Positions 1-64,000 of a DNA stretch of 64,000 bases are shown here, one piece after another. Source of the stretch: an uncultured Candidatus Rokubacteria bacterium (GTDB lineage Bacteria; Methylomirabilota; Methylomirabilia; Rokubacteriales; DASRDR01); contig CAWDVE010000010.1 of NCBI GenBank assembly GCA_963805625.1, forward strand, positions 608,001 to 672,000, given 5' to 3'. Positions within the stretch are counted from its first letter, which is position 1, and every line of letters starts with the position of its first letter. The position numbers were made by a program, and so were the translations under genes. The notes under the pieces were generated by a model that made no database searches, was not told the origin of the DNA, and saw only the letters and a program-made list of their open reading frames with translations.

Positions 1-1178
1 CTCGTGAAGTAGAGGGCGTACCGCGGCACCACGACCCGAGCCAAGCGAGGCGGTCGGAGCTGCACGGCGAGCGGTATCTCGATCCCCGCCCGTCCATCGA
101 GAGCGACCGTGATCAGGACATCGTCGCCAGTCGCGGCCGGTCCGACCTCGAGCTGCTCGAACGCGAGCGGGCGGAAGGTCGCGTGGACCGGGCGTCGAGC
201 CGCGACCTCGGCCCATGCTCGGAAAAGCGTCACGCTCCGCGGAGCCGGCTCGAGCTCGAGCGATGCCCCGGGTGGAACCGGGCGCGCGGCCTCGCCCCCC
301 GCCGCGTAGGCGAGGCTGACGGGCGCGCCGGATGGCGCCGCGCCGCGAAATGCGCGCAGCTCGACGCGGAGCAGCCGGACCCCGGGCGCACCGGTCACCG
401 CGTAGCGCACCTCCCGCCGAAGCTCCGTCCGGCTGTCGTCGTAGCGCGCGGTGGCGGTCGTGGCCGCCATCGGCACCCCGCCTCCCAGGACGCGTACCAG
501 TGCTTCGACGGCGGCGCTGGCGGCCGCGAGATCCTCCCGTACGGGGCGGAGCGACACGTGGGCCATGGCGGCGGGATCGGCCGCCCGCAGGACGGAAGCC
601 GCCTCGCTCCCGTCTCTGGCAGTCCCGAGCCGCCGGTCCAGCTCGACCAGGTAGGCCGAAACGGCCGCGCGCCGAGCCTCGAGGTCGCGGAATTCCGCGG
701 CGGCCAGGGTGCGGGCCAGCCGCCGCGTAGCCGCCTCCACGGCCGCCGCCTCGCGCGGCGCGTCGCCGCGCAGCGGGTTGAGCCGCCGCGAGAGCGCGAT
801 CATGGCTCCGGCGCGCTGCTCGAGCTCCGATCCGGTCAGGCGGAGCTCGTCCCGCGTGAGCTCGGCGAGCCGGGCTCGGGCGGCCAGCAGGTGTGGATCT
901 CCCGTGACGGTCGAGAACGTCAGGCGCGGCTCACCCCATACCGGGACCCAGCCCCTCTCGTACGAGACGGGGATCGGGGGCGCGAACCACCCGAGCCGGC
1001 CACCCCAGACCAGCAGAGCCGCGCTCGCCAGGAGCACGAGTACCGCGGCCATGCGCAGCCGGCGCCGCAGGAGCAGCACGGCCACGAGCGCCACCACCCA
1101 GAGCACCCCAAGGGCCAGATCCAGGGCGCTCGCGGTCAGCACGAGGCCCAGGAGGGCCGCGACGGCGACCGTCCTCAC
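1..1178 (-). CDS. hypothetical membrane-anchored protein, 3' end runs off the window edge
   Basis: GTG at 1178 overlaps the upstream gene's stop (GTGA). The frame reads VRTVAVAALLGLVLTASALDLALGVLWVVALVAVLLL... with hydrophobic N-terminal helices and stays open to the window start. It is absent from the ORF track because it has no stop inside the window. Confidence 0.7.
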   Translation of the reverse strand, partial: MRTVAVAALLGLVLTASALDLALGVLWVVALVAVLLLRRRLRMAAVLVLLASAALLVWGGRLGWFAPPIPVSYERGWVPVWGEPRLTFSTVTGDPHLLAARARLAELTRDELRLTGSELEQRAGAMIALSRRLNPLRGDAPREAAAVEAATRRLARTLAAAEFRDLEARRAAVSAYLVELDRRLGTARDGSEAASVLRAADPAAMAHVSLRPVREDLAAASAAVEALVRVLGGGVPMAATTATARYDDSRTELRREVRYAVTGAPGVRLLRVELRAFRGAAPSGAPVSLAYAAGGEAARPVPPGASLELEPAPRSVTLFRAWAEVAARRPVHATFRPLAFEQLEVGPAATGDDVLITVALDGRAGIEIPLAVQLRPPRLARVVVPRYALYFT

Positions 1179-1792
1179 GCCGACGGTGCGTCCTCCGCTC
1201 GGCGGAGACGAACGACGGTCGCCCCCCACCCGCCCCGCGTTGGTGGTGCGTCGGCGAACCCCGCCACACCGGGGGCCTCGGCGAGGAGGCGCCGGATGAT
1301 CGCCCGCTGGACGCCCCGGCCCCGGCCGTGAACGATCCGCACCTCGCCGACGCCGGCCCGGCGGGCCTCGTCGAGATAGTCGCTCACCACCCTCGACGTC
1401 TCCTCCGGCCGGAAGGTGTGGAGATCGAGGACGTCCGTCAGCGGAAGAGCGACTGCCACGAGAGCGACGCCGTCCCCTGGCTCGACCGAGCCGGCTTCGA
1501 GCACATCGGCCGGGACGGCGCCGCTCGCACTGGCCTCCAGCAGCCCACCAGGCGTGCCCTCCGAAGAAACGCGTGGCTCACCCGCCGCGTCTGGCGCGAG
1601 CAGCTCGACGATCGCGGTCTCGCCAATTCGCAGCCGCGTTCCGACGGGCAGGTCCGCGATGGGCAGCCCGTCGATCACGATGAACCCCGCCAGCCGGCCA
1701 CGCTCGAGCCGATGGGCACCCGTGGTTTCGAGACCGCGCCCCCCGATCCTCACAGCGACGACGCGGCCGGCCGGCGGGGTCGCATCCAGCAC
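1175..1792 (-). CDS. MOSC-like domain fused to an Smr (MutS2 C-terminal) endonuclease domain
   Basis: C-terminal part of ORF 1175..3148. Smr motifs LDLH and RIVHGRGRG...GGWGATVVRL; MOSC-like DLPVGTRLRIG...VLEAGSVEPGD. TATAGT lies 6 nt upstream of GTG 1792. Confidence 0.75.
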   Translation of the reverse strand: MLDATPPAGRVVAVRIGGRGLETTGAHRLERGRLAGFIVIDGLPIADLPVGTRLRIGETAIVELLAPDAAGEPRVSSEGTPGGLLEASASGAVPADVLEAGSVEPGDGVALVAVALPLTDVLDLHTFRPEETSRVVSDYLDEARRAGVGEVRIVHGRGRGVQRAIIRRLLAEAPGVAGFADAPPTRGGWGATVVRLRRAEDAPSA

Positions 1793-2269
1793 GGTCCTAC
1801 TATACCGTTCGCCTCGCCGGCCCTTCGCAGTCACGGCGATCGCCCCGTGTCGAGGTCCACCCCGCGATGACCTGCGCGACTTCCCTCTGCGCGCGCTCCC
1901 GAGCCACATCGCGGATGCGACGGGGTTACGGCGCGCTGTGGCGACGAACCCTCGGGCCCGAAGAGTTCCGACAGGCTGGGCGTGGCCCGCGCTCGTGTTC
2001 ACCAGACATCCCCGGTTCCCCTCCATTCCGACCCCCGTGCACTCGCCCGGGGACTGGCCGCGGGCCTGGAGACCAGCGCCCCGGCAAGCAAACCCCGTCG
2101 ATGACGACGGTGGTCGGCCTGTTCGTGGTCGGCCTCCTCCTCCCGCTCGCGCGGGACCTCGGGTCGCTTGCCGGTGAGAGAGAGCCGTGCCTCTTCCCGA
2201 CCCTACCAAGGTCGAGTCCCCGACACCAGCCGGGACGGGATTCCAACGACCTTGGTCTAGAATGGCGGC

Positions 2270-4123
2270 GTGGCCACCGTCTCCGTGACGTTTCTGCCGG
2301 TTCGCCGGACGGTCGCCGTCGAGCCCGGCACCGTCCTGCTCCGCGCGGCGCACGCCCAGGGAGTGGACGTCACGGCCACCTGCGGCGGGCGCGGCCGATG
2401 CACGTCCTGTCGGGTGAAGGTCGTCGAGGGCGTGGCCCCACCCGGCACGATCGGCGACCAGCTTCAGCTCGGCAACGACCTGGTGCGTGAGGGATACCGC
2501 CTCTCCTGCCAGCTGGTGCCGATGGAGCCGCTCGTCGTCCAGGTCGCGCCACCCCTCGACGAGCGCGCGTTCCAGATCCTGGGCGTCGAGCCGGGTGCGG
2601 TCGTCCGAGCGCAGGTGGCCATGGACGCCGGGATCCGCAAGAAGGTGGTCCGGGTCGAGCTGCCGCAGGAGGAGCACCACCAGACCTCGGATCTGGAGCA
2701 GCTCGCGCTGGCGGCCGGCCTCGCGCCCGAGGACGTCCCCCTCGACGTGATCCGCACGCTCCCGGCCACGCTCCGCGAGGGCAAGGGCGAGGTGACGGTC
2801 GTAACGTTCCTGGGCGCGCCCCTCGGCGTCGAGCGCGGCGACACGACCGCGATGGCGTTCGGGGTCGCGATCGACGTCGGCACGACGAGCGTGGTCACCA
2901 CGCTCCTCGAGCTCGCCTCGGGCGAGGTGATGGCCTCGGTCTCGAGCCTGAACCCCCAGGCGACGTTCGGTGGCGACCTGATGTCCCGGATCGCCTTCGC
3001 CCAGTGGAACCCGTCGAATCTGCGGAAGCTCCAGAGTCGCATCATCGGGCTCCTGAACCAGCAGGTCGACGAGCTCCTGGGACGCACCGGCGTGCTGCCC
3101 CAGTGGATCTACAAGGTGACCGTCGTCGGCAACACGTGCATGCATCACGTGCTGCTGGGCATCGATCCCACGTACGTGGGCCTGTCGCCCTATTCAGCCG
3201 TCGTCCGGCATCCGCTCGTGCTGCCGGCGCGGACCCTCCATCTCAAGGTGAACCCCGAGGCGCGCGTCTGCTTCCTGCCCATCGTGGCCGGATTCGTCGG
3301 CGCGGACGCCGTGGGCGCGGTCCTCGCCACCCGCCTCGACGAGAGCGTCAGCGTGCGTGCCGTTGTCGACATCGGGACCAACGGGGAGGTGGTGATGGGA
3401 ACGCGGGAGCGGCTGATGGCGTGCTCCGCCCCGGCAGGCCCGGCGCTCGAGGGCGCGCAGATCCGTCACGGGATGCGGGGAGCCGTCGGGGCCATCGACC
3501 GGGTCTGGGTCGAGGACGGGGACCTGCGCTTCCACGTGATCGGCGATGGTGCGCCCCAGGGCATCTGCGGCTCGGGGCTCATCGACGCGGTCGCGGCCGC
3601 GCTCGACATCGGTCTGGTCGACTGGACCGGGCTCATCCAGATCGAGCGGCGCGACCGTTTCCCCGCGGCGCTGGCGGCACGGCTCGCCGAGCGCGGCGAG
3701 GAGCGCCTTCTGATCCTCGCGCCCCCGGGGAAGGCCGCAGGCGGCGGGGAGATCGTCCTGACGCAGGACGACGTTCGACAGCTCCAGCTCGCCAAGGGCG
3801 CGATCGGCGGCGGGATCAGGATGCTCCAGCACGTCCTGGGGGCCCCGGACGAGGCCCTCACGGACCTGATGCTGGCGGGCGGGTTCGGCAACTACCTCTC
3901 GATCCGGAGCGCCGTGCGGATCGGACTGATTCCTCCGCTGGCGCTCGATCGCATCCGCTACGTGGGCAACGCCGCCGCGCTGGGGGCCCAGCTCGCGCTC
4001 GTTTCCGAGGTGGAGCGCGCCCGCGCGGGGCGGCTCGCCCGCTCGATCGAGCACCTGTCGCTCGCGACCCACCCCGACTTCCAGGACCTGTTCGTGGACG
4101 CCATGAACTTCCCGAAGGCGTGA
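2270..4123 (+). CDS. 2Fe-2S/ASKHA-domain reductive activator of corrinoid proteins (RACo/DUF4445 family)
   Basis: CGGRGRCTSC...RLSC ferredoxin motif; DVGTT, DIGTNGE, GPALEG, GICGSG and LAGGFG motifs. Confidence 0.92.
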   Translation: MATVSVTFLPVRRTVAVEPGTVLLRAAHAQGVDVTATCGGRGRCTSCRVKVVEGVAPPGTIGDQLQLGNDLVREGYRLSCQLVPMEPLVVQVAPPLDERAFQILGVEPGAVVRAQVAMDAGIRKKVVRVELPQEEHHQTSDLEQLALAAGLAPEDVPLDVIRTLPATLREGKGEVTVVTFLGAPLGVERGDTTAMAFGVAIDVGTTSVVTTLLELASGEVMASVSSLNPQATFGGDLMSRIAFAQWNPSNLRKLQSRIIGLLNQQVDELLGRTGVLPQWIYKVTVVGNTCMHHVLLGIDPTYVGLSPYSAVVRHPLVLPARTLHLKVNPEARVCFLPIVAGFVGADAVGAVLATRLDESVSVRAVVDIGTNGEVVMGTRERLMACSAPAGPALEGAQIRHGMRGAVGAIDRVWVEDGDLRFHVIGDGAPQGICGSGLIDAVAAALDIGLVDWTGLIQIERRDRFPAALAARLAERGEERLLILAPPGKAAGGGEIVLTQDDVRQLQLAKGAIGGGIRMLQHVLGAPDEALTDLMLAGGFGNYLSIRSAVRIGLIPPLALDRIRYVGNAAALGAQLALVSEVERARAGRLARSIEHLSLATHPDFQDLFVDAMNFPKA

Positions 4124-4153
4124 GACCGCTCCGGCGCGCCAGCGGCACGCGGG

Positions 4154-5224
4154 TCAGCGGCCCACGTTGAAGCGGAAGTGGCAGACCTCGCCATCCTGGA
4201 CGGGATAGTCCTTGCCCTCGAGCCGGAGGAGGGCGCGCTTCCGGGCCTCGGCCAGTGATCCGACCTCGAGCAGCTCCGCCCACCCGATGACCTCCGCCCG
4301 GATGAAGCCGCGCGCGATGTCGGAGTGGATCGCCCCCGCGGCCTCGACGGCCGCCGCGCCGGCCGGAATCGTCCAGGCGCGTACCTCGTCCTCTCCCACC
4401 GTGAAGAAGCTGGCCAGGCCGAGGAGCGTGTAGGCGTCACGAATCACGCGGTGAAGCGCCGGCTCGGGCAGCCCCAGCGCGTCGAGGAAGCTCCGCTGCT
4501 CCTCGGGAGCGAGGGCGGCGACCTCGCCCTCGACCGCCGCCGAGACCCAGCCGACGAGAGTTCCGGGGCGCTTGCCCATCTCGTCCAGCTCGGACAGCGC
4601 CTTCGCGCGCCCGGCCACGCCGTCTTCGGCGAGGTTCAGGCAGTGGAGGATCGGCTTGAGCGACAGGAACTGAAACCCCCGGAGGAGCCGCCCTTCCTCC
4701 GCCGTCAGCTCCTGCGCGCGAAGTGGCACGCCCTCCTCGAGCGGTCGCTGCACCCGCACGAGGAGCGCGTGCTCGCGCTGCTCGGCATCGGTCGGCTTTC
4801 GCTTGAGCCCCGGGCCGAGCTTCTGGATCCGGCGCTCGACGACATCCAGGTCGGCGAGGATCAGCTCTTCTTCGAGCGCCTGGACCTCGCGCGCGGGCGA
4901 AGGCGCCGCGCCGAGTGCGGGCGACGGGAACGCTCTGACCACGTGCAGGAGCGCGTCGGCCTGCCGCAGCTCGCCCACGTCCAGGCTCGCGCGCTCCCCG
5001 CGATCGAAGCCCGCGAGATCCACCACCTCGACGCTCGCGTAGACCGTCTTTCGCGGCTGGAACAGCACCGCGAGCCGCGTCACGCGGTCGTCGGGGACGC
5101 GCACGACACCGACGTTGAGCCGCCCGCGGCCCGGCGGCAGGGCGACGCTCGCCTCCGCTCCGGTGAGGAGGTTGAACAGCGTGGTCTTTCCGCTGCCAGG
5201 GAATCCGATGATGCCGAGTCTCAC
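4154..5224 (-). CDS. ychF: redox-regulated ATPase YchF (OBG family)
   Basis: LGIIGFPGSGKTTLFN, VDLAG, FFTVGEDEVRAW, IHSDIARGFIRAEV, RLEGKDY..DGEVCHFRFN. Confidence 0.95.
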   Translation of the reverse strand: MRLGIIGFPGSGKTTLFNLLTGAEASVALPPGRGRLNVGVVRVPDDRVTRLAVLFQPRKTVYASVEVVDLAGFDRGERASLDVGELRQADALLHVVRAFPSPALGAAPSPAREVQALEEELILADLDVVERRIQKLGPGLKRKPTDAEQREHALLVRVQRPLEEGVPLRAQELTAEEGRLLRGFQFLSLKPILHCLNLAEDGVAGRAKALSELDEMGKRPGTLVGWVSAAVEGEVAALAPEEQRSFLDALGLPEPALHRVIRDAYTLLGLASFFTVGEDEVRAWTIPAGAAAVEAAGAIHSDIARGFIRAEVIGWAELLEVGSLAEARKRALLRLEGKDYPVQDGEVCHFRFNVGR

Positions 5225-5232
5225 GACGACCG

Positions 5233-5242
5233 AGTGTACACT
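5233..5242. promoter_or_regulatory. palindromic bidirectional -10 element (AGTGTACACT)
   Basis: Perfect palindrome that gives TACACT on both strands, in the 28-bp gap between divergent ychF and DMT starts. Confidence 0.6.
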
Positions 5243-5252
5243 GCCTTGGCTC

Positions 5253-6212
5253 ATGGCGCCCCCGACCCAGGCCCCCCGGGATCTCGACGCCGGCGCCATC
5301 GCCCTGGTGCTGCTGCTCTCCGCGCTGTGGGGCGGGAACACCGTGGCGGTCAAGGTCGGCGTGGCGGACTCGCCGCCCCTCATGCTGGCGGCCCTCCGGT
5401 TCGCGATCGGCGGCGCGTGCGTCGTCGGCTGGGGTCTCTGGACGCGCGCGCCGTTCCGACTCCAGGCCGGTGAAGGCTGGCCGCTCCTCGGGCTGGGTCT
5501 CCTGTTCGCCATCCAGCTCGGCCTCCTGAACGTGGGCGTCTGGCTGTCGACGGCGGGGCACGCCTCCGTGCTCCTGAACGCATACCCGGTCTACATCGTC
5601 CTCTTGGCCCACTTCCTCGTCCCCGGCGACCGGCTGACAGTTGCGACGCTCGGAGGCGTCGTGCTCGGCTTCGCCGGAATCCTCGTGCTCTTCGCCGGCC
5701 AGCTCCTGGCGCCGCCGGAGCCCGGCTCCACGGTCCTCGCGGGGGACGTGGTCCTATCGGTGAGCGCGGTCCTCCTCTCGCTCCGCCAGGTCATCCTCAA
5801 TCGCCAGCTCCAGCGCATCCACCCGGTCAAGCCGCTCCTCGCGCAGGTCGTCGTGGGGACGCCGCTGTTCCTTCTCCTCTCGTGGGGGCTCGAATCCGCG
5901 CCCACGGTCCTCACCTGGCGGCTCGGCGCCTCGCTCCTCTATCAGGGTGTCGTGATCGCGGGATTCAACTTCATCGCGAACATGTCGCTCCTCAAGACGT
6001 ACCGGCCCAGCGGACTGGCGGCGTTCAACCTGACGACCCCGCTCTTCGGCGTTCTCGCCACGGCTCTGGTCATCGGCGAGCCCATCGGCTGGCGGCTCGC
6101 CGGCTCGGCGCTCCTCGTGGCCGGCGGGATTGCGTTCGCCACGCTCTTGCGAGACCGCGCGTTCACCGCGCGCAGCGGCGCCCCTCGCCCCATCCCGGGC
6201 AGAATCCGGTAA
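5253..6212 (+). CDS. DMT/EamA family transporter
   Basis: About 10 hydrophobic helices; LWGGN..VKVG, AALRF, TPLFGV, GEPIG motifs. Confidence 0.9.
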   Translation: MAPPTQAPRDLDAGAIALVLLLSALWGGNTVAVKVGVADSPPLMLAALRFAIGGACVVGWGLWTRAPFRLQAGEGWPLLGLGLLFAIQLGLLNVGVWLSTAGHASVLLNAYPVYIVLLAHFLVPGDRLTVATLGGVVLGFAGILVLFAGQLLAPPEPGSTVLAGDVVLSVSAVLLSLRQVILNRQLQRIHPVKPLLAQVVVGTPLFLLLSWGLESAPTVLTWRLGASLLYQGVVIAGFNFIANMSLLKTYRPSGLAAFNLTTPLFGVLATALVIGEPIGWRLAGSALLVAGGIAFATLLRDRAFTARSGAPRPIPGRIR

Positions 6213-6229
6213 GGGACGCGGGTAGACGC

Positions 6230-7525
6230 GTGTCGCCCTCACGGCGGTCGTCCCGATCGGCTGCGCGGCTCATTCTCCTCGGGATCCTCGCCGCCGCATC
6301 CATCGCCTCCGTCGCCTCCGGGCAGGCCCTCGTGCCGCCGGAGCTCAGGGCAGAGGCCGCGCGTCTCCTGAAGGACCTCGCGGCCCTCCGCGGACTGCCG
6401 CCTCCCGGCAGCCCCCCTCCGCTCGTCATCCAGACCAGCGAGCAGCGCCGCCGGTTTGTCGTCGCCGAGCTGGCCCGGAAACACTCCCCTGCGCGCCTGG
6501 ACGCGGAGCGGCGCGCGCTCGTCGCCTGGGGACTCGTCCCCGCCGACTTCGACCTACCCGCCTTCCTGGCGGACCTCCTCGCGGAGCAGGCTGCCGCGTA
6601 CTACGATCCCGGGGCGAAGCGGATGGTTCTCGCGAACTGGCTGACACCCGAGCTGCGGCGCGACGCGCTCACCCATGAACTGGTTCACGTTCTCCAGGAC
6701 CGGCTCGTCGATCTCGATCGGTTCCTGGGTGCCTCGCCCGGACGGAGCGACGAAAGCGTCGCCCGTCACGCGCTGGTCGAGGGCGAGGCCGTCGCCTTGT
6801 CGCACGAGCTGAGCCTCCGCCGGGAGGGGCGCGACTTCGCCGCGCTGCCGGACGTTGCCGACCTTCAGCGCGCCATCCGCACGTCGGCCACCGGCCCGGT
6901 CGTGGCGCGGGCGCCCGCCTACATCCGGACCATGCTCACGTTTCCGTACGCGGCGGGTGTGGCCTTCGTTCACGCTTTCCGGCAGCGCCACCCGTGGGCG
7001 CAGCTGTCGGCGCTCTATCCGGATCCACCCCGATCCTCTTCGCAGATCCTCCACCCCGAGCGCTATCTCGACCGGCGAGAGGACCCGGTGCCGCTCCCCC
7101 TCCCCGACCTCGCCACCGTCCTCCCGAGCGGTTCACGGTTGGCGTTCGAGGACGAGCTGGGCGAGATCGGTCTGGCGGAGGTCCTCCGCCGATTCCTGGG
7201 TGAGTCGGCCCAAGCCGTCGGCTGGCGAGGCGACCGCCATGCCCTGTGGGACCTCCCGACGGGCGCCTCCGTCCTCGTCGCGCTCACGGCGTGGGACACG
7301 GAGGACCTCGCTCTGGCCTTCGCGCGCGACTACGCGCGGGTGATGGCCCTCAAGCACGGTCTCGCGCCGCTCTCCCCGGACGCCCCGCTCCTCGCGTGGT
7401 CCAGCGGACCCGCGGCCTTCGCGATCGAGCGCCGCCATCGCACCGTCGTTCTCCTCGAGTGGGCGCCGACGTCCACACTCGATGCCCTCCGGGCGGCCAT
7501 CTGGGCGAAGCCGATGCTATACTGA
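6230..7525 (+). CDS. secreted protein with a zincin-like HExxH motif
   Basis: Signal-like N-terminus; AAYYDP, LTHELVHVLQD, ALVEGEA, FPYAAG, SSSQILHPERY. Confidence 0.75.
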   Translation: MSPSRRSSRSAARLILLGILAAASIASVASGQALVPPELRAEAARLLKDLAALRGLPPPGSPPPLVIQTSEQRRRFVVAELARKHSPARLDAERRALVAWGLVPADFDLPAFLADLLAEQAAAYYDPGAKRMVLANWLTPELRRDALTHELVHVLQDRLVDLDRFLGASPGRSDESVARHALVEGEAVALSHELSLRREGRDFAALPDVADLQRAIRTSATGPVVARAPAYIRTMLTFPYAAGVAFVHAFRQRHPWAQLSALYPDPPRSSSQILHPERYLDRREDPVPLPLPDLATVLPSGSRLAFEDELGEIGLAEVLRRFLGESAQAVGWRGDRHALWDLPTGASVLVALTAWDTEDLALAFARDYARVMALKHGLAPLSPDAPLLAWSSGPAAFAIERRHRTVVLLEWAPTSTLDALRAAIWAKPMLY

Positions 7526-7535
7526 CGGCCGCGCG

Positions 7536-7985
7536 ATGCCGAGCGCTCCATCGAAGGCTCTCCAGCGGGTTCCCAATCCCCACGTCGACCGGGACTACGA
7601 GGTGGACCACGTGGTCTCCGAGTTCACGTGCATATGCCCGATGACCGGCCAGCCCGATTTCGCCACCATCCGGATCCGGTACGTCCCCGACCGCTGGCTG
7701 GTCGAGCTGAAATCCTTGAAGCTCTACATGTGGGCCTACCGGAACGAGGGCACGTTCCACGAGGACGTAACCAACCGCATCCTCGTCGACCTCGTGCGGA
7801 CGCTCGCGCCCCGCCGGATGGAGGTCATCGGCGACTGGAACGTCCGGGGCGGGATCAAGACCGTCGTCACGGTGCGGTACGAGAGTCCATCGCGGCCCGG
7901 AGCCGGCCACCTTGATCGGGAAGGACCGCCCTCAACCGCCCGGCGCCGGCAGCCCGCGCGGGCGCCTCTCCGAAAAGCGCGCTGA
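7536..7985 (+). CDS. queF: NADPH-dependent preQ0 reductase QueF (type I)
   Basis: EFTCICPMTGQPDFA, VELKSLKLY, FHEDVTNRI, VRGGI. Confidence 0.95.
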   Translation: MPSAPSKALQRVPNPHVDRDYEVDHVVSEFTCICPMTGQPDFATIRIRYVPDRWLVELKSLKLYMWAYRNEGTFHEDVTNRILVDLVRTLAPRRMEVIGDWNVRGGIKTVVTVRYESPSRPGAGHLDREGPPSTARRRQPARAPLRKAR

Positions 7986-8017
7986 CGCCAGGCGGGCGGC
8001 AGCGGCTCGCCTGCCCT

Positions 8018-8359
8018 CTACGACTCGGCGACCGTCACCCGGAGGCCGATCTCCGCGAGGACGCGACCGACCCGCTCGCACTCCGTCTTCGCACCCACCC
8101 GCACGACCGCCTTGCCGTCGTTGTGCACCCGGCCGGCGATCGCCATCCCATCGTCGTAGGAGCAGGCGATCGCCTTCATGAGCTGTCGCGCGACCTGCTC
8201 GAACGTGTGACAGTCGCAGTTCCAAAGGATGGTGATCCACGGCGGCTCGAGCGTCGTGGCATTCTCCGTCTCCTGCTCGACAACCGGGCGACTTTCCGAG
8301 ATCGCCGTGAGGCGTACGGAGGATTCGTAGCCAGGTGCCGGTTGACCCCGAGGGCTCAT
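8018..8359 (-). CDS. clpS: ATP-dependent Clp protease adaptor ClpS (Cys-rich variant)
   Basis: PWITILWNCDCHTFEQV...AGRVHNDGKAVV matches the ClpS pattern. The ATG overlaps the upstream stop (ATGA). Confidence 0.8.
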   Translation of the reverse strand: MSPRGQPAPGYESSVRLTAISESRPVVEQETENATTLEPPWITILWNCDCHTFEQVARQLMKAIACSYDDGMAIAGRVHNDGKAVVRVGAKTECERVGRVLAEIGLRVTVAES

Positions 8360-9384
8360 CCGGCCGAGCCATCCGGGAAGACTGCGACCTTGATGGACGC
8401 CGGATCCCGATGCGCCGCCAGAGCCGCGTCGATCGCCGCCAGCGGGAAGCGGTGGGTCAGGAGCGCTTCCACACGAATCTGGTCCGCGGCGAGGAGCGCC
8501 ACCGCCTCCCCGAACTCCTCGCGATAGATCATGGAGCCGCGAACGTCGATCTCGCGTCGGACGACCCAGAAGAACTCGACCCGAGAGGGGCCGTGCGGGA
8601 GCCCCGTCAGGACCACGCGACCTCCCGGCCGGACGAAACCGACCTGACCCACCGACAGCTCGACGGCCTCGACGGTCCCCGCCGTCTCGACGACGAGGTC
8701 GACGCCGTCTCGCCCGGCGAGGCGCCGCGCCGCGTCCGCGACCCTCTCCCCTGACCCGACCACCGTGGAATCCGCGCCCAGATCGCGAGCAATACCCAGC
8801 CGCCGATCCGTGCGCCCGACGACCAGTACCCGGCAGCCTCGCGCGCGCAGGAGCTGGAGGGCAAGCAGCCCGAGCGTCCCCGCCCCGACGACGGCCGCGG
8901 CCTCCCCTGGCCGCGGCGCCGCCCGGCCCACCGCGCGCGCCACCACCGCGAGCGGCTCGGCGAAGAGGAGCACGTCCGAGGCCAGTCCGACCGGCGCCGG
9001 CCAGCATGCTCCTTCCGGCAGGACCGCTAGCTCGGCGAAGCCGCCGTCCCGGTCGATGCCGACCGCCGTCCGCGCCAGGCAGAGGTTCCCGCTGCCCTCG
9101 CGGCAGAGGTCGCACGCGCCGCATCCCCAGTTCGGCTCGACCGCCACTCGGTCCCCGGGCGCGACGCGCGTGACGCCCGGCCCCACGGCCACGACGTCAC
9201 CGATGAACTCGTGTCCGGGGATCAGCGGGTACCGGACACGGCGCTCTCCCGTCCAGATCCGGTAGTCAGTGCCGCAGATCCCCGCCGCCCCGACCCGGAC
9301 GAGCGCCTCACCCACGCCAACGGTCGGATCCTGTACCGTCTCGAGACGGAAGGCGCGAGGTCCCGTGAGAACGGCTGCCTTCAT
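8356..9384 (-). CDS. Zn-dependent MDR alcohol dehydrogenase (threonine/sorbitol dehydrogenase-like)
   Basis: GICGTD, GHEF, CGACDLC-x7-C, VVGAGTLG. Confidence 0.92.
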   Translation of the reverse strand: MKAAVLTGPRAFRLETVQDPTVGVGEALVRVGAAGICGTDYRIWTGERRVRYPLIPGHEFIGDVVAVGPGVTRVAPGDRVAVEPNWGCGACDLCREGSGNLCLARTAVGIDRDGGFAELAVLPEGACWPAPVGLASDVLLFAEPLAVVARAVGRAAPRPGEAAAVVGAGTLGLLALQLLRARGCRVLVVGRTDRRLGIARDLGADSTVVGSGERVADAARRLAGRDGVDLVVETAGTVEAVELSVGQVGFVRPGGRVVLTGLPHGPSRVEFFWVVRREIDVRGSMIYREEFGEAVALLAADQIRVEALLTHRFPLAAIDAALAAHRDPASIKVAVFPDGSAG

Positions 9385-9391
9385 GACGTCC

Positions 9392-10159
9392 TCACCCCGC
9401 GCTGAAGCCGCCGTCCACGAAGACGACCTCCCCCGTCACGTAGTCCGACGCCGCCGACGCGAGATAGACGACGAGAGGGCCCAGCTCTTCCGGGCGCCCC
9501 GTCCGGCGCGCCGGCACGTCTCGCAGCAGGCGCTCGCGGATCTGCGCGTCCGCGAAGGCCTCCTCGTTCATCGAGGTCACGAACCAGCCGGGGGCGACGG
9601 CGTTGACCTGCACGTTGTGGCGCGCCCACTCGACGGCGAGCGCCCGCGTCAACGCCAGGAGCCCGCCCTTCGACGCGCTGTAAGCCGCGTAGCCCGCGAG
9701 CCCCCGCGCGCCGAGCACCGAGGCCACGTTCACGACCTTGCCCCGCCGCCGGGCGATCATCCCCGGGCCGACGGCCCGGCAGCAGTTGAATGCGCCGGTG
9801 AGGTTCGTCTCCAGGATCCGGTGCCATTCGGCGGGCGTCGTCTCCACGAGCGGCTTCACGACGGCCACGCCCGAGTTGTTCACCAGGACATCGACGGCGC
9901 CGTACGCCTCGATCGTGCGCTCCACCGCCGCCTGGACCTCGGCCTCCACGACCACGTCCGCCGGGAGGGTCAGCGCCCGCCGGCCAAGGGCGGTCACCGC
10001 CGCCGCCGTGTCACGAAGACCGTCCCGGGAGCGCGCAACGAGCGCGACATCCGCTCCGGCCTCGGCGAGCGCGACCGCCATAGCCCGGCCGAGACCACGG
10101 CTCGCCCCGGTGACGAGGGCGACGCGCCCATCCAGACGGAGCTGGTCCAGCACCGCCAC
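9392..10159 (-). CDS. short-chain dehydrogenase/reductase
   Basis: TGASRGLG, NNSG, YSASK, VNAVAPG. Confidence 0.93.
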   Translation of the reverse strand: MAVLDQLRLDGRVALVTGASRGLGRAMAVALAEAGADVALVARSRDGLRDTAAAVTALGRRALTLPADVVVEAEVQAAVERTIEAYGAVDVLVNNSGVAVVKPLVETTPAEWHRILETNLTGAFNCCRAVGPGMIARRRGKVVNVASVLGARGLAGYAAYSASKGGLLALTRALAVEWARHNVQVNAVAPGWFVTSMNEEAFADAQIRERLLRDVPARRTGRPEELGPLVVYLASAASDYVTGEVVFVDGGFSAG

Positions 10160-10164
10160 CAGGT

Positions 10165-11976
10165 CTAGCTCCGGTACAGCGACTCGAGGAGATCGGCGTA
10201 CTTCGCGCGCACATCGCGCCGCTTGACCTTCAGGGTCGGGGTCAGCTCGCCGCCGTCCTGCGTGAAGTCGTCAGGGAGCACCGCGAACCGCTTGACCTGC
10301 GCGTAGGACGCGAGGTGTGCGTTGACGCCGTCCACGGTGCGTCGCACTCGCTCCATGACCGCCGGGTGACGAACCAACTCGGCGCGCGGCGTGTCCTCGA
10401 GACCCCGCTCCCGGGCGAGCTTGGCAAGCTCGTCCGGGTTGAGCGTGATCAGGGCCACGGGGTATGGCCGCCGGTCACCCTCGACCAGCGCCTGGCTCAC
10501 GAACGGGTCACCCTTGAGCAGGTTCTCGATGTGCTGAGGGGCGACGTAGCTCCCGCCCGAGGTCTTGATCAGATCCTTCTTGCGGTCGGTGATCCGGAGG
10601 AACCCATCTCGGTCGATCTCCCCGACATCTCCCGTGCGGAACCAGCCTTCCGGTCCGAACACCGCGGCCGTCTCCTCCCGCTTCCGGTAGTACCCCTGCG
10701 CGATGTTCGGCCCCCGGACGACGATCTCGCCGTCCTCGGCGATCTTCATCTCTATTCCCTGGAACGGCCGGCCCACGGTCCCGAACTTGAAGGCATCCGG
10801 ATGGTTGCTGGCCAGGATCGGGCACGTCTCGGTCAGCCCGTATCCCTCCAGGATGAGAATCCCAGCCGCGTGGAAGAACTCCGCGATCTCGAGCGCGAGC
10901 GGCGCGCTCCCCGACACGCAGAACCGGAGTCGGCCGCCGAGGGCCGCCCGGAGCTTCGCAAACACCAGCCGATCCGCCAGCGCCTTCTGCACGCGGAGGC
11001 CGGCCGGGAGGGCCCGGCCTTCCAGCTCGAGGCGGCTGGCACGGCGTCCGACCGACAGCGCCCAGTGGAAGATGCGCTGGCGAACCGGCGGTGCCGCCGC
11101 CACTCCGGAGAGGATCTTCGCGTACACCTTCTCAAACACTCGAGGCACGCTGCAGAGGAAGTCCGGCGAGACCTCCCGCAGGTTCTCTGGAAGCCGCTCG
11201 ATGCTCTCGGCGAACGCGGTGGTCAGGCCGAGACGGACCCCGAGGAAGCTCTCCATCCGGGCGAACGAGTGCGCGAGGGGGAGGAAGAGGAGATGGACGT
11301 CGCCCTCCCGTACCCCGGAGGTTCGCGCGATCATGTCGAGCGCGGCCAGGTGGTTCGCGTGCGTCTGCACGACGCCCTTCGGGGAACCCGTGGTCCCGGA
11401 GGTGTACACAATCGTCGCGATGTCCCCGGGTTTCACGAGCTCGAGGCGCGGCTCCAGCGCACCGGTGAGATGCGCCCCCCGACCCAGCGCCCGGAGCGCC
11501 TCCCAGTCGAGCACGCGAAGACGGGGGTTGCCCGCAGCATCCTGAGCGGCCGCCTCCGAAGACCCGTGCATCAGCACGACGGTCTCGAGACTCGGCATCT
11601 CCGCCAAGGCCGCAAAGGCCTTCCGAAGCTGTTGCTCGTCCTCCACGAACAGCGTGCGCGTCTCCGAGTCCCGGGCGATGTAGGCGAGGGTCTCCGGCGG
11701 GTACGTGGGATACACCGGGATGGTGACGCCGCCCAACGACAGGATCGCGAAATCCGCTCGGACCCACTCCCCCCGAGTCTGAGAGAGGACCCCCACCGCG
11801 TCTCCCGGCTGACGCCCCAGAGCGATCAGGCCGAGCGCGACCTCCTGCACCTCCTCGCCAAGCGCCCGCCACGACACGTCGCGCCAGGCTCCGTCGATCT
11901 TGACACGCTGCGCTGCCCGTTCCCCGGATCGGGATACCCTGTCCCAGAAAAGTTGTCCCAGGGACTCTGGGCTCAT
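10165..11976 (-). CDS. fadD: long-chain fatty acid-CoA ligase (AMP-forming)
   Basis: YTSGTTGSPKG, EGYGLTE, RTGDVG, ITDRKKDLI, ELTPTLKVKR. Confidence 0.93.
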   Translation of the reverse strand: MSPESLGQLFWDRVSRSGERAAQRVKIDGAWRDVSWRALGEEVQEVALGLIALGRQPGDAVGVLSQTRGEWVRADFAILSLGGVTIPVYPTYPPETLAYIARDSETRTLFVEDEQQLRKAFAALAEMPSLETVVLMHGSSEAAAQDAAGNPRLRVLDWEALRALGRGAHLTGALEPRLELVKPGDIATIVYTSGTTGSPKGVVQTHANHLAALDMIARTSGVREGDVHLLFLPLAHSFARMESFLGVRLGLTTAFAESIERLPENLREVSPDFLCSVPRVFEKVYAKILSGVAAAPPVRQRIFHWALSVGRRASRLELEGRALPAGLRVQKALADRLVFAKLRAALGGRLRFCVSGSAPLALEIAEFFHAAGILILEGYGLTETCPILASNHPDAFKFGTVGRPFQGIEMKIAEDGEIVVRGPNIAQGYYRKREETAAVFGPEGWFRTGDVGEIDRDGFLRITDRKKDLIKTSGGSYVAPQHIENLLKGDPFVSQALVEGDRRPYPVALITLNPDELAKLARERGLEDTPRAELVRHPAVMERVRRTVDGVNAHLASYAQVKRFAVLPDDFTQDGGELTPTLKVKRRDVRAKYADLLESLYRS

Positions 11977-12099
11977 GGCTGGCTACCTCCCTCGTCTGTG
12001 ATGCCATTCATACACCGATAACTGAGTGAATTACCTCGTATAATCGACTCTTCCACGACGACGACAGCCGCCAGGGGAGCCCACGACGCATATCCTTCC

Positions 12100-12146
12100 T
12101 TGACTCGATGCGTTAGGTACTGCTATAGATATTACGCATCGCGTTA
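12100..12146 (+). promoter_or_regulatory. sigma70 promoter of the phasin gene overlapped by two candidate PhaR operators
   Basis: TTGACT (12100)-18 nt-TATAGA (12124); inverted repeat CGATGCGT (12106-12113)/ACGCATCG (12134-12141). Confidence 0.6.
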
Positions 12147-12206
12147 TCCCGAGCTATTCTTCGTGTCCGTCGGGCCCACGTGTCCGGCGTGAGGAGGCAG
12201 GAGACG

Positions 12207-12653
12207 ATGAACGTACAGCAGCCGCAGCTCTCCCCCGAGTTTTTCGCCGAGATGCAGGGCAAGGCCCTCGAGGCCTTCTCCGTCCTGGCCGACATGAATC
12301 ACCGGGTCCTCCAGGGGCTGGTGGGCTTCTCGGCGTCTACCGCCAAGGAGGGCCTCCGCACCTACGCCGAGCTCCAGTCGGCGACCGTGGAGGCCGTTCG
12401 GACTCCCCAGGCGCCCGTGGGGCCGGAAGCCTTCGAATCGCTCCGTTATAACCCGTTCGCGTGGTACCAGAAGGGTCTGCTGGGCCTCGTCGAGGGCACC
12501 CAGAAGTCCTTCCGCCTCGTGGAGGCCAACGCCCAGGTCGTCACCCGCACTGCCGAGCGCGTCCAGGCCTCGGCCGAGCAGACCGGCCAGGAGATCCAGG
12601 AGACGATGACGACGTCCGTGAACCGGCTCAAGGAAATCTACGCGCACGCCTGA
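12207..12653 (+). CDS. phaP: phasin-like PHA granule protein
   Basis: 148 aa, Gln/Ala/Glu-rich and predicted all-helical; strong RBS (GAGGAGG); next to phaR. The call is contextual. Confidence 0.65.
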   Translation: MNVQQPQLSPEFFAEMQGKALEAFSVLADMNHRVLQGLVGFSASTAKEGLRTYAELQSATVEAVRTPQAPVGPEAFESLRYNPFAWYQKGLLGLVEGTQKSFRLVEANAQVVTRTAERVQASAEQTGQEIQETMTTSVNRLKEIYAHA

Positions 12654-12690
12654 GCCGATGGCCCAGGCCTGACGCTCGGGCCGGCGGCCC

Positions 12691-12732
12691 GGATGAGCCA
12701 GGGGGAGGTCTCACCCCTCCCCTGGCTCATCC
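12691..12732. terminator. hairpin between convergent phaP and phaR
   Basis: GGATGAGCCAGGGG (12691-12704) pairs with CCCCTGGCTCATCC (12719-12732); no U-tract. Confidence 0.55.
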
Positions 12733-13221
12733 GCCGAGCCGCGACTCGAGATCCTTCAGCTTCTCCTTCAACGCGGCGACCTCCGCCTTGAGCCCGGCGG
12801 CATCCGACGAGTCTGCGTTCGGGGCCGGTCGCCCGCCCTCGTGATCCGACGGCCACCAGCCTGCTCGTGCCCCCCAGTCCCGGAGAGCCCGCTCGGTCTC
12901 CCTCTGGCTCGCGGCGAGTCCCGCAAGGCTCGACTGGAGCGATTCCTGAACGAAGGTCTGCCAAGCCGTGCCGTGCTGGATCAGCTGGTGCAGGAATGCG
13001 ACTGGTAGCGCCGACCGGCCGCCCCGGGCCGTATCCAGGATGATCTGAGCCAGGGTCTGGCTCGTCAGATCCTCCCCCGAGACCGCGTCGACGACCCGGA
13101 TCTCGCGCCCTTGCCGGATGAGCTCCTCCAACTCCTCGAGCGTGACGTAGCGACTCCGGCTCTGGTCGTAGAGCTTGCGGTTGGCGTAGCGCTTGATCAG
13201 GATGGGCTCGTCGCTGGCCAT
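12727..13221 (-). CDS. phaR: polyhydroxyalkanoate synthesis repressor PhaR
   Basis: IKRYANRKLYD..SRYVTLEEL...GEDLTSQTLAQII...LPVAFLHQLI. Confidence 0.93.
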   Translation of the reverse strand: MASDEPILIKRYANRKLYDQSRSRYVTLEELEELIRQGREIRVVDAVSGEDLTSQTLAQIILDTARGGRSALPVAFLHQLIQHGTAWQTFVQESLQSSLAGLAASQRETERALRDWGARAGWWPSDHEGGRPAPNADSSDAAGLKAEVAALKEKLKDLESRLGG

Positions 13222-13390
13222 GCCCGGACCCTCGGCGCAGACAGTCTAACACCGCGCGTCAACGTGACAAGGGCAACCTGCCTCGGGCGGCGATGGTTTC
13301 CCCCGGCCCGTTGATCCGCCGGAACCGGCGTGTTACCCCTGGAATGGCGCCGAGCCTCTTCGGCGCACGATCCGACGAGGAGGAGCCGGC

Positions 13391-14137
13391 ATGAAGCTCG
13401 AGGGACGGAAGGCGGTCGTGACGGGGGCTTCCCGCGGGATCGGCCGGGCGATCGCGATCGGGCTGGCCGAGGAGGGCGCCGATGTCGCCGTCAACTACGT
13501 GTCGAGCGAGGCGGCGGCCCAGGCAGTCGTGCGCGAGATCGAGAAGCGAGGCCGCCGCGGCCTCGCCGTACGGGCGGACGTGAGCGACTTCCCCGACACC
13601 TTCCGCATGGCGCAGGATGTCCTCGGCGCCTTCGGGCACGTCGACATCCTCGTCAACAATGCGGGGATCAACAGCGACAAGACCTTCGTCAAGATGGACC
13701 ACGCGGCCTGGAGGAAAGTCCTCGCCATCAACCTGGACGGGGTCTTCAACTGCACCAAGGTCTTCATCGACGACATGCTGAAGCGAGGCTTCGGCCGGAT
13801 CGTCAACATCACGTCCGTCATCGGCCAGATCGGCAACTTCGGCCAGGCCAACTACGCGGCATCGAAGGCCGGCGTGACCGCGATGACCAAGTCCCTCGCC
13901 CGGGAATTGGCGTCCAAGGGGATCACGGTGAACGCGCTCGCGCCCGGGTTCGTCGAGACGGAGATGGTGGACTCCATTCCCGAGAAAGTCCGTCAGCGTC
14001 TGCTCGACCAGATCCCGCTCAAGCGGTTCGGGAAGACCGAGGAGGTGGCGCGCGCCGTCATCTACCTCGTCTCGTCGGATGGCAACTACATCACCGGCGA
14101 GGAGCTCTCCCTCAATGGCGGGCTCCTGATGCGCTAG
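13391..14137 (+). CDS. phaB: acetoacetyl-CoA reductase (PhaB/FabG-like SDR)
   Basis: TGASRGIG, NNAGI, GQIGNFGQANYAASK, LSLNGG; RBS GAGGAGGAG; pha context. Confidence 0.85.
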   Translation: MKLEGRKAVVTGASRGIGRAIAIGLAEEGADVAVNYVSSEAAAQAVVREIEKRGRRGLAVRADVSDFPDTFRMAQDVLGAFGHVDILVNNAGINSDKTFVKMDHAAWRKVLAINLDGVFNCTKVFIDDMLKRGFGRIVNITSVIGQIGNFGQANYAASKAGVTAMTKSLARELASKGITVNALAPGFVETEMVDSIPEKVRQRLLDQIPLKRFGKTEEVARAVIYLVSSDGNYITGEELSLNGGLLMR

Positions 14138-14181
14138 GCCAGCCGCCCGTGCGGTCGCGAGCCTTCGGAATCTGGGACCGG

Positions 14182-14847
14182 ATGCGGCCGCGCCTGCAAG
14201 CGCGGCTCCCCAAAGTCCTCGATACGGTCCGCGCCGTCGGGGCGCGCGGGGTGGTGACCGAGATGCCCCGCTGGCTCGTCCGGCGCGAGTTCATCGTGCT
14301 CGCCGTCAGGCTGCGCGACGCAAGACCGGCCCCCCGGAGCCCTCCCGGCGATCTTCGGCTCGCGACCCTGACCGACATCGACGTGCCCTCCCTCACGCAG
14401 CTCCATCCTGCAATGTCTGAGTCCGAGGTACGACGCCGCTGGGCGGAGGGGCAGGAGTGCATCGTGGGATGGATCGGCATGGCGCCGGCATACTACCGCT
14501 GGGACTCCGGTCGCCCGGCGTACCTCGACTACTTGCGCAAGACGTTCTGCCCGCCCCCGCTCACGCTCCTCACACTGGACGTCCGGACGCATCCGCGCTT
14601 CCAGGGACAGCGTATCGGGGCGTTCGGGGCCGCCTTCGCGAACCGGCGAGGCGTCGAGCGAGGCCAGCTCCAGCGGGTGGGACTCATCGCGCGGTGGAAC
14701 CGTCACGTCATGCGATACAACTTGGCGATCGGGGCCTCGGGGCGTGGGATCGTCGGGTACTGGCACACCGGCGTGCGCCGCCTTTACTTCGCGACAGGGG
14801 ACGTCCGTGTCGAGGGCAACACGATCGCCCTCGATCCCCACCCGTGA
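14182..14847 (+). CDS. GNAT-like acetyltransferase
   Basis: DVRTHPRFQGQRIG resembles GNAT motif A; start uncertain (14149 or 14182). Confidence 0.6.
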   Translation: MRPRLQARLPKVLDTVRAVGARGVVTEMPRWLVRREFIVLAVRLRDARPAPRSPPGDLRLATLTDIDVPSLTQLHPAMSESEVRRRWAEGQECIVGWIGMAPAYYRWDSGRPAYLDYLRKTFCPPPLTLLTLDVRTHPRFQGQRIGAFGAAFANRRGVERGQLQRVGLIARWNRHVMRYNLAIGASGRGIVGYWHTGVRRLYFATGDVRVEGNTIALDPHP

Positions 14848-14886
14848 TGGTTCCGGAGCGCCGAGCTGCGTCGAGTCGGCGTCCGA

Positions 14887-15516
14887 CTAGGGTCGGACGG
14901 GGTCGGGCTCCGTCACTGCTGATCTGTCGGCGCCAGCGCCGAGGACGGGAGCTGGAGGCACCAGCCGGAGCGCCTGGGTCGCCAGCGCCAGGCCGCTCGA
15001 CATCCAGATCGACATCATCTCGACCGCCAGCGCCGCCGGCAGGAAGGCGACCGCCGTCGGCCGGCGGCGGACCGGCCTCGACGCCGCGTACTCGATCCGG
15101 GTCGGCGACGGTAGCACCCAGGCCTCGCCCTCCAGGAGGAGCTCCCCATCCTGGTTGACGCAGGTCGTGCCCAGCCGAAGCCGGTTCCGCTCCGCAACGC
15201 GCTCCGCGACTTCGACCCGCGCCGTCACCCGGTCTCCGATGTACACCGGGCGCATGAAGCGGAAGCTCTGCGAGAGGTAGATCGTGCCCGGACCAGGCAG
15301 GCGGGTCCCGATCACGCTCGAGACGAAGCTCCCCGTCAGCATGCCCGGCGCGATGATGCGGCCGAACCGGGTCCCGGCCGCGAACGCCGCGTCCGAATGG
15401 ATGGGGTTGTCGTCGCCGCTCGCCGTCACGAACTCGCGGATTGTCTCCCTGGTGACCGTGTAGGTGACCTCTGCCACGTCGCCGACAGCCACGTCGTTCA
15501 TCGTGAGTCCGGTCAT
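14887..15516 (-). CDS. phaJ: MaoC-family (R)-specific enoyl-CoA hydratase with a C-terminal extension
   Basis: SGDDNPIHSD hydratase motif, RIIAPGML, LPGPGTIYLSQSFRF..PVYIGD. Confidence 0.88.
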   Translation of the reverse strand: MTGLTMNDVAVGDVAEVTYTVTRETIREFVTASGDDNPIHSDAAFAAGTRFGRIIAPGMLTGSFVSSVIGTRLPGPGTIYLSQSFRFMRPVYIGDRVTARVEVAERVAERNRLRLGTTCVNQDGELLLEGEAWVLPSPTRIEYAASRPVRRRPTAVAFLPAALAVEMMSIWMSSGLALATQALRLVPPAPVLGAGADRSAVTEPDPVRP

Positions 15517-15524
15517 CGGGCCTC

Positions 15525-16175
15525 CTAGGAGCGGCTTGGCGGCCGGGTTGGCGCGCTCGCCGAGGGTCGGGTTCCCGAGCCCCCTGCCGAGCGTGCTGGC
15601 CGGCGGGTCCCGGTGGCGGGGCGGTCACCGGCCTCCGCAGGTCGATCGACTCTCGAGCTCCCCTCACGCAGGAGCCGCCTGATCTCGTCCAGCCGATCCT
15701 CCAGGCCCTCGATCCGCTCTTCCAGGGCGACCAGCTGGGACGCGACGCCGACGACCTGGTTGCGGGACGGTAACCCGAGAGTGCGGAGAGCCTGGTCCGC
15801 GTACTGCTCCATGCCCTTCTTGAGGGGTCCTTGCGCGGTGATGGTCTGATCGAGGTACCGGCCGAGCGCCTGGGCGAACCCTTCGGTTCCCATCACCTGG
15901 CCGAGAGCCTTCGACCAGACCTCGATCCACTGGTCCAGGAACGCCTTCCACTGCTGGGCGAACTCCGGACTCACACCGCCCTGCGCGGCCGCCTTCTGCC
16001 AGATCTCCATTCCCTGGCCGAGAATAGGGCGCCAGAACTGACTGAAATCGGGAGCCCCGGCGGGCGCCTGGGGTGTGGGAGTCTGGCCGAGAGCCCGCAC
16101 CCACGCCTGGGTGCCTTCCTCCAGGGCCTTCTTCCAGATCTCGAACGCGTCCTGGGCCGGGTTCTGCGTGGTCAT
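15525..16175 (-). CDS. phaE: class III PHA synthase subunit PhaE-like
   Basis: Trp-rich helical N-terminus; LRTLGLPSRNQV..VASQLVALEERIEGLED coiled coil; next to phaC. Confidence 0.75.
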   Translation of the reverse strand: MTTQNPAQDAFEIWKKALEEGTQAWVRALGQTPTPQAPAGAPDFSQFWRPILGQGMEIWQKAAAQGGVSPEFAQQWKAFLDQWIEVWSKALGQVMGTEGFAQALGRYLDQTITAQGPLKKGMEQYADQALRTLGLPSRNQVVGVASQLVALEERIEGLEDRLDEIRRLLREGSSRVDRPAEAGDRPATGTRRPARSAGGSGTRPSASAPTRPPSRS

Positions 16176-16241
16176 GTCGGCGTCCCCAGTATGCCACGTT
16201 GCGTCATGGCCTGGAAGCGTTGCGTCGTCCGCCCCCTGTGG

Positions 16242-17315
16242 CTATCCCAGCCGAGCGGCGAGCCAGTCGGACACCCGCGGCCAGCAGTGGAGGGACGCGG
16301 ACCGCCCGGCGATCAGCGAGATGTGCCCACCGGGCAGCTCGAAGTAGGTCTTGTCCGTGCTTCCGGCGTGGTCGATCAGCGCCCGGACGCATCCAGGGGG
16401 GGCAATGTAGTCCTCCTTCGCGCCGACCACGAGGAGCGGGCAGCGCACCTGCCCGAGATCGACGGCTTCCCCCCCGAGCCGGAGCGTCCCCTGGACGAGA
16501 CGATTGTCCTGGTAGAAGTCCTTGACCCACTGGCGGAAGAACTCCGCCGGGAACGGCACGTAGTCGTTCGCCCACCGCGAGAGCGCCCGATAGCCCTCGA
16601 CGTAGCGAGGGTTGTCCAGGTTCCACCAGAGGTTCAGCGCCGTCGTCACGTCCATCGTCGGGCGGAGGAGCTTGAAGCCGACCTTGACCCAGTCAGCCGG
16701 GATCGCCCCCACGGTGTCGACGACCCGGTCCACGTCGTAGAAGCGCTTGTCGAGCCACTGCGCGAAGAGCCCGGCCTTGGCGAAATCGATGGGTCCGGCC
16801 ATGTTGACGTACGCCCGAACCGGCACGTCGGGGTGCTGGGCGACGAACGACACTGAGAGCGGCGCGCCCATGCAGTAGCCGATCACCGCGAGCCCCTCCG
16901 CGCCGGACGTCTCCAGCACCTTGCGGACGACGCGCGGGAGGAGCCGGGTCACGCACTCGTCCACCGTCAGCCCGTTGTCCTCCTCGCCGTAGACGCCCCA
17001 GTCGAGGAGGTAGAAGTCGTACCCGAGCCGGCACATGTGCTCGACGAAGGAGGAGCCCGGCTGGAGGTCGAAGATCGAGGGCCGGCTGATGCCGAGATTC
17101 GGCACGAACAGCACCGGGACCGGCCGTGTGCGCGGGGACTCGTAGCGGTACAGCCGGGCCTTGTTCCGGCGATAGACGACCTGCTTCGGCGTGAGCCCGA
17201 TCTCGGGCTCCGGCGCGGTGGCCAGATCGAGCGCCCGCACGGCCCGTGTCAGCGTTCGCGACCACTCGGCGGCGAGGCTCTGCACCAAGTCCCCCGCCTG
17301 CTTCGTCTCCGGCAT
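16242..17315 (-). CDS. phaC: class III PHA synthase subunit PhaC
   Basis: 357 aa; GLTPKQVVY, LDWG, lipase box IGYCMG (Cys), EDYIAPP (Asp), GGHISL (His). Confidence 0.93.
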   Translation of the reverse strand: MPETKQAGDLVQSLAAEWSRTLTRAVRALDLATAPEPEIGLTPKQVVYRRNKARLYRYESPRTRPVPVLFVPNLGISRPSIFDLQPGSSFVEHMCRLGYDFYLLDWGVYGEEDNGLTVDECVTRLLPRVVRKVLETSGAEGLAVIGYCMGAPLSVSFVAQHPDVPVRAYVNMAGPIDFAKAGLFAQWLDKRFYDVDRVVDTVGAIPADWVKVGFKLLRPTMDVTTALNLWWNLDNPRYVEGYRALSRWANDYVPFPAEFFRQWVKDFYQDNRLVQGTLRLGGEAVDLGQVRCPLLVVGAKEDYIAPPGCVRALIDHAGSTDKTYFELPGGHISLIAGRSASLHCWPRVSDWLAARLG

Positions 17316-17331
17316 GCCTGGCTCCTCCCGG

Positions 17332-18171
17332 CTAGATGATACCGCGAGCTCTCAGCTCGGCCAGCCGAGTCGGCCCGAGCCCGAGGTGTCGCGCGTAGAC
17401 GTGGCCGGTGTGAAATCCGACCGGCCGGCCCGGGACCTTCAGTCGAGCGCGCGGACGAGCCCCTCGCACTGGGCCATCTCGACGAACTGGCCTTCCCCGG
17501 TGCGGTCCCGCCAGCGGAGCGCGGCCAAGACGCCCATGGCCGAGAGGCAGGCGCCGAACCAGTCCCCCGAGGTAGTTGCCCGACCTGATCGGCAGCGCCC
17601 CCTCGAACCCGGAGATCGCCGACAGCCCGGACACGGCCTGCGCGAGGCCATCGTAGGACGCCCGACCCTCGGCGAAGGGCCCCCACTGACCGAAGCCGGT
17701 GTTCGCGACGTAGATCAGCCCGGGGTTGATCTCCCGCAGCTGGCGGTACCCGAGGCCCCACTTCGCCTCGGTCGTACCGGGCTTGAAGTTCTCGACAAGC
17801 ACGTCCGCGCGGGCGACGAGCTTCCGGATGAGGGCTTGGCCCTCGGCGTGGTGCATGTCCACGCCGACGTGATACTTGCCGTGGTTCTGGGGAAAAAACG
17901 CCACGGACACGTTCTTCCAGAAACAGCCCCCGTGGCCGAGGATGCGGGTGACGTCGCCCTGTCCCGGCATCTCGACCTTGATCACCTCGGCGCCGAGCTC
18001 CCCGAGGAAGTCCGCGGTGGCGGGACCGAAGATGATGACGGACAGGTCGAGGACGCGGATCCCCTGAAGCGCCTCCGGCTTGGCGTGGCGCCCGGACGGG
18101 TCGAAGAGGCGCACCGCCCACTCGGTGTACGGCTCGCCGGTCGATTCCGGCCGGGCGCTCACCTCACCCAC
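17332..18171 (-). pseudogene. family III CoA-transferase (CaiB/BaiF) with a frameshift and an internal deletion
   Basis: The N-terminal half is intact (RVLDLS, GAEVIKVE, ENFKPG). After GNYLG a G5 run (17564-17568) shifts the conserved DWFGACLSAMGVLAAL..RTGEGQ into another frame. That frame stops at 17439 and abuts a C-terminal remnant. Confidence 0.75.
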
Positions 18172-18207
18172 CCATCGCGACGAGGGACGCCCGCCGGAGC
18201 CGTGGAC

Positions 18208-18525
18208 TCAGATCCCGAAGAGCCCTGGCAGCCGCATGAGGAGGCTCATGTCCCCCTTGTGCTTGAGCTTCCCGGACATGAAGGCGACCTGGCCGGAGAG
18301 CTTTCCCCCCAGCATGTCGAGCCAGTCCTGAGCGCTCATCGTCAGCGTCAGGTTGGGCTGCGCGGCGCCGCCCTCGCGGATGGCACACTGACCCTCTGTG
18401 ATGTCGACGTGGTACGTGCAGCCCTCCGGTCCTGTGATGTCGTACTGGATGACCGCCTTCAAGCCCTGGGCGCGCTCCGCTCTGAAGCGGCCCGACATCG
18501 CCTCGAACGTGTCCTTGACCGTCAT
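18208..18525 (-). CDS. SCP2 sterol-carrier domain protein
   Basis: VIQYDITG, PNLTLTMSAQDW, AFMSGKLKHKGDMSL; RBS GAGGAGG. Confidence 0.9.
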   Translation of the reverse strand: MTVKDTFEAMSGRFRAERAQGLKAVIQYDITGPEGCTYHVDITEGQCAIREGGAAQPNLTLTMSAQDWLDMLGGKLSGQVAFMSGKLKHKGDMSLLMRLPGLFGI

Positions 18526-18592
18526 GTCCACCTCCTCAGTCACTGGCACCCCCCGTCGGGGAGCACCGACACACTTATCCTCGCGGGCGCTC

Positions 18593-19372
18593 CTAGCGCC
18601 CCTTGAACTCGGCTGGACGCTTCTGGAAGAAGGCCTGGATGCCTTCCGCCGCGTCCTCGGTCCGGAGGGTCTCCATGAACGCCCGCACCTCCGCGTCGAT
18701 GCCCGCCTCGAGCGGCCCGTCAAGCCCTCGGTCCACACACTCGATGATCAGCCGCGTCGCGATCGGGGCGCGCCGGGCGATGGCGGCCGCCAGCGTCCGG
18801 GCCTCGGCGAGCGTCTCCCCTTCCTTCGTGAGCCGATTGACGAGCCCGAGTACGAGGGCCTCCGGCGCTGTGATCTGCGTGCCGAGGATGAGCAGCTCGA
18901 GCGCCTTGGTACGTCCGATCAGGCGCGGCAGCCGCTGCGTGCCCCCGAAGCCCGGGATGATGCCGAGATTCGACTCTGTCTGCCCGATCCGCGCCGTCTC
19001 CTTCATCACGCGGAGGTGGCAGGCCATCGCGATCTCGCAGCCGCCGCCCGTGGCGTGCCCCTGGATCGCCGCGATCACGGGCTTGGAAAGCCGCTCGATC
19101 CGCCGGAGCAGTGTCTGGCCCCGTCGCAGGAAGGCCTCCAGCTCGTCCGCCCCACCGCCGAACGCACCCGATAGATCCGCCCCACCGCAGAAGATGCGGT
19201 CGCCAGCTCCGGTGAGGACCATCGCTCGCACGCCGTCATCCCGGGCAAGCTCGTCCACCGCCGCCTCGAGCTCGAGGACCAGCTGGGTCGAGATCGTGTT
19301 CGCCGGCGGGCGGTTCAGCGTCACCACCGCGTACCCGTCGCCGCGCTCGAGGATCAAGGTCTCGAAGGCCAT
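18593..19372 (-). CDS. enoyl-CoA hydratase (crotonase)
   Basis: TLNRPPAN, FCGGAD, GGGCEIA, ESNLGIIPGFGGTQRL. Confidence 0.93.
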   Translation of the reverse strand: MAFETLILERGDGYAVVTLNRPPANTISTQLVLELEAAVDELARDDGVRAMVLTGAGDRIFCGGADLSGAFGGGADELEAFLRRGQTLLRRIERLSKPVIAAIQGHATGGGCEIAMACHLRVMKETARIGQTESNLGIIPGFGGTQRLPRLIGRTKALELLILGTQITAPEALVLGLVNRLTKEGETLAEARTLAAAIARRAPIATRLIIECVDRGLDGPLEAGIDAEVRAFMETLRTEDAAEGIQAFFQKRPAEFKGR

Positions 19373-19389
19373 GGTCTCGTGTCCTCGTC

Positions 19390-20601
19390 TCAGGCCGCGA
19401 TCGGCACGCCGAGCGCCCCGGACGCGCGAAGATCGGCGATCGCCGCCGTGGAGAGCCCGAGCACGTCCCGCAGCACCTCGTCCGTGTGTTGACCGAGGTT
19501 CGGCGGCGGCCCCTGAACGGCAGCCGGCGTGCCGCCGAACTTCACCGGGATCCCCGGCAGGCGGACCCGCCCCGCGGTCGGATGATCCACCTCCACCGCC
19601 ATGTCCCGGTGCCGCACCTGCGGATCCTCGAAGACCTGCCCGATGTCGTTGATCGGCCCCGCGGGAAGCCCTGCCTCCGCGAACCGGTCGACCCACTCGT
19701 CACGGTCCTTCGCTTGAAGCCGCGCCTCGATCTCCCGTACCAGCTCCGTCCGGCACGCCACTCGTCGGGCGTTCGATCCGTAGCGAGGGTCGTCCGCCCA
19801 CTCCGGCACCCCGAGGACCTCGCAGAACGCCTTCCACAGGCGCTCGTTTCCGGCGCCGACCATGAGGTAGCCGTCCCGGGCGCGGAAGGCCTGGTACGGG
19901 ACGAGCGACGGGTGCGCGCTCCCCCATCGCCCCTGCACCTCCCCGCCCACGAGGTACGCCGTCGCCGCGTTGATCAGAGCGGCAATACCGCACTCCATGA
20001 GCGAGAGCTCGAGGTACTGGCCCTGCCCGGTCCGTTCCCGGTGCCGCAGCGCGGCGAGGATCGCGCCATGGGCGTAGAGCGCCGTGATCACGTCGATCAG
20101 CGCGACGCCGACCTTGACCGGAGCGCCGTCGTTCTCTCCGGTGATCGACATGAGCCCAGTGAAACCTTGCATGATGGCGTCATACCCCGCTCGCTCGCGA
20201 TACGGCCCGGTCGCTCCGAAACCGGAGATCGCACAGTAGATCAACCGTGGGTTGGCGCTGCGCAGCGTCTCCCAGCCGAGCCCGAGGTCGTCCATAGTCC
20301 CGGGCTTGAAGTTCTCGATCAGCACGTCCCCCCGGCGCACGAGGTCGAGGAGCAGCGCCTTGCCTCGTGCGTGCTTGAGATCGAGCGTGATGCTTCGCTT
20401 CCCCCGGTTGACGGCAAAGAAGTAGGATGCCTGGCCGTCGGACGCGCGGGGCGGGGCCCACTGACGGCTGTCGTCCCCGCCCTGCGGGTGCTCGACCTTG
20501 ATCACCTCAGCACCGTAGTCCCCCAGAATCTGGGTCGCCAGCGGCCCCGCGACGATGCGCGAGAGGTCGACGATCCGAAGGTCTTCGAGCGGCCCGGACA
20601 T
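19390..20601 (-). CDS. family III CoA-transferase (CaiB/BaiF)
   Basis: DLSRIVAGP, GAEVIKVE, NRGKRSI, ENFKPG, ISGFG, GYDAIMQ. Confidence 0.93.
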   Translation of the reverse strand: MSGPLEDLRIVDLSRIVAGPLATQILGDYGAEVIKVEHPQGGDDSRQWAPPRASDGQASYFFAVNRGKRSITLDLKHARGKALLLDLVRRGDVLIENFKPGTMDDLGLGWETLRSANPRLIYCAISGFGATGPYRERAGYDAIMQGFTGLMSITGENDGAPVKVGVALIDVITALYAHGAILAALRHRERTGQGQYLELSLMECGIAALINAATAYLVGGEVQGRWGSAHPSLVPYQAFRARDGYLMVGAGNERLWKAFCEVLGVPEWADDPRYGSNARRVACRTELVREIEARLQAKDRDEWVDRFAEAGLPAGPINDIGQVFEDPQVRHRDMAVEVDHPTAGRVRLPGIPVKFGGTPAAVQGPPPNLGQHTDEVLRDVLGLSTAAIADLRASGALGVPIAA

Positions 20602-20729
20602 GCGTCCTCCTCGAGGTTGGCGCTGCCACTATACCCGGCGCTGGACGCGCCTTCAACGCGGCGCGAGGGATCGACGGCCGCCGGGATCGCGCCGCCCGGC
20701 GTGCGCCCGCCTCGCCTGCGCGTGGCGGC

Positions 20730-21055
20730 GCCCAGCTGCTGGACATCTACCAGACGCAGAACTGCCTCTACCGCGCCGTCGACGAACGCTACGTTGTCGT
20801 GGGCCACGGACGGCACTACGACGACGTGCCGCCCAACAGAAGGATCTTCCGTGGCAATGCCCGCGAGTCGCTGCGCGCCGAGGTCCTCACGCACCCGTCC
20901 GCGCCCAAGGCCATCGCGGCGCTCCACGAGGAGGTGGAGCACATGACCTGCCGGTCTTCCAGGAGATCCCGGCTCGGACTCACGACTGGACCGGCGCCGT
21001 CGCCGAGGACGCGGTCGCCCAGCAGCAGCAGCAACAACAGCGGCAGGCGGGCTGA
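20730..21055 (+). pseudogene. C-terminal remnant of a transglutaminase-like protein
   Basis: VDERYVVVGHGRHYDDVPPNRRIFRG resembles the GRDYxDVxP motif of bacterial transglutaminase-like proteins; frameshift before a poly-Gln tail; no start codon. Confidence 0.55.
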
Positions 21056-21082
21056 CGGGGCGTATACTCGGCCTGCCGGACC

Positions 21083-22033
21083 ATGCGCCAAGGTCTCGTC
21101 CGCCTCGCGGTCACCGTCCTCTCGCTCGCGGGCTGCGGCGTCGTGTCGATCGATCTGACGCCGCGCGTCCGCCCCCTCGAGGAGAGCACCGTCGAGGGTA
21201 GCGGCACCGACAAGGTGTTGCTCATCGACCTCGCCGGGGTCCTCGCAGAAGAGCCCGTCTTCACCCTCGAGAGCCGGCCGCAGGTCCCGCTTCTCGCGCG
21301 CGTCCGCGAGGAGCTCGAGAAGGCCGAGGAGGACGATCGGGTGCGCGCGGTCGTCCTCCGGATCAACAGCCCGGGAGGCACGGTCACCGCCTCGGACATA
21401 CTCTTCCACGAGGTCATGCGCTTCAAGGAGCGTCGCAAGGTACCCGTGGTGGCATCCATCCTCGACGTCGGAGCCTCGGGCGGCTACTACGTGGCGCTCG
21501 CCGCCGACAGGATCCTCGCTCACCCCACGACGGTGACCGGCTCCATCGGGGTCCTGATGCTGACGGTCAACGCGAGCGGACTCCTCGAGAAGATCGGCGT
21601 CAGTGCAACCTACGTGAAGTCCGGTGACTTCAAGGATATGGGAAGCCCCTTTCGGAGCATCCGGCCGGAGGAGCGAGCGCTCTTCCAGGATCTGATCGAC
21701 CGGTTCTACGGGCGGTTCGTCGAGCTGGTCGCCCGCTCGCGCAAGCTCGACGAGGCCCGGGTGCGCGCGCTGGCCGACGGCCGCATCTACACCGCCGGCG
21801 AGGCGCTGTCGCTCGGCCTCATCGACCAGATCGGCTACCTCGAGGACGCGATCGCTTCCGCGAAGAGCGCTGCGGGGCTCAAGGAAGCAAAGGTGGTGAC
21901 CTATCACCGCCCTCGCCAGTACCGGGCGACGATCTACTCCTCGACGGATCCGCCGGCGCCCGCGGCCACCCTCCCGGACCTGGCGCGCGTGGTCCTCTCG
22001 GGGCCCCGCTTCCTCTACCTCTGGTGGCCATGA
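21083..22033 (+). CDS. sppA: signal peptide peptidase SppA (S49, short type), lipoprotein
   Basis: LAGC lipobox, RINSPGG, ASGGYY, TGSIGV, KSGDFKD, DGRIYT; TATACT upstream. Confidence 0.93.
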   Translation: MRQGLVRLAVTVLSLAGCGVVSIDLTPRVRPLEESTVEGSGTDKVLLIDLAGVLAEEPVFTLESRPQVPLLARVREELEKAEEDDRVRAVVLRINSPGGTVTASDILFHEVMRFKERRKVPVVASILDVGASGGYYVALAADRILAHPTTVTGSIGVLMLTVNASGLLEKIGVSATYVKSGDFKDMGSPFRSIRPEERALFQDLIDRFYGRFVELVARSRKLDEARVRALADGRIYTAGEALSLGLIDQIGYLEDAIASAKSAAGLKEAKVVTYHRPRQYRATIYSSTDPPAPAATLPDLARVVLSGPRFLYLWWP

Positions 22034-22287
22034 GCCCCCACGCGGCGGGATGACGGTCGGCTCTCTCCCCGTCGCCCCCGATCCCGTTCCCGCCCCTTCC
22101 CCCACCAACGACCTGCGCCGGCGCCGGGGCCTGCCGCCGATCGAGTGGAAGGGGAAACGGGCATGATCGACGGCGCCGTAAGGGCCGTCAGCATCACCGC
22201 CGACCGGGTCCCGCTTTCCCGAGCCCATCACCGAGTGGCCCGGTGTGGCGCCCGACGACCCCCGCTGAGGGCGGCGCGCCGCTCCGC

Positions 22288-22470
22288 TCAACCCGGGTCG
22301 GCGACGAGCGGCGCGTACTCGGTCGTTCGCAAGGCCCAGTGGATCTCGTCTAGGTTGGCGACCAGATCGTCGAGCCGGGTGGTCGCCGGCGCCCGCTCGA
22401 CACCCGAGTAGTCGAGGACGCGGTCGAGGATCATCTGATGGCGCTCCGGGCTGAGGAGGTCGTCCTCGCG
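22288..22470 (-). pseudogene. C-terminal remnant resembling a sulfotransferase (Stf0/NodH-like)
   Basis: REDDLL..HQMILDRVLDYSG...LDDLVANLDEIHWALRTTEYA; no start codon. Confidence 0.35.
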
Positions 22471-22473
22471 CGG

Positions 22474-23256
22474 CTACCGCCCCTGCCAGCGGGGCGGACG
22501 CCTCTCCAGGAACGCCGCGATCCCTTCCTGGGCGTCTTCCGACCGCGCCACGATCGTCAGGAGGTCTCGCAGGTGCGCCAGCGCCTGCGAGTACGGGAGC
22601 TCGAGCGCCCGGTAGAAGGCCTCCTTGCCGAGCGCCAAGGTCGCCGGAGACAGGCCGGCGAGCGTCCGCCCGGTCTCGCCCACGGTCTGGTCGAGCTGGG
22701 CACGCGCCACCACGTGCGTCACGAGCCCGATCTCGAGCGCCTCGCGTGCCGGCAGCTCCCGCCCGGTCAGAACCAGCTCGAGGACACGCCGCGGCGACGC
22801 GGTGCGCAGGATGGGCGCCAAGACCATCAGTGGCAGAAGCCCCAGCTTGATCTCCGGCAGCCCGAAGACCGCGTCGTCGGCAGCGATCACGACATCGCAG
22901 GCTGTCGCCAGCCCACAGCCCCCGGCCAGGGCGTAGCCGTGGACCTGGGCGATCACCGGCGTCCGCATCCGGGGGATCGCTTCGAGCACCTGGGCCAGGC
23001 CCGCGTACTGGTCCCGCGCGTCGAGGATCGGCCCGGTCCGGAACATGCCCTTGAGATCGGCCCCGGCGCAGAAGGCCCGCTCGCCCGCTCCCCGGATGAC
23101 GACGACCCGCGCCTCCGGGTCCCCATCCAGGCGGGCCAGCGCGGCGCCAAGCTCCCGGATCACCGTCTGGTTGAGCGCGTTTCGCGCCTCCGGCCGATTG
23201 AGCGTGAGGGTGGCCACGCCGTCCCGGACGTCGACGAGCAGCGTCTCGTAGCTCAC
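22474..23256 (-). CDS. enoyl-CoA hydratase/isomerase
   Basis: TLNRPEARNAL, FCAGADL, LAGGCGL, FGLPEIKLGL. Confidence 0.92.
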   Translation of the reverse strand: MSYETLLVDVRDGVATLTLNRPEARNALNQTVIRELGAALARLDGDPEARVVVIRGAGERAFCAGADLKGMFRTGPILDARDQYAGLAQVLEAIPRMRTPVIAQVHGYALAGGCGLATACDVVIAADDAVFGLPEIKLGLLPLMVLAPILRTASPRRVLELVLTGRELPAREALEIGLVTHVVARAQLDQTVGETGRTLAGLSPATLALGKEAFYRALELPYSQALAHLRDLLTIVARSEDAQEGIAAFLERRPPRWQGR

Positions 23257-23312
23257 CGGGGCTACCCTTGCTCCGCCTTGAAACTTATCGGAACGGCCTT
23301 CGGCCTGTGGGC

Positions 23313-23930
23313 TCATCCAGCCCCTCGGACCGCCGGTGCCTCCGGAAAGATCGCGCCGAGGAGCTCGGAGAGAATGCGCCCCGTGGTGCCCCAGACCACG
23401 TCGTCGCCGTAGTTCACGAAGACGACGGGCCGCTGCACGCCCTCGCGCTCCCACTGCTCCACGCGAAACGCGTCCGGCTGGAGGAGATGGGCGAGCGGGA
23501 TCTCGATCACGCGCTCGATCTCGCGGCCGTCGGGGTGGAAAACCGGCTCGCCGCGGGCTAATCCCAGGACGGGTGTGATCACGAAGTTCGTCACGGTCGT
23601 GCGCATGTCGTCGAAGAGACCCAGAACCTCGACGGCGCTCTGCTCGAGCCCGATCTCCTCTCGGGCCTCGCGAAGCGCGGTCTCGACCACGGAGCCGTCC
23701 GAGCGCTGGACGACGCCGCCCGGGAACGAGAACTGGCCCTTGTGGTGGGGGACGTCCTCCGTCTTCTTGCCGAAGACCAGGGCGGGCACCCCGTCACGGT
23801 AGACGAACAGCACCAGCACGGCGGCGCGGATCCTGTCCCCGGGCGCGAGGGCCTTGCGCTCGCGGCCGAGCACCGCCGTGATGCGGATGCGGAGGGCACC
23901 GACGGACAGGTCCGCAGCAGGCCCCACCAC
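23313..23930 (-). CDS. Nudix CoA pyrophosphatase (NudL-like)
   Basis: AAVLV, HKGQFSFPGG, ALREAREEIGL Nudix box, VWGTTG. Confidence 0.9.
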   Translation of the reverse strand: MVGPAADLSVGALRIRITAVLGRERKALAPGDRIRAAVLVLFVYRDGVPALVFGKKTEDVPHHKGQFSFPGGVVQRSDGSVVETALREAREEIGLEQSAVEVLGLFDDMRTTVTNFVITPVLGLARGEPVFHPDGREIERVIEIPLAHLLQPDAFRVEQWEREGVQRPVVFVNYGDDVVWGTTGRILSELLGAIFPEAPAVRGAG

Positions 23931-23931
23931 G

Positions 23932-24714
23932 CTACCGCGCTCTGAACTGGGGCTTCCGCTTCTCAGCGAACGCCTTCGGCCCCTCCGCCGCGTCCTCGGT
24001 TCCCCGCAGGGTCCCCGAGAGGAACGCCTCGAGACGCAACCCGTCGGCGAGCGGGAGCGAGAGCCCCCGCACGATCGCCTCCTTGGCGGCCCGGACCGCC
24101 AGCGGTCCCCGCTCGCAGAGGGTCTGAGCCCACCGGCGCGCGGTCGGCAGGACCTCCAGCGCCGGCACCACCGCGTTCACGAGCCCGATCCGGTGCGCCT
24201 CCTGGGCGGAGCAGGTTTCGCCCATCAGGATCATCTCCATCGCCTTGGCGAGGGGCACGGCTCTCGGCAGACGCTGCGTCCCCCCGGCGCCGGGCATGAT
24301 GGCCCAACGGACCTCGGTGAGCCCGAAGACCGCGTGTTCCGCCGCCACGCGGATGTCGCAGCAGAGCATCAGCTCGAGACCCCCGGCGAGCGCGTAGCCG
24401 TTCACGGCGGCGATGATCGGCTTCCATATCTCGAGCCCGCGGGTGAGCCCCCCGAGCCCTAGGTCGTTGTGGCTCCGCCCCGCCCCCGGGCTCCCGAACG
24501 CCTGCGGGACCAGCTTCTTCAGGTCCGCCCCGGCGGAGAACGCCTTCTCGCCGGCTCCGGTCAGGATCGCCACCCAGGCCTCGGGATCGTCGCGGAACCG
24601 GATCCACGCGTCGATCAGATCCCGGTGCATCTCGGGGTCGACCGCGTTCATGGCCTCGGGCCGGTCGAGCGTGATCGTGACGACACGGTCCTGCTGCTCG
24701 TAGCGGAGTCCCAT
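23932..24714 (-). CDS. enoyl-CoA hydratase
   Basis: TLDRPEAMNA, FSAGADL, AGGLEL, PGAGGTQRL. Confidence 0.92.
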   Translation of the reverse strand: MGLRYEQQDRVVTITLDRPEAMNAVDPEMHRDLIDAWIRFRDDPEAWVAILTGAGEKAFSAGADLKKLVPQAFGSPGAGRSHNDLGLGGLTRGLEIWKPIIAAVNGYALAGGLELMLCCDIRVAAEHAVFGLTEVRWAIMPGAGGTQRLPRAVPLAKAMEMILMGETCSAQEAHRIGLVNAVVPALEVLPTARRWAQTLCERGPLAVRAAKEAIVRGLSLPLADGLRLEAFLSGTLRGTEDAAEGPKAFAEKRKPQFRAR

Positions 24715-24862
24715 GGTTCCCCTCGCGAATGGCAAGAGCGTCAGTGTCCGACGCGACCGGTACCGATCAACCGGCCCGTCCTCTCGCCGCGGACGCCCAC
24801 GGCAGCGCCAGGGTAGCACACGACCCTCCAAGGCTCTGGCCGACGCCCTCCGGATGACTCGA

Positions 24863-25393
24863 CTAGCTCCCTCCGAGCCGCCAGAGCGCCTTGTCGAGGG
24901 TCCGGAGCGACACGCGATGCCGGGTCGCGAGCTCCCGGAGGACGGCGGCGTACGACGCCCATCCGGACGCGGTCGGAGGAAACCGCTGCCGCACACCCAT
25001 CCGCCGGAGGGCCGCCCGCACGCGCACGTCGTAGATGGGGTAGCGACCTGGATCGGCGAAGTGGAGCACGACCGAGGCGACGCCTGTGCCGACGCCGCGA
25101 AGACCCAGGAGCACGCAGAGCCGCATCCCGTCGCTCCCTGCCAGGAACGCCGCCGCGGTCAGCCCCCGGACACCCGCTTCGGTATTCCGCGCGATCTGGG
25201 GCCGGATCCGCGGGCTCTTCCACTCGCCGAGCCAGCGCAGCTCCCCTCGCGTGAGGTAGAAGGCCCCGCGCGCGCGACGCCGGGCCAGCCGGGCCTTCAG
25301 ACGCCGCTCGCCCCGCGTCCACGGGCTCGCCGCCTCGGCTCGATCGAAGCCGCGAGCCAGCGTCCGGATCCGACCCCGGGTGAGAACGATCAT
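24863..25393 (-). CDS. helix-hairpin-helix (HhH) DNA glycosylase-like protein
   Basis: LGLRGVGTGVASVVL HhH-like motif, YPIYDVRV, LRTLDKALW; highly basic. Confidence 0.55.
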   Translation of the reverse strand: MIVLTRGRIRTLARGFDRAEAASPWTRGERRLKARLARRRARGAFYLTRGELRWLGEWKSPRIRPQIARNTEAGVRGLTAAAFLAGSDGMRLCVLLGLRGVGTGVASVVLHFADPGRYPIYDVRVRAALRRMGVRQRFPPTASGWASYAAVLRELATRHRVSLRTLDKALWRLGGS

Positions 25394-25428
25394 CGGCCGC
25401 TTGACTCACCCGGGGCGAGGACCCGACG

Positions 25429-25920
25429 ATGGACCACGTGGATCCCCACGCGATCGTGATCGAGCCCGCGCGCGCGGCGGACGCGCCCGCGGTCATCGCG
25501 CTCATCGGCCGCGTCTTTGCCGAGTATGACTTCAGCTGGAACCCCTCGGTGGAGGTGCCCGATCTCTTCGACCTGGAACGCCACTACGGCGGAGAGGCCG
25601 GCGCGTTCTGGGTGGCGCGCCTGGACGGTCGAGTGGTCGGGTCCGTCGGGGTCGGGCGGCTGCCGGACGGCCGCGCGGAGCTTCATCGTTTGTATCTCGA
25701 CGCCACGCTCCGCGGTCGCGGCGTGGGCCGCGCCCTCGTGCAGGCCGTTCTCGGCTGGTGCCGCACCGCCGGGGTCGCTCGCCTCACCCTCTGGTCGGAC
25801 ATTCGGTTCCACCGCGCACACCGCCTCTACGAGGGGATGGGCTTCACGAAGACCGGCGAGCGCGAGCTCCCCGACGACCCCAACGACACGCGCGAGTTCG
25901 GGTACGAGCGTCCGGTCTAG
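25429..25920 (+). CDS. GNAT family N-acetyltransferase
   Basis: ELHRLYL..LRGRGVGRAL, AHRLYEGMGF. Confidence 0.9.
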   Translation: MDHVDPHAIVIEPARAADAPAVIALIGRVFAEYDFSWNPSVEVPDLFDLERHYGGEAGAFWVARLDGRVVGSVGVGRLPDGRAELHRLYLDATLRGRGVGRALVQAVLGWCRTAGVARLTLWSDIRFHRAHRLYEGMGFTKTGERELPDDPNDTREFGYERPV

Positions 25921-25948
25921 GGCGCTCCGGCCGGGACGCGGGGCGACG

Positions 25949-26455
25949 TTACACCCGAGGCAGCACCGGCTGGGCCGGCGCTGCGCCCTTGGCCGGCGGC
26001 TGGCCCTTGGTCACGGGAATCGGCTTGCCGACCGTCGCATGATGGGCCGACGGCTCGTGTTTCACCGCGGTCACGTGCTTGGTCTTCTGAGGCCCGGCGG
26101 CCTTCGCGACGTGCTTCGCCGGTGATGTCTTCTTGACGGTCGTCTTGGCCACCGGCTTCTGCACGGCCTTCACGGTCTTCGTCGAGTGAGGTGCCGGGCG
26201 GGTGGCGGTCGACGCCGGCCGCCGGCCAGGCGTGCCCTTGTGGGCCGCTTCCGGGCTCACCACCTCTCCCTGCCCCGCCGCCGGGACCACCTCTGGCTTC
26301 TTGGGCTCGGGGAGGGCCGGCACCGTCGACGGCCCCGTGACGGGAATGATGCCCCGCGATGACGGCTCCACGGAGGGTCCCGCCGTCTGAGCCATGGCCG
26401 CTCCCGCGATCATGAGGACACCCGCCACGATCACGCCTGCCATCCTCTTCCGCAC
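25949..26455 (-). CDS. secreted Lys/Pro/Ala/Thr-rich low-complexity protein
   Basis: RBS GAGGAGG; signal peptide MRKRMAGVIVAGVLMIAGAAMA; histone H1-like basic tail. Confidence 0.7.
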   Translation of the reverse strand: MRKRMAGVIVAGVLMIAGAAMAQTAGPSVEPSSRGIIPVTGPSTVPALPEPKKPEVVPAAGQGEVVSPEAAHKGTPGRRPASTATRPAPHSTKTVKAVQKPVAKTTVKKTSPAKHVAKAAGPQKTKHVTAVKHEPSAHHATVGKPIPVTKGQPPAKGAAPAQPVLPRV

Positions 26456-26511
26456 GGCTCCGCTCCTCCTCGCCGACCGGGCAGTGCCCGGCGGGCTCCC
26501 GAGCCCCCGTC

Positions 26512-27285
26512 TCAGCGGACGGCCCGGGCCTCGACCCGTTCGACCAGTCCGGCCAGCATCGCTGTGGCCGACCCGGCCAGCACCACGTCGGCGACGTGAT
26601 CCAGCCGAGTCGGTGTGAGATTGACCACCACCAGACGAGCGCCCGCCTCCTTCGCGTAGCTCGGCATGTACGCGGCCGGGTAGACGGCGAGCGACGAGCC
26701 GACGACCAGGAAGCACCCGGCTGCCCGGGCCCGCGCCTCGGCCCGCTCCACCGCGGCGCCGGGCATCGGCTCGCCGAACAGGACGGTCAGCGGCTTGAGA
26801 ATCCCGCCGCACGCCCCGCAGACCGGCACGGATTCCCCCGCCACGAGGCGCTCCTGGATCGTGTCACGCGAATACCGGCTGTCGCAGCCGAGGCACCGGA
26901 CGCGGGTGGCGTTCCCGTGCAGCTCGATCACCTTCTCGGGATCCGTTCCCGCTCGCTGGTGGAGGTCGTCCACGTTCTGCGTGATCACGCAGTCGAGGAG
27001 ACCCAGCCGCTCCAGCGCGACGAGCGCCCGGTGGGCTGAGTTCGGCTGCGCCGAGCGGATCGCGGCGTAGAGCTCGCGGCCGACGGTCCAGTACCGCCGC
27101 CGGGCGTCCTCGGAGCGCATGAAGTTCGGGAAGGAGAAATCGTCGGGATCGTATCGCGCCCAGAGGCCCGTCGGACCCCGGAAGTCCGGGATTCCCGACT
27201 CCGTCGAGACGCCAGCCCCGGTGAACGCCACCACTCGCCCGGTCGAGGCGATCAACTCGGCCGCCCGGTCGAGCCGGGCGCCCAT
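26512..27285 (-). CDS. cobB: NAD-dependent protein deacylase (sirtuin)
   Basis: TGAGVSTESGIPDFRG, TQNVDDLH, ELHG, CxxC..CxxC, FGE, GSSL, VNLTPT. Confidence 0.93.
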   Translation of the reverse strand: MGARLDRAAELIASTGRVVAFTGAGVSTESGIPDFRGPTGLWARYDPDDFSFPNFMRSEDARRRYWTVGRELYAAIRSAQPNSAHRALVALERLGLLDCVITQNVDDLHQRAGTDPEKVIELHGNATRVRCLGCDSRYSRDTIQERLVAGESVPVCGACGGILKPLTVLFGEPMPGAAVERAEARARAAGCFLVVGSSLAVYPAAYMPSYAKEAGARLVVVNLTPTRLDHVADVVLAGSATAMLAGLVERVEARAVR

Positions 27286-27407
27286 TTCCACCGTGCCCTG
27301 CATCCCGGGAACGAGCGTAGCAGAGGGGCGAGCCGGGCCGCAAAAGGATTCGGCCTCGGACGCGCCGAGACTGCCAGACGCGATGCCGCCGGCCCGCGCC
27401 TTCTCCC

Positions 27408-28355
27408 TCAGCTCGAGTAGCCGAGCGCCTCGATGCACCGCCGCCCGTCGACCCGGCCGAGGTCGACCAGCGGCCCGAGTCTCGCGCCGTCGAAGTCGAG
27501 GGGACGCACCCGGAGCGGCGTCGACGGCGTCAGCAACCGCACATCGATACTGGGATGACGGAGCCGGGCCAGCTCGACGTCGCGCTCGATCCCCAGCATG
27601 AGCGCGAGCTCCACCACTCGCTCGACCACGGACTGGGTGGTCGCCTCCCGGGGCGGGTCGCTTCTGTAGGCGGCAACGACCAAGACCCGGTCGACCGGAT
27701 GGGCCGCGAGGAGCTCCAGGATCGGGGCTCGCTGGATCGCACCGCCGTCGACGAGCAGGCGGTCGTCAATGGCGACAGGCGGCAACAGCCCCGGCACGGT
27801 GGCGCTCGCGACCAGGGCGTCGAGGGTGAGGGTCGCGTTGTCGAAGCGCTGGACGCTTCCCGAGAGGAGGTCGGTCGCGGCCACCAGAACAGGAACCCGC
27901 GCCGAGCGGAGTCGATCCAGGTCCACGTGACGCGCCAGGGTGGCGCGAAGCGGGGCGGGATCCAGCAAACCTCGAGCCCGGATGAGCAGCGGGAAGCTGA
28001 GCAAGCCCGGCAGGAGCCCGCCCAGCACGGCCGGCGCCCGGTAGGCGATGACGTCCTCGCGACGGATCGTTCGCCACAGGTCGGCCAGCCGCTCGGCCTC
28101 TCCCGTCGCGAGGAACACGGCGTTGATCGCGCCCGCGGACGTGCCGGCAATCGCGGCGGGAACGATCCCCCGCTCGTGGAGGGCGAGCCCGAGGCCCGCC
28201 TCGTAGGCGGCCTTGGCGCCGCCGCCGGCGAAAACCACGCCGAGCCTCTCCCGTGGAGGGCCACGGTCGCCCCGCGCCTCGCACGCCGCACCCGAAGTGG
28301 GCGCTCCGAGCGTCAGCGCCAGGCCGAGCAGAAGCACGCGGCTCCGGGCCCGCAC
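27408..28355 (-). CDS. patatin-like phospholipase (secreted)
   Basis: GGGAKA, GTSAG, DGG motifs; signal-like N-terminus. Confidence 0.88.
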   Translation of the reverse strand: MRARSRVLLLGLALTLGAPTSGAACEARGDRGPPRERLGVVFAGGGAKAAYEAGLGLALHERGIVPAAIAGTSAGAINAVFLATGEAERLADLWRTIRREDVIAYRAPAVLGGLLPGLLSFPLLIRARGLLDPAPLRATLARHVDLDRLRSARVPVLVAATDLLSGSVQRFDNATLTLDALVASATVPGLLPPVAIDDRLLVDGGAIQRAPILELLAAHPVDRVLVVAAYRSDPPREATTQSVVERVVELALMLGIERDVELARLRHPSIDVRLLTPSTPLRVRPLDFDGARLGPLVDLGRVDGRRCIEALGYSS

Positions 28356-28356
28356 C

Positions 28357-28649
28357 TCAGGGCTGACGGAGAACGGCAACGCACGACACGGCGCCAGGCC
28401 CGCCGAGCGTGTGCGCCAGACCCGTGCGGGCCCGGGGCACCTGCATCCGCCCGGCACGGCCCAGCAGCTGGTCCGCAACGTTGTTGATCATCCGCAGCCC
28501 GGAGGCGCCCACAGGATGCCCGCAGGACTTGAGCCCACCAGAGGTGTTGACCGGCAGCTCGCGACCATGTCGGTGTAGGACTGGTGGAAGTTCTCCCCGA
28601 AGCGGATGGTTCCCGTCCCGATGATCGCGACCTGGTTCGCGAGTGCCAT
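28357..28649 (-). pseudogene. SCP-x-type thiolase with most of the gene deleted
   Basis: RBS GGAGGA and MALANQVAIIGTGTIRFGENFHQSYTDMV, joined out of frame to the C-terminus ELPVNTSGGLKSCGHPVGASGLRMI..QLLGRAG..GLAHTLGG. Confidence 0.8.
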
Positions 28650-28806
28650 GCGTCCTCCCGGCTCCAGCCCGACATTCTCACGCGCGCCTCGCGTCGCGGC
28701 GCCGTCAGGCCGGTCCGGCCCATACTGCGCCGCCGGGACCGGCCGTGTCCAGCACGACGGCACCCGGACGGTGAGTGGCCGTAGAATGAGCGCAGGAACG
28801 GCCGGC

Positions 28807-29439
28807 GTGACCCCGGACATCGCCCTCACGGACGACGAGATCCACGCGCTCGACGAGCGAGGATGGTTTCTCCGCGATGGCGTGCTGGGGCGCCCGGCGT
28901 CGACGGGCGTCCACGACGCCGTCGAGGTCCTCGCGGCGACTGGCCGGCTCCGTCCGGCGGGACTCAGCCGGGGCGCCGCGTATCGCGTCGACACGACTGT
29001 CCGGGGAGACGCGATCGCCTGGATCGAGCCGGACGGCGTGCCCCCGGAGTTCGCCGCGCTCTGGACCCTATTTCTCGCCCTGCGCGACGCGCTGAATCGC
29101 GAGGCCTATCTGGGGCTCGGTCGGGTGGAGGTCCAGGTCGCCCGCTACCCTGGCAGCGGCACCGCCTACGACCGCCATCGGGACGCGTTCCCGGCGCGAC
29201 CTGGCGGCCGCCCGAACCGCCGTGTGACGGCGATCTACTATGCCAACCCCGCCTGGCGTCCAGAGGACGGCGGCGCCCTTCGCCTCCACGGCGATGAAGG
29301 CCCGACCGACGTGGCGCCCGTGCTCGATCGCCTGCTCGTCTTCCTGAGCGAGCGCGTCGAGCACGAGGTTCTCCCCGCCCGGGTGCCGCGCCGCGCCGTC
29401 ACCGCCTGGTTCCGGGCGCGGGATCCCCTCGGCGGCTGA
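28807..29439 (+). CDS. 2OG-Fe(II) oxygenase, prolyl-hydroxylase (PHD/EGLN)-like
   Basis: RGDAIAW, HRD (HxD), RRVTAIYYAN..W..DGGALRL, HEVLP, RRAVTAWF. Confidence 0.85.
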   Translation: MTPDIALTDDEIHALDERGWFLRDGVLGRPASTGVHDAVEVLAATGRLRPAGLSRGAAYRVDTTVRGDAIAWIEPDGVPPEFAALWTLFLALRDALNREAYLGLGRVEVQVARYPGSGTAYDRHRDAFPARPGGRPNRRVTAIYYANPAWRPEDGGALRLHGDEGPTDVAPVLDRLLVFLSERVEHEVLPARVPRRAVTAWFRARDPLGG

Positions 29440-31354
29440 CCGCGCCGCTTTCCGCTCGTCGACTCTCGTCACGCGTCTGCTTTAGAAACTCGTACACCGC
29501 GGGCGCGACGATCTCACTCCCGTATGGCGTGAGGTGGCACTGGTCGAAGAACATCGGCCGACCCCCCCGATTGTTCTTCTCGTACTGCGCGCGGAGGACC
29601 GGCAGAAGATCGAGGAGAGGCACGTCGAGAGCGCGGCTGATCTCACTGAGGCGCCGCTGCGGAAAGTCAAACAGCGGGCTGGGCTCGACCTGCTGGCGAA
29701 CCGGAAAGGCTATGATGACGAACTGGAACCTGTGCTCCCGCGCGAGCCTGGCGAACTCCGTCAGCAGACGCTCGAGCTTTCCCCAAACATGAGGACTGAA
29801 GGCCCCACCCCAGTCCTCGAAGTGGCGGACCACGTCCTCGTTGAGAGTGACGGCCGCCCCGTCAGCGAGTTGATTCCTCGGCAGCACCGTCGAGTGCGTC
29901 CGAAACTCCTCCCGCCAGGCGTCGATGTCGTCGGGAGGCTTCAGCAGCGGCGGCGAATCGAGGGGTTCTCGCTCCGACGACGACAGGTAGAGGTAGCGGG
30001 ATGCGAAGTTCACGAGCTGATGAGCCAGCACGCTCCGATCGAGCGGCTCCGGCAGCGTAGTTAGGTAGATGCCCGGGGACTCGAGAAAATCATTCAGGTA
30101 GAACCCGAGCACCACGACGTCCGGCGAGAGGGAGAGCCCGCTCTCGTTCAGCACGGCCAACTCGCCGTTCGTCCCCAGTCCGTTCACGCCTGCGTTGATG
30201 GTCTCCCAGCCGAGACCATCGCCCCGGGCCAGATCCTCCACCCGCCGCACGAACGTGTCCGGCTCGTTCAGGGCCAGTCCGAGCGTGATGGAATCGCCCA
30301 GGAAGAGGAACCTCTCACCTTGCTTGGGGCCGATCTCCCGGTTTCGATATCCGAGGGAGTTTGTCCGGTAGAGCGTCGGGGTCTCCCGAGCCGCAGGGTG
30401 GACAACGACAACCTCACTGTTGGGGCTGTGTCGAAATCCCCGCTCGGTCGGAATCATGAAGACGTTTCGTTCCCCGTCAGCGGTAGGCTTGGTTGAGGTC
30501 GTCTTGAAGGTCACTCTCGCGGGGGCGGGCAGGACGAATCGGCTGCCGATCTCGCCGATGACGGCCCCGGCCAGCACGCCGGTAGCGATCAACCCTCCGT
30601 TGAGGGCGGCCTGCTTCACGGTTCTCGCCGGCCAGGACGCGGCGGCCATGACGGCGAGGATGACGAGAATGGCCCAGAAGACCGATCCGCGGACCCACGC
30701 AGCTCCCCCCTCGATCGCCCGCCAGAAATACGGCAGATATCGCTGGTTCAGCGGGCGCAGGTCCTCGGGAGGAACAGGGACGAGCGCCGCTTCCCCGGGG
30801 ACCTGGACCTCCAGATTGAACCAGCCAAACCCTGGGCCATTGCGCAGATGGACCACCAGCAGATGGGGCCCTAGACCAAGAGGAACCGCGGCCCGTCCGA
30901 CGTTGTTGGCCGAGCGGCCAAGCAGACCGATCACCCTGTGCCCGTCGACGAAGACGGCCCCGCGCTCGTCGCACCGGAAGACGAGGGTATAGATCCCAGC
31001 CTTTCGAATGTTCCAGATCCCAAATGCATCGAGCGATGTGTTCGGACGGTCCAGCCCCGCAGAGGCCCCCGGAGTGAAGTGGCGCCACCCCTTGCCGGAG
31101 GGCTCGAGATGCGGATAGACAGACAGCCTCATCCCGCCCGGGGCCACCGACGTGCGCGACAAGGCGAGGGCGGCTCCGCGGAACAGCACGGGATAGGGTC
31201 CAAGCAGGAGCAGGGCGAGCAAGAGATGAAGGCCGAGGAGCACACCGACGAGCCACTTGAGGAGTCTCAAGACGCCCTGCTGGCAGCGCACGACCAGTCG
31301 GCCCGACGACCCATCCTGATCCAGTTCATCGGAATCAGAAATCCATCGGGACAC
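29399..31354 (-). CDS. membrane-anchored PA14-like + SGNH/GDSL hydrolase-domain protein
   Basis: FLGDSITLG, INAGVNG, YLNDF, DQCH catalytic blocks; N-terminal PA14-like segment flanked by TM helices. Confidence 0.8.
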   Translation of the reverse strand: MSRWISDSDELDQDGSSGRLVVRCQQGVLRLLKWLVGVLLGLHLLLALLLLGPYPVLFRGAALALSRTSVAPGGMRLSVYPHLEPSGKGWRHFTPGASAGLDRPNTSLDAFGIWNIRKAGIYTLVFRCDERGAVFVDGHRVIGLLGRSANNVGRAAVPLGLGPHLLVVHLRNGPGFGWFNLEVQVPGEAALVPVPPEDLRPLNQRYLPYFWRAIEGGAAWVRGSVFWAILVILAVMAAASWPARTVKQAALNGGLIATGVLAGAVIGEIGSRFVLPAPARVTFKTTSTKPTADGERNVFMIPTERGFRHSPNSEVVVVHPAARETPTLYRTNSLGYRNREIGPKQGERFLFLGDSITLGLALNEPDTFVRRVEDLARGDGLGWETINAGVNGLGTNGELAVLNESGLSLSPDVVVLGFYLNDFLESPGIYLTTLPEPLDRSVLAHQLVNFASRYLYLSSSEREPLDSPPLLKPPDDIDAWREEFRTHSTVLPRNQLADGAAVTLNEDVVRHFEDWGGAFSPHVWGKLERLLTEFARLAREHRFQFVIIAFPVRQQVEPSPLFDFPQRRLSEISRALDVPLLDLLPVLRAQYEKNNRGGRPMFFDQCHLTPYGSEIVAPAVYEFLKQTRDESRRAESGAVSRRGDPAPGTRR

Positions 31355-31514
31355 GCGCTCCGAGATCTGTCCCCCGCATCATGTCATCATAGTACGAGAG
31401 CCACAGCGAAGACCGCCCGCCACGGTCGAGCCACGCGGCTCCCCTTACGACAAACGCTCACTGCTTTGGCTCCTGCTGCGCAGTCGCCGACAATCGACCG
31501 CTCCCCGCCGGGAA

Positions 31515-32711
31515 TCAGACGACACACTCGCGTCGCAGCGTCTCCAGCTCGGCGGGACCGTAGCCGAGCCCGCCCAGGACTTCCGCCGTGTGCGCGCCGA
31601 GCTTCGGTGCCACGCTTCTCACCGCGACCATACTCCGCGACAGGCGCACCGGCGTCCGCACGTGGGGCACTCGCCCGAGCTCCGGGTCGTCGGCGTGCGC
31701 CACAATCCCGAGGTGGCGCACCTGGGGGTCGGCGAAGAGCTGCGCGTACGAGTTGACGGGTCCGGACGGCACGCCGGCCGCGTCGAAGGCAGCGACCCAG
31801 TGGGCGGTCGGTCGCGTCGCGAGCACGTGTTCGATCTCCTTCTCGAGGACCTCGCGGTGCCGGAGGCGGTCGGTGTTCCGCCGGAAGCGCGGGTCGTCGA
31901 TCCACTCGCTCCGTCCGAGCGCCCGGGCACAGCGCTCCCAGAGCTCCTGGGTTGCTGCCCCGATCATCATGTAGCCGTCCTGGGTGGCGAAGCGCTGGTA
32001 CGGCGCGTTCTGCCGGTGGCGGGCGCCCTGGCGCGTCGGCTCCCGGCCGTCGACGAGCCACGCGGCGCCGGTCCAACCCGAGAAGCCGAGGGCCGTCTCG
32101 AGGAGGGAGCAGTCGACCTTCTGGCCGTGGCCCGTACGCTCCCGGTCGTAGAGTGCGGCCAGGATTCCCTGCACTCCCCACATGCCGGTGCCGAGGTCGC
32201 AGATCGGCTGGCCAACGGACGTCGGGGGCCCGTCCGCCTCGCCGGTGACGTGCATGAGACCGCCCATCCCCTGGGCAATCAGATCCAGCCCTCCCTTGTC
32301 CCGGTACGGGCCGTCTGCCCCGAAGCCACTCAGCTGGGCGTAGACGAGCCGCGGGTTCTCGGCAGCCAGCACAGCGTATCCGAGACCGGCTCGTTCCATG
32401 ACGGTTGCCCGGTAGTTCTCGACGAGCACGTCGACGCTTCGCACGAGCCGCAGGAACACCTCGCGCCCGACGGGCCCCTTGTAGTCGAGCGTGACGCTCT
32501 TCTTGTTCCGGTTGATGTAGCGGAAGAAGGGATTCCGCTGGGCCCCATCCCCCATCGACCGGGACGAGTCGCCCTTGCCGGGCCGCTCCACCTTCAGCAC
32601 CTCGGCGCCCATGTCGGCGAGGATCATGGTGCAGAATGGCCCCGCCATGTGCTCGGTCAGGTCAAGGACCCGGAGTCCGGCGAGAGGACCCCGCGTATCG
32701 GATGCGGCCAT
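31515..32711 (-). CDS. family III CoA-transferase (CaiB/BaiF)
   Basis: RVLDLT..AGPFC, NRNKKSV, ENYR, SGFG, DLIAQ. Confidence 0.93.
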   Translation of the reverse strand: MAASDTRGPLAGLRVLDLTEHMAGPFCTMILADMGAEVLKVERPGKGDSSRSMGDGAQRNPFFRYINRNKKSVTLDYKGPVGREVFLRLVRSVDVLVENYRATVMERAGLGYAVLAAENPRLVYAQLSGFGADGPYRDKGGLDLIAQGMGGLMHVTGEADGPPTSVGQPICDLGTGMWGVQGILAALYDRERTGHGQKVDCSLLETALGFSGWTGAAWLVDGREPTRQGARHRQNAPYQRFATQDGYMMIGAATQELWERCARALGRSEWIDDPRFRRNTDRLRHREVLEKEIEHVLATRPTAHWVAAFDAAGVPSGPVNSYAQLFADPQVRHLGIVAHADDPELGRVPHVRTPVRLSRSMVAVRSVAPKLGAHTAEVLGGLGYGPAELETLRRECVV

Positions 32712-32725
32712 GTCACGATCCCCCG

Positions 32726-33505
32726 TCAGCGCCCGACGAACCGGGGCGTCGTCTTCGCGAGGAACGCCCGATAGCCGATCTGGAAGTCCTCGGTATCGAA
32801 GCAGTGATAGGCGACGTCCCGCTCCTCGTCCGTCAGCGCCCGCCGCGCGACGAGGTCGTACACGAAACGCTTGTGCCAGCGGGCCGCCAGGGGCGCCCCC
32901 TCGACGATCTTGCGGGCGGCCGCGTAGGCTTCCTCCTCGACCCTGTCGTCAGGGACGATACGGTTCACGAAGCCGATCCGCAGCGCGCTCGGGGCGTCGA
33001 GCAGGTCTCCGGTCAGCAGGATCTCGAGCGTCGGCCCCGCGCCGACCGTCCGCACGACCGCTTCCAGCTCCTCGTGGCTCTCGACTAGCCCCAGGCGCTT
33101 GATCGGAACGCCGAAGCGGCTCGACTCTCCGCAGATCTTGATGTCGCACAGCGCCGCCAGCCCGAATCCGCCGCCCACGCAGAGGCCCTGGATCAGCGCG
33201 ACGACCGGGTGTCGACACGCGCGGACCGAGTGGAAGGCGGGGCTCCCCAGGCGCGCGTACTCGCGCGCCTTCGCCGCCGAGCTGCGTGTCGCCTCGAACT
33301 CCGAGATGTCGGCGCCCACGGAGAAGGCACGCCCCCCCGCGCCCCGGAGCACGACGCACCGAAGGTCGGCGTCCTGGTCGCAGGCCTCCATGATCTCCCG
33401 CAGCCGGCGGTTCATTGCGCCCGACATCGCGTTGAGCTTCTCGGGCCGGTTCAGGACCACCGTCGCGATCGGCCCGTCCTGCGTCACGTAGATCGGCTCG
33501 GTCAT
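32726..33505 (-). CDS. enoyl-CoA hydratase/isomerase
   Basis: LNRPEKLNA, FSVGADI, CVGGG. Confidence 0.9.
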   Translation of the reverse strand: MTEPIYVTQDGPIATVVLNRPEKLNAMSGAMNRRLREIMEACDQDADLRCVVLRGAGGRAFSVGADISEFEATRSSAAKAREYARLGSPAFHSVRACRHPVVALIQGLCVGGGFGLAALCDIKICGESSRFGVPIKRLGLVESHEELEAVVRTVGAGPTLEILLTGDLLDAPSALRIGFVNRIVPDDRVEEEAYAAARKIVEGAPLAARWHKRFVYDLVARRALTDEERDVAYHCFDTEDFQIGYRAFLAKTTPRFVGR

Positions 33506-33520
33506 GCGTCACTCCTTGGA

Positions 33521-34426
33521 TCAGGGTGGCGAGGAAGATGGCGGGCGGATCAGGATCGATCGCGCCCGCTCCCGGAGAGCATCGGGAATCGCCGTCGGGC
33601 GCCGGGCGTCCACGTCCAGGTGCACGCCGAACTGGTCGAGGCTCGCGACGAGCTCCCCTGTCCGCCCGTTGAACATCCGGTGGAGGACCCGGATCGACGA
33701 ATTTCCCAGGTGGAGCAAACCGGTCTTCACGTGGACCGGATCCCCGGCGTGGAGTTCCCCCCGGAACTCCAGCTGGAACTCGAACGTGGACATCCCGCGG
33801 CGCTGCTCCCGCATGTAGGCCGGCGTCATGCCAAATGCAGCGAACGTCTGGATCCCGCCTGCCGAGAACCGGTGAATGTAGAACGGGAAGGCGCTCTGCC
33901 CGAACACGTCGATCTCCCACGGCTTCACCGTATCGCGGGCCGACTCGAGAAAGCCTTTCGCGCCCTCGGGCTGCCACCGCACCTCCCGGGCGGCCCCGTC
34001 CCACACCACCTGTCGGCTCTCGGCGGCGCGGCGCTGGCGTGGCGGCAGCGCCGCCGCCGCGCGTGCCCCGAGCTCCATGTGCACCGTCCGCTGCTCCATG
34101 GTCGCGCACAGGACGCCGGTGTCCGAGTTGAACACGCGATGGCCCAGCCGGAGCCCCCGCTCGTCGACCCCGATCACCGCGCTCGAGATGTGCAGGATGT
34201 CGCCCACACGAAGCTCGTGCATGTAACGCACGTAGCAGTCCACGGTCACGCAGCCGCGGCGCTCGGCCCTCATGTAGTCGGCGCCGAGAGCCAGGCCGTC
34301 GAGCAGATTCAGCGTGGCGTCGGCGAACCGCTCGAAGTAGTAGGCAACCGTCAGGTGCTCGACAATGTCGGTTTCCCATGGAAACACGGTGCCGCGGTAC
34401 GTGTCGACCCAGGTCGCTCGGTCCAC
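33521..34426 (-). CDS. double hotdog-fold acyl-CoA thioesterase
   Basis: Two repeats: V(F/K)PWE.D...H/Q...Y...F, and EL..GD; TAGAGT 8 nt upstream of the GTG. Confidence 0.8.
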   Translation of the reverse strand: MDRATWVDTYRGTVFPWETDIVEHLTVAYYFERFADATLNLLDGLALGADYMRAERRGCVTVDCYVRYMHELRVGDILHISSAVIGVDERGLRLGHRVFNSDTGVLCATMEQRTVHMELGARAAAALPPRQRRAAESRQVVWDGAAREVRWQPEGAKGFLESARDTVKPWEIDVFGQSAFPFYIHRFSAGGIQTFAAFGMTPAYMREQRRGMSTFEFQLEFRGELHAGDPVHVKTGLLHLGNSSIRVLHRMFNGRTGELVASLDQFGVHLDVDARRPTAIPDALRERARSILIRPPSSSPP

Positions 34427-34893
34427 GGGGACGGACTCTAGCCCGGGGCCGGAGCGCGCGTCAACCGCGGCCGCGTCTACGGCGTGAGGCGACTTGCCAG
34501 CGCGGCAGCGGCAAGAGATTCGACCCGCGACCCCGAGGCCGCGGTCTAGACACCTCGTCGCAGCCCGGGACATCTCGCCCTGCCGGGCACCCTATCCCGG
34601 CCCCGTACTCGTCGCTCGACATGAAATAGACCTTCATGGCAGCGTCGGCACGCGCTGCATGCCGCTCTCCGTGGACTGGAGCGAGTGTACCCCAGGACCC
34701 CCGTCGAAGGTCTGCACCGAGCTTGCACCCCGCGCGAGCCCGGCGCGCCGCGCCAGCTGTTCGGCACACGAGTAGCGAGAATCGACGGACCCCTCCGCCC
34801 TCTTCGAAATCGCCAGGATCCATCATGCTATCCTGGCCGCGACGGCGGGCGCCGGGGCAGATCTGCCGGTCTCGGAGATGGAGGGCGGAGACG

Positions 34894-37170
34894 GTGTCGT
34901 TTCGCGCGCGAGCATGGCAGGCGAGCGTCGTCGGCTTCGCGCTGTCATGCGTGGTGATTGCAGGGCTCGCCTGGGTCTCCTTGAGCCGGATGGCCCGTCT
35001 CCAGGAAGAAACAGGGCGTGTTCGACACACGCTGGCGGTTCGCGAGGAGACGCAATCCGTTCTCTCGCTCTTGAAGGACGCGGAGACCGGCCAGCGCGGC
35101 TACGTCATCACCGGCGACCCGGGCTATCTCGCGCCGTTTGCCCGCGCAGTCGTCGACATCCGGGATCGTCTAGCGGCGCTCAAGCGGCTCACCCAGGACG
35201 ATCCCGCCCAGCGCGAGCGTCTCGCGCGTCTCGATGATCTGATCGTCCAGAAGGTCGCAGAGCTCGAGCGGACCATCCGCGCGCGCACTGACCAGGGGTT
35301 CGACGCCGCGGCCCTCATCGTCGCCACCGACCAGGGCAAGCGACTCATGGACGAGATTCGTTCCCTGACAGGGTCGATGCTGCAGGACGAGGACCGTCTC
35401 CACGCCCTGCGGACCGCTCGCGAAGAGAGGGAGAGCCGCGCCGCGATCCGGGCAAACATCGGCGGCTTCGCCGTCGCGCTGCTCCTGATCGGTATCGCAA
35501 TGGCGTTGCTCCACTGGGTCACGCGAGAGCGAGAGCGAGAGCAGGCGGCCCGAGCGACCGCCGAGGCGGTCGCCGCCACCACGACGAGGTCGGAGGCGTG
35601 GCTCCGCACGACGCTCGCGAGCATCGGGGACGCGGTCATCGCTACTGACGAGACGGGGCGTGTGAGAACGATGAACGCCGTGGCCGAGAGCCTCACGGGC
35701 TGGACCGAGTCCGAGGCACGGGCGCGCCCTCTGGATGAGGTGTTCCGGATCGTCAACGAGGACTCCCGCAGCCCCGTCGAGAACCCCGTCGCCAGGGTGC
35801 TCAGGGAGGGACGGGCCGTCGGCCTCGCCAACCACATGGCCCTCCTGTCCCGAGACGGGCGCGCCATTCCGATCGACGACAGTGCGGCACCCATCCGGAC
35901 GCCGCAGGGCGGGGCCATCGGCGCGGTGCTGGTCTTCCGCGACATCACCGCGCGGCGCCAGGCCGAGCGCGAGCAAGCGCTCGCGTTCGAGCGGGAGAAG
36001 GCGGCGCGGCGCGAGTCGGAGGCCATCGCCCGGAGCAAGGACGAGTTCGTCACGACGCTCTCCCACGAGCTCCGGACCCCGCTCAACGCCATCTTCGGCT
36101 GGGTCCAGCTGCTGCGGTCCGGCGCCCTCGACGATGCAGCTCGCGCGCACGCTCTCGACGTGATCGATCGAAACACGCGCACGCAGACCCGCATGGTCGA
36201 GGACCTCCTGGACATCTCCCGGATCATGACCGGGAACTTCCGGATCGAGCCTCGCCCGGTCGACCTCGAGGCCGTGATCGGGGCCGCGGTGGACGCTGTC
36301 AGGCCGGCGCTCGACGCGAAAGGCCTCCATCTCGTCACCCACCTGGACGCCGCAGCCGGGCCCGTGTCCGGCGATCCGGACCGACTCCAGCAGGTCGTCT
36401 GGAACCTGCTCACGAACGCCATCAAGTTCACCCCCCGCGGCGGCGGCGTCGAGATCCGCCTGGAACGCCACGGGTCTCAGGTGGAGGTGGAGGTCTCCGA
36501 CACGGGTCGCGGCATCGCCGCCGACTTCCTGCCGCACGTGTTCGAACGATTCACGCAGGCCGAAGCGTCGAGCTCGCGTGCCCAGCCCGGTCTCGGTATC
36601 GGGCTGGCACTCGTACGCCATCTCGTCGAGCTGCACGGCGGCACGGTCGGGGTGTCGAGCGACGGCGATGGACTGGGCACCACGTTCACGATCCGGCTGC
36701 CGGTGCCCGTCAGCCTCGAGCGCCTCCGGGCCGACGACGTGACGGGATACCGCCCCCCCGTGCCGGAAGCCGATCCCCTGCGGCCACTCGCGGGCGTCCA
36801 CGTCCTGGCGGTGGACGACGATCCCGATGCTCGGGAGCTTCTGCGCATCGCCTTCGGGCGGGCGGGGGCCCAGGTGACGGTGGCCGACTCGGCGCGCGCC
36901 GCGCTGGCTGCGCTCGAGGCCGTCAGCCCGGACGTGCTCGTGTCCGACATCGGGATGCCGGACGGCAACGGCTACGAGCTCCTGCAGAGCGTCAGGGCCG
37001 CCGAACGTGGCAGTCGGCTCCCGGCAGTGGCCCTCACGGCGTACGCGCGTGCCGAGGACCGCGACCGGGCGATCAGGGCCGGCTTCCAGCTCCACGTCGC
37101 GAAACCGATTGACCCGGCTGCACTGGTGCGTGCCGTCGCTCTCGTGTGCGGCCGGATCAAGGCAACGTGA
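34894..37170 (+). CDS. hybrid sensor histidine kinase (CHASE3-PAS-HisKA-HATPase-REC)
   Basis: DAETGQRGY, SIGDAVIATD, LSHELRTPL, NAIKFT, DTGRGI, GLGIGL, VDDD..SDIGMP..KP. Confidence 0.93.
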   Translation: MSFRARAWQASVVGFALSCVVIAGLAWVSLSRMARLQEETGRVRHTLAVREETQSVLSLLKDAETGQRGYVITGDPGYLAPFARAVVDIRDRLAALKRLTQDDPAQRERLARLDDLIVQKVAELERTIRARTDQGFDAAALIVATDQGKRLMDEIRSLTGSMLQDEDRLHALRTAREERESRAAIRANIGGFAVALLLIGIAMALLHWVTREREREQAARATAEAVAATTTRSEAWLRTTLASIGDAVIATDETGRVRTMNAVAESLTGWTESEARARPLDEVFRIVNEDSRSPVENPVARVLREGRAVGLANHMALLSRDGRAIPIDDSAAPIRTPQGGAIGAVLVFRDITARRQAEREQALAFEREKAARRESEAIARSKDEFVTTLSHELRTPLNAIFGWVQLLRSGALDDAARAHALDVIDRNTRTQTRMVEDLLDISRIMTGNFRIEPRPVDLEAVIGAAVDAVRPALDAKGLHLVTHLDAAAGPVSGDPDRLQQVVWNLLTNAIKFTPRGGGVEIRLERHGSQVEVEVSDTGRGIAADFLPHVFERFTQAEASSSRAQPGLGIGLALVRHLVELHGGTVGVSSDGDGLGTTFTIRLPVPVSLERLRADDVTGYRPPVPEADPLRPLAGVHVLAVDDDPDARELLRIAFGRAGAQVTVADSARAALAALEAVSPDVLVSDIGMPDGNGYELLQSVRAAERGSRLPAVALTAYARAEDRDRAIRAGFQLHVAKPIDPAALVRAVALVCGRIKAT

Positions 37171-37584
37171 TCTGGAGCGTCGCGAATGGCGGCGCGCCCA
37201 GCGGGGCGCCGACTCACTGATGTCTCACCGACACCAACCGACTGCATCAGAGAACCCGGCCGAAGGCATCGCGGCCTGTCGTGCCCACCTGACGCCGCTG
37301 CTCGAGGACTATCTGCAACACTCTCCGCACAGTGCTTCTCCCTGGCGCTCCAGCCGGCAGGAATCGATCGCCGGCGCCGCCACCCTCTCGGACACCCTTT
37401 CGGGCACTTGACGGGAGGAGCCTTTCGGCCGATTCTCGGGCGCGTCGCGACTCGCGTGTGCCATCGGCCGCGACATCTGATCGAGCACCACCTCGGAAGG
37501 CCCGTGTGATCAGGAGTGCTGACGAGGCGAGGTGCCGCGGCCGGAAGGCCAGGAGCGGGCAACCCGCGAGTAGTCGAGGAGGCA

Positions 37585-38838
37585 ATGGCGCCAGGTCAAC
37601 GCTCCCGGGGCAGTACCGTCGCGTCCCCCAACATCAGGTTCGTCGGTCATTCCGACCAGGGCGGCCGCAGCGACGGCGTCCAGGTCATGGTCCATCGCGG
37701 CTATGCCTACATCGGCCAGACCTTCAGCAACGGAATCACGATCGTGGACGTCCGCGATCCGGCCCACCCGCGGACGGTCGAGTTCATCGCCTGTCCGCCC
37801 AATACGCGGACCGTCCACCTCCAGACCCACGACGACCTGCTCCTGGCAGTCAACGGTCCGAGCGTCTGGCACATGCAGGAGTTCCAGAACCTCCAGGACT
37901 ACTTCGAGGGGTCTCCGGCCGACAAGCTCCGCGACCGCGCTGGGAGCTTTGCCTCCGGGATCCGCGTCTTCGACATCTCCCGACCCGAGAAGCCGGCCGA
38001 GATCGGGTTTATGCCGGTCGACGGGATCGGACCGCACCGCATCTGGTATACGGGCGGCCGCTACGCCTATGCGTCCATCCACTTCGCGGATTTCACTGAC
38101 CACATCCTCGCCGTTGTCGACATGTCCAACCCGCGCCGTCCCGAGATCGCCGGGCGCTGGTGGCTCCCCGGCATGTGGCGCGGCGGCACCGAGACGCCGA
38201 CTTGGCGCAAGGGCCGGCGCTACGCGCTCCACCACGCCCTCGTCGCCGGGAACCTCGCGTACGCCGCCTGGCGCGACGGGGGCTTGACCGTCCTCGACGT
38301 TGCCGACCCGTCCCGTCCCAGACTCCTCGCGCACCGGAATTGGGACCCGCCGTTCGGCGGCGGCACGCACTCGCCGCTCCCCTTGCCCGACCGGAACCTT
38401 CTCGTGGTCGCCGACGAGCCCACCACGATGAACTGCAGCCAGGGTCTTCGCTACGTCTGGATGTTCGACGTGCGGGAGCCGAGCAACCCCATCAGCATCG
38501 CCACCTTCCCCTCGCCGTCCGAGGCGGACTACTGCCAGAAGGGCGGGAACTTCGGCCCGCACAACCTCCACGAGAACCGGCCTGGTGCCTTCCAGAGCTC
38601 GCGCCTGATCTTCGCCACCTACTACAACGCCGGCGTGCGCGTCTACGACATCGAGAATCCGTTTCAGCCGCGCGAGGTGGGCTACTACGTACCGCCCGAT
38701 CCCGAGCGTCTGATCGATCCCCGGCCGAACCGGCCGCTGGTGACCCAATCCAACGACTGCTACGTCGATACGAACGGTCTGATGTACGTGACCGACAGCA
38801 ACGGCGGCCTCAACATCCTCGAGTTCAAGGGCCCCTGA
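37585..38838 (+). CDS. LVIVD-repeat beta-propeller protein
   Basis: Repeated ITIVDVRDP, IRVFDISRP, LAVVDMSNP, LTVLDVADP, VRVYDIENP; RBS GAGGAGG. Confidence 0.88.
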   Translation: MAPGQRSRGSTVASPNIRFVGHSDQGGRSDGVQVMVHRGYAYIGQTFSNGITIVDVRDPAHPRTVEFIACPPNTRTVHLQTHDDLLLAVNGPSVWHMQEFQNLQDYFEGSPADKLRDRAGSFASGIRVFDISRPEKPAEIGFMPVDGIGPHRIWYTGGRYAYASIHFADFTDHILAVVDMSNPRRPEIAGRWWLPGMWRGGTETPTWRKGRRYALHHALVAGNLAYAAWRDGGLTVLDVADPSRPRLLAHRNWDPPFGGGTHSPLPLPDRNLLVVADEPTTMNCSQGLRYVWMFDVREPSNPISIATFPSPSEADYCQKGGNFGPHNLHENRPGAFQSSRLIFATYYNAGVRVYDIENPFQPREVGYYVPPDPERLIDPRPNRPLVTQSNDCYVDTNGLMYVTDSNGGLNILEFKGP

Positions 38839-38888
38839 GCATCCCGAAGCCGATGGACGGGGGCCTGCGACGCCCCCAGGAGGACTGC

Positions 38889-40064
38889 ATGCAATCGCGA
38901 CGTTTCCTGCTCGTGTTCGTCGCTGTCCTGGTCGCCGCGGCGGCGCTCGCGCCCCCGGCATCGGCCCAGAACCCGGTGAAGCTCGCCATCGTGGCCGAGA
39001 TCACGGGCGGCGGCGCGCCGTCAGGCACGATGTGGCGTGACGGGGTGATCCTGGCCGTGGAGGAGATCAACAAGAAGAGCGGCGGCGTACTGGGCCGACC
39101 GCTCGAGTCTTTCGTCATGGACACCCAGTCCGATCCTCCGACCTCGGTGGCGGTCATCCGACGGGCCATCAACGAGCGCCCCTTCGCCATCATGGGCACC
39201 GTATATAGTGGCTCCACCGTGGCCAACATGGAGTTCGCGCGGCAAGCTGGCATTCCGCAGATCAGCGGCTCCGAGTCCGTGCTGGTCGTCACCAAAGGCA
39301 ACCCGAACATCTTCCTGACGTCCTTCAGCCAGCAGGTCGGCTTCGCCAAGCTCGTGAAGTGGGTCGTGGAAGACCTGAAGGCCGAGAAGATCGCCCTCAT
39401 CTACGTCAACGACGCCTTTGGCCGGGGCGGGCGTGACGCGTTCCTCGGATTTCTCAAGGACCGGGGGCGGTCCGTCATGGCCGACATCTCCACGGAGGTG
39501 CAGCAGGCGGATTTCACGGCCGAGCTCACCCAGGTGCGGGCCTCCGGCGCCACGCACCTCATGATCTACAGCCACGAGGAGGAGAACGCCCGTATCATGA
39601 TCCAAATGCGCAAGCTCGGCCTCAAGGTCGAGCCGGTCGGGGACAATCTTTGCGCCCAGACTACGATCGACGCCGGCGGGGAAGCGATGAACGGGGCCCG
39701 CTGCCACGTGCCGATGACGGCTCTCTCACCGATACCCAGCATGCTGGAGGTGGGCAAGCGCTTCCAGGAGCGATTCGGGCGGGTCCCTGATCACAACGGA
39801 TTCAAGGGGTACATCGGCGCTCATTTGATGAAGGCCGCCGTGGAGCGCGTGGGCGGGTTCGACCAGGCCAAGGTTCGCGACTGCCTCCACAACAACTTCT
39901 TTACGACCGCCGACGAGCCCGGCCTCCTCATGGACACCTATGTTGACGACAAGGGCGACGCCGACCGGCCGAGCTTCATCGTGGAGGTCAAGGGGCAGAA
40001 GTCGCAGGTGGTGAAGGTCCTGCCCTTGCTCGCGGGGCCGTACACCAAGCGGGCCTGCCGCTAG
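38889..40064 (+). CDS. branched-chain amino acid-type ABC substrate-binding protein
   Basis: Signal peptide; AVEEINKKSGGVLGRPL, GTVYSG, NDAFGRG, DFTAEL. Confidence 0.9.
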   Translation: MQSRRFLLVFVAVLVAAAALAPPASAQNPVKLAIVAEITGGGAPSGTMWRDGVILAVEEINKKSGGVLGRPLESFVMDTQSDPPTSVAVIRRAINERPFAIMGTVYSGSTVANMEFARQAGIPQISGSESVLVVTKGNPNIFLTSFSQQVGFAKLVKWVVEDLKAEKIALIYVNDAFGRGGRDAFLGFLKDRGRSVMADISTEVQQADFTAELTQVRASGATHLMIYSHEEENARIMIQMRKLGLKVEPVGDNLCAQTTIDAGGEAMNGARCHVPMTALSPIPSMLEVGKRFQERFGRVPDHNGFKGYIGAHLMKAAVERVGGFDQAKVRDCLHNNFFTTADEPGLLMDTYVDDKGDADRPSFIVEVKGQKSQVVKVLPLLAGPYTKRACR

Positions 40065-40125
40065 GCCTGATTGAACGACAGACCGGCGCCCGGCGGCGGC
40101 CGGCGCGCCGATCCGGGGCCCGTGC

Positions 40126-40169
40126 CGCGAGGGGTCGTTCTCGGCCCATCCCGGGGCCGACCCCTCGCG
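40126..40169 (+). other. intercistronic stem-loop after the substrate-binding protein gene
   Basis: Perfect 12-bp stem CGCGAGGGGTCG/CGACCCCTCGCG. Confidence 0.5.
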
Positions 40170-40248
40170 CCGCGATCCGCGCGCCCGACCATCCACACCC
40201 GCGGGGGCCCCGTCGCCGGCGTCCCGCTAAAGGCCGCGCGCGCCTGAC

Positions 40249-41127
40249 ATGACGGACTTCCTCCAGCTCATGGCGGCGGGCATCTCCATCGGGTCCATCT
40301 ACGCGATGACCGCCATTGGCTTCGTCCTGCTCTGGCAGACGTCGAACACCATCAACTTCGCCCAGGGCGAGTTCGTAGTCCTGCCCGCGTTCGCGATGGT
40401 GCTCTTCTGGGTGGTGCTGCGATGGCCGTTCGTCGCCGCCCTGCTTGCGACCGTCCTCGTGTCCACGTTCCTCCTGGGGTTCGTCGTCCGGAAGCTCCTC
40501 GTGGCCCGGCTACTCCAGGCCGGCGTCCTGCCCCTGGTCATCGCCACCATCGGCCTCAGTCTCCTGATCCGCTACTCCATCCAGCAGTTCTGGACCCCGC
40601 TGGCGCTGCCGTTCCCGCCCCTCTTCTCACGCGTCCCGATGCGGCTCGGCGGGGTCGTCCTCGCGTGGGAGGAGCTGATGAACGTGGTGTTCGCGGGCGC
40701 GGTGATCGGCGCGCTCCAGCTGTTCATCACGCGCACGAAGCTCGGATGGGCCATGCAGGCCGTCGCCCAGAACCGCACGCTGGCGACGGTGCTCGGCATC
40801 GACGTGGGCCGGCTCGTCACCATCACCTTCGTCCTCAACGCTGCCCTGACCGCAGTGGCCGCGATCCTCATCGCCCCCGTGTACCTCGTCAAGTACGACA
40901 TCGGCATCGGTCTCGGGCTCAAGGCCTTCTACGCGGCCATCATCGGCGGCTTCAACCAGATGCGGGGGGCGCTTCTCGGCGGGCTCCTGGTGGGCGTGGT
41001 GGAGACGCTCTCGGCCGCCTACCTTTCCGGCCAGTTCCGAGACGCGGTGGTGCTCGTGATCCTCATCGCCGTCCTCCTCTGGAAGCCGGAGGGCCTCTGG
41101 GGAGTCAAGGAGGAGTGGGCGTCGTGA
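40249..41127 (+). CDS. livH: LivH-type ABC permease
   Basis: GSIYAM, INFAQGE, KAFYAAIIGG, KPEGLWG. Confidence 0.92.
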   Translation: MTDFLQLMAAGISIGSIYAMTAIGFVLLWQTSNTINFAQGEFVVLPAFAMVLFWVVLRWPFVAALLATVLVSTFLLGFVVRKLLVARLLQAGVLPLVIATIGLSLLIRYSIQQFWTPLALPFPPLFSRVPMRLGGVVLAWEELMNVVFAGAVIGALQLFITRTKLGWAMQAVAQNRTLATVLGIDVGRLVTITFVLNAALTAVAAILIAPVYLVKYDIGIGLGLKAFYAAIIGGFNQMRGALLGGLLVGVVETLSAAYLSGQFRDAVVLVILIAVLLWKPEGLWGVKEEWAS

Positions 41128-42122
41128 CGGCTGAGCGCGGGCCGCTCCGGTGCCTCCTGCCGGTCGGCTTGCTGGCCCTCCTCGCGCTCCTGCCGCTCGG
41201 GTTCGAGCAGTACAAGCTCTACGTGGCGAGCCTCACGCTCGTCTACCTCGTGATGGCCATCGGACTCAATCTCACCCTGGGCTACGCCGGGCAGATCTCG
41301 CTGGCGCATGGCGCCTTCATGGCGTTCGGGGCGTACGCCGTGGCGATCCTCGGCCAGCGTCGGCTGCCCTTCGAGCTCGGGCTCGCGCTCGGCGCGGCGC
41401 TCGGCTTCGGCTGGGGGCTCATCGTCGGCTTCCCCGCGCTGAAGGTCAAGCACCACTTCCTCGCCATGGTCACGCTCGGGTTCAACATCATGGTGTTCCT
41501 GGTGCTCCGGAACTGGGAGTCGCTGACAGGGGGATCCTTCGGGATCTCGGGCATCGCCCGTCCCGCCTGGGGCGCGATCACGTTCCGGTCCGACCGCGCG
41601 TACTACGTCTACATGCTGGTATGGGCGGCGGTGGTGGTGTCCTCGGCGTACTGGATCCTGGGGTCCCGCTGGGGCCGGGCCTTCCGGGCGATCCGCGAGA
41701 ACGAGATGCGAGCGGAGACGCTCGGAGTGAGCTTGCGAAACTACAAGCTCATGGCCTTCGCCATCGGCGCCGCCTACGCCGGGGTCGGCGGGGCTCTCTT
41801 CGCTCCCCTCGTCGGGTACATCGACCCCGGGGCCTTCACGCTCGACCGGTCGATCCAGTTCCTGATGATGGTTGTCATGGGCGGACTCGGGCGCTTCGAG
41901 GGGCCCTTCATCGGCGCCATCCTGGTGACGGTGCTGCCCGAGGTGCTGCGCGCCTCGGAGGGCCTCTATCTCGTCATCTACGCGCTGGCCGTCATCCTCA
42001 TGATGCTGTTCATGCCGAAGGGCCTGGTCGGGGTGTGGGACCGGATCATCGATCTGCTCGGGGCGAGTCGAATGGGACGCGGGCCCCTCGCCGCACCGCC
42101 GGACGCTCCCCGGTCAGGCTGA
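41124..42122 (+). CDS. livM: LivM-type ABC permease
   Basis: GLNLTLGYAGQISLAH, TGGSFG, GRAFRAIRENE, MVVMGG. Confidence 0.92.
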   Translation: MTAERGPLRCLLPVGLLALLALLPLGFEQYKLYVASLTLVYLVMAIGLNLTLGYAGQISLAHGAFMAFGAYAVAILGQRRLPFELGLALGAALGFGWGLIVGFPALKVKHHFLAMVTLGFNIMVFLVLRNWESLTGGSFGISGIARPAWGAITFRSDRAYYVYMLVWAAVVVSSAYWILGSRWGRAFRAIRENEMRAETLGVSLRNYKLMAFAIGAAYAGVGGALFAPLVGYIDPGAFTLDRSIQFLMMVVMGGLGRFEGPFIGAILVTVLPEVLRASEGLYLVIYALAVILMMLFMPKGLVGVWDRIIDLLGASRMGRGPLAAPPDAPRSG

Positions 42123-42134
42123 GCGCGGCGAGCA

Positions 42135-42872
42135 ATGGCTCTCCTCGAGATCCGTGACCTGACCAAGAACTTCTTCCGGCTCCCCGCCCTGAGCCGGGTG
42201 AGCCTCAGCGTCGAGCCCGGCGAGCTCCTGGGTGTGATCGGGCCGAATGGCTCGGGGAAGACCACCCTGTTCAACTGCGTCACCGGAGTCCTTCGGCCGT
42301 CCGGCGGACACGTCCGATTCAAGGGCGACGACATCACGGGACTCAACGCCGATCTCGTCTACCGCCGCGGGATCGCCCGCACGTTTCAGCTCATCCAGCT
42401 GTTTCCGGAGATGACGGTGCTCGAGAACATGCTGCTCGCGCTCCAGGAGCGCCACGGCACGCTCCTGGGACGCCTGGCCCGCCGCGAGGGCGCGGCGGCC
42501 GCTACCCGGGCACTCGAGCTTCTCGAGTACCTCGGCATCGCCGGCCTCCGGGATCACCTCGCCTCGAATCTATCGTACGGACAGCAGAAGCTCCTCGACT
42601 TCGGCATGGCGCTCATGTCCAAACCCGAGGTGATCCTCCTCGACGAGCCCCTGGCCGGCGTGAACCCCACCATGATCAAGAAGCTCGTCGGGCACATCGA
42701 GGCGCTCAACGCCCAGGGCCACACGTTCGTCGTCATCGAGCACAACATGGAGGTGGTCATGTCTCTCTGCCGGCGCATCGTCGTCCTCAGCCAGGGCGAG
42801 TGCATCGCGGAAGGCACGCCGGCCGACGTCGCCGACAATCCGCTGGTGCTGGACGCGTACTTCGGGAGGTAG
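42135..42872 (+). CDS. livG: LivG-type ABC ATPase
   Basis: GPNGSGKTT, LSYGQQK, LLDEP, IEHNM. Confidence 0.93.
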   Translation: MALLEIRDLTKNFFRLPALSRVSLSVEPGELLGVIGPNGSGKTTLFNCVTGVLRPSGGHVRFKGDDITGLNADLVYRRGIARTFQLIQLFPEMTVLENMLLALQERHGTLLGRLARREGAAAATRALELLEYLGIAGLRDHLASNLSYGQQKLLDFGMALMSKPEVILLDEPLAGVNPTMIKKLVGHIEALNAQGHTFVVIEHNMEVVMSLCRRIVVLSQGECIAEGTPADVADNPLVLDAYFGR

Positions 42873-42875
42873 CGC

Positions 42876-43586
42876 GTGGCCTTGCTCGAGGTCGAGAATA
42901 TCCACGCGGGCTACGGGAAACTCGAGATCCTCAGGGGCGTATCCCTCCGGGTCGAGGCCGGGCAGGTCGTGTCCATCATCGGCCCCAACGGAGCGGGCAA
43001 GTCCACCGTCTTCAAGACGCTCTTCGGGCTCCTGCCCGCCCGCCAGGGGCGCGTCCGCTTCGCCGGCGAGGACATCACTAACCAGGCCCCGGCGGACCTC
43101 CTGCGCCGCGGCATCACCTACGTCCCCCAGGGCCGGAACGTCTTTCCCCTGATGACGGTGGACGAGAACCTCCGGCTCGGCGCCTACATCCGACGGCACT
43201 CGGCCGACCTGGATCGCGAGGTCGAGCGGGTCTACGAGACTTTCCCGATGCTCCTGGCGGCGCGACGGAAGCGTGCCGCGGAGCTGTCAGGCGGTCAGCA
43301 GCAAATGCTGGAGATGGGACGGGCGCTGCTCCTGCGTCCCCGGCTGATGCTCCTCGACGAGCCGACGCTCGGGCTCGCGCCCCTGGTCTTCCGGGAGATC
43401 TTCCGCATCATCGAGGATCTCCGACGCGGCGGGCAGACAATCCTCATGGTCGAGCAGAACGCGGCCAAGGCTCTCGAGATCTCGGACTACGCCTATGTGC
43501 TGGAGCTTGGGAAGAACCGCTTCGACGGCTCTGGTGAGGCGATCCGGAACGACAACCGGATACGCCGCCTGTATCTCGGCCGCTGA
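42876..43586 (+). CDS. livF: LivF-type ABC ATPase
   Basis: GPNGAGKST, LSGGQQQM, LLDEPTLGL, VEQN. Confidence 0.93.
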   Translation: MALLEVENIHAGYGKLEILRGVSLRVEAGQVVSIIGPNGAGKSTVFKTLFGLLPARQGRVRFAGEDITNQAPADLLRRGITYVPQGRNVFPLMTVDENLRLGAYIRRHSADLDREVERVYETFPMLLAARRKRAAELSGGQQQMLEMGRALLLRPRLMLLDEPTLGLAPLVFREIFRIIEDLRRGGQTILMVEQNAAKALEISDYAYVLELGKNRFDGSGEAIRNDNRIRRLYLGR

Positions 43587-43619
43587 GCGCGGCATGCCGG
43601 CACGCTGCGCGAGTGTCGG

Positions 43620-44885
43620 ATGACGAACGTCGACCTCTCGGTCCTTTTCTTCCTACAGCTGGCCGTCATCCTGGCCGCATGCCGCGTCGTGGGCGCACTC
43701 GCGCCGAGAGTCGGCCAGCCGCCCGTGGTGAGCGAGATGCTCGCCGGCGTGGTGCTGGGCCCCTCGCTCTTCGGGGCCCTCCTGCCCGGGTGGCACGCCG
43801 CCCTCTTCCCCAAGCCCTCGATGACCATCCTTTTTGCCGTCGCCCAGCTTGGGCTTGCCATGTACATGTTCCTGGTGGGAGTCGAGTTCCGGGCGGACCT
43901 CATCCGGCCGCGGGTGCGAAGCGCCGTGTCGGTCTCGGTGGCAGGCATCGTGGTGCCGTTCCTCTTCGGCGGTCTCATCGCGCTCGCCATCCACGCCGAG
44001 GGCACGATGTTCCGCGAGACGGTGACCACCAGCCAGGCCGTCCTGTACCTCGGGGCCGCCATGTCGATCACGGCCTTTCCCATGCTGGCGCGCATCGTCC
44101 ACGAGCGCGGTCTCTCGGGAACCTCGCTGGGTACCTTGGCGCTCGCCGCGGGGTCGATCGACGACGCGGCCGCGTGGTGCGTGCTCGCCATCGTCCTGGC
44201 GAGCTTCGGGAACGCACCGATCATTGCCGTGGCCGCGATCGGTGGCGGCATCCTGTACACGCTCGCGGTCCTGTTCGGGCTGCGTCCGGCCCTCGTCCCG
44301 CTGGCGCAACGGGTCGAGCGCGGCGGTGCCATGAGCTTCCCGGTGCTGAGCTTTGTCCTCATGCTGGTCGTGCTCGGATCCTGGTACACGGATCGCATTG
44401 GCATCTACGCCGTCTATGGTGCCTTCATTCTCGGCACGGCCATTCCTCGCGGGAAGTTCGCCGATGAGCTTCAGCGGCTGATGGCGCCGCTCACGACTGG
44501 GCTGCTGCTCCCGCTCTTCTTCGTCTACTCGGGCCTGAACACCAGGATCGGGCTCGTCAACACCTGGTATCTCGTGGGGATCGCGGCCCTGGTGCTGATC
44601 GCGGCGTGCGTCGGCAAGGGCGTGGCCTGCTGGCTGGCGGCGCGGCTCAATGGAGAGCCGCGCGATCAGGCGCTGGCCATCGGGGCGCTGATGAACACGC
44701 GGGGCCTCATGGAGCTGATCATCCTCAACATCGGCTACGAGCGTGGCATCATCACCCAGACGCTGTTCTCGATCATGGTGATGATGGCGCTCGTGACGAC
44801 GTTGATGGCGACGCCGCTATTCGAGCTCGTCTACGGACGGCGCGGCCGACTCGCCGGGACCGTGGGAGCCGTGCGCACCGGCTAG
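43620..44885 (+). CDS. cation:proton antiporter (CPA2 family)
   Basis: GQPPVVSEMLAGVVLGPS, SITAFPMLARI, DDAAAW, MNTRGLMELI. Confidence 0.92.
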   Translation: MTNVDLSVLFFLQLAVILAACRVVGALAPRVGQPPVVSEMLAGVVLGPSLFGALLPGWHAALFPKPSMTILFAVAQLGLAMYMFLVGVEFRADLIRPRVRSAVSVSVAGIVVPFLFGGLIALAIHAEGTMFRETVTTSQAVLYLGAAMSITAFPMLARIVHERGLSGTSLGTLALAAGSIDDAAAWCVLAIVLASFGNAPIIAVAAIGGGILYTLAVLFGLRPALVPLAQRVERGGAMSFPVLSFVLMLVVLGSWYTDRIGIYAVYGAFILGTAIPRGKFADELQRLMAPLTTGLLLPLFFVYSGLNTRIGLVNTWYLVGIAALVLIAACVGKGVACWLAARLNGEPRDQALAIGALMNTRGLMELIILNIGYERGIITQTLFSIMVMMALVTTLMATPLFELVYGRRGRLAGTVGAVRTG

Positions 44886-44928
44886 CGGACGGCGTTCCTC
44901 GGTCCACGGCACCCGGCCCACCGCGCTC

Positions 44929-45489
44929 CTACTTGCTGCGGCCGTACTTTCCGGTCAGGGTCGCCTTGCCGAGCGAATTGGCATTCACCATGAACCCTGC
45001 CAGCGACGCGGTCGCGTTCGCCGGGATCTCCAGCTTCTGGACCTTGAGCGCGTGCAGCGAGAAGTTGTACCGGTGGGGCTTGTCCCCGGCTGGCGGGCAC
45101 GGGCCGCCCCAGCCCGGGCTTCCGAAGTCCGTGTTGACCTGCGTCGAGCCCGCCGGCAGGTTCGCCCCGTCGGTCTTCCCAGCGTCCTTCTTGAGCTCGG
45201 TCGCTTCGGCCGGAATGTTGATCACCACCCAGTGCCACCAGCCGGCGCCGCCCGTCGGAGCATCCGGGTCGTGCACCAGCAGCGCGAAGCTCTTGGTGCC
45301 CTTCGGCGCGCCCGACCACTTGAGCGCCGGCGACACGTTCTTGCCGGCGCAGCCGAATCCGTTGAACACCTGCTCCTCGGCGAGGGTGGCGTTCGGCTTG
45401 ACGTCAGGGCTCTCGACCTTGAAGCCCTGCGCGAATGCGGGACCCGTGCACACGAGCGCGATGGCCACTGTCAGCGCGGCCCGGACCAT
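44929..45489 (-). CDS. YbhB/YbcL (PEBP) family protein, secreted
   Basis: NVSPALKW, HDPDAPTG..WWHW, GPCPP, HRYNF. Confidence 0.93.
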   Translation of the reverse strand: MVRAALTVAIALVCTGPAFAQGFKVESPDVKPNATLAEEQVFNGFGCAGKNVSPALKWSGAPKGTKSFALLVHDPDAPTGGAGWWHWVVINIPAEATELKKDAGKTDGANLPAGSTQVNTDFGSPGWGGPCPPAGDKPHRYNFSLHALKVQKLEIPANATASLAGFMVNANSLGKATLTGKYGRSK

Positions 45490-45525
45490 GTCTCCCTCCA
45501 GTCTCCGGCGCCCGATCCGGGCGCC

Positions 45526-46572
45526 TCAGCTCTCGGCAATGGCGGCCAGGATTTCCGCCCCCTCGTCGCACTGCTTCCGCGACACGTCCAGGTGCGTGAC
45601 GACCCGGATCACGCGGGAGCCGATGCCAAATATGAGCACGCCGCGCTCCCGTGCCCGCGCAACCAGGGTGGGCGCATCGGGCGCGTCGTCGGCCAGGCGG
45701 AAGACGATGATGTTCGTCTGCACCAGGACGAGGTCGAGGATGATCCGCGGGCTCGCGGCAAGCCGCTCCGCGATCCGCCGCGCGTTCGCGTGGTCCTCGG
45801 CGAGCCGCTCGACGTTGTGGTCGAGCGCGTAGAGGCAGGCCGCTCCGAGGATCCCGATCTGCCTCATCGCGCCACCGAACATCCGGCGGTACCGCACCGC
45901 CCGCTGGACGACGTCGCGCGCGCCGGCGAGGACCGACCCCCCCGGCGCTCCGAGGCCCTTCGAGAAGGCCACGCCGATCAGGTCGAATGGCCGCGCCAGC
46001 TCGGCCAGGGATCGGCGGCTGGCGACGGACGCGTTCCAGAGGCGCGCGCCGTCCAGGTAGGTGGCGATCCCGTGCTCCCGCGCCGCGGCGCAGATCCGCT
46101 CGGCCTCGGCCTGCGGAAAGACGATGCCGCCCGCGCGGTTGTGCGTGTTCTCCACCTCGACGAGCGTCGTGGGCGGGTACATGGGGTGGCCGCCCGGCCT
46201 CCGCGCGGCGAGGAACTCGTCCCGGGTGAAGACGCCGCCCGACCCGATCTCCGTGAGCTGCACCCCAGAATTGGCCGCCGCACCGCCGGTTTCGTGCCAG
46301 CCGGTGTGGCTCTCCCGGCTGACAATGACGTCGTCGCCAGGCCGCGTCCACACCCGGAGCGCGACCTGGTTCGCCATCGTCCCGCTCGGCAGCCAGAGGG
46401 CCGCCTCCTTGCCGAGGAGCGCCGCCGTCCGCTCCTGGAGGCGATTCATCGTGGGATCCTCACCGTACTCGTCGTTGCCGACCGGGGCGGCCGACATCGC
46501 GGACCGCATCGCGGCCGAGGGCAGCGTGACGGTGTCGGAGCGCAGGTCGATGACGGTGGCGGGATCGGTCAC
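45526..46572 (-). CDS. ltaE: low-specificity L-threonine aldolase (PLP)
   Basis: [43 protein letters not shown]. Confidence 0.92.
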
Positions 46573-46761
46573 GGGCCAGCCTCCCGGCAATGGGCGAATG
46601 TCGCGTTCCTCAATTCCCGGCGAGGATATCGCAGACGCGATCCGGATAGCCAGGGGCCCTGTGGCGAGTCCCACATCTCGGTGGGGCGCTCTTGTCAGCC
46701 GCAGGACGCTGAAAGACAGTGAACCTGCGGGGCCGAATCGCCTTGGAAGGCGCGGTGATCC

Positions 46762-46777
46762 GGGCACTGATCCTGCA
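46762..46777 (+). promoter_or_regulatory. candidate sigma54 -24/-12 promoter
   Basis: GGGCACTGATCCTGCA (GG-N10-GC) upstream of the dedA remnant and ligD. Confidence 0.4.
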
Positions 46778-46824
46778 TGGTATCGACGTCGGGGACGGCC
46801 AGTGTTCTCGCCGGTCGACGTCAG

Positions 46825-47055
46825 GCGAGTTCCATTCCCCGGACGATCATGCTGATCACCGCAGGATCTCTGTCCGACCCCGCACGCGATAAACGGTGCC
46901 GATGCGTGGATCGTCATTGCCCTGGCCGCGGCTGGAACCGCGGTCGGCGACCACGCCTGGTACCTGCTGGGGCGGCTGACGGGGTGGAGTCCGAGAGTAT
47001 CCTGGTCAGCGTCATGACCCAGCGCTGGCTCGCCAAGCGCGCCAGGGTGTCGTGA
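46825..47055 (+). pseudogene. DedA/VTT family remnant
   Basis: Frameshifted fragments IMLITAGSL and [26 protein letters not shown]. Confidence 0.6.
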
Positions 47056-47080
47056 TCATGACCCGTTGTCGCCTTCGGCC

Positions 47081-49732
47081 ATGAGTCCAGCCGCCCGAGG
47101 AAAACGCTCACGGCCCAAGGGGTCGCCGCTTGCCCCGTACCAGGCCAAGCGGGACTTCGCCAAGACGCCGGAGCCCCGTGGAGGCTCGCCCCCGAGCCGT
47201 CGGGGCTCGACATTCGTGGTCCAGAAGCACGCCGCCAGTCGCCTCCACTACGACTTCCGCCTCGAGATCGGCGGCGTGCTCGTGAGCTGGGCTGTTCCGA
47301 AGGGGCCGAGCCTCGATCCCGCCGACAAGCGCCTCGCCATGCAGACCGAGGACCACCCGCTCGAGTATGGCGGCTTCGAGGGCATCATCCCCGCGGGCGA
47401 GTACGGTGGCGGAACGGTTCTCGTGTGGGACCGGGGCACCTGGATGCCCGCCGGCGATCCAGTCACCGGGCTGCGTGAAGGCCGGCTGAAGTTCGCCCTC
47501 GCCGGCGAGAAGCTTCGGGGGGGCTGGACCCTGGTGCGCCTCCGGGGGCGCAACCGGCGCGACGCCGACGGCCGGAGCTGGCTCCTGATCAAGGAGCGGG
47601 ACGAGCACGCCCGATCGGCGAGCAAGCTCAGCATCACCGAGGCGCGGCCAGAAAGCGTCCTCAGCGGCCACGGCCTCGAAGACATCGCGCAGACGAGCGA
47701 TCGGACGTGGCATTCGAGTCCGGCGACGAAGACCCGTCGCCGCACCCCCTCGACCAGACCCGCCCCACGGCGCAGAGACGCGGGCCCCGTCCACGGGCCC
47801 ATTCCGGGCGCCCGCCCCGGCCGGCTGCCCGACTTCGTCTCGCCGCAGCTGGCGACCCTCGTCGCGAGCCCGCCCGCAGGCGACGAATGGCTCCACGAGA
47901 TGAAGTTCGACGGCTACCGGATCCTCTGCCGGATCGAGAAGGGACGGGCGACCCTCTGGAGCCGCAACGCCCGGGACTGGACCGCTCAGTTCCCCGCCCT
48001 CGCGACGGCGGCCGCCCGCCTCCCGGCGCGACAGGCGTTCCTCGACGGCGAGATCGCCATGCTCCTTCCGAACGGGACCACAAGCTTTCAGGCGCTCCAG
48101 AATGCTCTCTCGACCAATCGCCAGGAGCAGCTCGTGTACTTCGTCTTCGATCTCCTCCATCTGGATGGGCAGGATCTGACCGGCGCCACGCTTGAGGCCC
48201 GGCAGAGCGCGCTCGAGGCGCTCATCGGGACCGGGCGGAACGGCGCCATCCGCTACAGTACGCACGTCGTGGGCCACGGTGATGAGTTCTTCCGTCAAGC
48301 CTGCCGGCTCTCGCTGGAGGGGGTGGTCTCGAAGCGCCGCGACCGTCCGTACGAGCCCGGACGGGGGCGGAGCTGGCTCAAGGTCAAGTGCGTCCAGGAG
48401 CAGGAGTTCGTGGTGGGTGGCTTCACGGAGCCCAAGGGAGCGCGCACCGGCCTCGGCGCCCTCCTCCTCGGCGTCAACGGGGAGAACGGTGCTCTCGCGT
48501 ACGCGGGCAAGGTCGGCACCGGCTTCACCGGGCCTGTGGCCAAGCGCCTTCGCGAGCGGCTCGACCGGATCCAGATCTCGCAGTCTCCCTTCGAGCGCCG
48601 TCCGCCCGGCGCGACGGAAGCCCACTGGGTGAAGCCCGAGTTGGTCGCCGAGGTCGAGTTCACCGAATGGACCGAGGACGGGCGTCTCCGCCATCCTTCG
48701 TTCAAGGGCATTCGCGAGGACAAGGCGGCGGCGGACGTCGTCCGGGAGCGGCCCACGAAGCCGGTGGCCACGCCGCGGCGCGCGGGGTCCAGGGCACCGA
48801 AGACCACCCCGCCACCGAGCGAGAAGACGTCCACGGCGAGGGGCGAGGACGCCGTCGTCGCTGGCGTCCGGATCACCCATCCGGATCGCGTCGTCTATCC
48901 GGAGGAGGGCGTGACGAAGGCGAGGCTAGCACGCTACTACGCGGCAATCGCCGAGCACATCCTGCCCCACTTCCGCTCGCGACCGACCGCGCTGGTCCGC
49001 TGTCCCGACGGCGTCGGCCACGAGTGCTTCTACCAGAAGCATCCGGGTCCCTGGACGCCTCCCTCGCTCCGCCGGGTCCGGATCCGCGAGAAGAGCAAGA
49101 CCGACGAGTACCTCGTCATCGAGGACGTGGCCGGGCTGGTGGGCCTCGTCCAGATGGGCGTCCTCGAGATCCACACGTGGAATGCGCAGGCCGACCGGCT
49201 CGAGACGCCGGACCGCCTCGTCTTCGACCTCGATCCAGGCCCGGATGTCCCCTGGCGTGCCGTCGTCACGGCCGCGCGCCTCGTCCGGGCGGCCCTGGAG
49301 GCCCAGGGGCTCGAGAGCTTCGTGAAAACCACGGGTGGCAAGGGGCTCCACATCGTCACCCCCATCAAGCCTGGACCGACATGGCCGGCCTGTGTCGCGT
49401 TCGCGCGCCACGTCGTCGACGGTCTCGTGACGGAGACTCCGAGGGCGTTCACTGCCACCATGGCGAAGTCCGCCCGCACGGGCAAGATCTTCATCGACTA
49501 CTTCCGGAACCAGCGGGGGGCCACGTCCGTCGCTGCCTACTCCACCCGGGCGCGTCCGGGCGCGCCGGTCTCGACGCCGGTCGCGTGGGAGGAGCTTGAC
49601 GCCGTCCCGAGCGGCAGCCACTTCACGATCGCCGCCGTCGAGAGCCGTCTCGCCAGGCCCGCCGCCAATCCGTGGGCGCGCTACGCGACGCTGAGACAGT
49701 CGCTGCCTGCCTTGAGGCGCGACGCGACGTAA
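47081..49732 (+). CDS. ligD: NHEJ DNA ligase D (phosphoesterase-ligase-polymerase)
   Basis: FVVQKHAASRLHYDFRLE, EMKFDGYR, LDGE, EGVVSK, RLRHPSF, DRLVFDLDP, KTTGGKGLH. Confidence 0.96.
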   Translation: MSPAARGKRSRPKGSPLAPYQAKRDFAKTPEPRGGSPPSRRGSTFVVQKHAASRLHYDFRLEIGGVLVSWAVPKGPSLDPADKRLAMQTEDHPLEYGGFEGIIPAGEYGGGTVLVWDRGTWMPAGDPVTGLREGRLKFALAGEKLRGGWTLVRLRGRNRRDADGRSWLLIKERDEHARSASKLSITEARPESVLSGHGLEDIAQTSDRTWHSSPATKTRRRTPSTRPAPRRRDAGPVHGPIPGARPGRLPDFVSPQLATLVASPPAGDEWLHEMKFDGYRILCRIEKGRATLWSRNARDWTAQFPALATAAARLPARQAFLDGEIAMLLPNGTTSFQALQNALSTNRQEQLVYFVFDLLHLDGQDLTGATLEARQSALEALIGTGRNGAIRYSTHVVGHGDEFFRQACRLSLEGVVSKRRDRPYEPGRGRSWLKVKCVQEQEFVVGGFTEPKGARTGLGALLLGVNGENGALAYAGKVGTGFTGPVAKRLRERLDRIQISQSPFERRPPGATEAHWVKPELVAEVEFTEWTEDGRLRHPSFKGIREDKAAADVVRERPTKPVATPRRAGSRAPKTTPPPSEKTSTARGEDAVVAGVRITHPDRVVYPEEGVTKARLARYYAAIAEHILPHFRSRPTALVRCPDGVGHECFYQKHPGPWTPPSLRRVRIREKSKTDEYLVIEDVAGLVGLVQMGVLEIHTWNAQADRLETPDRLVFDLDPGPDVPWRAVVTAARLVRAALEAQGLESFVKTTGGKGLHIVTPIKPGPTWPACVAFARHVVDGLVTETPRAFTATMAKSARTGKIFIDYFRNQRGATSVAAYSTRARPGAPVSTPVAWEELDAVPSGSHFTIAAVESRLARPAANPWARYATLRQSLPALRRDAT

Positions 49733-49882
49733 TTCACCCTGCCGCGTTTAGGCGTGTCAGAACGTCGCCCTCACGACGAGATGACGCGGCCGGGTCCTGG
49801 TTGGAGTTCGCGCGAGGGCGCGTGAGGCCTCCGTGTCCGAAGTGACGAGTCCTTTGCCAACGGTCCTTCCTCTCGCCGTCAT

Positions 49883-49898
49883 CGGCAGCGGGATTGCA
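49883..49898 (+). promoter_or_regulatory. candidate sigma54 -24/-12 promoter
   Basis: CGGCAGCGGGATTGCA, about 100 bp upstream of the small basic gene at 50001. Confidence 0.45.
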
Positions 49899-50000
49899 CC
49901 CCATGGTTTCCAAGGCTCCGGCCTGAGGCTGGCGCCCCGTGAATCGTCAATCAGTGTTGGGGGCGTCGTCAGGCTCGGCTGCGGCGACCGGGAGGGCTCC

Positions 50001-50177
50001 ATGGCCAGATACAGCAAGGGCGCAGGCAAGGCGGTCAAGTCCGCCATGCGCCGACGCAAGAAGGGCACGCTGCGAAGCGGAAGCGGGAAGCGGGTGACGA
50101 GCCGGAAACAGGCCATCGCGATCGGTTTGTCCGAGGCACGTGAGAAGGGCGCCAGGGTTCCGAGAAGGTCGAAGTGA
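50001..50177 (+). CDS. small basic conserved protein (DUF6496-like)
   Basis: KKGTLRSGSGKRVTSRKQAIAIGLSEAR; RBS GGAGG. Confidence 0.85.
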   Translation: MARYSKGAGKAVKSAMRRRKKGTLRSGSGKRVTSRKQAIAIGLSEAREKGARVPRRSK

Positions 50178-51463
50178 GTGTCGCTCTCAACGCGCGACCC
50201 GGTCGTTTCCGGTCGCGCACGACCGATCCGACGGCCCTCCTACTCTTCATTGTCATGGCGGCCAGCGCCTGCTCTACCGTCCCGGTGCACCGGACGCTAC
50301 CGCCCATGAATCTCGGAGAGCCCTCGTTCTTCCCGACCCTCGAAGCGCACGCCCAGGCACCCATCGTCGGCGGCAACCGGCTCACGCTCCTGCTCAACGG
50401 GGAGCAGATCTACCCGGCCATCCTCGGCGCGATCCGGCGAGCCAAGTCCACGATCACGTATGCCCAGTACAGCTACGAGGACGGGCAGATCGCCCGGGAC
50501 TTCGCCGAGGCGCTGGCCGAGCGCTGCCGCGCCGGTGTCAAGGTGCACGTCCTGCTCGACCACGTCGGAACCCTCTCCATGCCCCGGGAATACGTGGACC
50601 TCATGTCCAAGGACGGCTGCCAGGTGGTCTCGTTCCGACCGATCGGGCCTCTGGGCCTCAGACGGGCCAACAACCGGAATCACCGGCGCATCCTCGTCGT
50701 CGACGGTCGCGTCGGCTTCACCGGCGGCTCAGGCGTCAGCAGCAAGTGGATGGGCAACGGCCGGGTCGCGGACCACTGGCGTGACACCGACGTCCAGATC
50801 GAAGGGCCGGTGGTCGAGTATCTCCAGGGGGCATTTGCCGAAAACTGGGTCGAGGCCACCGGGACGGTCCTCGGGGGCGCGGAATACTTTCCGGCTCCGG
50901 CGGGGGTCAAGGGCCGGACCCATGCGCAGATCATCCGCAGCGGCCCCCTGGGCGGAAGCTATGCCATGTACACCACCTTCCTCCTCGCCCTGTCGTCGGC
51001 CCGTCGCTCCGTCAAGATCACCAACCCGTACGTTCTCCTCGACGACCAGATGATCGACACGCTCGTCCAAGCCGCCCGCCGCGGGGTCCAGATCAGCTTT
51101 CTCGTGCCCGGCGTGAGCGACCACCCGCTCGTGCGCCACGCCGGACGGCGGCAGTTCGGCCGGCTGCTCGAGGCGGGCATCGAGATCCACGAGTACTCGG
51201 CGGCGCTGCTTCACGCCAAGACGATGGTGATCGACGGAACTTGGGCCACCGTGGGCAGCACCAACCTCGACTATCGCTCCTTCAGGCTGAACGACGAGCT
51301 GAACGTGGTGGCCTACGACACGGAGTTCGCCGCGAAGCTGGAGAAGGTCTTCCTGGAAGACCTCAAGTACGCGAAGCGGATCGACCTCGACGCGTGGAAC
51401 GATCGGGGCGTCCGGGGTCGCATGTTCGAGGTGCTGGCTATTCCCTTCGAGAGCAACTTCTGA
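50174..51463 (+). CDS. clsB: cardiolipin synthase (ClsB-like, PLD family)
   Basis: Two HKD-type motifs (HRRILVVD, with K>R, and HAKTMVID); WRDT, GSTNLD. Confidence 0.88.
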   Translation: MSVALNARPGRFRSRTTDPTALLLFIVMAASACSTVPVHRTLPPMNLGEPSFFPTLEAHAQAPIVGGNRLTLLLNGEQIYPAILGAIRRAKSTITYAQYSYEDGQIARDFAEALAERCRAGVKVHVLLDHVGTLSMPREYVDLMSKDGCQVVSFRPIGPLGLRRANNRNHRRILVVDGRVGFTGGSGVSSKWMGNGRVADHWRDTDVQIEGPVVEYLQGAFAENWVEATGTVLGGAEYFPAPAGVKGRTHAQIIRSGPLGGSYAMYTTFLLALSSARRSVKITNPYVLLDDQMIDTLVQAARRGVQISFLVPGVSDHPLVRHAGRRQFGRLLEAGIEIHEYSAALLHAKTMVIDGTWATVGSTNLDYRSFRLNDELNVVAYDTEFAAKLEKVFLEDLKYAKRIDLDAWNDRGVRGRMFEVLAIPFESNF

Positions 51464-51508
51464 GACGGCCCCATCCGTCCGAGTAGGCGGCGACGGGCCT
51501 CGGCGAGA

Positions 51509-52555
51509 CTACCAGGGAATCGTCTGGCCCGGGCTCAGGATCGCGACTTGCTCCTCGACCCCACGCCGCAACGCCTCGCGGAGGAGCCGGTCGGGTGGCT
51601 CCCGGAATGGCTCGCGGTTCATCGCGAAGGTTCCCCAGTGCATCGGCACTAGGAGGCGCCCTCCCAGGTCCTCGAAAAGCTGGACGGCCTCCTCCGGGTT
51701 CAGGTGGTTGGGGTGACCCGTCCGGAATGTGTCGTAGCCGCCGATCGGGATGGCGGTCAGGTCGAAGGGGCCGAACCGATCGCCGATCTTCCGGAGCCGG
51801 GAGTCGTAGCCCGTGTCACCCGCAAAAAAGAAGCGCTTGGTGGGCCCGAGGACCGTCCACGACGACCAGAGACGCAGGTACTGGTCGGCGAGGGTGCGCC
51901 CGGAGGCGTGTTGCGCCGGGGTGCAGACGAAGGTCAGCCCCCGGAACTCCGCCTTGTCCCACCAGTCCAGCTCGACCACGTTCGTGATTCCCCGCTCCCC
52001 GAGCCATGTGCGGAGTCCCAGGGGCACGAAAAAGCGCGGCCGGTGCTCGCGCGCGAGTCGCGCCACGCTCTCGGTGTCGAGGTGGTCATAGTGATCGTGG
52101 GAGATGACCACGGCATGGATGGGCGGGAGGTCGGCGAACGCCAGGCCGGGCGCCACGAGCCGGCGTGGCCCGGCAAAGCCGACCGGGCTCGCCCGCTCGC
52201 CCCAGTGGGGATCCGTCAGGATGTTCACCCCATCGAGCTGCACGAGGAACGTGGAATGCCCTACCCACGTGACGGTGGGATGGTTCCCGTTCGCACGCAG
52301 GTCAGCACCGTCGTTCTGGAGCACCGCTGTCGCGGTGCCCCTCGGGCGGTGCGGCGCGAGGCTGCCCAGGACGAAGTGTCGCATCCGGACACCGATGGTG
52401 TAGTCATAGCCATCGTCGAGGTTCCGGAAGCCGCGCCGGAGATGGTGAGCGGGCCTCCACTCCACGCCGGCGGACTCCACGTCCACGGTGACCGTCGGAG
52501 CCAGGTTGAGCAGGAGCAACGCGACGAACGAGGCAAGGCGGATGAATCGGGACAC
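51509..52555 (-). CDS. MBL-fold metallo-hydrolase (NAPE-PLD/RomA-like)
   Basis: TWVGHST, SHDHYDHLD, PAQH, GDTGY, PMHWGTF. Confidence 0.9.
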   Translation of the reverse strand: MSRFIRLASFVALLLLNLAPTVTVDVESAGVEWRPAHHLRRGFRNLDDGYDYTIGVRMRHFVLGSLAPHRPRGTATAVLQNDGADLRANGNHPTVTWVGHSTFLVQLDGVNILTDPHWGERASPVGFAGPRRLVAPGLAFADLPPIHAVVISHDHYDHLDTESVARLAREHRPRFFVPLGLRTWLGERGITNVVELDWWDKAEFRGLTFVCTPAQHASGRTLADQYLRLWSSWTVLGPTKRFFFAGDTGYDSRLRKIGDRFGPFDLTAIPIGGYDTFRTGHPNHLNPEEAVQLFEDLGGRLLVPMHWGTFAMNREPFREPPDRLLREALRRGVEEQVAILSPGQTIPW

Positions 52556-52685
52556 GCGAGTCAGACCTCCAGCCGGTGAGCTCGAGCTCCCGTCGATGGG
52601 AGCTCCTCCACAAGTTCAGCGTAGCACACGGGTTTCGGGGGCCTGTCCCAGGGCGCTCCACCGGACACAGCGACGGGGTTCACGT

Positions 52686-52701
52686 TGGCATCCTCGTTGC
52701 T
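52686..52701 (+). promoter_or_regulatory. candidate sigma54 -24/-12 promoter
   Basis: TGGCATCCTCGTTGCT, close to the consensus TGGCAC-N5-TTGC. Confidence 0.55.
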
Positions 52702-52740
52702 CGAATCGACAGCACGATGACCTCCCCTCGGACTCGGCGT

Positions 52741-52986
52741 ATGCGTGCAGGAAAGGATCCAAGCCCCGTGGTGAGGCAGGTGCGATCGGTCGGCGGCGTA
52801 CTGCTGGTCGTGGTGGGATTGCTCGGTCTCGTGCTGCCGGTTATTCCCGGCGTGCCCTTGCTGATTGCTGGTGTGGCCGTTCTGGGCCGGGAGCACCCGC
52901 TCGTCCGACCCGCTCTCGAGCGGTTGAGTCGGCTCCGCGAGAACTGGCGAGGCCGCCGGCGGATCCGGAAAGACCACCAGAAGTGA
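52741..52986 (+). CDS. small membrane protein (PGPGW/DUF454-like)
   Basis: GGVLLVVVGLLGLVLPVIPGVPLLIAG hairpin followed by a basic tail. Confidence 0.7.
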   Translation: MRAGKDPSPVVRQVRSVGGVLLVVVGLLGLVLPVIPGVPLLIAGVAVLGREHPLVRPALERLSRLRENWRGRRRIRKDHQK

Positions 52987-53150
52987 CGAGGCAGACCGTA
53001 GAGGCCCGAGGCAGGCCCGTCTCGGTCGGTCGTGGCACAACGGACGCCAGCTACCGAGGTGCGTGCCTGCGTTGCCGGCGTCGCGACCCCCCTCGGGGAG
53101 CCGACGTGGCTGCGAGCACCCCGATGGCCCGGCAACACCATGACAGGAGA

Positions 53151-53831
53151 CTACGACCGTCCGGACTCCCCGGCCCCTTGGGCTATCCGTCCGGCGCTCG
53201 TGAGGATTCCTCGCCGAGGGGTGAGCTTGGCCGGCCGCGGCCCGTGACGGCGAGCGCCCACCAACGGAACGTAGTCCAGCTCGCGGCCGTCGGCCACGCT
53301 CCGGAGCAGCAATCCACCCCGGCTCATGTCGCCCCGACCGACGAACTCAGCCGGGAAGACGAGCCGCTCCCCGAAAACCTCTACCAGCGGCTCGATGTAC
53401 TTACCGCTTGCCACGCTTCCGAGGAGCACGACCTGCCACCCGGCGGCGCCAGCGAGGGCAGCGGCAAGGGCGCGCGCGTCCCGCACGAGCGGCCGCCGGT
53501 ACCGCGGGTCAGCGGGATCGATGTCGACCCGGCCGTACCGGCGGAGCAGCGGCGCGCCGACCTGGATCCCAGGGGACCGCAACCCCTGGCAAGGCGTGAT
53601 CACCAGCGTGCCGTCCAGGCCCGACGGCGGACGCGCGAAGGACAGCGCGTAGGCGAGCTTGCCGCGAAAGTAGAGGCCGCTCATGAAGCTGAAGACCTCC
53701 CCCAGGGGGGCCCCCTTCGGGCTCCGGAGCCGGCAAGCCAGGTCAAAGCGAGCCTGCTCGCGGAGCACCAGCCTCGCCCGCTGGCCGCCGCAATGCGCCG
53801 GCGAGAGAAGGAAGACGCGCGGTTCAATCAC
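53151..53831 (-). CDS. conserved hypothetical protein
   Basis: Globular-looking sequence with motifs FLLSPA, FMSGLYFRGKLAYA, VLLGSVASGKY, FVGRGDMSRGGLLL; TACACT 7 nt before the GTG. Confidence 0.75.
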   Translation of the reverse strand: MIEPRVFLLSPAHCGGQRARLVLREQARFDLACRLRSPKGAPLGEVFSFMSGLYFRGKLAYALSFARPPSGLDGTLVITPCQGLRSPGIQVGAPLLRRYGRVDIDPADPRYRRPLVRDARALAAALAGAAGWQVVLLGSVASGKYIEPLVEVFGERLVFPAEFVGRGDMSRGGLLLRSVADGRELDYVPLVGARRHGPRPAKLTPRRGILTSAGRIAQGAGESGRS

Positions 53832-53932
53832 ACTCGTCAGTGTAGAGGGCGCGCGCCGGGCGCACTAGACCTTGCCCACGTCGCGCACCGATGTCGGCGC
53901 GATGGCTCGAGTCTCGGGCCAGGGACCTTCGT

Positions 53933-55009
53933 TCAGGGTCGCCCGGCGAGCTGCCAGCCGCCGTAAAGGGGATGGGCGGCGTCCAACGGCAGCCTGACCG
54001 GCGCCTCCGTCCGCGCGGAATGGTAGATCGCCGTGATCAACTCGATCGAGGCGCGCGCATCGTCGAGCGTGACCGGGAGCTCGGCCCCGGACCGAAGCGC
54101 CCGGTGGTACCGGGCGAACTGGCCGGCATACCCCTCGAGCCCGGGCTCGAAGGCGGCCAGCGCCTCCTGGATGCGGTCGTCGATCTCCGGGGTGTCACCT
54201 CTGAAGGTCCAGGGGTCGTGCGAGCTCCGGTAGGGCTCCGTGTTGCTCTCGGCGGACAGATTCGCCAAGCAGAATCGATGCCGGCTGATTTCGTGGGCCG
54301 AGCCGGTCGTGGCCGCGAGCGTGCAGAGCGACCCGTCGGCCATCTCGATCGAGACCGCGACGCAGTCCTCCGTCTCGATCGGATTCACTAGGGTGGTGAG
54401 ATGCGCTGACAGGCTCCTCGCGGGCCCCAGCACATAGTAGACGAGGTCGTGGGCGTGAATGGCGAGGTTGACCAGGGGGCCGCCGAGCTCCGTCGCCCAG
54501 CGCGACCGCCAGGGCACCGCGTAGTAGGCCGGCCGCCGTCGCCACGCCGTCTCCACCGTAGTCAGGTACGCACGGCCCGCGATCCCCCGCTCGACGAGAA
54601 GCTTGAGCTTCTGGATCCCGTGGCCGAAGCGGTACTGGAAGATCGGCATCACGCGCCGGCTCGACCGCTTCTCGGCGGCTGCCACCCGGTCGGCGTCCTC
54701 CAGCGAGCCGCAGAGCGGCTTCTCGCAGATCACGTGCTTCCCGGCTTCCAGGGCCTGGAGGGTCTGCCGCACGTGGAGGTACGGCGGCGTGCAGAGGTCG
54801 ACGACGTCCAGATCGTCCTGCTGGCAGAGCGCCGTGACGTCGGTCAGCACCCGTCCGATCCCGTAGGCGGCCGCGACCTCCCGAGCCTTCGCCTCGTCGA
54901 CGTCACAGATCGCCGTCACCTCGAACACATCCGGCAGGCTCCGGTAGGCGTCGAGGTGCTGGCGGCCGATCCCGCAGCCGACGACGGCGACCTTTAGCGC
55001 CGCGCCCAT
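53933..55009 (-). CDS. Gfo/Idh/MocA oxidoreductase
   Basis: VVGCGIG, CEKP, YRF, AIHAHD. Confidence 0.92.
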   Translation of the reverse strand: MGAALKVAVVGCGIGRQHLDAYRSLPDVFEVTAICDVDEAKAREVAAAYGIGRVLTDVTALCQQDDLDVVDLCTPPYLHVRQTLQALEAGKHVICEKPLCGSLEDADRVAAAEKRSSRRVMPIFQYRFGHGIQKLKLLVERGIAGRAYLTTVETAWRRRPAYYAVPWRSRWATELGGPLVNLAIHAHDLVYYVLGPARSLSAHLTTLVNPIETEDCVAVSIEMADGSLCTLAATTGSAHEISRHRFCLANLSAESNTEPYRSSHDPWTFRGDTPEIDDRIQEALAAFEPGLEGYAGQFARYHRALRSGAELPVTLDDARASIELITAIYHSARTEAPVRLPLDAAHPLYGGWQLAGRP

Positions 55010-55012
55010 CGC

Positions 55013-56083
55013 TCAGCCGCGCCGAGGGGTGCGGCGGCGGGGCGACGGCTGCCCGGGCGTACGATCACCGCGTGCGTCCAGCCTCACGGCCTTCGCTTGG
55101 GCCTCCAGCGCGAGCCGACAGGCGAGGAAGCAGTGGGCCTGGGGCATCGCCGTCTCCGTCCGGTCCACGATGTCGGCGAGGAGCTGCCGACCATACGGCA
55201 GGTCGCCGGCGCTCGCGTCCACATGGCGGGCAGCCTTCCCGTCGACCAGGAACAGATGGTTGGCGCCAGACCGCCCGGCGATGTCCACGTACTTCCGCAG
55301 CTCGATGAAGCCTTCGGTGCCCAGCACGACGAGGCGGCCGTCGCCCCACGAGCCGAGACCATCCGGCGTGTACCAGTCGACCCGCGCGTAGCCGCTTCCT
55401 CCGTTGCCTCGGAGGAGGACGTCCCCGAAGTCCTCGAGCTCCGGCCACTGGGGGAAGTTCCAGTTGGCCACCTGGGCGGCCACCACCTCCGCCTCGGTCG
55501 AGCCCGTCATGAACAGGAACTGGTCCATCTGGTGCGATGCGATGTCCGCGAGGATGCCGCCGGTCTGCGCGCGCTTGAAGAACCACGCGGGGCGCGTGGG
55601 CGCGTTGATCCGGTGGGGACCGAGTCCCACCGTCTGAACGACCTTCCCGATGGCCCCCGCCTTGACGAGCTCGCCCGCTCGCACCGTGGCCGCGTTCTCG
55701 AACCGCTCGCTGAAGCAGACGGAGTAGATCCGTCCGGTCTCGGCCTGGACGCGGCGGGCCTCGGCCAGCTGGTCCAGCGCCGTGAACGCGGGCTTGTCGC
55801 TCATGTAGTCCTTTCCGTGGCGCATCACCTCGACACCCAGCGGACCCCGCTCGCGCGGGACGGCCGCGCTCACCACGAGCTGGAGGCTCCCATCCTCCAG
55901 GATCTCCCGCCGGCTCCGGACCTGCCGCGCCTGCGGGTACCGGTGACCGTACTCGGCAGCCAGGGGGGCCTCCTCCGCGAAGAACGACACAAGGTTCGCC
56001 CCTGCCCGGAGGAGGAGATCCGTCTGGGCGTAGATGTGGTTGTGATTCACCCCGATGACCGCGAACCGCACGGGCGGTGGCAT
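55013..56083 (-). CDS. Gfo/Idh/MocA oxidoreductase
   Basis: FAVIGVNHNH, SDKP, ERF, DIASHQMD. Confidence 0.9.
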   Translation of the reverse strand: MPPPVRFAVIGVNHNHIYAQTDLLLRAGANLVSFFAEEAPLAAEYGHRYPQARQVRSRREILEDGSLQLVVSAAVPRERGPLGVEVMRHGKDYMSDKPAFTALDQLAEARRVQAETGRIYSVCFSERFENAATVRAGELVKAGAIGKVVQTVGLGPHRINAPTRPAWFFKRAQTGGILADIASHQMDQFLFMTGSTEAEVVAAQVANWNFPQWPELEDFGDVLLRGNGGSGYARVDWYTPDGLGSWGDGRLVVLGTEGFIELRKYVDIAGRSGANHLFLVDGKAARHVDASAGDLPYGRQLLADIVDRTETAMPQAHCFLACRLALEAQAKAVRLDARGDRTPGQPSPRRRTPRRG

Positions 56084-56129
56084 GGTGTCCCTCGTGGGTT
56101 CGTTCCCGGTCACCCGGCGAGAGGCCGGG

Positions 56130-57020
56130 CTAGCCCTTCATCCCGGTGGTGCTGATGCCCTGGACCAGGTACCGCTGGAACACGACGAACACTACGAGCA
56201 CCGGCACCAGCGACAGGGCGGACATCGCAAAGATCGCGCCCCAGTCGGTCGCTCCCGACGCGTCGGCGAACGATCTCAGCGCCACCGAGATAGTGTAGAG
56301 CTTCGGCTCGTTGAGATACACAAGCGGCGTGAGGAAGTCCTCCCACGTCCAGTAGAACGAGAAGATCGCCGCCGTGATCAGCGCGGGCCTGATGAGCGGC
56401 AGGATGATCCGGAAGAAAATCCCGAAGTGGCTGCAACCATCGATCTCCGCCGCCTCGTCCAGCTCCTTGGGAATGCCTCGGATGAACTGCATGATCATGA
56501 ATATGAAGAAGGCCATCCCGAAGAATCGCGGCAGGAGGAGGGGGTAGAATGTGTTCACCAGATTGAGCTTCGTGAAGAAGACGTACTGCGGGATGATGAT
56601 GACCTGCACCGGCAGCATCAGCGTCAGCAGCATGCAGGCGAACCAGAACCCCCGACCGGCGAATCGGATGCGCGCGAACCCGTAGGCCACCACCGCGGAC
56701 GACACGACCGCGGCCACCGTCCCCACGCCCGCGTAGATCAGCGAGTTCTTGTAGAAGGTCGCGAAGGTGATCCCACCGAAGCCCGCCCAGCCGCTGACGT
56801 AGTTCTGCGGAGTGAAGTGTCGCGGAACCAGCGACATCACCTCGGCCCAGATCTCCGACGGTCCCTTGAACGAGCTGGCAAAGAGCCACAGGATCGGGTA
56901 GAGCATCACGAAGCCGAACGTCCCGACCGCCGCATGGTAGATGACGGTCCGGACCAGCTCGCGGCGCCGACGGATCGAGGTCACCGGCAACGGGCTCACC
57001 TGGCGCAACTCCGTGGTCAC
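56130..57020 (-). CDS. carbohydrate ABC permease (MalG-like)
   Basis: EAA motif IPKELDEAAEIDG. Confidence 0.92.
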   Translation of the reverse strand: MTTELRQVSPLPVTSIRRRRELVRTVIYHAAVGTFGFVMLYPILWLFASSFKGPSEIWAEVMSLVPRHFTPQNYVSGWAGFGGITFATFYKNSLIYAGVGTVAAVVSSAVVAYGFARIRFAGRGFWFACMLLTLMLPVQVIIIPQYVFFTKLNLVNTFYPLLLPRFFGMAFFIFMIMQFIRGIPKELDEAAEIDGCSHFGIFFRIILPLIRPALITAAIFSFYWTWEDFLTPLVYLNEPKLYTISVALRSFADASGATDWGAIFAMSALSLVPVLVVFVVFQRYLVQGISTTGMKG

Positions 57021-57988
57021 CGGCCCTCCTTCGCCTCGTAGAAGACCCAGCGTCCGGAGGTCTTGAAGAGAACCGCCGTGCAGAGGGCCACCGCGACGAG
57101 AAGCACCCAGGCCATGGCTGAGGCATAGCCCATCTGGAAGCTCTCGAACGCCCGCCGGTACAGGTAGAGCGCGTAGAAGAGTGTGGTGTCCATCGGCCCC
57201 CCGCCCGTCACGATGAACGCCTGGGTGAAGACCATGAACCCGGTGATGGTCTGCATCACCAGGTTGAAGAACGTGACGGGCGAGAGGAGCGGCAGGGTGA
57301 TCCGGAAGAATCGGGCCCATGCCCCGGCACCGTCGATCGCCGCCGCCTCGTGGAGCTCCGCGGGGATCTGCCGGAGCCCGGCCAGGAAGATCAGCATCGG
57401 CGAGCCGAACTGCCAGACGGCGAGGGTGATCAGGGTCCAGATGGCGAAGTCAGGACTGCCGAGCCAGCTCACGCGAGGGACGCCGAGAAGCGCGAGGACG
57501 GCGTTGACCACCCCCTGGGTCCCGAACACTTGCCGCCACATGAGGGCCACCGCCACGCTGCCGGCCACGATCGACGGGGCGTAGTAGGCGGCCCGGTACA
57601 CGCTCATTCCCCGGCGCTGGGTGTTCAGTAGCATCGCGAGCCCGAGCGCGAACGCGAGCCGGAGGGGAACGGCGACGGCCACGTAGAAGAGGGTCACCGT
57701 CACCGACTGGAGGTAGCGCCGGTCCTGCAGAAACATCCGCTGGAAGTTCTCGAGCCCCACCCAGCGAGGCGCCGTGAGGATGTCGTAGTCCGTGAAGGCG
57801 AGATACAGCGAGGCGCCCATGGGGAGCAGGGTCAGACCGAGGAATCCGAGCAGCCATGGGGCGATGAACGCATACCCGGCGATGTTGCGCGCGCGGGCTC
57901 GGGCGCGGCGTTCCGCGACACGCCCGGCCCGGACATCGACGCGAATGAGATCCTCACCCGGGAGCGAGGACACGCGCGCGCGGCTCAT
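57017..57988 (-). CDS. carbohydrate ABC permease (MalF-like)
   Basis: WVGLENF, IPAELHEAAAIDGA, MGYASA. Confidence 0.92.
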   Translation of the reverse strand: MSRARVSSLPGEDLIRVDVRAGRVAERRARARARNIAGYAFIAPWLLGFLGLTLLPMGASLYLAFTDYDILTAPRWVGLENFQRMFLQDRRYLQSVTVTLFYVAVAVPLRLAFALGLAMLLNTQRRGMSVYRAAYYAPSIVAGSVAVALMWRQVFGTQGVVNAVLALLGVPRVSWLGSPDFAIWTLITLAVWQFGSPMLIFLAGLRQIPAELHEAAAIDGAGAWARFFRITLPLLSPVTFFNLVMQTITGFMVFTQAFIVTGGGPMDTTLFYALYLYRRAFESFQMGYASAMAWVLLVAVALCTAVLFKTSGRWVFYEAKEGR

Positions 57989-58075
57989 CGCCGGCCACCG
58001 AGCGCGCGCATCGGCCCGGCGATCCTTACCTCGCTCGCCGCGCCCGGATCCCTGCCCGACACGCTTCCCGCCCGG

Positions 58076-59404
58076 CTAGCGCTTCGCCTTGGCGAGGATC
58101 GCGTTCGCCTCTTGCCGCAGGAGGGCGGCGGCTTTCTCCGGATCGAGCCGCCCGTACGCCACCGGGTCGATCACTTGCGGATTGAAGACGTTCTTGACGA
58201 TCTCGGTGTGCCCCGGCGGGTCAGGCGGCGGGATGGGCTGGACGTCCTTGCTCAGCCGCTCGAGGTACGCGAACATCTCGGCCTGAGAGCGCCCGAGCTT
58301 CGGCTTGAGCGCCTGCTGCACCTTGCTCGAGATCGGCACCCCTCGTTCCGCCAGCAGCACCTCGTTCGCCTCGATTGAGTTCGTGACGAAATCGATGAAC
58401 ATCGCCGCTTCCTTGGGCTGCTTGGCTTGGGTGGTGACGCTGAAGAACTGGGACGGCTTCAGGAAGTTGGCCGACTTCCCGCCCACGACGCGCGGCAGCG
58501 GCGCGAGCACGAAATTGCGCTCGTCGCCGCCCGCCGCCTTCCAGACGGCCACGATCTGATTGCTCCAGAAGTAGGCCATGGCCGCCTTTCGGCTGACGAT
58601 TGGAGCGAGCTCCACGCTCGTTTCCTGGTTGAAGCTAGCCAGTTCATCGGCCCGCGGCGTCAGAGCATTGGCCTTCTGGAGCCGCAGCAGCATGTTGAAA
58701 TGCTCCACCAGCGGCTTGTCGCTCTCGTAGCCGATCCGGCTTCCGTCGACGGAGTAGCGCCACTGCCCCGCCGAGAGGTAGAGCGCTCCCCAGATCTGGT
58801 TGTCCCATGTCTGCGAGCCCATGCCCCAGATGCCGAGCTTCCCCTGCAAGGCCAGGGCAGTCTTCTCGAAATCGGCCCACGTCCAGTTCGGCGGAGGCAG
58901 CTCCACGCCCGCCTTCTTGAAAGCGTCCACGTCGAGCACCCAGCACTGGGAGTTGGACCCGAGGTTGACCGCGACCAGCTTGCCGTTGACCACGCCGCCC
59001 TTGATCGCCGCGTCGGCCACGTCCCGCGTGTCGATGACCCCGGCCTTGACGTAGTCGTCGAGTGACGCCAGGAGGCCTCGGGACGACCACTCGGCGATGT
59101 AGGCGTAGTCCTGCTGCATCACGTCCGGCAGGTTGCGTCCCGCTGCCTGGGTGGTCATCTTGGTCCAGTAGTCGCTCCAGCCGGCGAACTCGTAGGTGAC
59201 CTTGATGTTCGGGTACTTCTTCTGGAAGAGCTCGATCGCCTTGATCGTCCGGTTGTGCCGGTCCTGCGAGCCCCACCACGCCACCCGCAGCTCGACGGGC
59301 GCGCCACCCGACTGGGCGGCGGCAGGGGTGTGGGCCGCTCCAGCCATCCAGAGGCCGACGATCACGGTCATCCACGCGACTGTCCGGCCGACGTGCCCAC
59401 GCAT
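58076..59404 (-). CDS. sugar ABC substrate-binding protein (YesO-like)
   Basis: Signal peptide; LRVAWWGSQDR, LPDVMQQD, WTWADF, LKPSQF. Confidence 0.9.
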   Translation of the reverse strand: MRGHVGRTVAWMTVIVGLWMAGAAHTPAAAQSGGAPVELRVAWWGSQDRHNRTIKAIELFQKKYPNIKVTYEFAGWSDYWTKMTTQAAGRNLPDVMQQDYAYIAEWSSRGLLASLDDYVKAGVIDTRDVADAAIKGGVVNGKLVAVNLGSNSQCWVLDVDAFKKAGVELPPPNWTWADFEKTALALQGKLGIWGMGSQTWDNQIWGALYLSAGQWRYSVDGSRIGYESDKPLVEHFNMLLRLQKANALTPRADELASFNQETSVELAPIVSRKAAMAYFWSNQIVAVWKAAGGDERNFVLAPLPRVVGGKSANFLKPSQFFSVTTQAKQPKEAAMFIDFVTNSIEANEVLLAERGVPISSKVQQALKPKLGRSQAEMFAYLERLSKDVQPIPPPDPPGHTEIVKNVFNPQVIDPVAYGRLDPEKAAALLRQEANAILAKAKR

Positions 59405-59511
59405 GGCGATGGCCTCGCTTTCTATGGCGCTCGAAAAGAGGTTGGCGGGGTCCGGGCTCACGTCCCTACTCGGTCACCTCGGGCCACGCCTGTCAAGGGG
59501 GATCCCGACCA

Positions 59512-60840
59512 TCATCGCGGGACGGCATGCGCCCCGCCCGGCAGGCGGAACAGATCGTCCACGTGCACCAGCCGCTCGGTGCGGATCGACTCGTTGGCGG
59601 CGAAACCCACGAGTAGGGACGCCGCCCCGTCGACGTGGGAAGCCGCCCGGTCGTAGGGGTCCGGCGGCGGCGATGGCGAGAAGAGCTGCTCCAGCATGAC
59701 CGGGTCCGCTCCGCCGTGGCCCCCCTCCCCGGAGGGAACCTCTACCTCGTACGCCGCGCCGAACAGGGGCTGCACTGTGATGCGCGCCGCCCTGAACGCC
59801 CCCTTGCTGGCCTTGGCTCGCTCGGCGCCCTGCATCAGGTGGGTGACGTTTTCGACGATGTCCATCTCGAGCCGCCCCCGGTCGCCCGTGATGGCCACAC
59901 GCAGGCCCTCCCAGGGGGCGTAGGCAACCAGGCAGTAGGAGAGCAGCGCCCCGTTCCGGTAGCGCGCCGTCACCGTCATGGTGTCGTCGATCGTGATGGG
60001 TTCCCCGAACACGTTCCGGTCGCGGATGTAGCCGCTCTCCGCCTCGGCCTCCAGGTACAGTCCGCGGAGCGCCGCGCTCCGGTCCAGGAACAGCGCGAAC
60101 GGATCGCTCCGCGCCGCCTCGCTGCCGGTGTAGCGCGTGTACGGGTACGACTCGCCGCGCGCCTCGGCATTCGCCCGCCCGTAGAAGCCCAGGGCCGCGA
60201 GCGCGAACACGTCCCGCGGATACGAGTCGATCCACCAGTTGACGAGGTCGAAGTGGTGGGTCGCCTTGTGCACCAGGAGCCCGCCGGAATTCTCCCGCTC
60301 GCGGTGCCACCGCCGGAAGTAGTCCGCGCCGTGCCGGGTGTCGAGAAGCCAGGAGAAGTCGACGCACAGCGGCCGGCCCACCACCCCGTCCATCATCAGG
60401 CGGCGGAAGACCGTGTAAGCCGGAGCATAGCGATAGTTGAAGGTGACGCGGAGCGATCGCCCGGTCCGCGCGATGGCGTCGAAAATCGCCCGCATCTTCT
60501 CGGCATCGGTCGTCATCGGCTTCTCGGTGATCACGTCGCAGCCGAGATCCATGGCCCGCGTGATGTACCGGTGGTGAGTCGCGTCCACCGTCGCGACGAT
60601 GACGGTGTCGGGTCGTGTCTCGGTGACCATCCGGTCGAACGCGTCGACCCGATACGTGGGGAGGGGCGCGCCGCCCGCCATCGCCGCCAGTCGCCGGTTG
60701 TGCCAGTCCATCCGCGTCTGGCTCAGGTCGCAGAGTCCCACCAACTCGGCCGTCTCCCGGTAGACCCCGGCGATCGCGTCGATGAACATGCCGGCCCGGG
60801 AGCCGGTTCCCACGATGGCATAGCGTCTCCGTCGGCTCAT
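59512..60840 (-). CDS. Gfo/Idh/MocA oxidoreductase (YteT-like)
   Basis: [39 protein letters not shown]. Confidence 0.92.
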
Positions 60841-60871
60841 CCGGCCCTGATGCCGATTTCGAGCCTGCCGG

Positions 60872-61057
60872 CTAGCGCTTGCCGCCTGCCCGTCCGGCAG
60901 GCTGCCACTGCGGGGGCACGATGAGAAGAGTGGCGTCAGCATCCACTGTCACGGCGATCGCAAAGACACCGTACGACGGCCGTGCATACACGGCGCTGAA
61001 CGCCTCGATCCGGGCGAGCCGAAGCTCTCTCTGTCGGAACCGGCTCAGGAGTCGCAT
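60872..61057 (-). CDS. possible small ORF at the head of the sugar operon
   Basis: 61 aa; GAAGGGAG upstream; lies downstream of an AT-rich promoter-like patch. Confidence 0.3.
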
Positions 61058-61152
61058 GCCGCTCGCGCTCCCTTCACGAGCACCCTTGCTGCCTCTTCAG
61101 CATATACATGAGCATATTCAATCTGTTACACATACTCACCTGACATGGAACT

Positions 61153-61824
61153 TCAGACCGATTCGCCGTGCGGGACAAGCGGCTCCCAAATCACCACCCG
61201 GATGGGCGTGGGCTCGAGCCCCGCACAGGGATTGTTGACCTGAGGGCAGTTCGAGATCAGCGCGAGCGCGTCCATCTCGGCCCGAAGGTCGACGAAGTCG
61301 CCCGCCTTCGAGAGGCCGTCGACGAACACAGTGTCCGTCAACTTCCCGTCCGGGCCCACCGGCACGTTGGAGAAGAAGTTGAGGTTGGCCACGATGTCGC
61401 GCCGCCCCAGGCCGTATTGGCCGAGCAGCCGGAGGAAGGCTTCGCGGCAGCCGGGAACGTCCTTCACCCCGTACATCATGAAGTTGCTGGGAGCGCTACA
61501 GCAGCCGCCGATGGTGTCGTGCCGGCCACAGGTGTCCTCCACGATCGTGAACATGGGCCGCGCCACATCGGAGTACAGCACGTGCCCGGTGGTGAGCAGG
61601 ATGCTCCGGGCCTTCTTCATGGTGTTGGCTGCGTGATACCGCTCCTCGGGCTGGGTGGCGTGATAGCAGAGAAAGTCCACCCCCTGCTTGCCAGCCTGGT
61701 CCACGATCCGGAGGATCTGGCCTCGCCTCACGACATCAGCCCACCCCTCGCCCGGCGGAACCACGTCGTCGCGGACCACGTGTCCGGGAGGTGAGGAGGT
61801 CGTCACTCCTGATTCACCGATCAT
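61153..61824 (-). CDS. urea carboxylase-associated DUF1989 protein (carboxyguanidine deiminase subunit-like)
   Basis: GQILRIVD..GKQGVD, DTCGRHDTIGGCC, LNFFSNVPV, SNCPQVNNPC. Confidence 0.9.
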   Translation of the reverse strand: MIGESGVTTSSPPGHVVRDDVVPPGEGWADVVRRGQILRIVDQAGKQGVDFLCYHATQPEERYHAANTMKKARSILLTTGHVLYSDVARPMFTIVEDTCGRHDTIGGCCSAPSNFMMYGVKDVPGCREAFLRLLGQYGLGRRDIVANLNFFSNVPVGPDGKLTDTVFVDGLSKAGDFVDLRAEMDALALISNCPQVNNPCAGLEPTPIRVVIWEPLVPHGESV

Positions 61825-61926
61825 CAGGCTTCTCGCTCTCTGGCTGGCTAGAGGACATTCGCTCGGAATCTCGACACAGCCAGGACCTTAGCACGGGTTG
61901 GAGTCTTCGGACTCGCGGCCGAGCGC

Positions 61927-61955
61927 TTGACTGCTCCCGGCGCCGCCCGTACCGT
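61927..61955 (+). promoter_or_regulatory. sigma70 promoter of the Cys-leader/cysteine synthase transcript
   Basis: TTGACT (61927-61932)-17 nt-TACCGT (61950-61955); the leader ATG is 6 nt downstream. Confidence 0.7.
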
Positions 61956-61961
61956 GGGATC

Positions 61962-62033
61962 ATGAGATGCTCTCGGCCGGATCGCTGTCGGTGTCGAGCG
62001 CGTGGGCCCGTGGGGGCTCGGGGCGCCTGGTAG
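61962..62033 (+). CDS. leaderless Cys-containing leader peptide MRCSRPDRCRCRARGPVGARGAW
   Basis: Three Cys codons (TGC, TGT, TGT) within the first 11 codons; lies between the promoter and the terminator upstream of cysteine synthase. Confidence 0.7.
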   Translation: MRCSRPDRCRCRARGPVGARGAW

Positions 62034-62059
62034 AGACGCCGCCGCGGACCGCACCACTT

Positions 62060-62095
62060 GGCCCACCGCCGCCGGGCGGTGGGCCTTTTTGCTTT
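62060..62095 (+). terminator. intrinsic terminator (attenuator) upstream of cysteine synthase
   Basis: GGCCCACCGCC-GCCG-GGCGGTGGGCC perfect 11-bp stem followed by TTTTTGCTTT. Confidence 0.85.
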
Positions 62096-62115
62096 CGGCA
62101 GATGGGGAGGCTCCA

Positions 62116-63066
62116 GTGACGTCAGGCAGGCGGTCGGCGACGCCCGCCGACCGCTTCGAGCGCGCCCTCGAGCACCCGCTGCTCCAGCGCATCGGGCGGA
62201 CGCCGCTGACGGAGCTGCGCCACCTTCCGCCACCCGGCCTCTCGTTGTACGCGAAGCTGGAGGCCCAGAATCCCGGCGGCAGCGTCAAGGATCGCGCGGC
62301 CCGTGCAATCGTGCTCGACGCCTTCGAGCGCGGCCTCCTGCCGCATCGACGGCTCCTCGACTCCACGAGTGGCAATACAGGCATCGCCTACGCCATGCTG
62401 GGCGCGGCGCTCGGCTTCGGGGTGACGCTCTGCGTGCCCGTGTCGGCCGGCCCGGAGCGCAAGCGTATCCTTCACGCGTACGGGGCGGAGGTCATCGATA
62501 CCGACGCCGGTGAAGGCTCGGACGGCGCGCGTCTCCGGGCGCGAGAGCTGGCCGACCTCCATCCGAACCGCTTCCACTACGTCGACCAGTACGCCAATCC
62601 TGCGAACCCCAGGGCCCACGAGACGGGCACGGGGCCGGAGATCCTCGGGCAGCTCGGCGAGCGCCCGCTGGACCTCTTCGTGGCCGGGCTCGGCACAAGC
62701 GGCACCTTCGTGGGCGTCGCCCGATTCCTACGCCGGGCGAGCGCCGCCACGACGTGCGTGGCCGTCGAGCCCGATGACGGCCTACACGGCATCGAAGGTC
62801 TGAAGCACATGGCAACGGCCGTCGTCCCGCCCATCTTCGAGCCGGCACTCGCCGGACGGCGCGAGCAGGTCACGACGGAGGCCGCGTATGAGATGACTCG
62901 GCGCCTGGCCCGCGAGGAGGGCCTGCTAGCCGGCGTGTCGTCCGGAGCCGCGCTGGTGGCGGCGCTCCGCGTCGCCCGCGAGATGGCGGCGCGCACGGTC
63001 GTGGTCGTCTTTCCGGACGGCGGCGAGCGCTATCTCTCGGAGCGCTTCTGGGAAGAGGCTCGCTGA
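62116..63066 (+). CDS. cysM: PLP-dependent cysteine synthase (CysM-like)
   Basis: IGRTPL, NPGGSVKDR, TSGNTG, QYANPAN, GLGTSGT, GVSSGA, FPDGGERYLS; RBS GGGGAGG. Confidence 0.9.
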   Translation: MTSGRRSATPADRFERALEHPLLQRIGRTPLTELRHLPPPGLSLYAKLEAQNPGGSVKDRAARAIVLDAFERGLLPHRRLLDSTSGNTGIAYAMLGAALGFGVTLCVPVSAGPERKRILHAYGAEVIDTDAGEGSDGARLRARELADLHPNRFHYVDQYANPANPRAHETGTGPEILGQLGERPLDLFVAGLGTSGTFVGVARFLRRASAATTCVAVEPDDGLHGIEGLKHMATAVVPPIFEPALAGRREQVTTEAAYEMTRRLAREEGLLAGVSSGAALVAALRVAREMAARTVVVVFPDGGERYLSERFWEEAR

Positions 63067-63251
63067 GCGGGAGGCTGCCGGCCTCCGCTCCGACCCCCCG
63101 GACCGAGACGAGCCGCTGGTCTCACCCCCCGTCGTATCCCGACGCGGGACGGAGGCTTGGACACGTTCGCGACGGGTCTCGTGTGCGCTCGCTGTGGCGC
63201 GCGTCGCGTGCTCCGACGCCGTCCGGCGCGTCGCGGCCCGCTAGATCCTAC

Positions 63252-64000
63252 TCACTGGGCTTTCGTGTACTTTCGCGCGTAGGCGCGCACGCAGGCCGCT
63301 CGCAGCGCGACCTCGTCCAGGTCACGGCCCCGGAAACGCTCGACCGACATGCGGCCCAGGTCCGGCTGGCTGGATCCATCCACGATCAGGTCGGCGAGGG
63401 CCCGGCCGACCGAGGCGGAGATGGACAGTCCTCCCACGTTGCAGGCCGAGGCGATGTAGAAGCCAGCCAGGCTCTCTACCGGGCCCACGATGTGCTCGCC
63501 GTCCGGTGAGATGGTGGGGAGTCCGCCGCGATGCTCGCGAAGCTTCGCGCCTCGCAGCGCGGGGAAATGGGCGGCCACCTCGCCGGCGAGGCCCCAGAGC
63601 ACACCGACGTCGAGCGGCATGTCCCGCACCTGGAAGCCCGCCGGCTCCTTCCCCATGTCGATCTGGAGCGGATGGTCCTCGTAGCCCCCGAGCATCAGCC
63701 CGCCCTGCTCCGGCCGGGTGTACACGCTTGGCTCGTGGATGCGGACGATCGGGTGATGAGGCTCGACCCCCGCGATCGGCTCGGTGATGAAGAGCTGGTG
63801 ACGCGTCGGGACCATGGGAACGCGGATGCCCACCTCGTCCGCCAGGAGCCCCGACCACGCGCCCGCGGCGTCGACGACCACCGGGCTCTCGATCACGCCG
63901 CCCGAGGTTCGGACTCCACGGATCCGCCCGGCCTCATGGAGGAACCCGGTCACCGCCGTCCCCGGCGCGAGGGTCACGCCCATCTCCCCGGCGGCGGCCG
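63252..64000 (-). CDS. FAD-dependent oxidoreductase (sarcosine oxidase beta/dimethylglycine dehydrogenase-like), 5' end outside the window
   Basis: VVDAAGAWS, HQLFITE, GGYE, ISPDG.HIVG. Confidence 0.88.
   Translation of the reverse strand, partial: AAAGEMGVTLAPGTAVTGFLHEAGRIRGVRTSGGVIESPVVVDAAGAWSGLLADEVGIRVPMVPTRHQLFITEPIAGVEPHHPIVRIHEPSVYTRPEQGGLMLGGYEDHPLQIDMGKEPAGFQVRDMPLDVGVLWGLAGEVAAHFPALRGAKLREHRGGLPTISPDGEHIVGPVESLAGFYIASACNVGGLSISASVGRALADLIVDGSSQPDLGRMSVERFRGRDLDEVALRAACVRAYARKYTKAQ

Follow-up and report, generated by a model that had tools for sequence, protein, structure and literature searches.

A candidate cysteine-sensing leader-peptide attenuator with a predicted leaderless start precedes a CysM-like gene on a probably horizontally acquired cassette

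Transcription attenuation of the trp/his type is represented by the leaders of E. coli trpL and Salmonella hisL and by the thr, leu, ilv and pheA leaders, and cysteine is, to our knowledge, one of the few amino acids that lack a textbook transcription attenuator. The described systems that come closest to the locus considered here are the polycysteine leaderless short open reading frames (sORFs) of mycobacteria (Ms5788A and others; Canestrari et al. 2020, bioRxiv 10.1101/834739), the candidate Cys leader peptides that were described for actinobacterial cys/cbs operons (Seliverstov et al. 2005, PMC1262725), and the Rhodobacterales element uORFC-8-2 upstream of cysS, which combines conserved Cys codons with an intrinsic terminator behind them and is predicted to act as a ribosome-mediated attenuator (Brewer et al. 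2021, PMC8632094). As far as the available parts of these reports describe it, the proven Cys case is that of mycobacteria and it is translational (bioRxiv 10.1101/834739), and the Rhodobacterales cysS motif is a prediction (PMC8632094).

For the window (viz. the whole 64,000-nucleotide stretch of DNA that was analysed), a preliminary description had proposed a cysteine-sensing, ribosome-stalling attenuator controlling a cysteine synthase gene, and every feature named in it was located by direct reading of the sequence at the coordinates that it gave. We consider it likely that a Cys-sensing leader-peptide transcription attenuator and a CysM-like gene are present together here on a 1,358-bp, probably horizontally acquired cassette, whose features are as follows:

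61876..63233, no strand assigned: inserted cassette of 1,358 bp with promoter, leader, CysM-like gene and 3' flank (blastn)
61927..61932, + strand: -35 box TTGACT (read from the sequence; homologues)
61950..61955, + strand: -10 box TACCGT, of the TANNNT type, with a 17-nt spacer from the -35 box (sequence)
61962..62033, + strand: leader sORF MRCSRPDRCRCRARGPVGARGAW, 23 codons and TAG (62031-62033), start predicted to be leaderless
61968-61970, 61986-61988 and 61992-61994, + strand: Cys3 (TGC), Cys9 (TGT) and Cys11 (TGT)
61986..61994, + strand: Cys cluster TGT-CGG-TGT, i.e. Cys9, Arg10, Cys11
61998..62013, + strand: region 2, GCGCGTGGGCCCGTGG, predicted antiterminator 5' strand, core GGGCC
62015..62050, + strand: predicted hairpin forming the upper part of the antiterminator, whose apical loop carries the stop codon
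62054..62069, + strand: region 3, CCACTTGGCCCACCGC, predicted antiterminator 3' strand, overlapping the terminator 5' arm
62060..62095, + strand: intrinsic terminator, stem 62060-62085 of 11 bp, loop GCCG, then TTTTTGCTTT
62104..62110, + strand: Shine-Dalgarno sequence GGGGAGG of the CysM-like gene, 5 nt before GTG 62116
62116..63066, + strand: CysM-like cysteine synthase gene, 316 aa, start GTG

The terminator lies about 20 nt 5' of the CysM-like gene's ribosome-binding site, and the contigs of runs X1-X4 have the same sequence as the window, with zero variants and no starts or ends. An in-frame extension of the sORF to 80 aa, starting from GTG 61791, was rejected, as such a frame would span the boundary of the insertion at 61876 and share sequence with the start of the divergent gene.

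The leader was compared with 16 others collected from other DNA, which together with that of the window make up a set of 17. From the promoter to the T-tract the window aligns with L031, L032, L117 and L118, the alignable leaders coming from MAGs of Acidobacteria and from metagenome contigs, and the 16 homologues have conserved the parts of the proposed attenuator, viz. its promoter spacing, frame, Cys cluster and terminator. The window scores 86.9 bits with the covariance model R1 and 73.6 bits with R2; since both models were trained on sets that included it, its homology is based on the alignments. Verified members of the family occur in 19 of the 151 genomes from the Vicinamibacteria-type class, no further copy of the leader turned up among 150 genomes sampled from the window's own phylum, and searches with R1 and R2 returned no second copy from the window's genome. 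Many weak R1/R2 matches in the Vicinamibacteria-type class were false, being produced by a conserved gene's 3' end together with a terminator, or by 5S rRNA, and the matches inspected in the window's class and phylum proved to be other leaders (L320 and L321 not being among those inspected separately). A Val-run leader present in the same-genus genome G003 was likewise not found in the window's genome by blastn.

The CysM-like protein scores 298.8 bits against cysKM (cut-off 344) and 286 bits against cysM (cut-off 394) in NCBIfam, and its best relative among solved structures is E. coli cysteine synthase B (2bhs, E = 1.6e-60). In 12 of the 17 cases, that of the window included, the leader directly precedes a CysM-like orthologue (65-72% identity); the leader L206 precedes a gene for a peroxiredoxin-like protein. 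The window enzyme falls, in a protein tree, within a clade with 99% support, 10 of whose 14 rows are linked to a leader, and its closest protein homologue (L115, 77% identity) is without a terminator in the 61 nt upstream of it on the contig, which was counted against the attenuator reading. A further contig, L116, carries a protein of 71% identity. Among 80 distant homologues a strict scan for upstream terminators gave no general signal (5/80 on the forward strand vs 3/80 on the reverse complement). Cys-dense sORFs are rare upstream of these same homologues, with 4/80 vs 0/80 on the reverse strand (shuffle mean 1.1), and under a looser rule the count was 12/80 where shuffles gave 7.6 on average, a difference without significance; this rarity was likewise counted against the attenuator reading.

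The promoter had been described as TTGACT and TACCGT separated by 17 nt, followed by 6 nt and then the ATG, and the sequence reads accordingly, the 6 nt being GGGATC and the ATG lying at 61962. However, a scan for the sigma-70 consensus lists no promoter at the leader, because TACCGT matches TATAAT at only 3 of 6 positions and so falls below the scan rule; due to this, the promoter call rests on the homologues, and the weak -10 box of the window was counted against the attenuator reading. A -35 element of the form TTGAC[A/T/G], placed 16-18 nt from a TANNNT -10 element, is present in 16 of the 17 leaders, and at the equivalent position the homologues carry -10 hexamers such as TATTTT, TAATCT, TACTTT and similar. 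The distance from the end of the -10 element to the start codon is 6-7 nt in 13 leaders, and it is 6 nt in L212, L223 and L225 as well if an in-frame GTG is taken as the start. Throughout the set of 17 the sORF starts are without a Shine-Dalgarno sequence. In the window's genome as a whole, a TANNNT hexamer with its end 6 nt 5' of the first start codon of a long ORF occurs in 110 cases, compared with 18-90 cases at each of 24 further offsets (offset 9, 90; offset 8, 67; offset 7, 55; the rest, at most 51). Leaderless starts thus seem, from this enrichment, to be used in the window's genome. The sORF itself probably opens with the very first nucleotide of its transcript. When both strands of the 7.27-Mb genome were scanned for ORFs of 8-45 codons, 8 fitted the pattern TTGACN-16..18-TANNNT-6..7-RTG, and at least two Cys codons were present in the leader sORF alone; a looser scan, for leaderless sORFs behind a -10 element with residue runs or Cys pairs and then a terminator, returned the leader locus only. 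Judged by the comparison with the other leaders, the leader architecture is not a product of chance.

The frame opened by the ATG has 23 codons with Cys at positions 3, 9 and 11, as originally reported, whereas Cys accounts for 0.85% of codons genome-wide. Two of the three are TGT, and the statement that this codon is disfavoured holds, TGT making up 13.8% of the Cys codons in 2,585 long ORFs of this genome with high GC at the third codon position. Across the 17 leaders the frame is 21-29 codons long in every case and contains 2-5 Cys codons clustered at codons 9-15; TGT and TGC triplets number 58 in the sORF frame against 20 and 4 in the other two, and 37 of the 58 are TGT. The conservation of Cys codons upstream of related genes, on which the original proposal depended, is borne out, as the cluster is kept in all 16 homologous leaders and that of the window aligns with their TGYTGTTGT cluster. 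Adjacent Cys codons are absent from the window sORF, unlike most of the homologues, which have CC or CCC, and this was counted against the attenuator reading.

A short conserved frame rich in Cys and Arg could also encode a functional micropeptide (e.g. metal- or redox-active) that is co-expressed with the synthase, and the peroxiredoxin-like gene behind L206 would fit such a role. However, beyond Cys the peptide varies widely while the nucleotide motifs stay, and in every case a terminator lies between the sORF and the downstream gene, so that we find this explanation barely credible. Another explanation, according to which the ORF is incidental and the leader is a riboswitch or a terminator controlled by a protein or an sRNA, can point to the terminator in the 5' leader, which is the layout of riboswitches too, and to the G+C-rich leader with its strong fold, although this fold is no stronger than those of shuffled sequences (z = -1.19). 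Against it, the start is fixed at its spacing from the -10 element, the frame survives lengths of 21, 22, 23 and 26 codons, Cys triplets favour the sORF frame specifically, and a scan of 61000-63000 against Rfam at E <= 10 found no family that covers the leader, the only match there being one of 26 nt to the terminator, on the opposite strand. Overall, we regard control of this kind as very improbable.

According to the Cys-stalling attenuator reading, the first transcribed nucleotide would be the A of the ATG at 61962, where a 70S ribosome would load. If charged tRNA-Cys is scarce, the ribosome would stall at Cys9 or Cys11, possibly also at Cys3, leaving 61998-62013 free to pair with 62054-62069 as the latter emerges from the polymerase. 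The resulting long antiterminator hairpin, carrying the stop-codon hairpin on its top, would sequester the 5' arm of the terminator, and RNA polymerase would read through into the synthase gene. With ample cysteine, the ribosome would continue across region 2 as far as the UAG and would unwind or occupy the antiterminator, in which case the terminator at 62060-62085 would form and transcription would stop.

The RNA elements invoked in this model are present, or predicted, in the window. The complementarity of 61998-62013 to 62054-62069 is as it had been noted, and the terminator scan recovers the 11-bp hairpin and its T-tract, 10 of the pairs in the stem at 62060-62085 being G-C. The predicted energies are -41.6 kcal/mol for the antiterminator hairpin (61998-62069) and -26.8 kcal/mol for the terminator. 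The covariation of stems, which would lend further weight to the model, is seen for the terminator, where 4 of the 10 stem pairs show compensatory changes among the 17 leaders, but it is not significant for the antiterminator, for which the cognate duplexes are predicted at -21.9 kcal/mol and the non-cognate ones at -20.9 kcal/mol (permutation p = 0.089). As the GGGCC core lies one column apart in different rows of the sequence alignments, column-wise counting of antiterminator pairs was dropped. The antiterminator is thus a predicted structure that is supported by the conserved GGGCC/GGCCC core and by folding, without significant covariation.

Sixteen leaders were folded with the transcript cut before the 3' arm of the terminator and with the ribosome footprint masked. 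When the masked ribosome is placed on the first Cys of the cluster, the predicted pairing of region 2 with the 5' arm's GGCCC core reaches P >= 0.75 in 14 of the 16, the window included, the two for which no pairing between regions 2 and 3 is predicted being L117 and L211. With the ribosome at the stop codon, this pairing falls to P <= 0.14 in 10 of the 16. However, in the window the antiterminator persists at P = 1.00 even when the ribosome is masked at the stop codon, as it does in naked, ribosome-free RNA, and this was counted against the attenuator reading. Hence termination in Cys-replete cells must rest, for the window, on steric or kinetic arguments. The caveat attached to the original proposal, viz. 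that a ribosome stalled at Cys11 could partly cover the antiterminator strand, holds, since placing it there lowers the predicted pairing probability in the window from 1.00 to 0.70. In sum, the conserved parts and the masked folds speak for an attenuator that responds to stalling at Cys codons, but the covariation of the antiterminator does not reach significance.

The stop codon is in or next to the apical loop of the predicted hairpin in all 16 folded leaders, even as the stem sequences differ, and it is TAG in 15 of the 17 leaders vs 29% of the stops in the long ORFs of the genome. This preference, and also a semi-conserved tail (Gly-Pro-Val/Ala ... Gly-Ala-Gly), could be taken to mean that the effect of the sORF is exerted by the nascent peptide or the stop codon (as an arrest peptide or via a release factor), or through Rho or translational coupling, with a shortage of charged tRNA-Cys not being the signal; the mycobacterial Cys sORF, in the available part of its description, likewise acts on translation and not on termination (bioRxiv 10.1101/834739). 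However, the GGGCC core of region 2 occurs in codon phases that vary from leader to leader and encodes different residues (Gly-Pro, Gly-Ser, Gly-Arg, Gly-Ala), and its retention across these phases points to a constraint at the RNA level. Further, the canonical terminator with its T-tract is both conserved and covarying, and Cys is the sole type of residue kept in every leader, in view of which a mechanism of this type appears to us quite improbable.

In regard to the origin of the locus, blastn aligns window positions 61125-61875 with 1461-2207 of L277, a contig of the same-genus genome G013, and positions 63234-64000 with 2216-2979 of the same contig. The soxB-like and UAAP2 genes are adjacent to each other in the same-genus genomes G013, G014, G009 and G004, and these four lack the 1,358-bp cassette (61876-63233) at the equivalent site, on account of which its acquisition was probably horizontal. 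A CysM-like orthologue was also not found in 40 relatives, where the best non-self match has 53% identity. By these comparisons the leader element is not native to the window's lineage and sits on an inserted cassette, the source of which was probably soil Acidobacteria, where the same design recurs.

The fact that the cassette is an insertion also bears on whether the leader, while being a Cys attenuator in its donors, is in the window a decaying or mis-wired import with constitutive termination or read-through. In accord with this, the window has the lowest R1 score of the cysM-linked leaders (86.9 bits vs 104-126 bits for the other four leaders used in R1 training), its -10 box is TACCGT instead of a TATTTT-like hexamer, its Cys cluster is interrupted (C-R-C), and the antiterminator is predicted in every masked state. 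However, frame and stop codon are intact, as are the 11-bp terminator, its T-tract and the ribosome-binding site, three Cys codons are retained, two of them the rare TGT, and the genome-wide signal for leaderless starts occurs at the same 6-nt spacing, and we accordingly consider decay unlikely. A more speculative proposal, to which we give only limited credence, is that the cassette is a self-contained unit of sensor and enzyme, which dispenses with any host regulator, needs only ribosomes and tRNA-Cys, and can therefore move between phyla and work once it has arrived; a second timing step, dependent on release factor, could in that case be added by the Gly-Pro...Gly-Ala-Gly tail and by the UAG that is almost invariant in the antiterminator loop.

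The original suggestion that this type of leader is novel stands in part. A family of leaderless, terminator-based Cys leaders is absent from Rfam and was not found in the literature searched, but the principle of the Cys leader is not new, because a terminator-based version has already been predicted, in the accessible portion of that work, for cysS in Rhodobacterales (PMC8632094). The present family, which occurs in soil phyla that are poorly studied, combines a predicted leaderless start with a terminator/antiterminator switch of the classical kind. A factor-independent switch of this kind probably travels horizontally with its gene, which bears on how regulation survives gene transfer, and it may also provide a compact cysteine-responsive part for engineering.

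In comparison with the known systems, the leaders of the actinobacterial cys/cbs operons are similar in being short ORFs with Cys codons (in runs in their case) upstream of cysteine genes, but in the accessible part of their description they are reported without terminators and Rho dependence is suggested (PMC1262725), whereas the window's family has a conserved canonical terminator. The element uORFC-8-2, as described in the portion of its report available to us, lies upstream of cysS, which encodes cysteinyl-tRNA synthetase, in another lineage, and has tandem Cys codons 14-15 inside the first stem; the window leader in contrast precedes a CysM-like gene and has Cys at positions 3, 9 and 11, no sequence homology between the two is evident, and a leaderless start is not among the features described for uORFC-8-2 (PMC8632094). 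With the mycobacterial sORFs, as partially available, the window shares a Cys sORF that is leaderless (here by prediction) upstream of cysteine genes, with the ribosome as the sensor. However, the characterised mycobacterial case frees a sequestered ribosome-binding site without a terminator, whereas the window has a canonical terminator before its ribosome-binding site, and the mycobacterial search criterion of at least two consecutive Cys codons would not retrieve the window leader, which has Cys at 3, 9 and 11 only (bioRxiv 10.1101/834739). The mycobacterial hosts are also actinobacteria and the organism of the window is not, as no WhiB was found and Omp85 is present. The window leader differs from the trp/his attenuators, which are also summarised in PMC1262725, in that it is proposed to sense cysteine, in that its start is probably leaderless and lacks a Shine-Dalgarno sequence, and in that its stop codon lies in the predicted apical loop of the antiterminator, with no clear 1:2 'protector' pairing predicted for the window by folding. 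In other respects it resembles them, as it has a short leader containing codons for the amino acid that the pathway makes, an intrinsic terminator before the structural gene, and a predicted alternative hairpin that would compete for the 5' arm of the terminator, the choice between the two being one that the position of the ribosome would decide.

The CysM-like gene and the elements upstream of it, together with the divergent neighbour, were read or located in the window as follows.

61153-61824, minus strand: UAAP2, a urea-amidolyase-associated protein gene, the upstream neighbour, divergent from the synthase gene
61927-61932, plus strand: -35 box TTGACT (read in the sequence), with a 17-nt spacer to the -10 box
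61950-61955, plus strand: -10 box TACCGT (read in the sequence), 6 nt before the ATG at 61962
From the ATG at 61962 to the TAG at 62031-62033, plus strand: leader sORF MRCSRPDRCRCRARGPVGARGAW, 23 codons (read in the sequence), with Cys at codons 3 (TGC), 9 (TGT) and 11 (TGT)
61998-62013, plus strand: region 2, GCGCGTGGGCCCGTGG, complementary to region 3 (read in the sequence)
62054-62069, plus strand: region 3, CCACTTGGCCCACCGC
62060-62085, plus strand: terminator hairpin of 11 bp, 10 of them G-C, followed by TTTTTGCTTT (terminator scan)
62104-62110, plus strand: ribosome-binding sequence GGGGAGG, preceding the GTG at 62116
62116-63066, plus strand: CysM-like reading frame of 316 aa with a GTG start

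The promoter, the sORF with its Cys codons, the hairpin, and the ribosome-binding sequence and start codon are all present exactly as stated in the preliminary description, and the complementarity which it claimed between regions 2 and 3 is borne out by the sequence. A consensus promoter scan of the window does not list the promoter of the leader, because TACCGT agrees with TATAAT at only three positions; this poor -10 box and the non-adjacent Cys codons count against the leader in the window. Contigs from four runs show the same sequence here, with no variants. The synthase scores below the NCBIfam cut-offs (298.8 bits vs 344 for cysKM and 286 vs 394 for cysM) and its best solved relative is the E. 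coli cysteine synthase B (2bhs, E = 1.6e-60), and it is therefore named CysM-like. Rfam gives a hit below threshold for the guanidine-II (mini-ykkC) aptamer at 61761-61812 on the minus strand (18 bits, gathering score 32; E = 1.1). In the UAAP2 ORF as drawn, two hairpins with ACGAC loops occupy the first codons. As urea-carboxylase-associated genes are typical guanidine-riboswitch targets, the true start of UAAP2 may lie further downstream.

The evidence for the leader from the window alone is modest. Among 2,585 long ORFs of the genome whose third codon positions are GC-rich, Cys accounts for 0.85% of the codons and TGT for 13.8% of the Cys codons, and by a rough estimate, rather than a computed one, three TGY codons are expected in 23 a few percent of the time in random sequence of 70% G+C. 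More telling against a chance origin are two genome-wide scans. Across the 7.27 Mb of the genome, the pattern TTGACN-16..18-TANNNT-6..7-RTG precedes no more than 8 ORFs of 8-45 codons, and the window leader is the only one of them with at least two Cys codons. A looser scan, for leaderless sORFs behind a -10 box that contain a residue run or a Cys pair and have a terminator downstream, yields the window locus alone.

An orthologue of the synthase is absent from 40 relatives of the genome (best non-self match 53%; same genus at most 47%). The window protein is 67-70% identical to those of loci L031-L033, from MAGs titled Acidobacteria, Vicinamibacteria and Acidithiobacillales, and 68-77% identical to proteins on five metagenome contigs. 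An upstream alignment of homologues, which the preliminary description had proposed, gives an alignable leader in both Acidobacteria-type loci (L031, L032) and in the contigs L117 and L118, the other three contigs extending too little upstream. No terminator was seen upstream of the closest homologue (L115, 77%), where the contig covers 61 nt, and upstream of 80 more distant CysM-like homologues the leader signal is weak. Unrelated Cys-dense sORFs precede two of the more distant homologues. One is MMMSDTKCCCFACLCCFS in an Acidobacteriota MAG (L045:269-325); the other, in a Bacteroidetes MAG (L093:1177-1299), reads ...HCGCCCKC... and has a 15-bp terminator behind it. This suggests that the device arose more than once independently.

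Two covariance models, R1 from five leaders (window, L031, L032, L117, L118) and R2 from 16, the window being a training sequence of both, match 51 (E <= 0.01) and 46 (E <= 1e-4), respectively, of 151 genomes from the class of L032's genome. Many low-scoring matches there are false, and inspection verified a leaderless Cys sORF with a terminator in 19 of these genomes. Across the whole phylum of L032's genome, sampled evenly with 151 genomes, a strong score is obtained for that genome only.

Family features were counted over 17 leaders, window included. TTGAC[A/T/G], followed after 16-18 nt by TANNNT, is present in 16, and the -10 box ends 6-7 nt before the start codon, L212, L223 and L225 reaching this spacing only with an in-frame GTG as the start; a Shine-Dalgarno sequence precedes the sORF in none of the 17. 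The sORFs are of 21-29 codons and end with TAG in 15 cases. Conservation of the Cys codons, on which the preliminary description had made its reading depend, is seen in all 17 leaders, with 2-5 per leader clustered at codons 9-15. TGT makes up 37 of these 58 codons despite a leader G+C of 60-73%, and TGY triplets number 58 in the sORF frame vs 20 and 4 in the other frames. The terminator stem has compensatory changes at 4 of 10 pairs, and in 16/16 leaders the stop codon lies in or beside the apical loop of a predicted hairpin whose stem sequences differ. A CysM-like orthologue directly follows the leader in 12 of the 17 (window included); the other contexts are a peroxiredoxin-like gene (one), a further conserved hairpin without an identified gene (three) and a contig end (one). 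The peroxiredoxin-like gene, in place of a synthase, follows the family member MKRRDTRLGCCRPEGSACAGAG and its terminator at L206:1501-2400. In L212, L217, L223, L300, L301, L302 and L316 the Cys leader and terminator are followed by a conserved segment of ~80 nt (GGGGAGGTGCGCC..., with a second G+C-rich hairpin in the three inspected, L212, L217 and L223); no CysM-like gene was found within 1.4 kb 3' of these seven leaders, and no gene was identified.

For the antiterminator, transcripts cut just 5' of the terminator 3' arm were folded with 29 nt hidden per ribosome. For a ribosome whose A site holds the first cluster Cys, the GGCCC core in the terminator 5' arm is predicted to pair with the GGGCC segment, which lies downstream of the Cys cluster and upstream of the stop codon, at P >= 0.75 in 14 of 16 leaders; in the window this probability is 1.00. 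Moving the A site to the last cluster Cys mostly abolishes the pairing across the leaders and lowers it to 0.70 in the window, in keeping with the earlier caveat that a ribosome stalled at Cys11 would partly cover the antiterminator strand. At the stop codon it is <= 0.14 in 10 of 16 leaders; in the window it is still 1.00, the mask covering the upper hairpin only. The window antiterminator hairpin (61998-62069) has a folding energy of -41.6 kcal/mol vs -26.8 for the terminator. The GGGCC core encodes Gly-Pro, Gly-Ser (via G-U pairs), Gly-Arg or Gly-Ala depending upon the leader, and because its codon phase and encoded residues vary, the comparison of these sequences argues for constraint on the RNA and not on the peptide. 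However, cognate and non-cognate strand pairs do not differ significantly (-21.9 vs -20.9 kcal/mol, p = 0.089), so that the support for the predicted antiterminator comes from conservation and thermodynamics and not from covariation. RNAalifold of five leaders also pairs codons 3-7 with the GGGCC segment, weakly in the window, and this pairing could possibly act as a protector helix.

In the proposed mechanism, transcription would start at the A of the ATG, where a 70S ribosome would initiate without a leader. Under cysteine shortage the ribosome would stall at Cys9/Cys11, and region 3, on leaving the polymerase, would pair with region 2, sequestering the terminator 5' arm so that transcription continues into the synthase gene. 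When cysteine is ample, the ribosome would cover region 2 first and the stop-codon hairpin next, during synthesis of the terminator by the polymerase, and the terminator would form; in the window, this termination step would depend on steric and kinetic arguments.

Other leaders were met as model hits. A second, weaker R1 match (40.9 bits; L031:1000-1118, minus strand), back-to-back with the Cys leader of L031, holds the sORF MMGMCPGPRDPRAPMTG and a terminator 5' of a threonine-synthase-like gene whose N-terminal part carries a Cys-rich motif, and in L305 and L310 VGPMAMRIIVRRGPARPLG precedes a similar gene; these may represent a Met/sulfur leader. Weak matches in L253, L255, L245, L258, L304 and L319 are further putative leader peptides with a terminator behind each of them, viz. 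MNYWWYGG (Trp-Trp), VAFVLYFWYWQG (aromatic), MRNRCSLFFTFS (Phe), VNLTAIIARRYY and VTIKRFRQRVVVVVVREDCAD. The genome that carries VTIKRFRQRVVVVVVREDCAD belongs to the same genus as that of the window; this sORF contains six Val codons, and TATAGT stands 6 nt upstream of its GTG start.

Among 150 other genomes of the window's class there are 8 matches at E <= 1e-4, all to a different leader before dapA/asd, and three inspected matches in the sample of its phylum, which is made up of the families already in the class sample and has no genome in common with the Acidobacteria-side samples, are also other leaders. A conserved leader of this class and phylum (AAGAGCCGGCTGGGGTCCC...GGGACGCCCAGCG..., with a terminator of the GAGGCCCGCGACC type; L234-L241, L317, L318) precedes genes whose products start like dihydrodipicolinate synthase and aspartate-semialdehyde dehydrogenase, and could be a lysine-pathway leader or riboswitch. 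In a FastTree protein tree of 89 rows (L207 and L208, short matches, left out), the window synthase belongs to a clade of 14 rows (10 of them leader-linked) with 99% support, and the homologues from the genome's relatives are placed in other clades. The soxB-like and UAAP2 genes are adjacent in four same-genus genomes, and 61125-61875 and 63234-64000 align only 8 nt apart in the nearest of these; therefore, 61876-63233 is a 1,358-bp insertion carrying the promoter, leader and gene. We infer that this whole cassette was acquired horizontally from an Acidobacteria-like donor. Leaderless initiation is plausible in the recipient, since upstream of its long ORFs TANNNT is enriched with its end 6 nt from the first start (110 cases; next offsets 90, 67 and 55, the rest <= 51).

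The leader has no Rfam match, and full-text literature searches found no acidobacterial or cysM-linked version. Cys-rich leader ORFs lacking terminators have been predicted in Actinobacteria (PMC1262725); mycobacterial leaderless polycysteine sORFs have been shown to free a sequestered ribosome-binding site (bioRxiv 10.1101/834739); and in Rhodobacterales a Cys uORF with a terminator has been predicted before cysS (PMC8632094). The window's genome lacks WhiB and has Omp85, and hence it is not actinobacterial. The switching logic of the window leader is the same as that of the classical trp/his attenuators, and it is well supported that this leader, with its putative function, is a switch of a known kind in a variant form, carried on an imported cassette.
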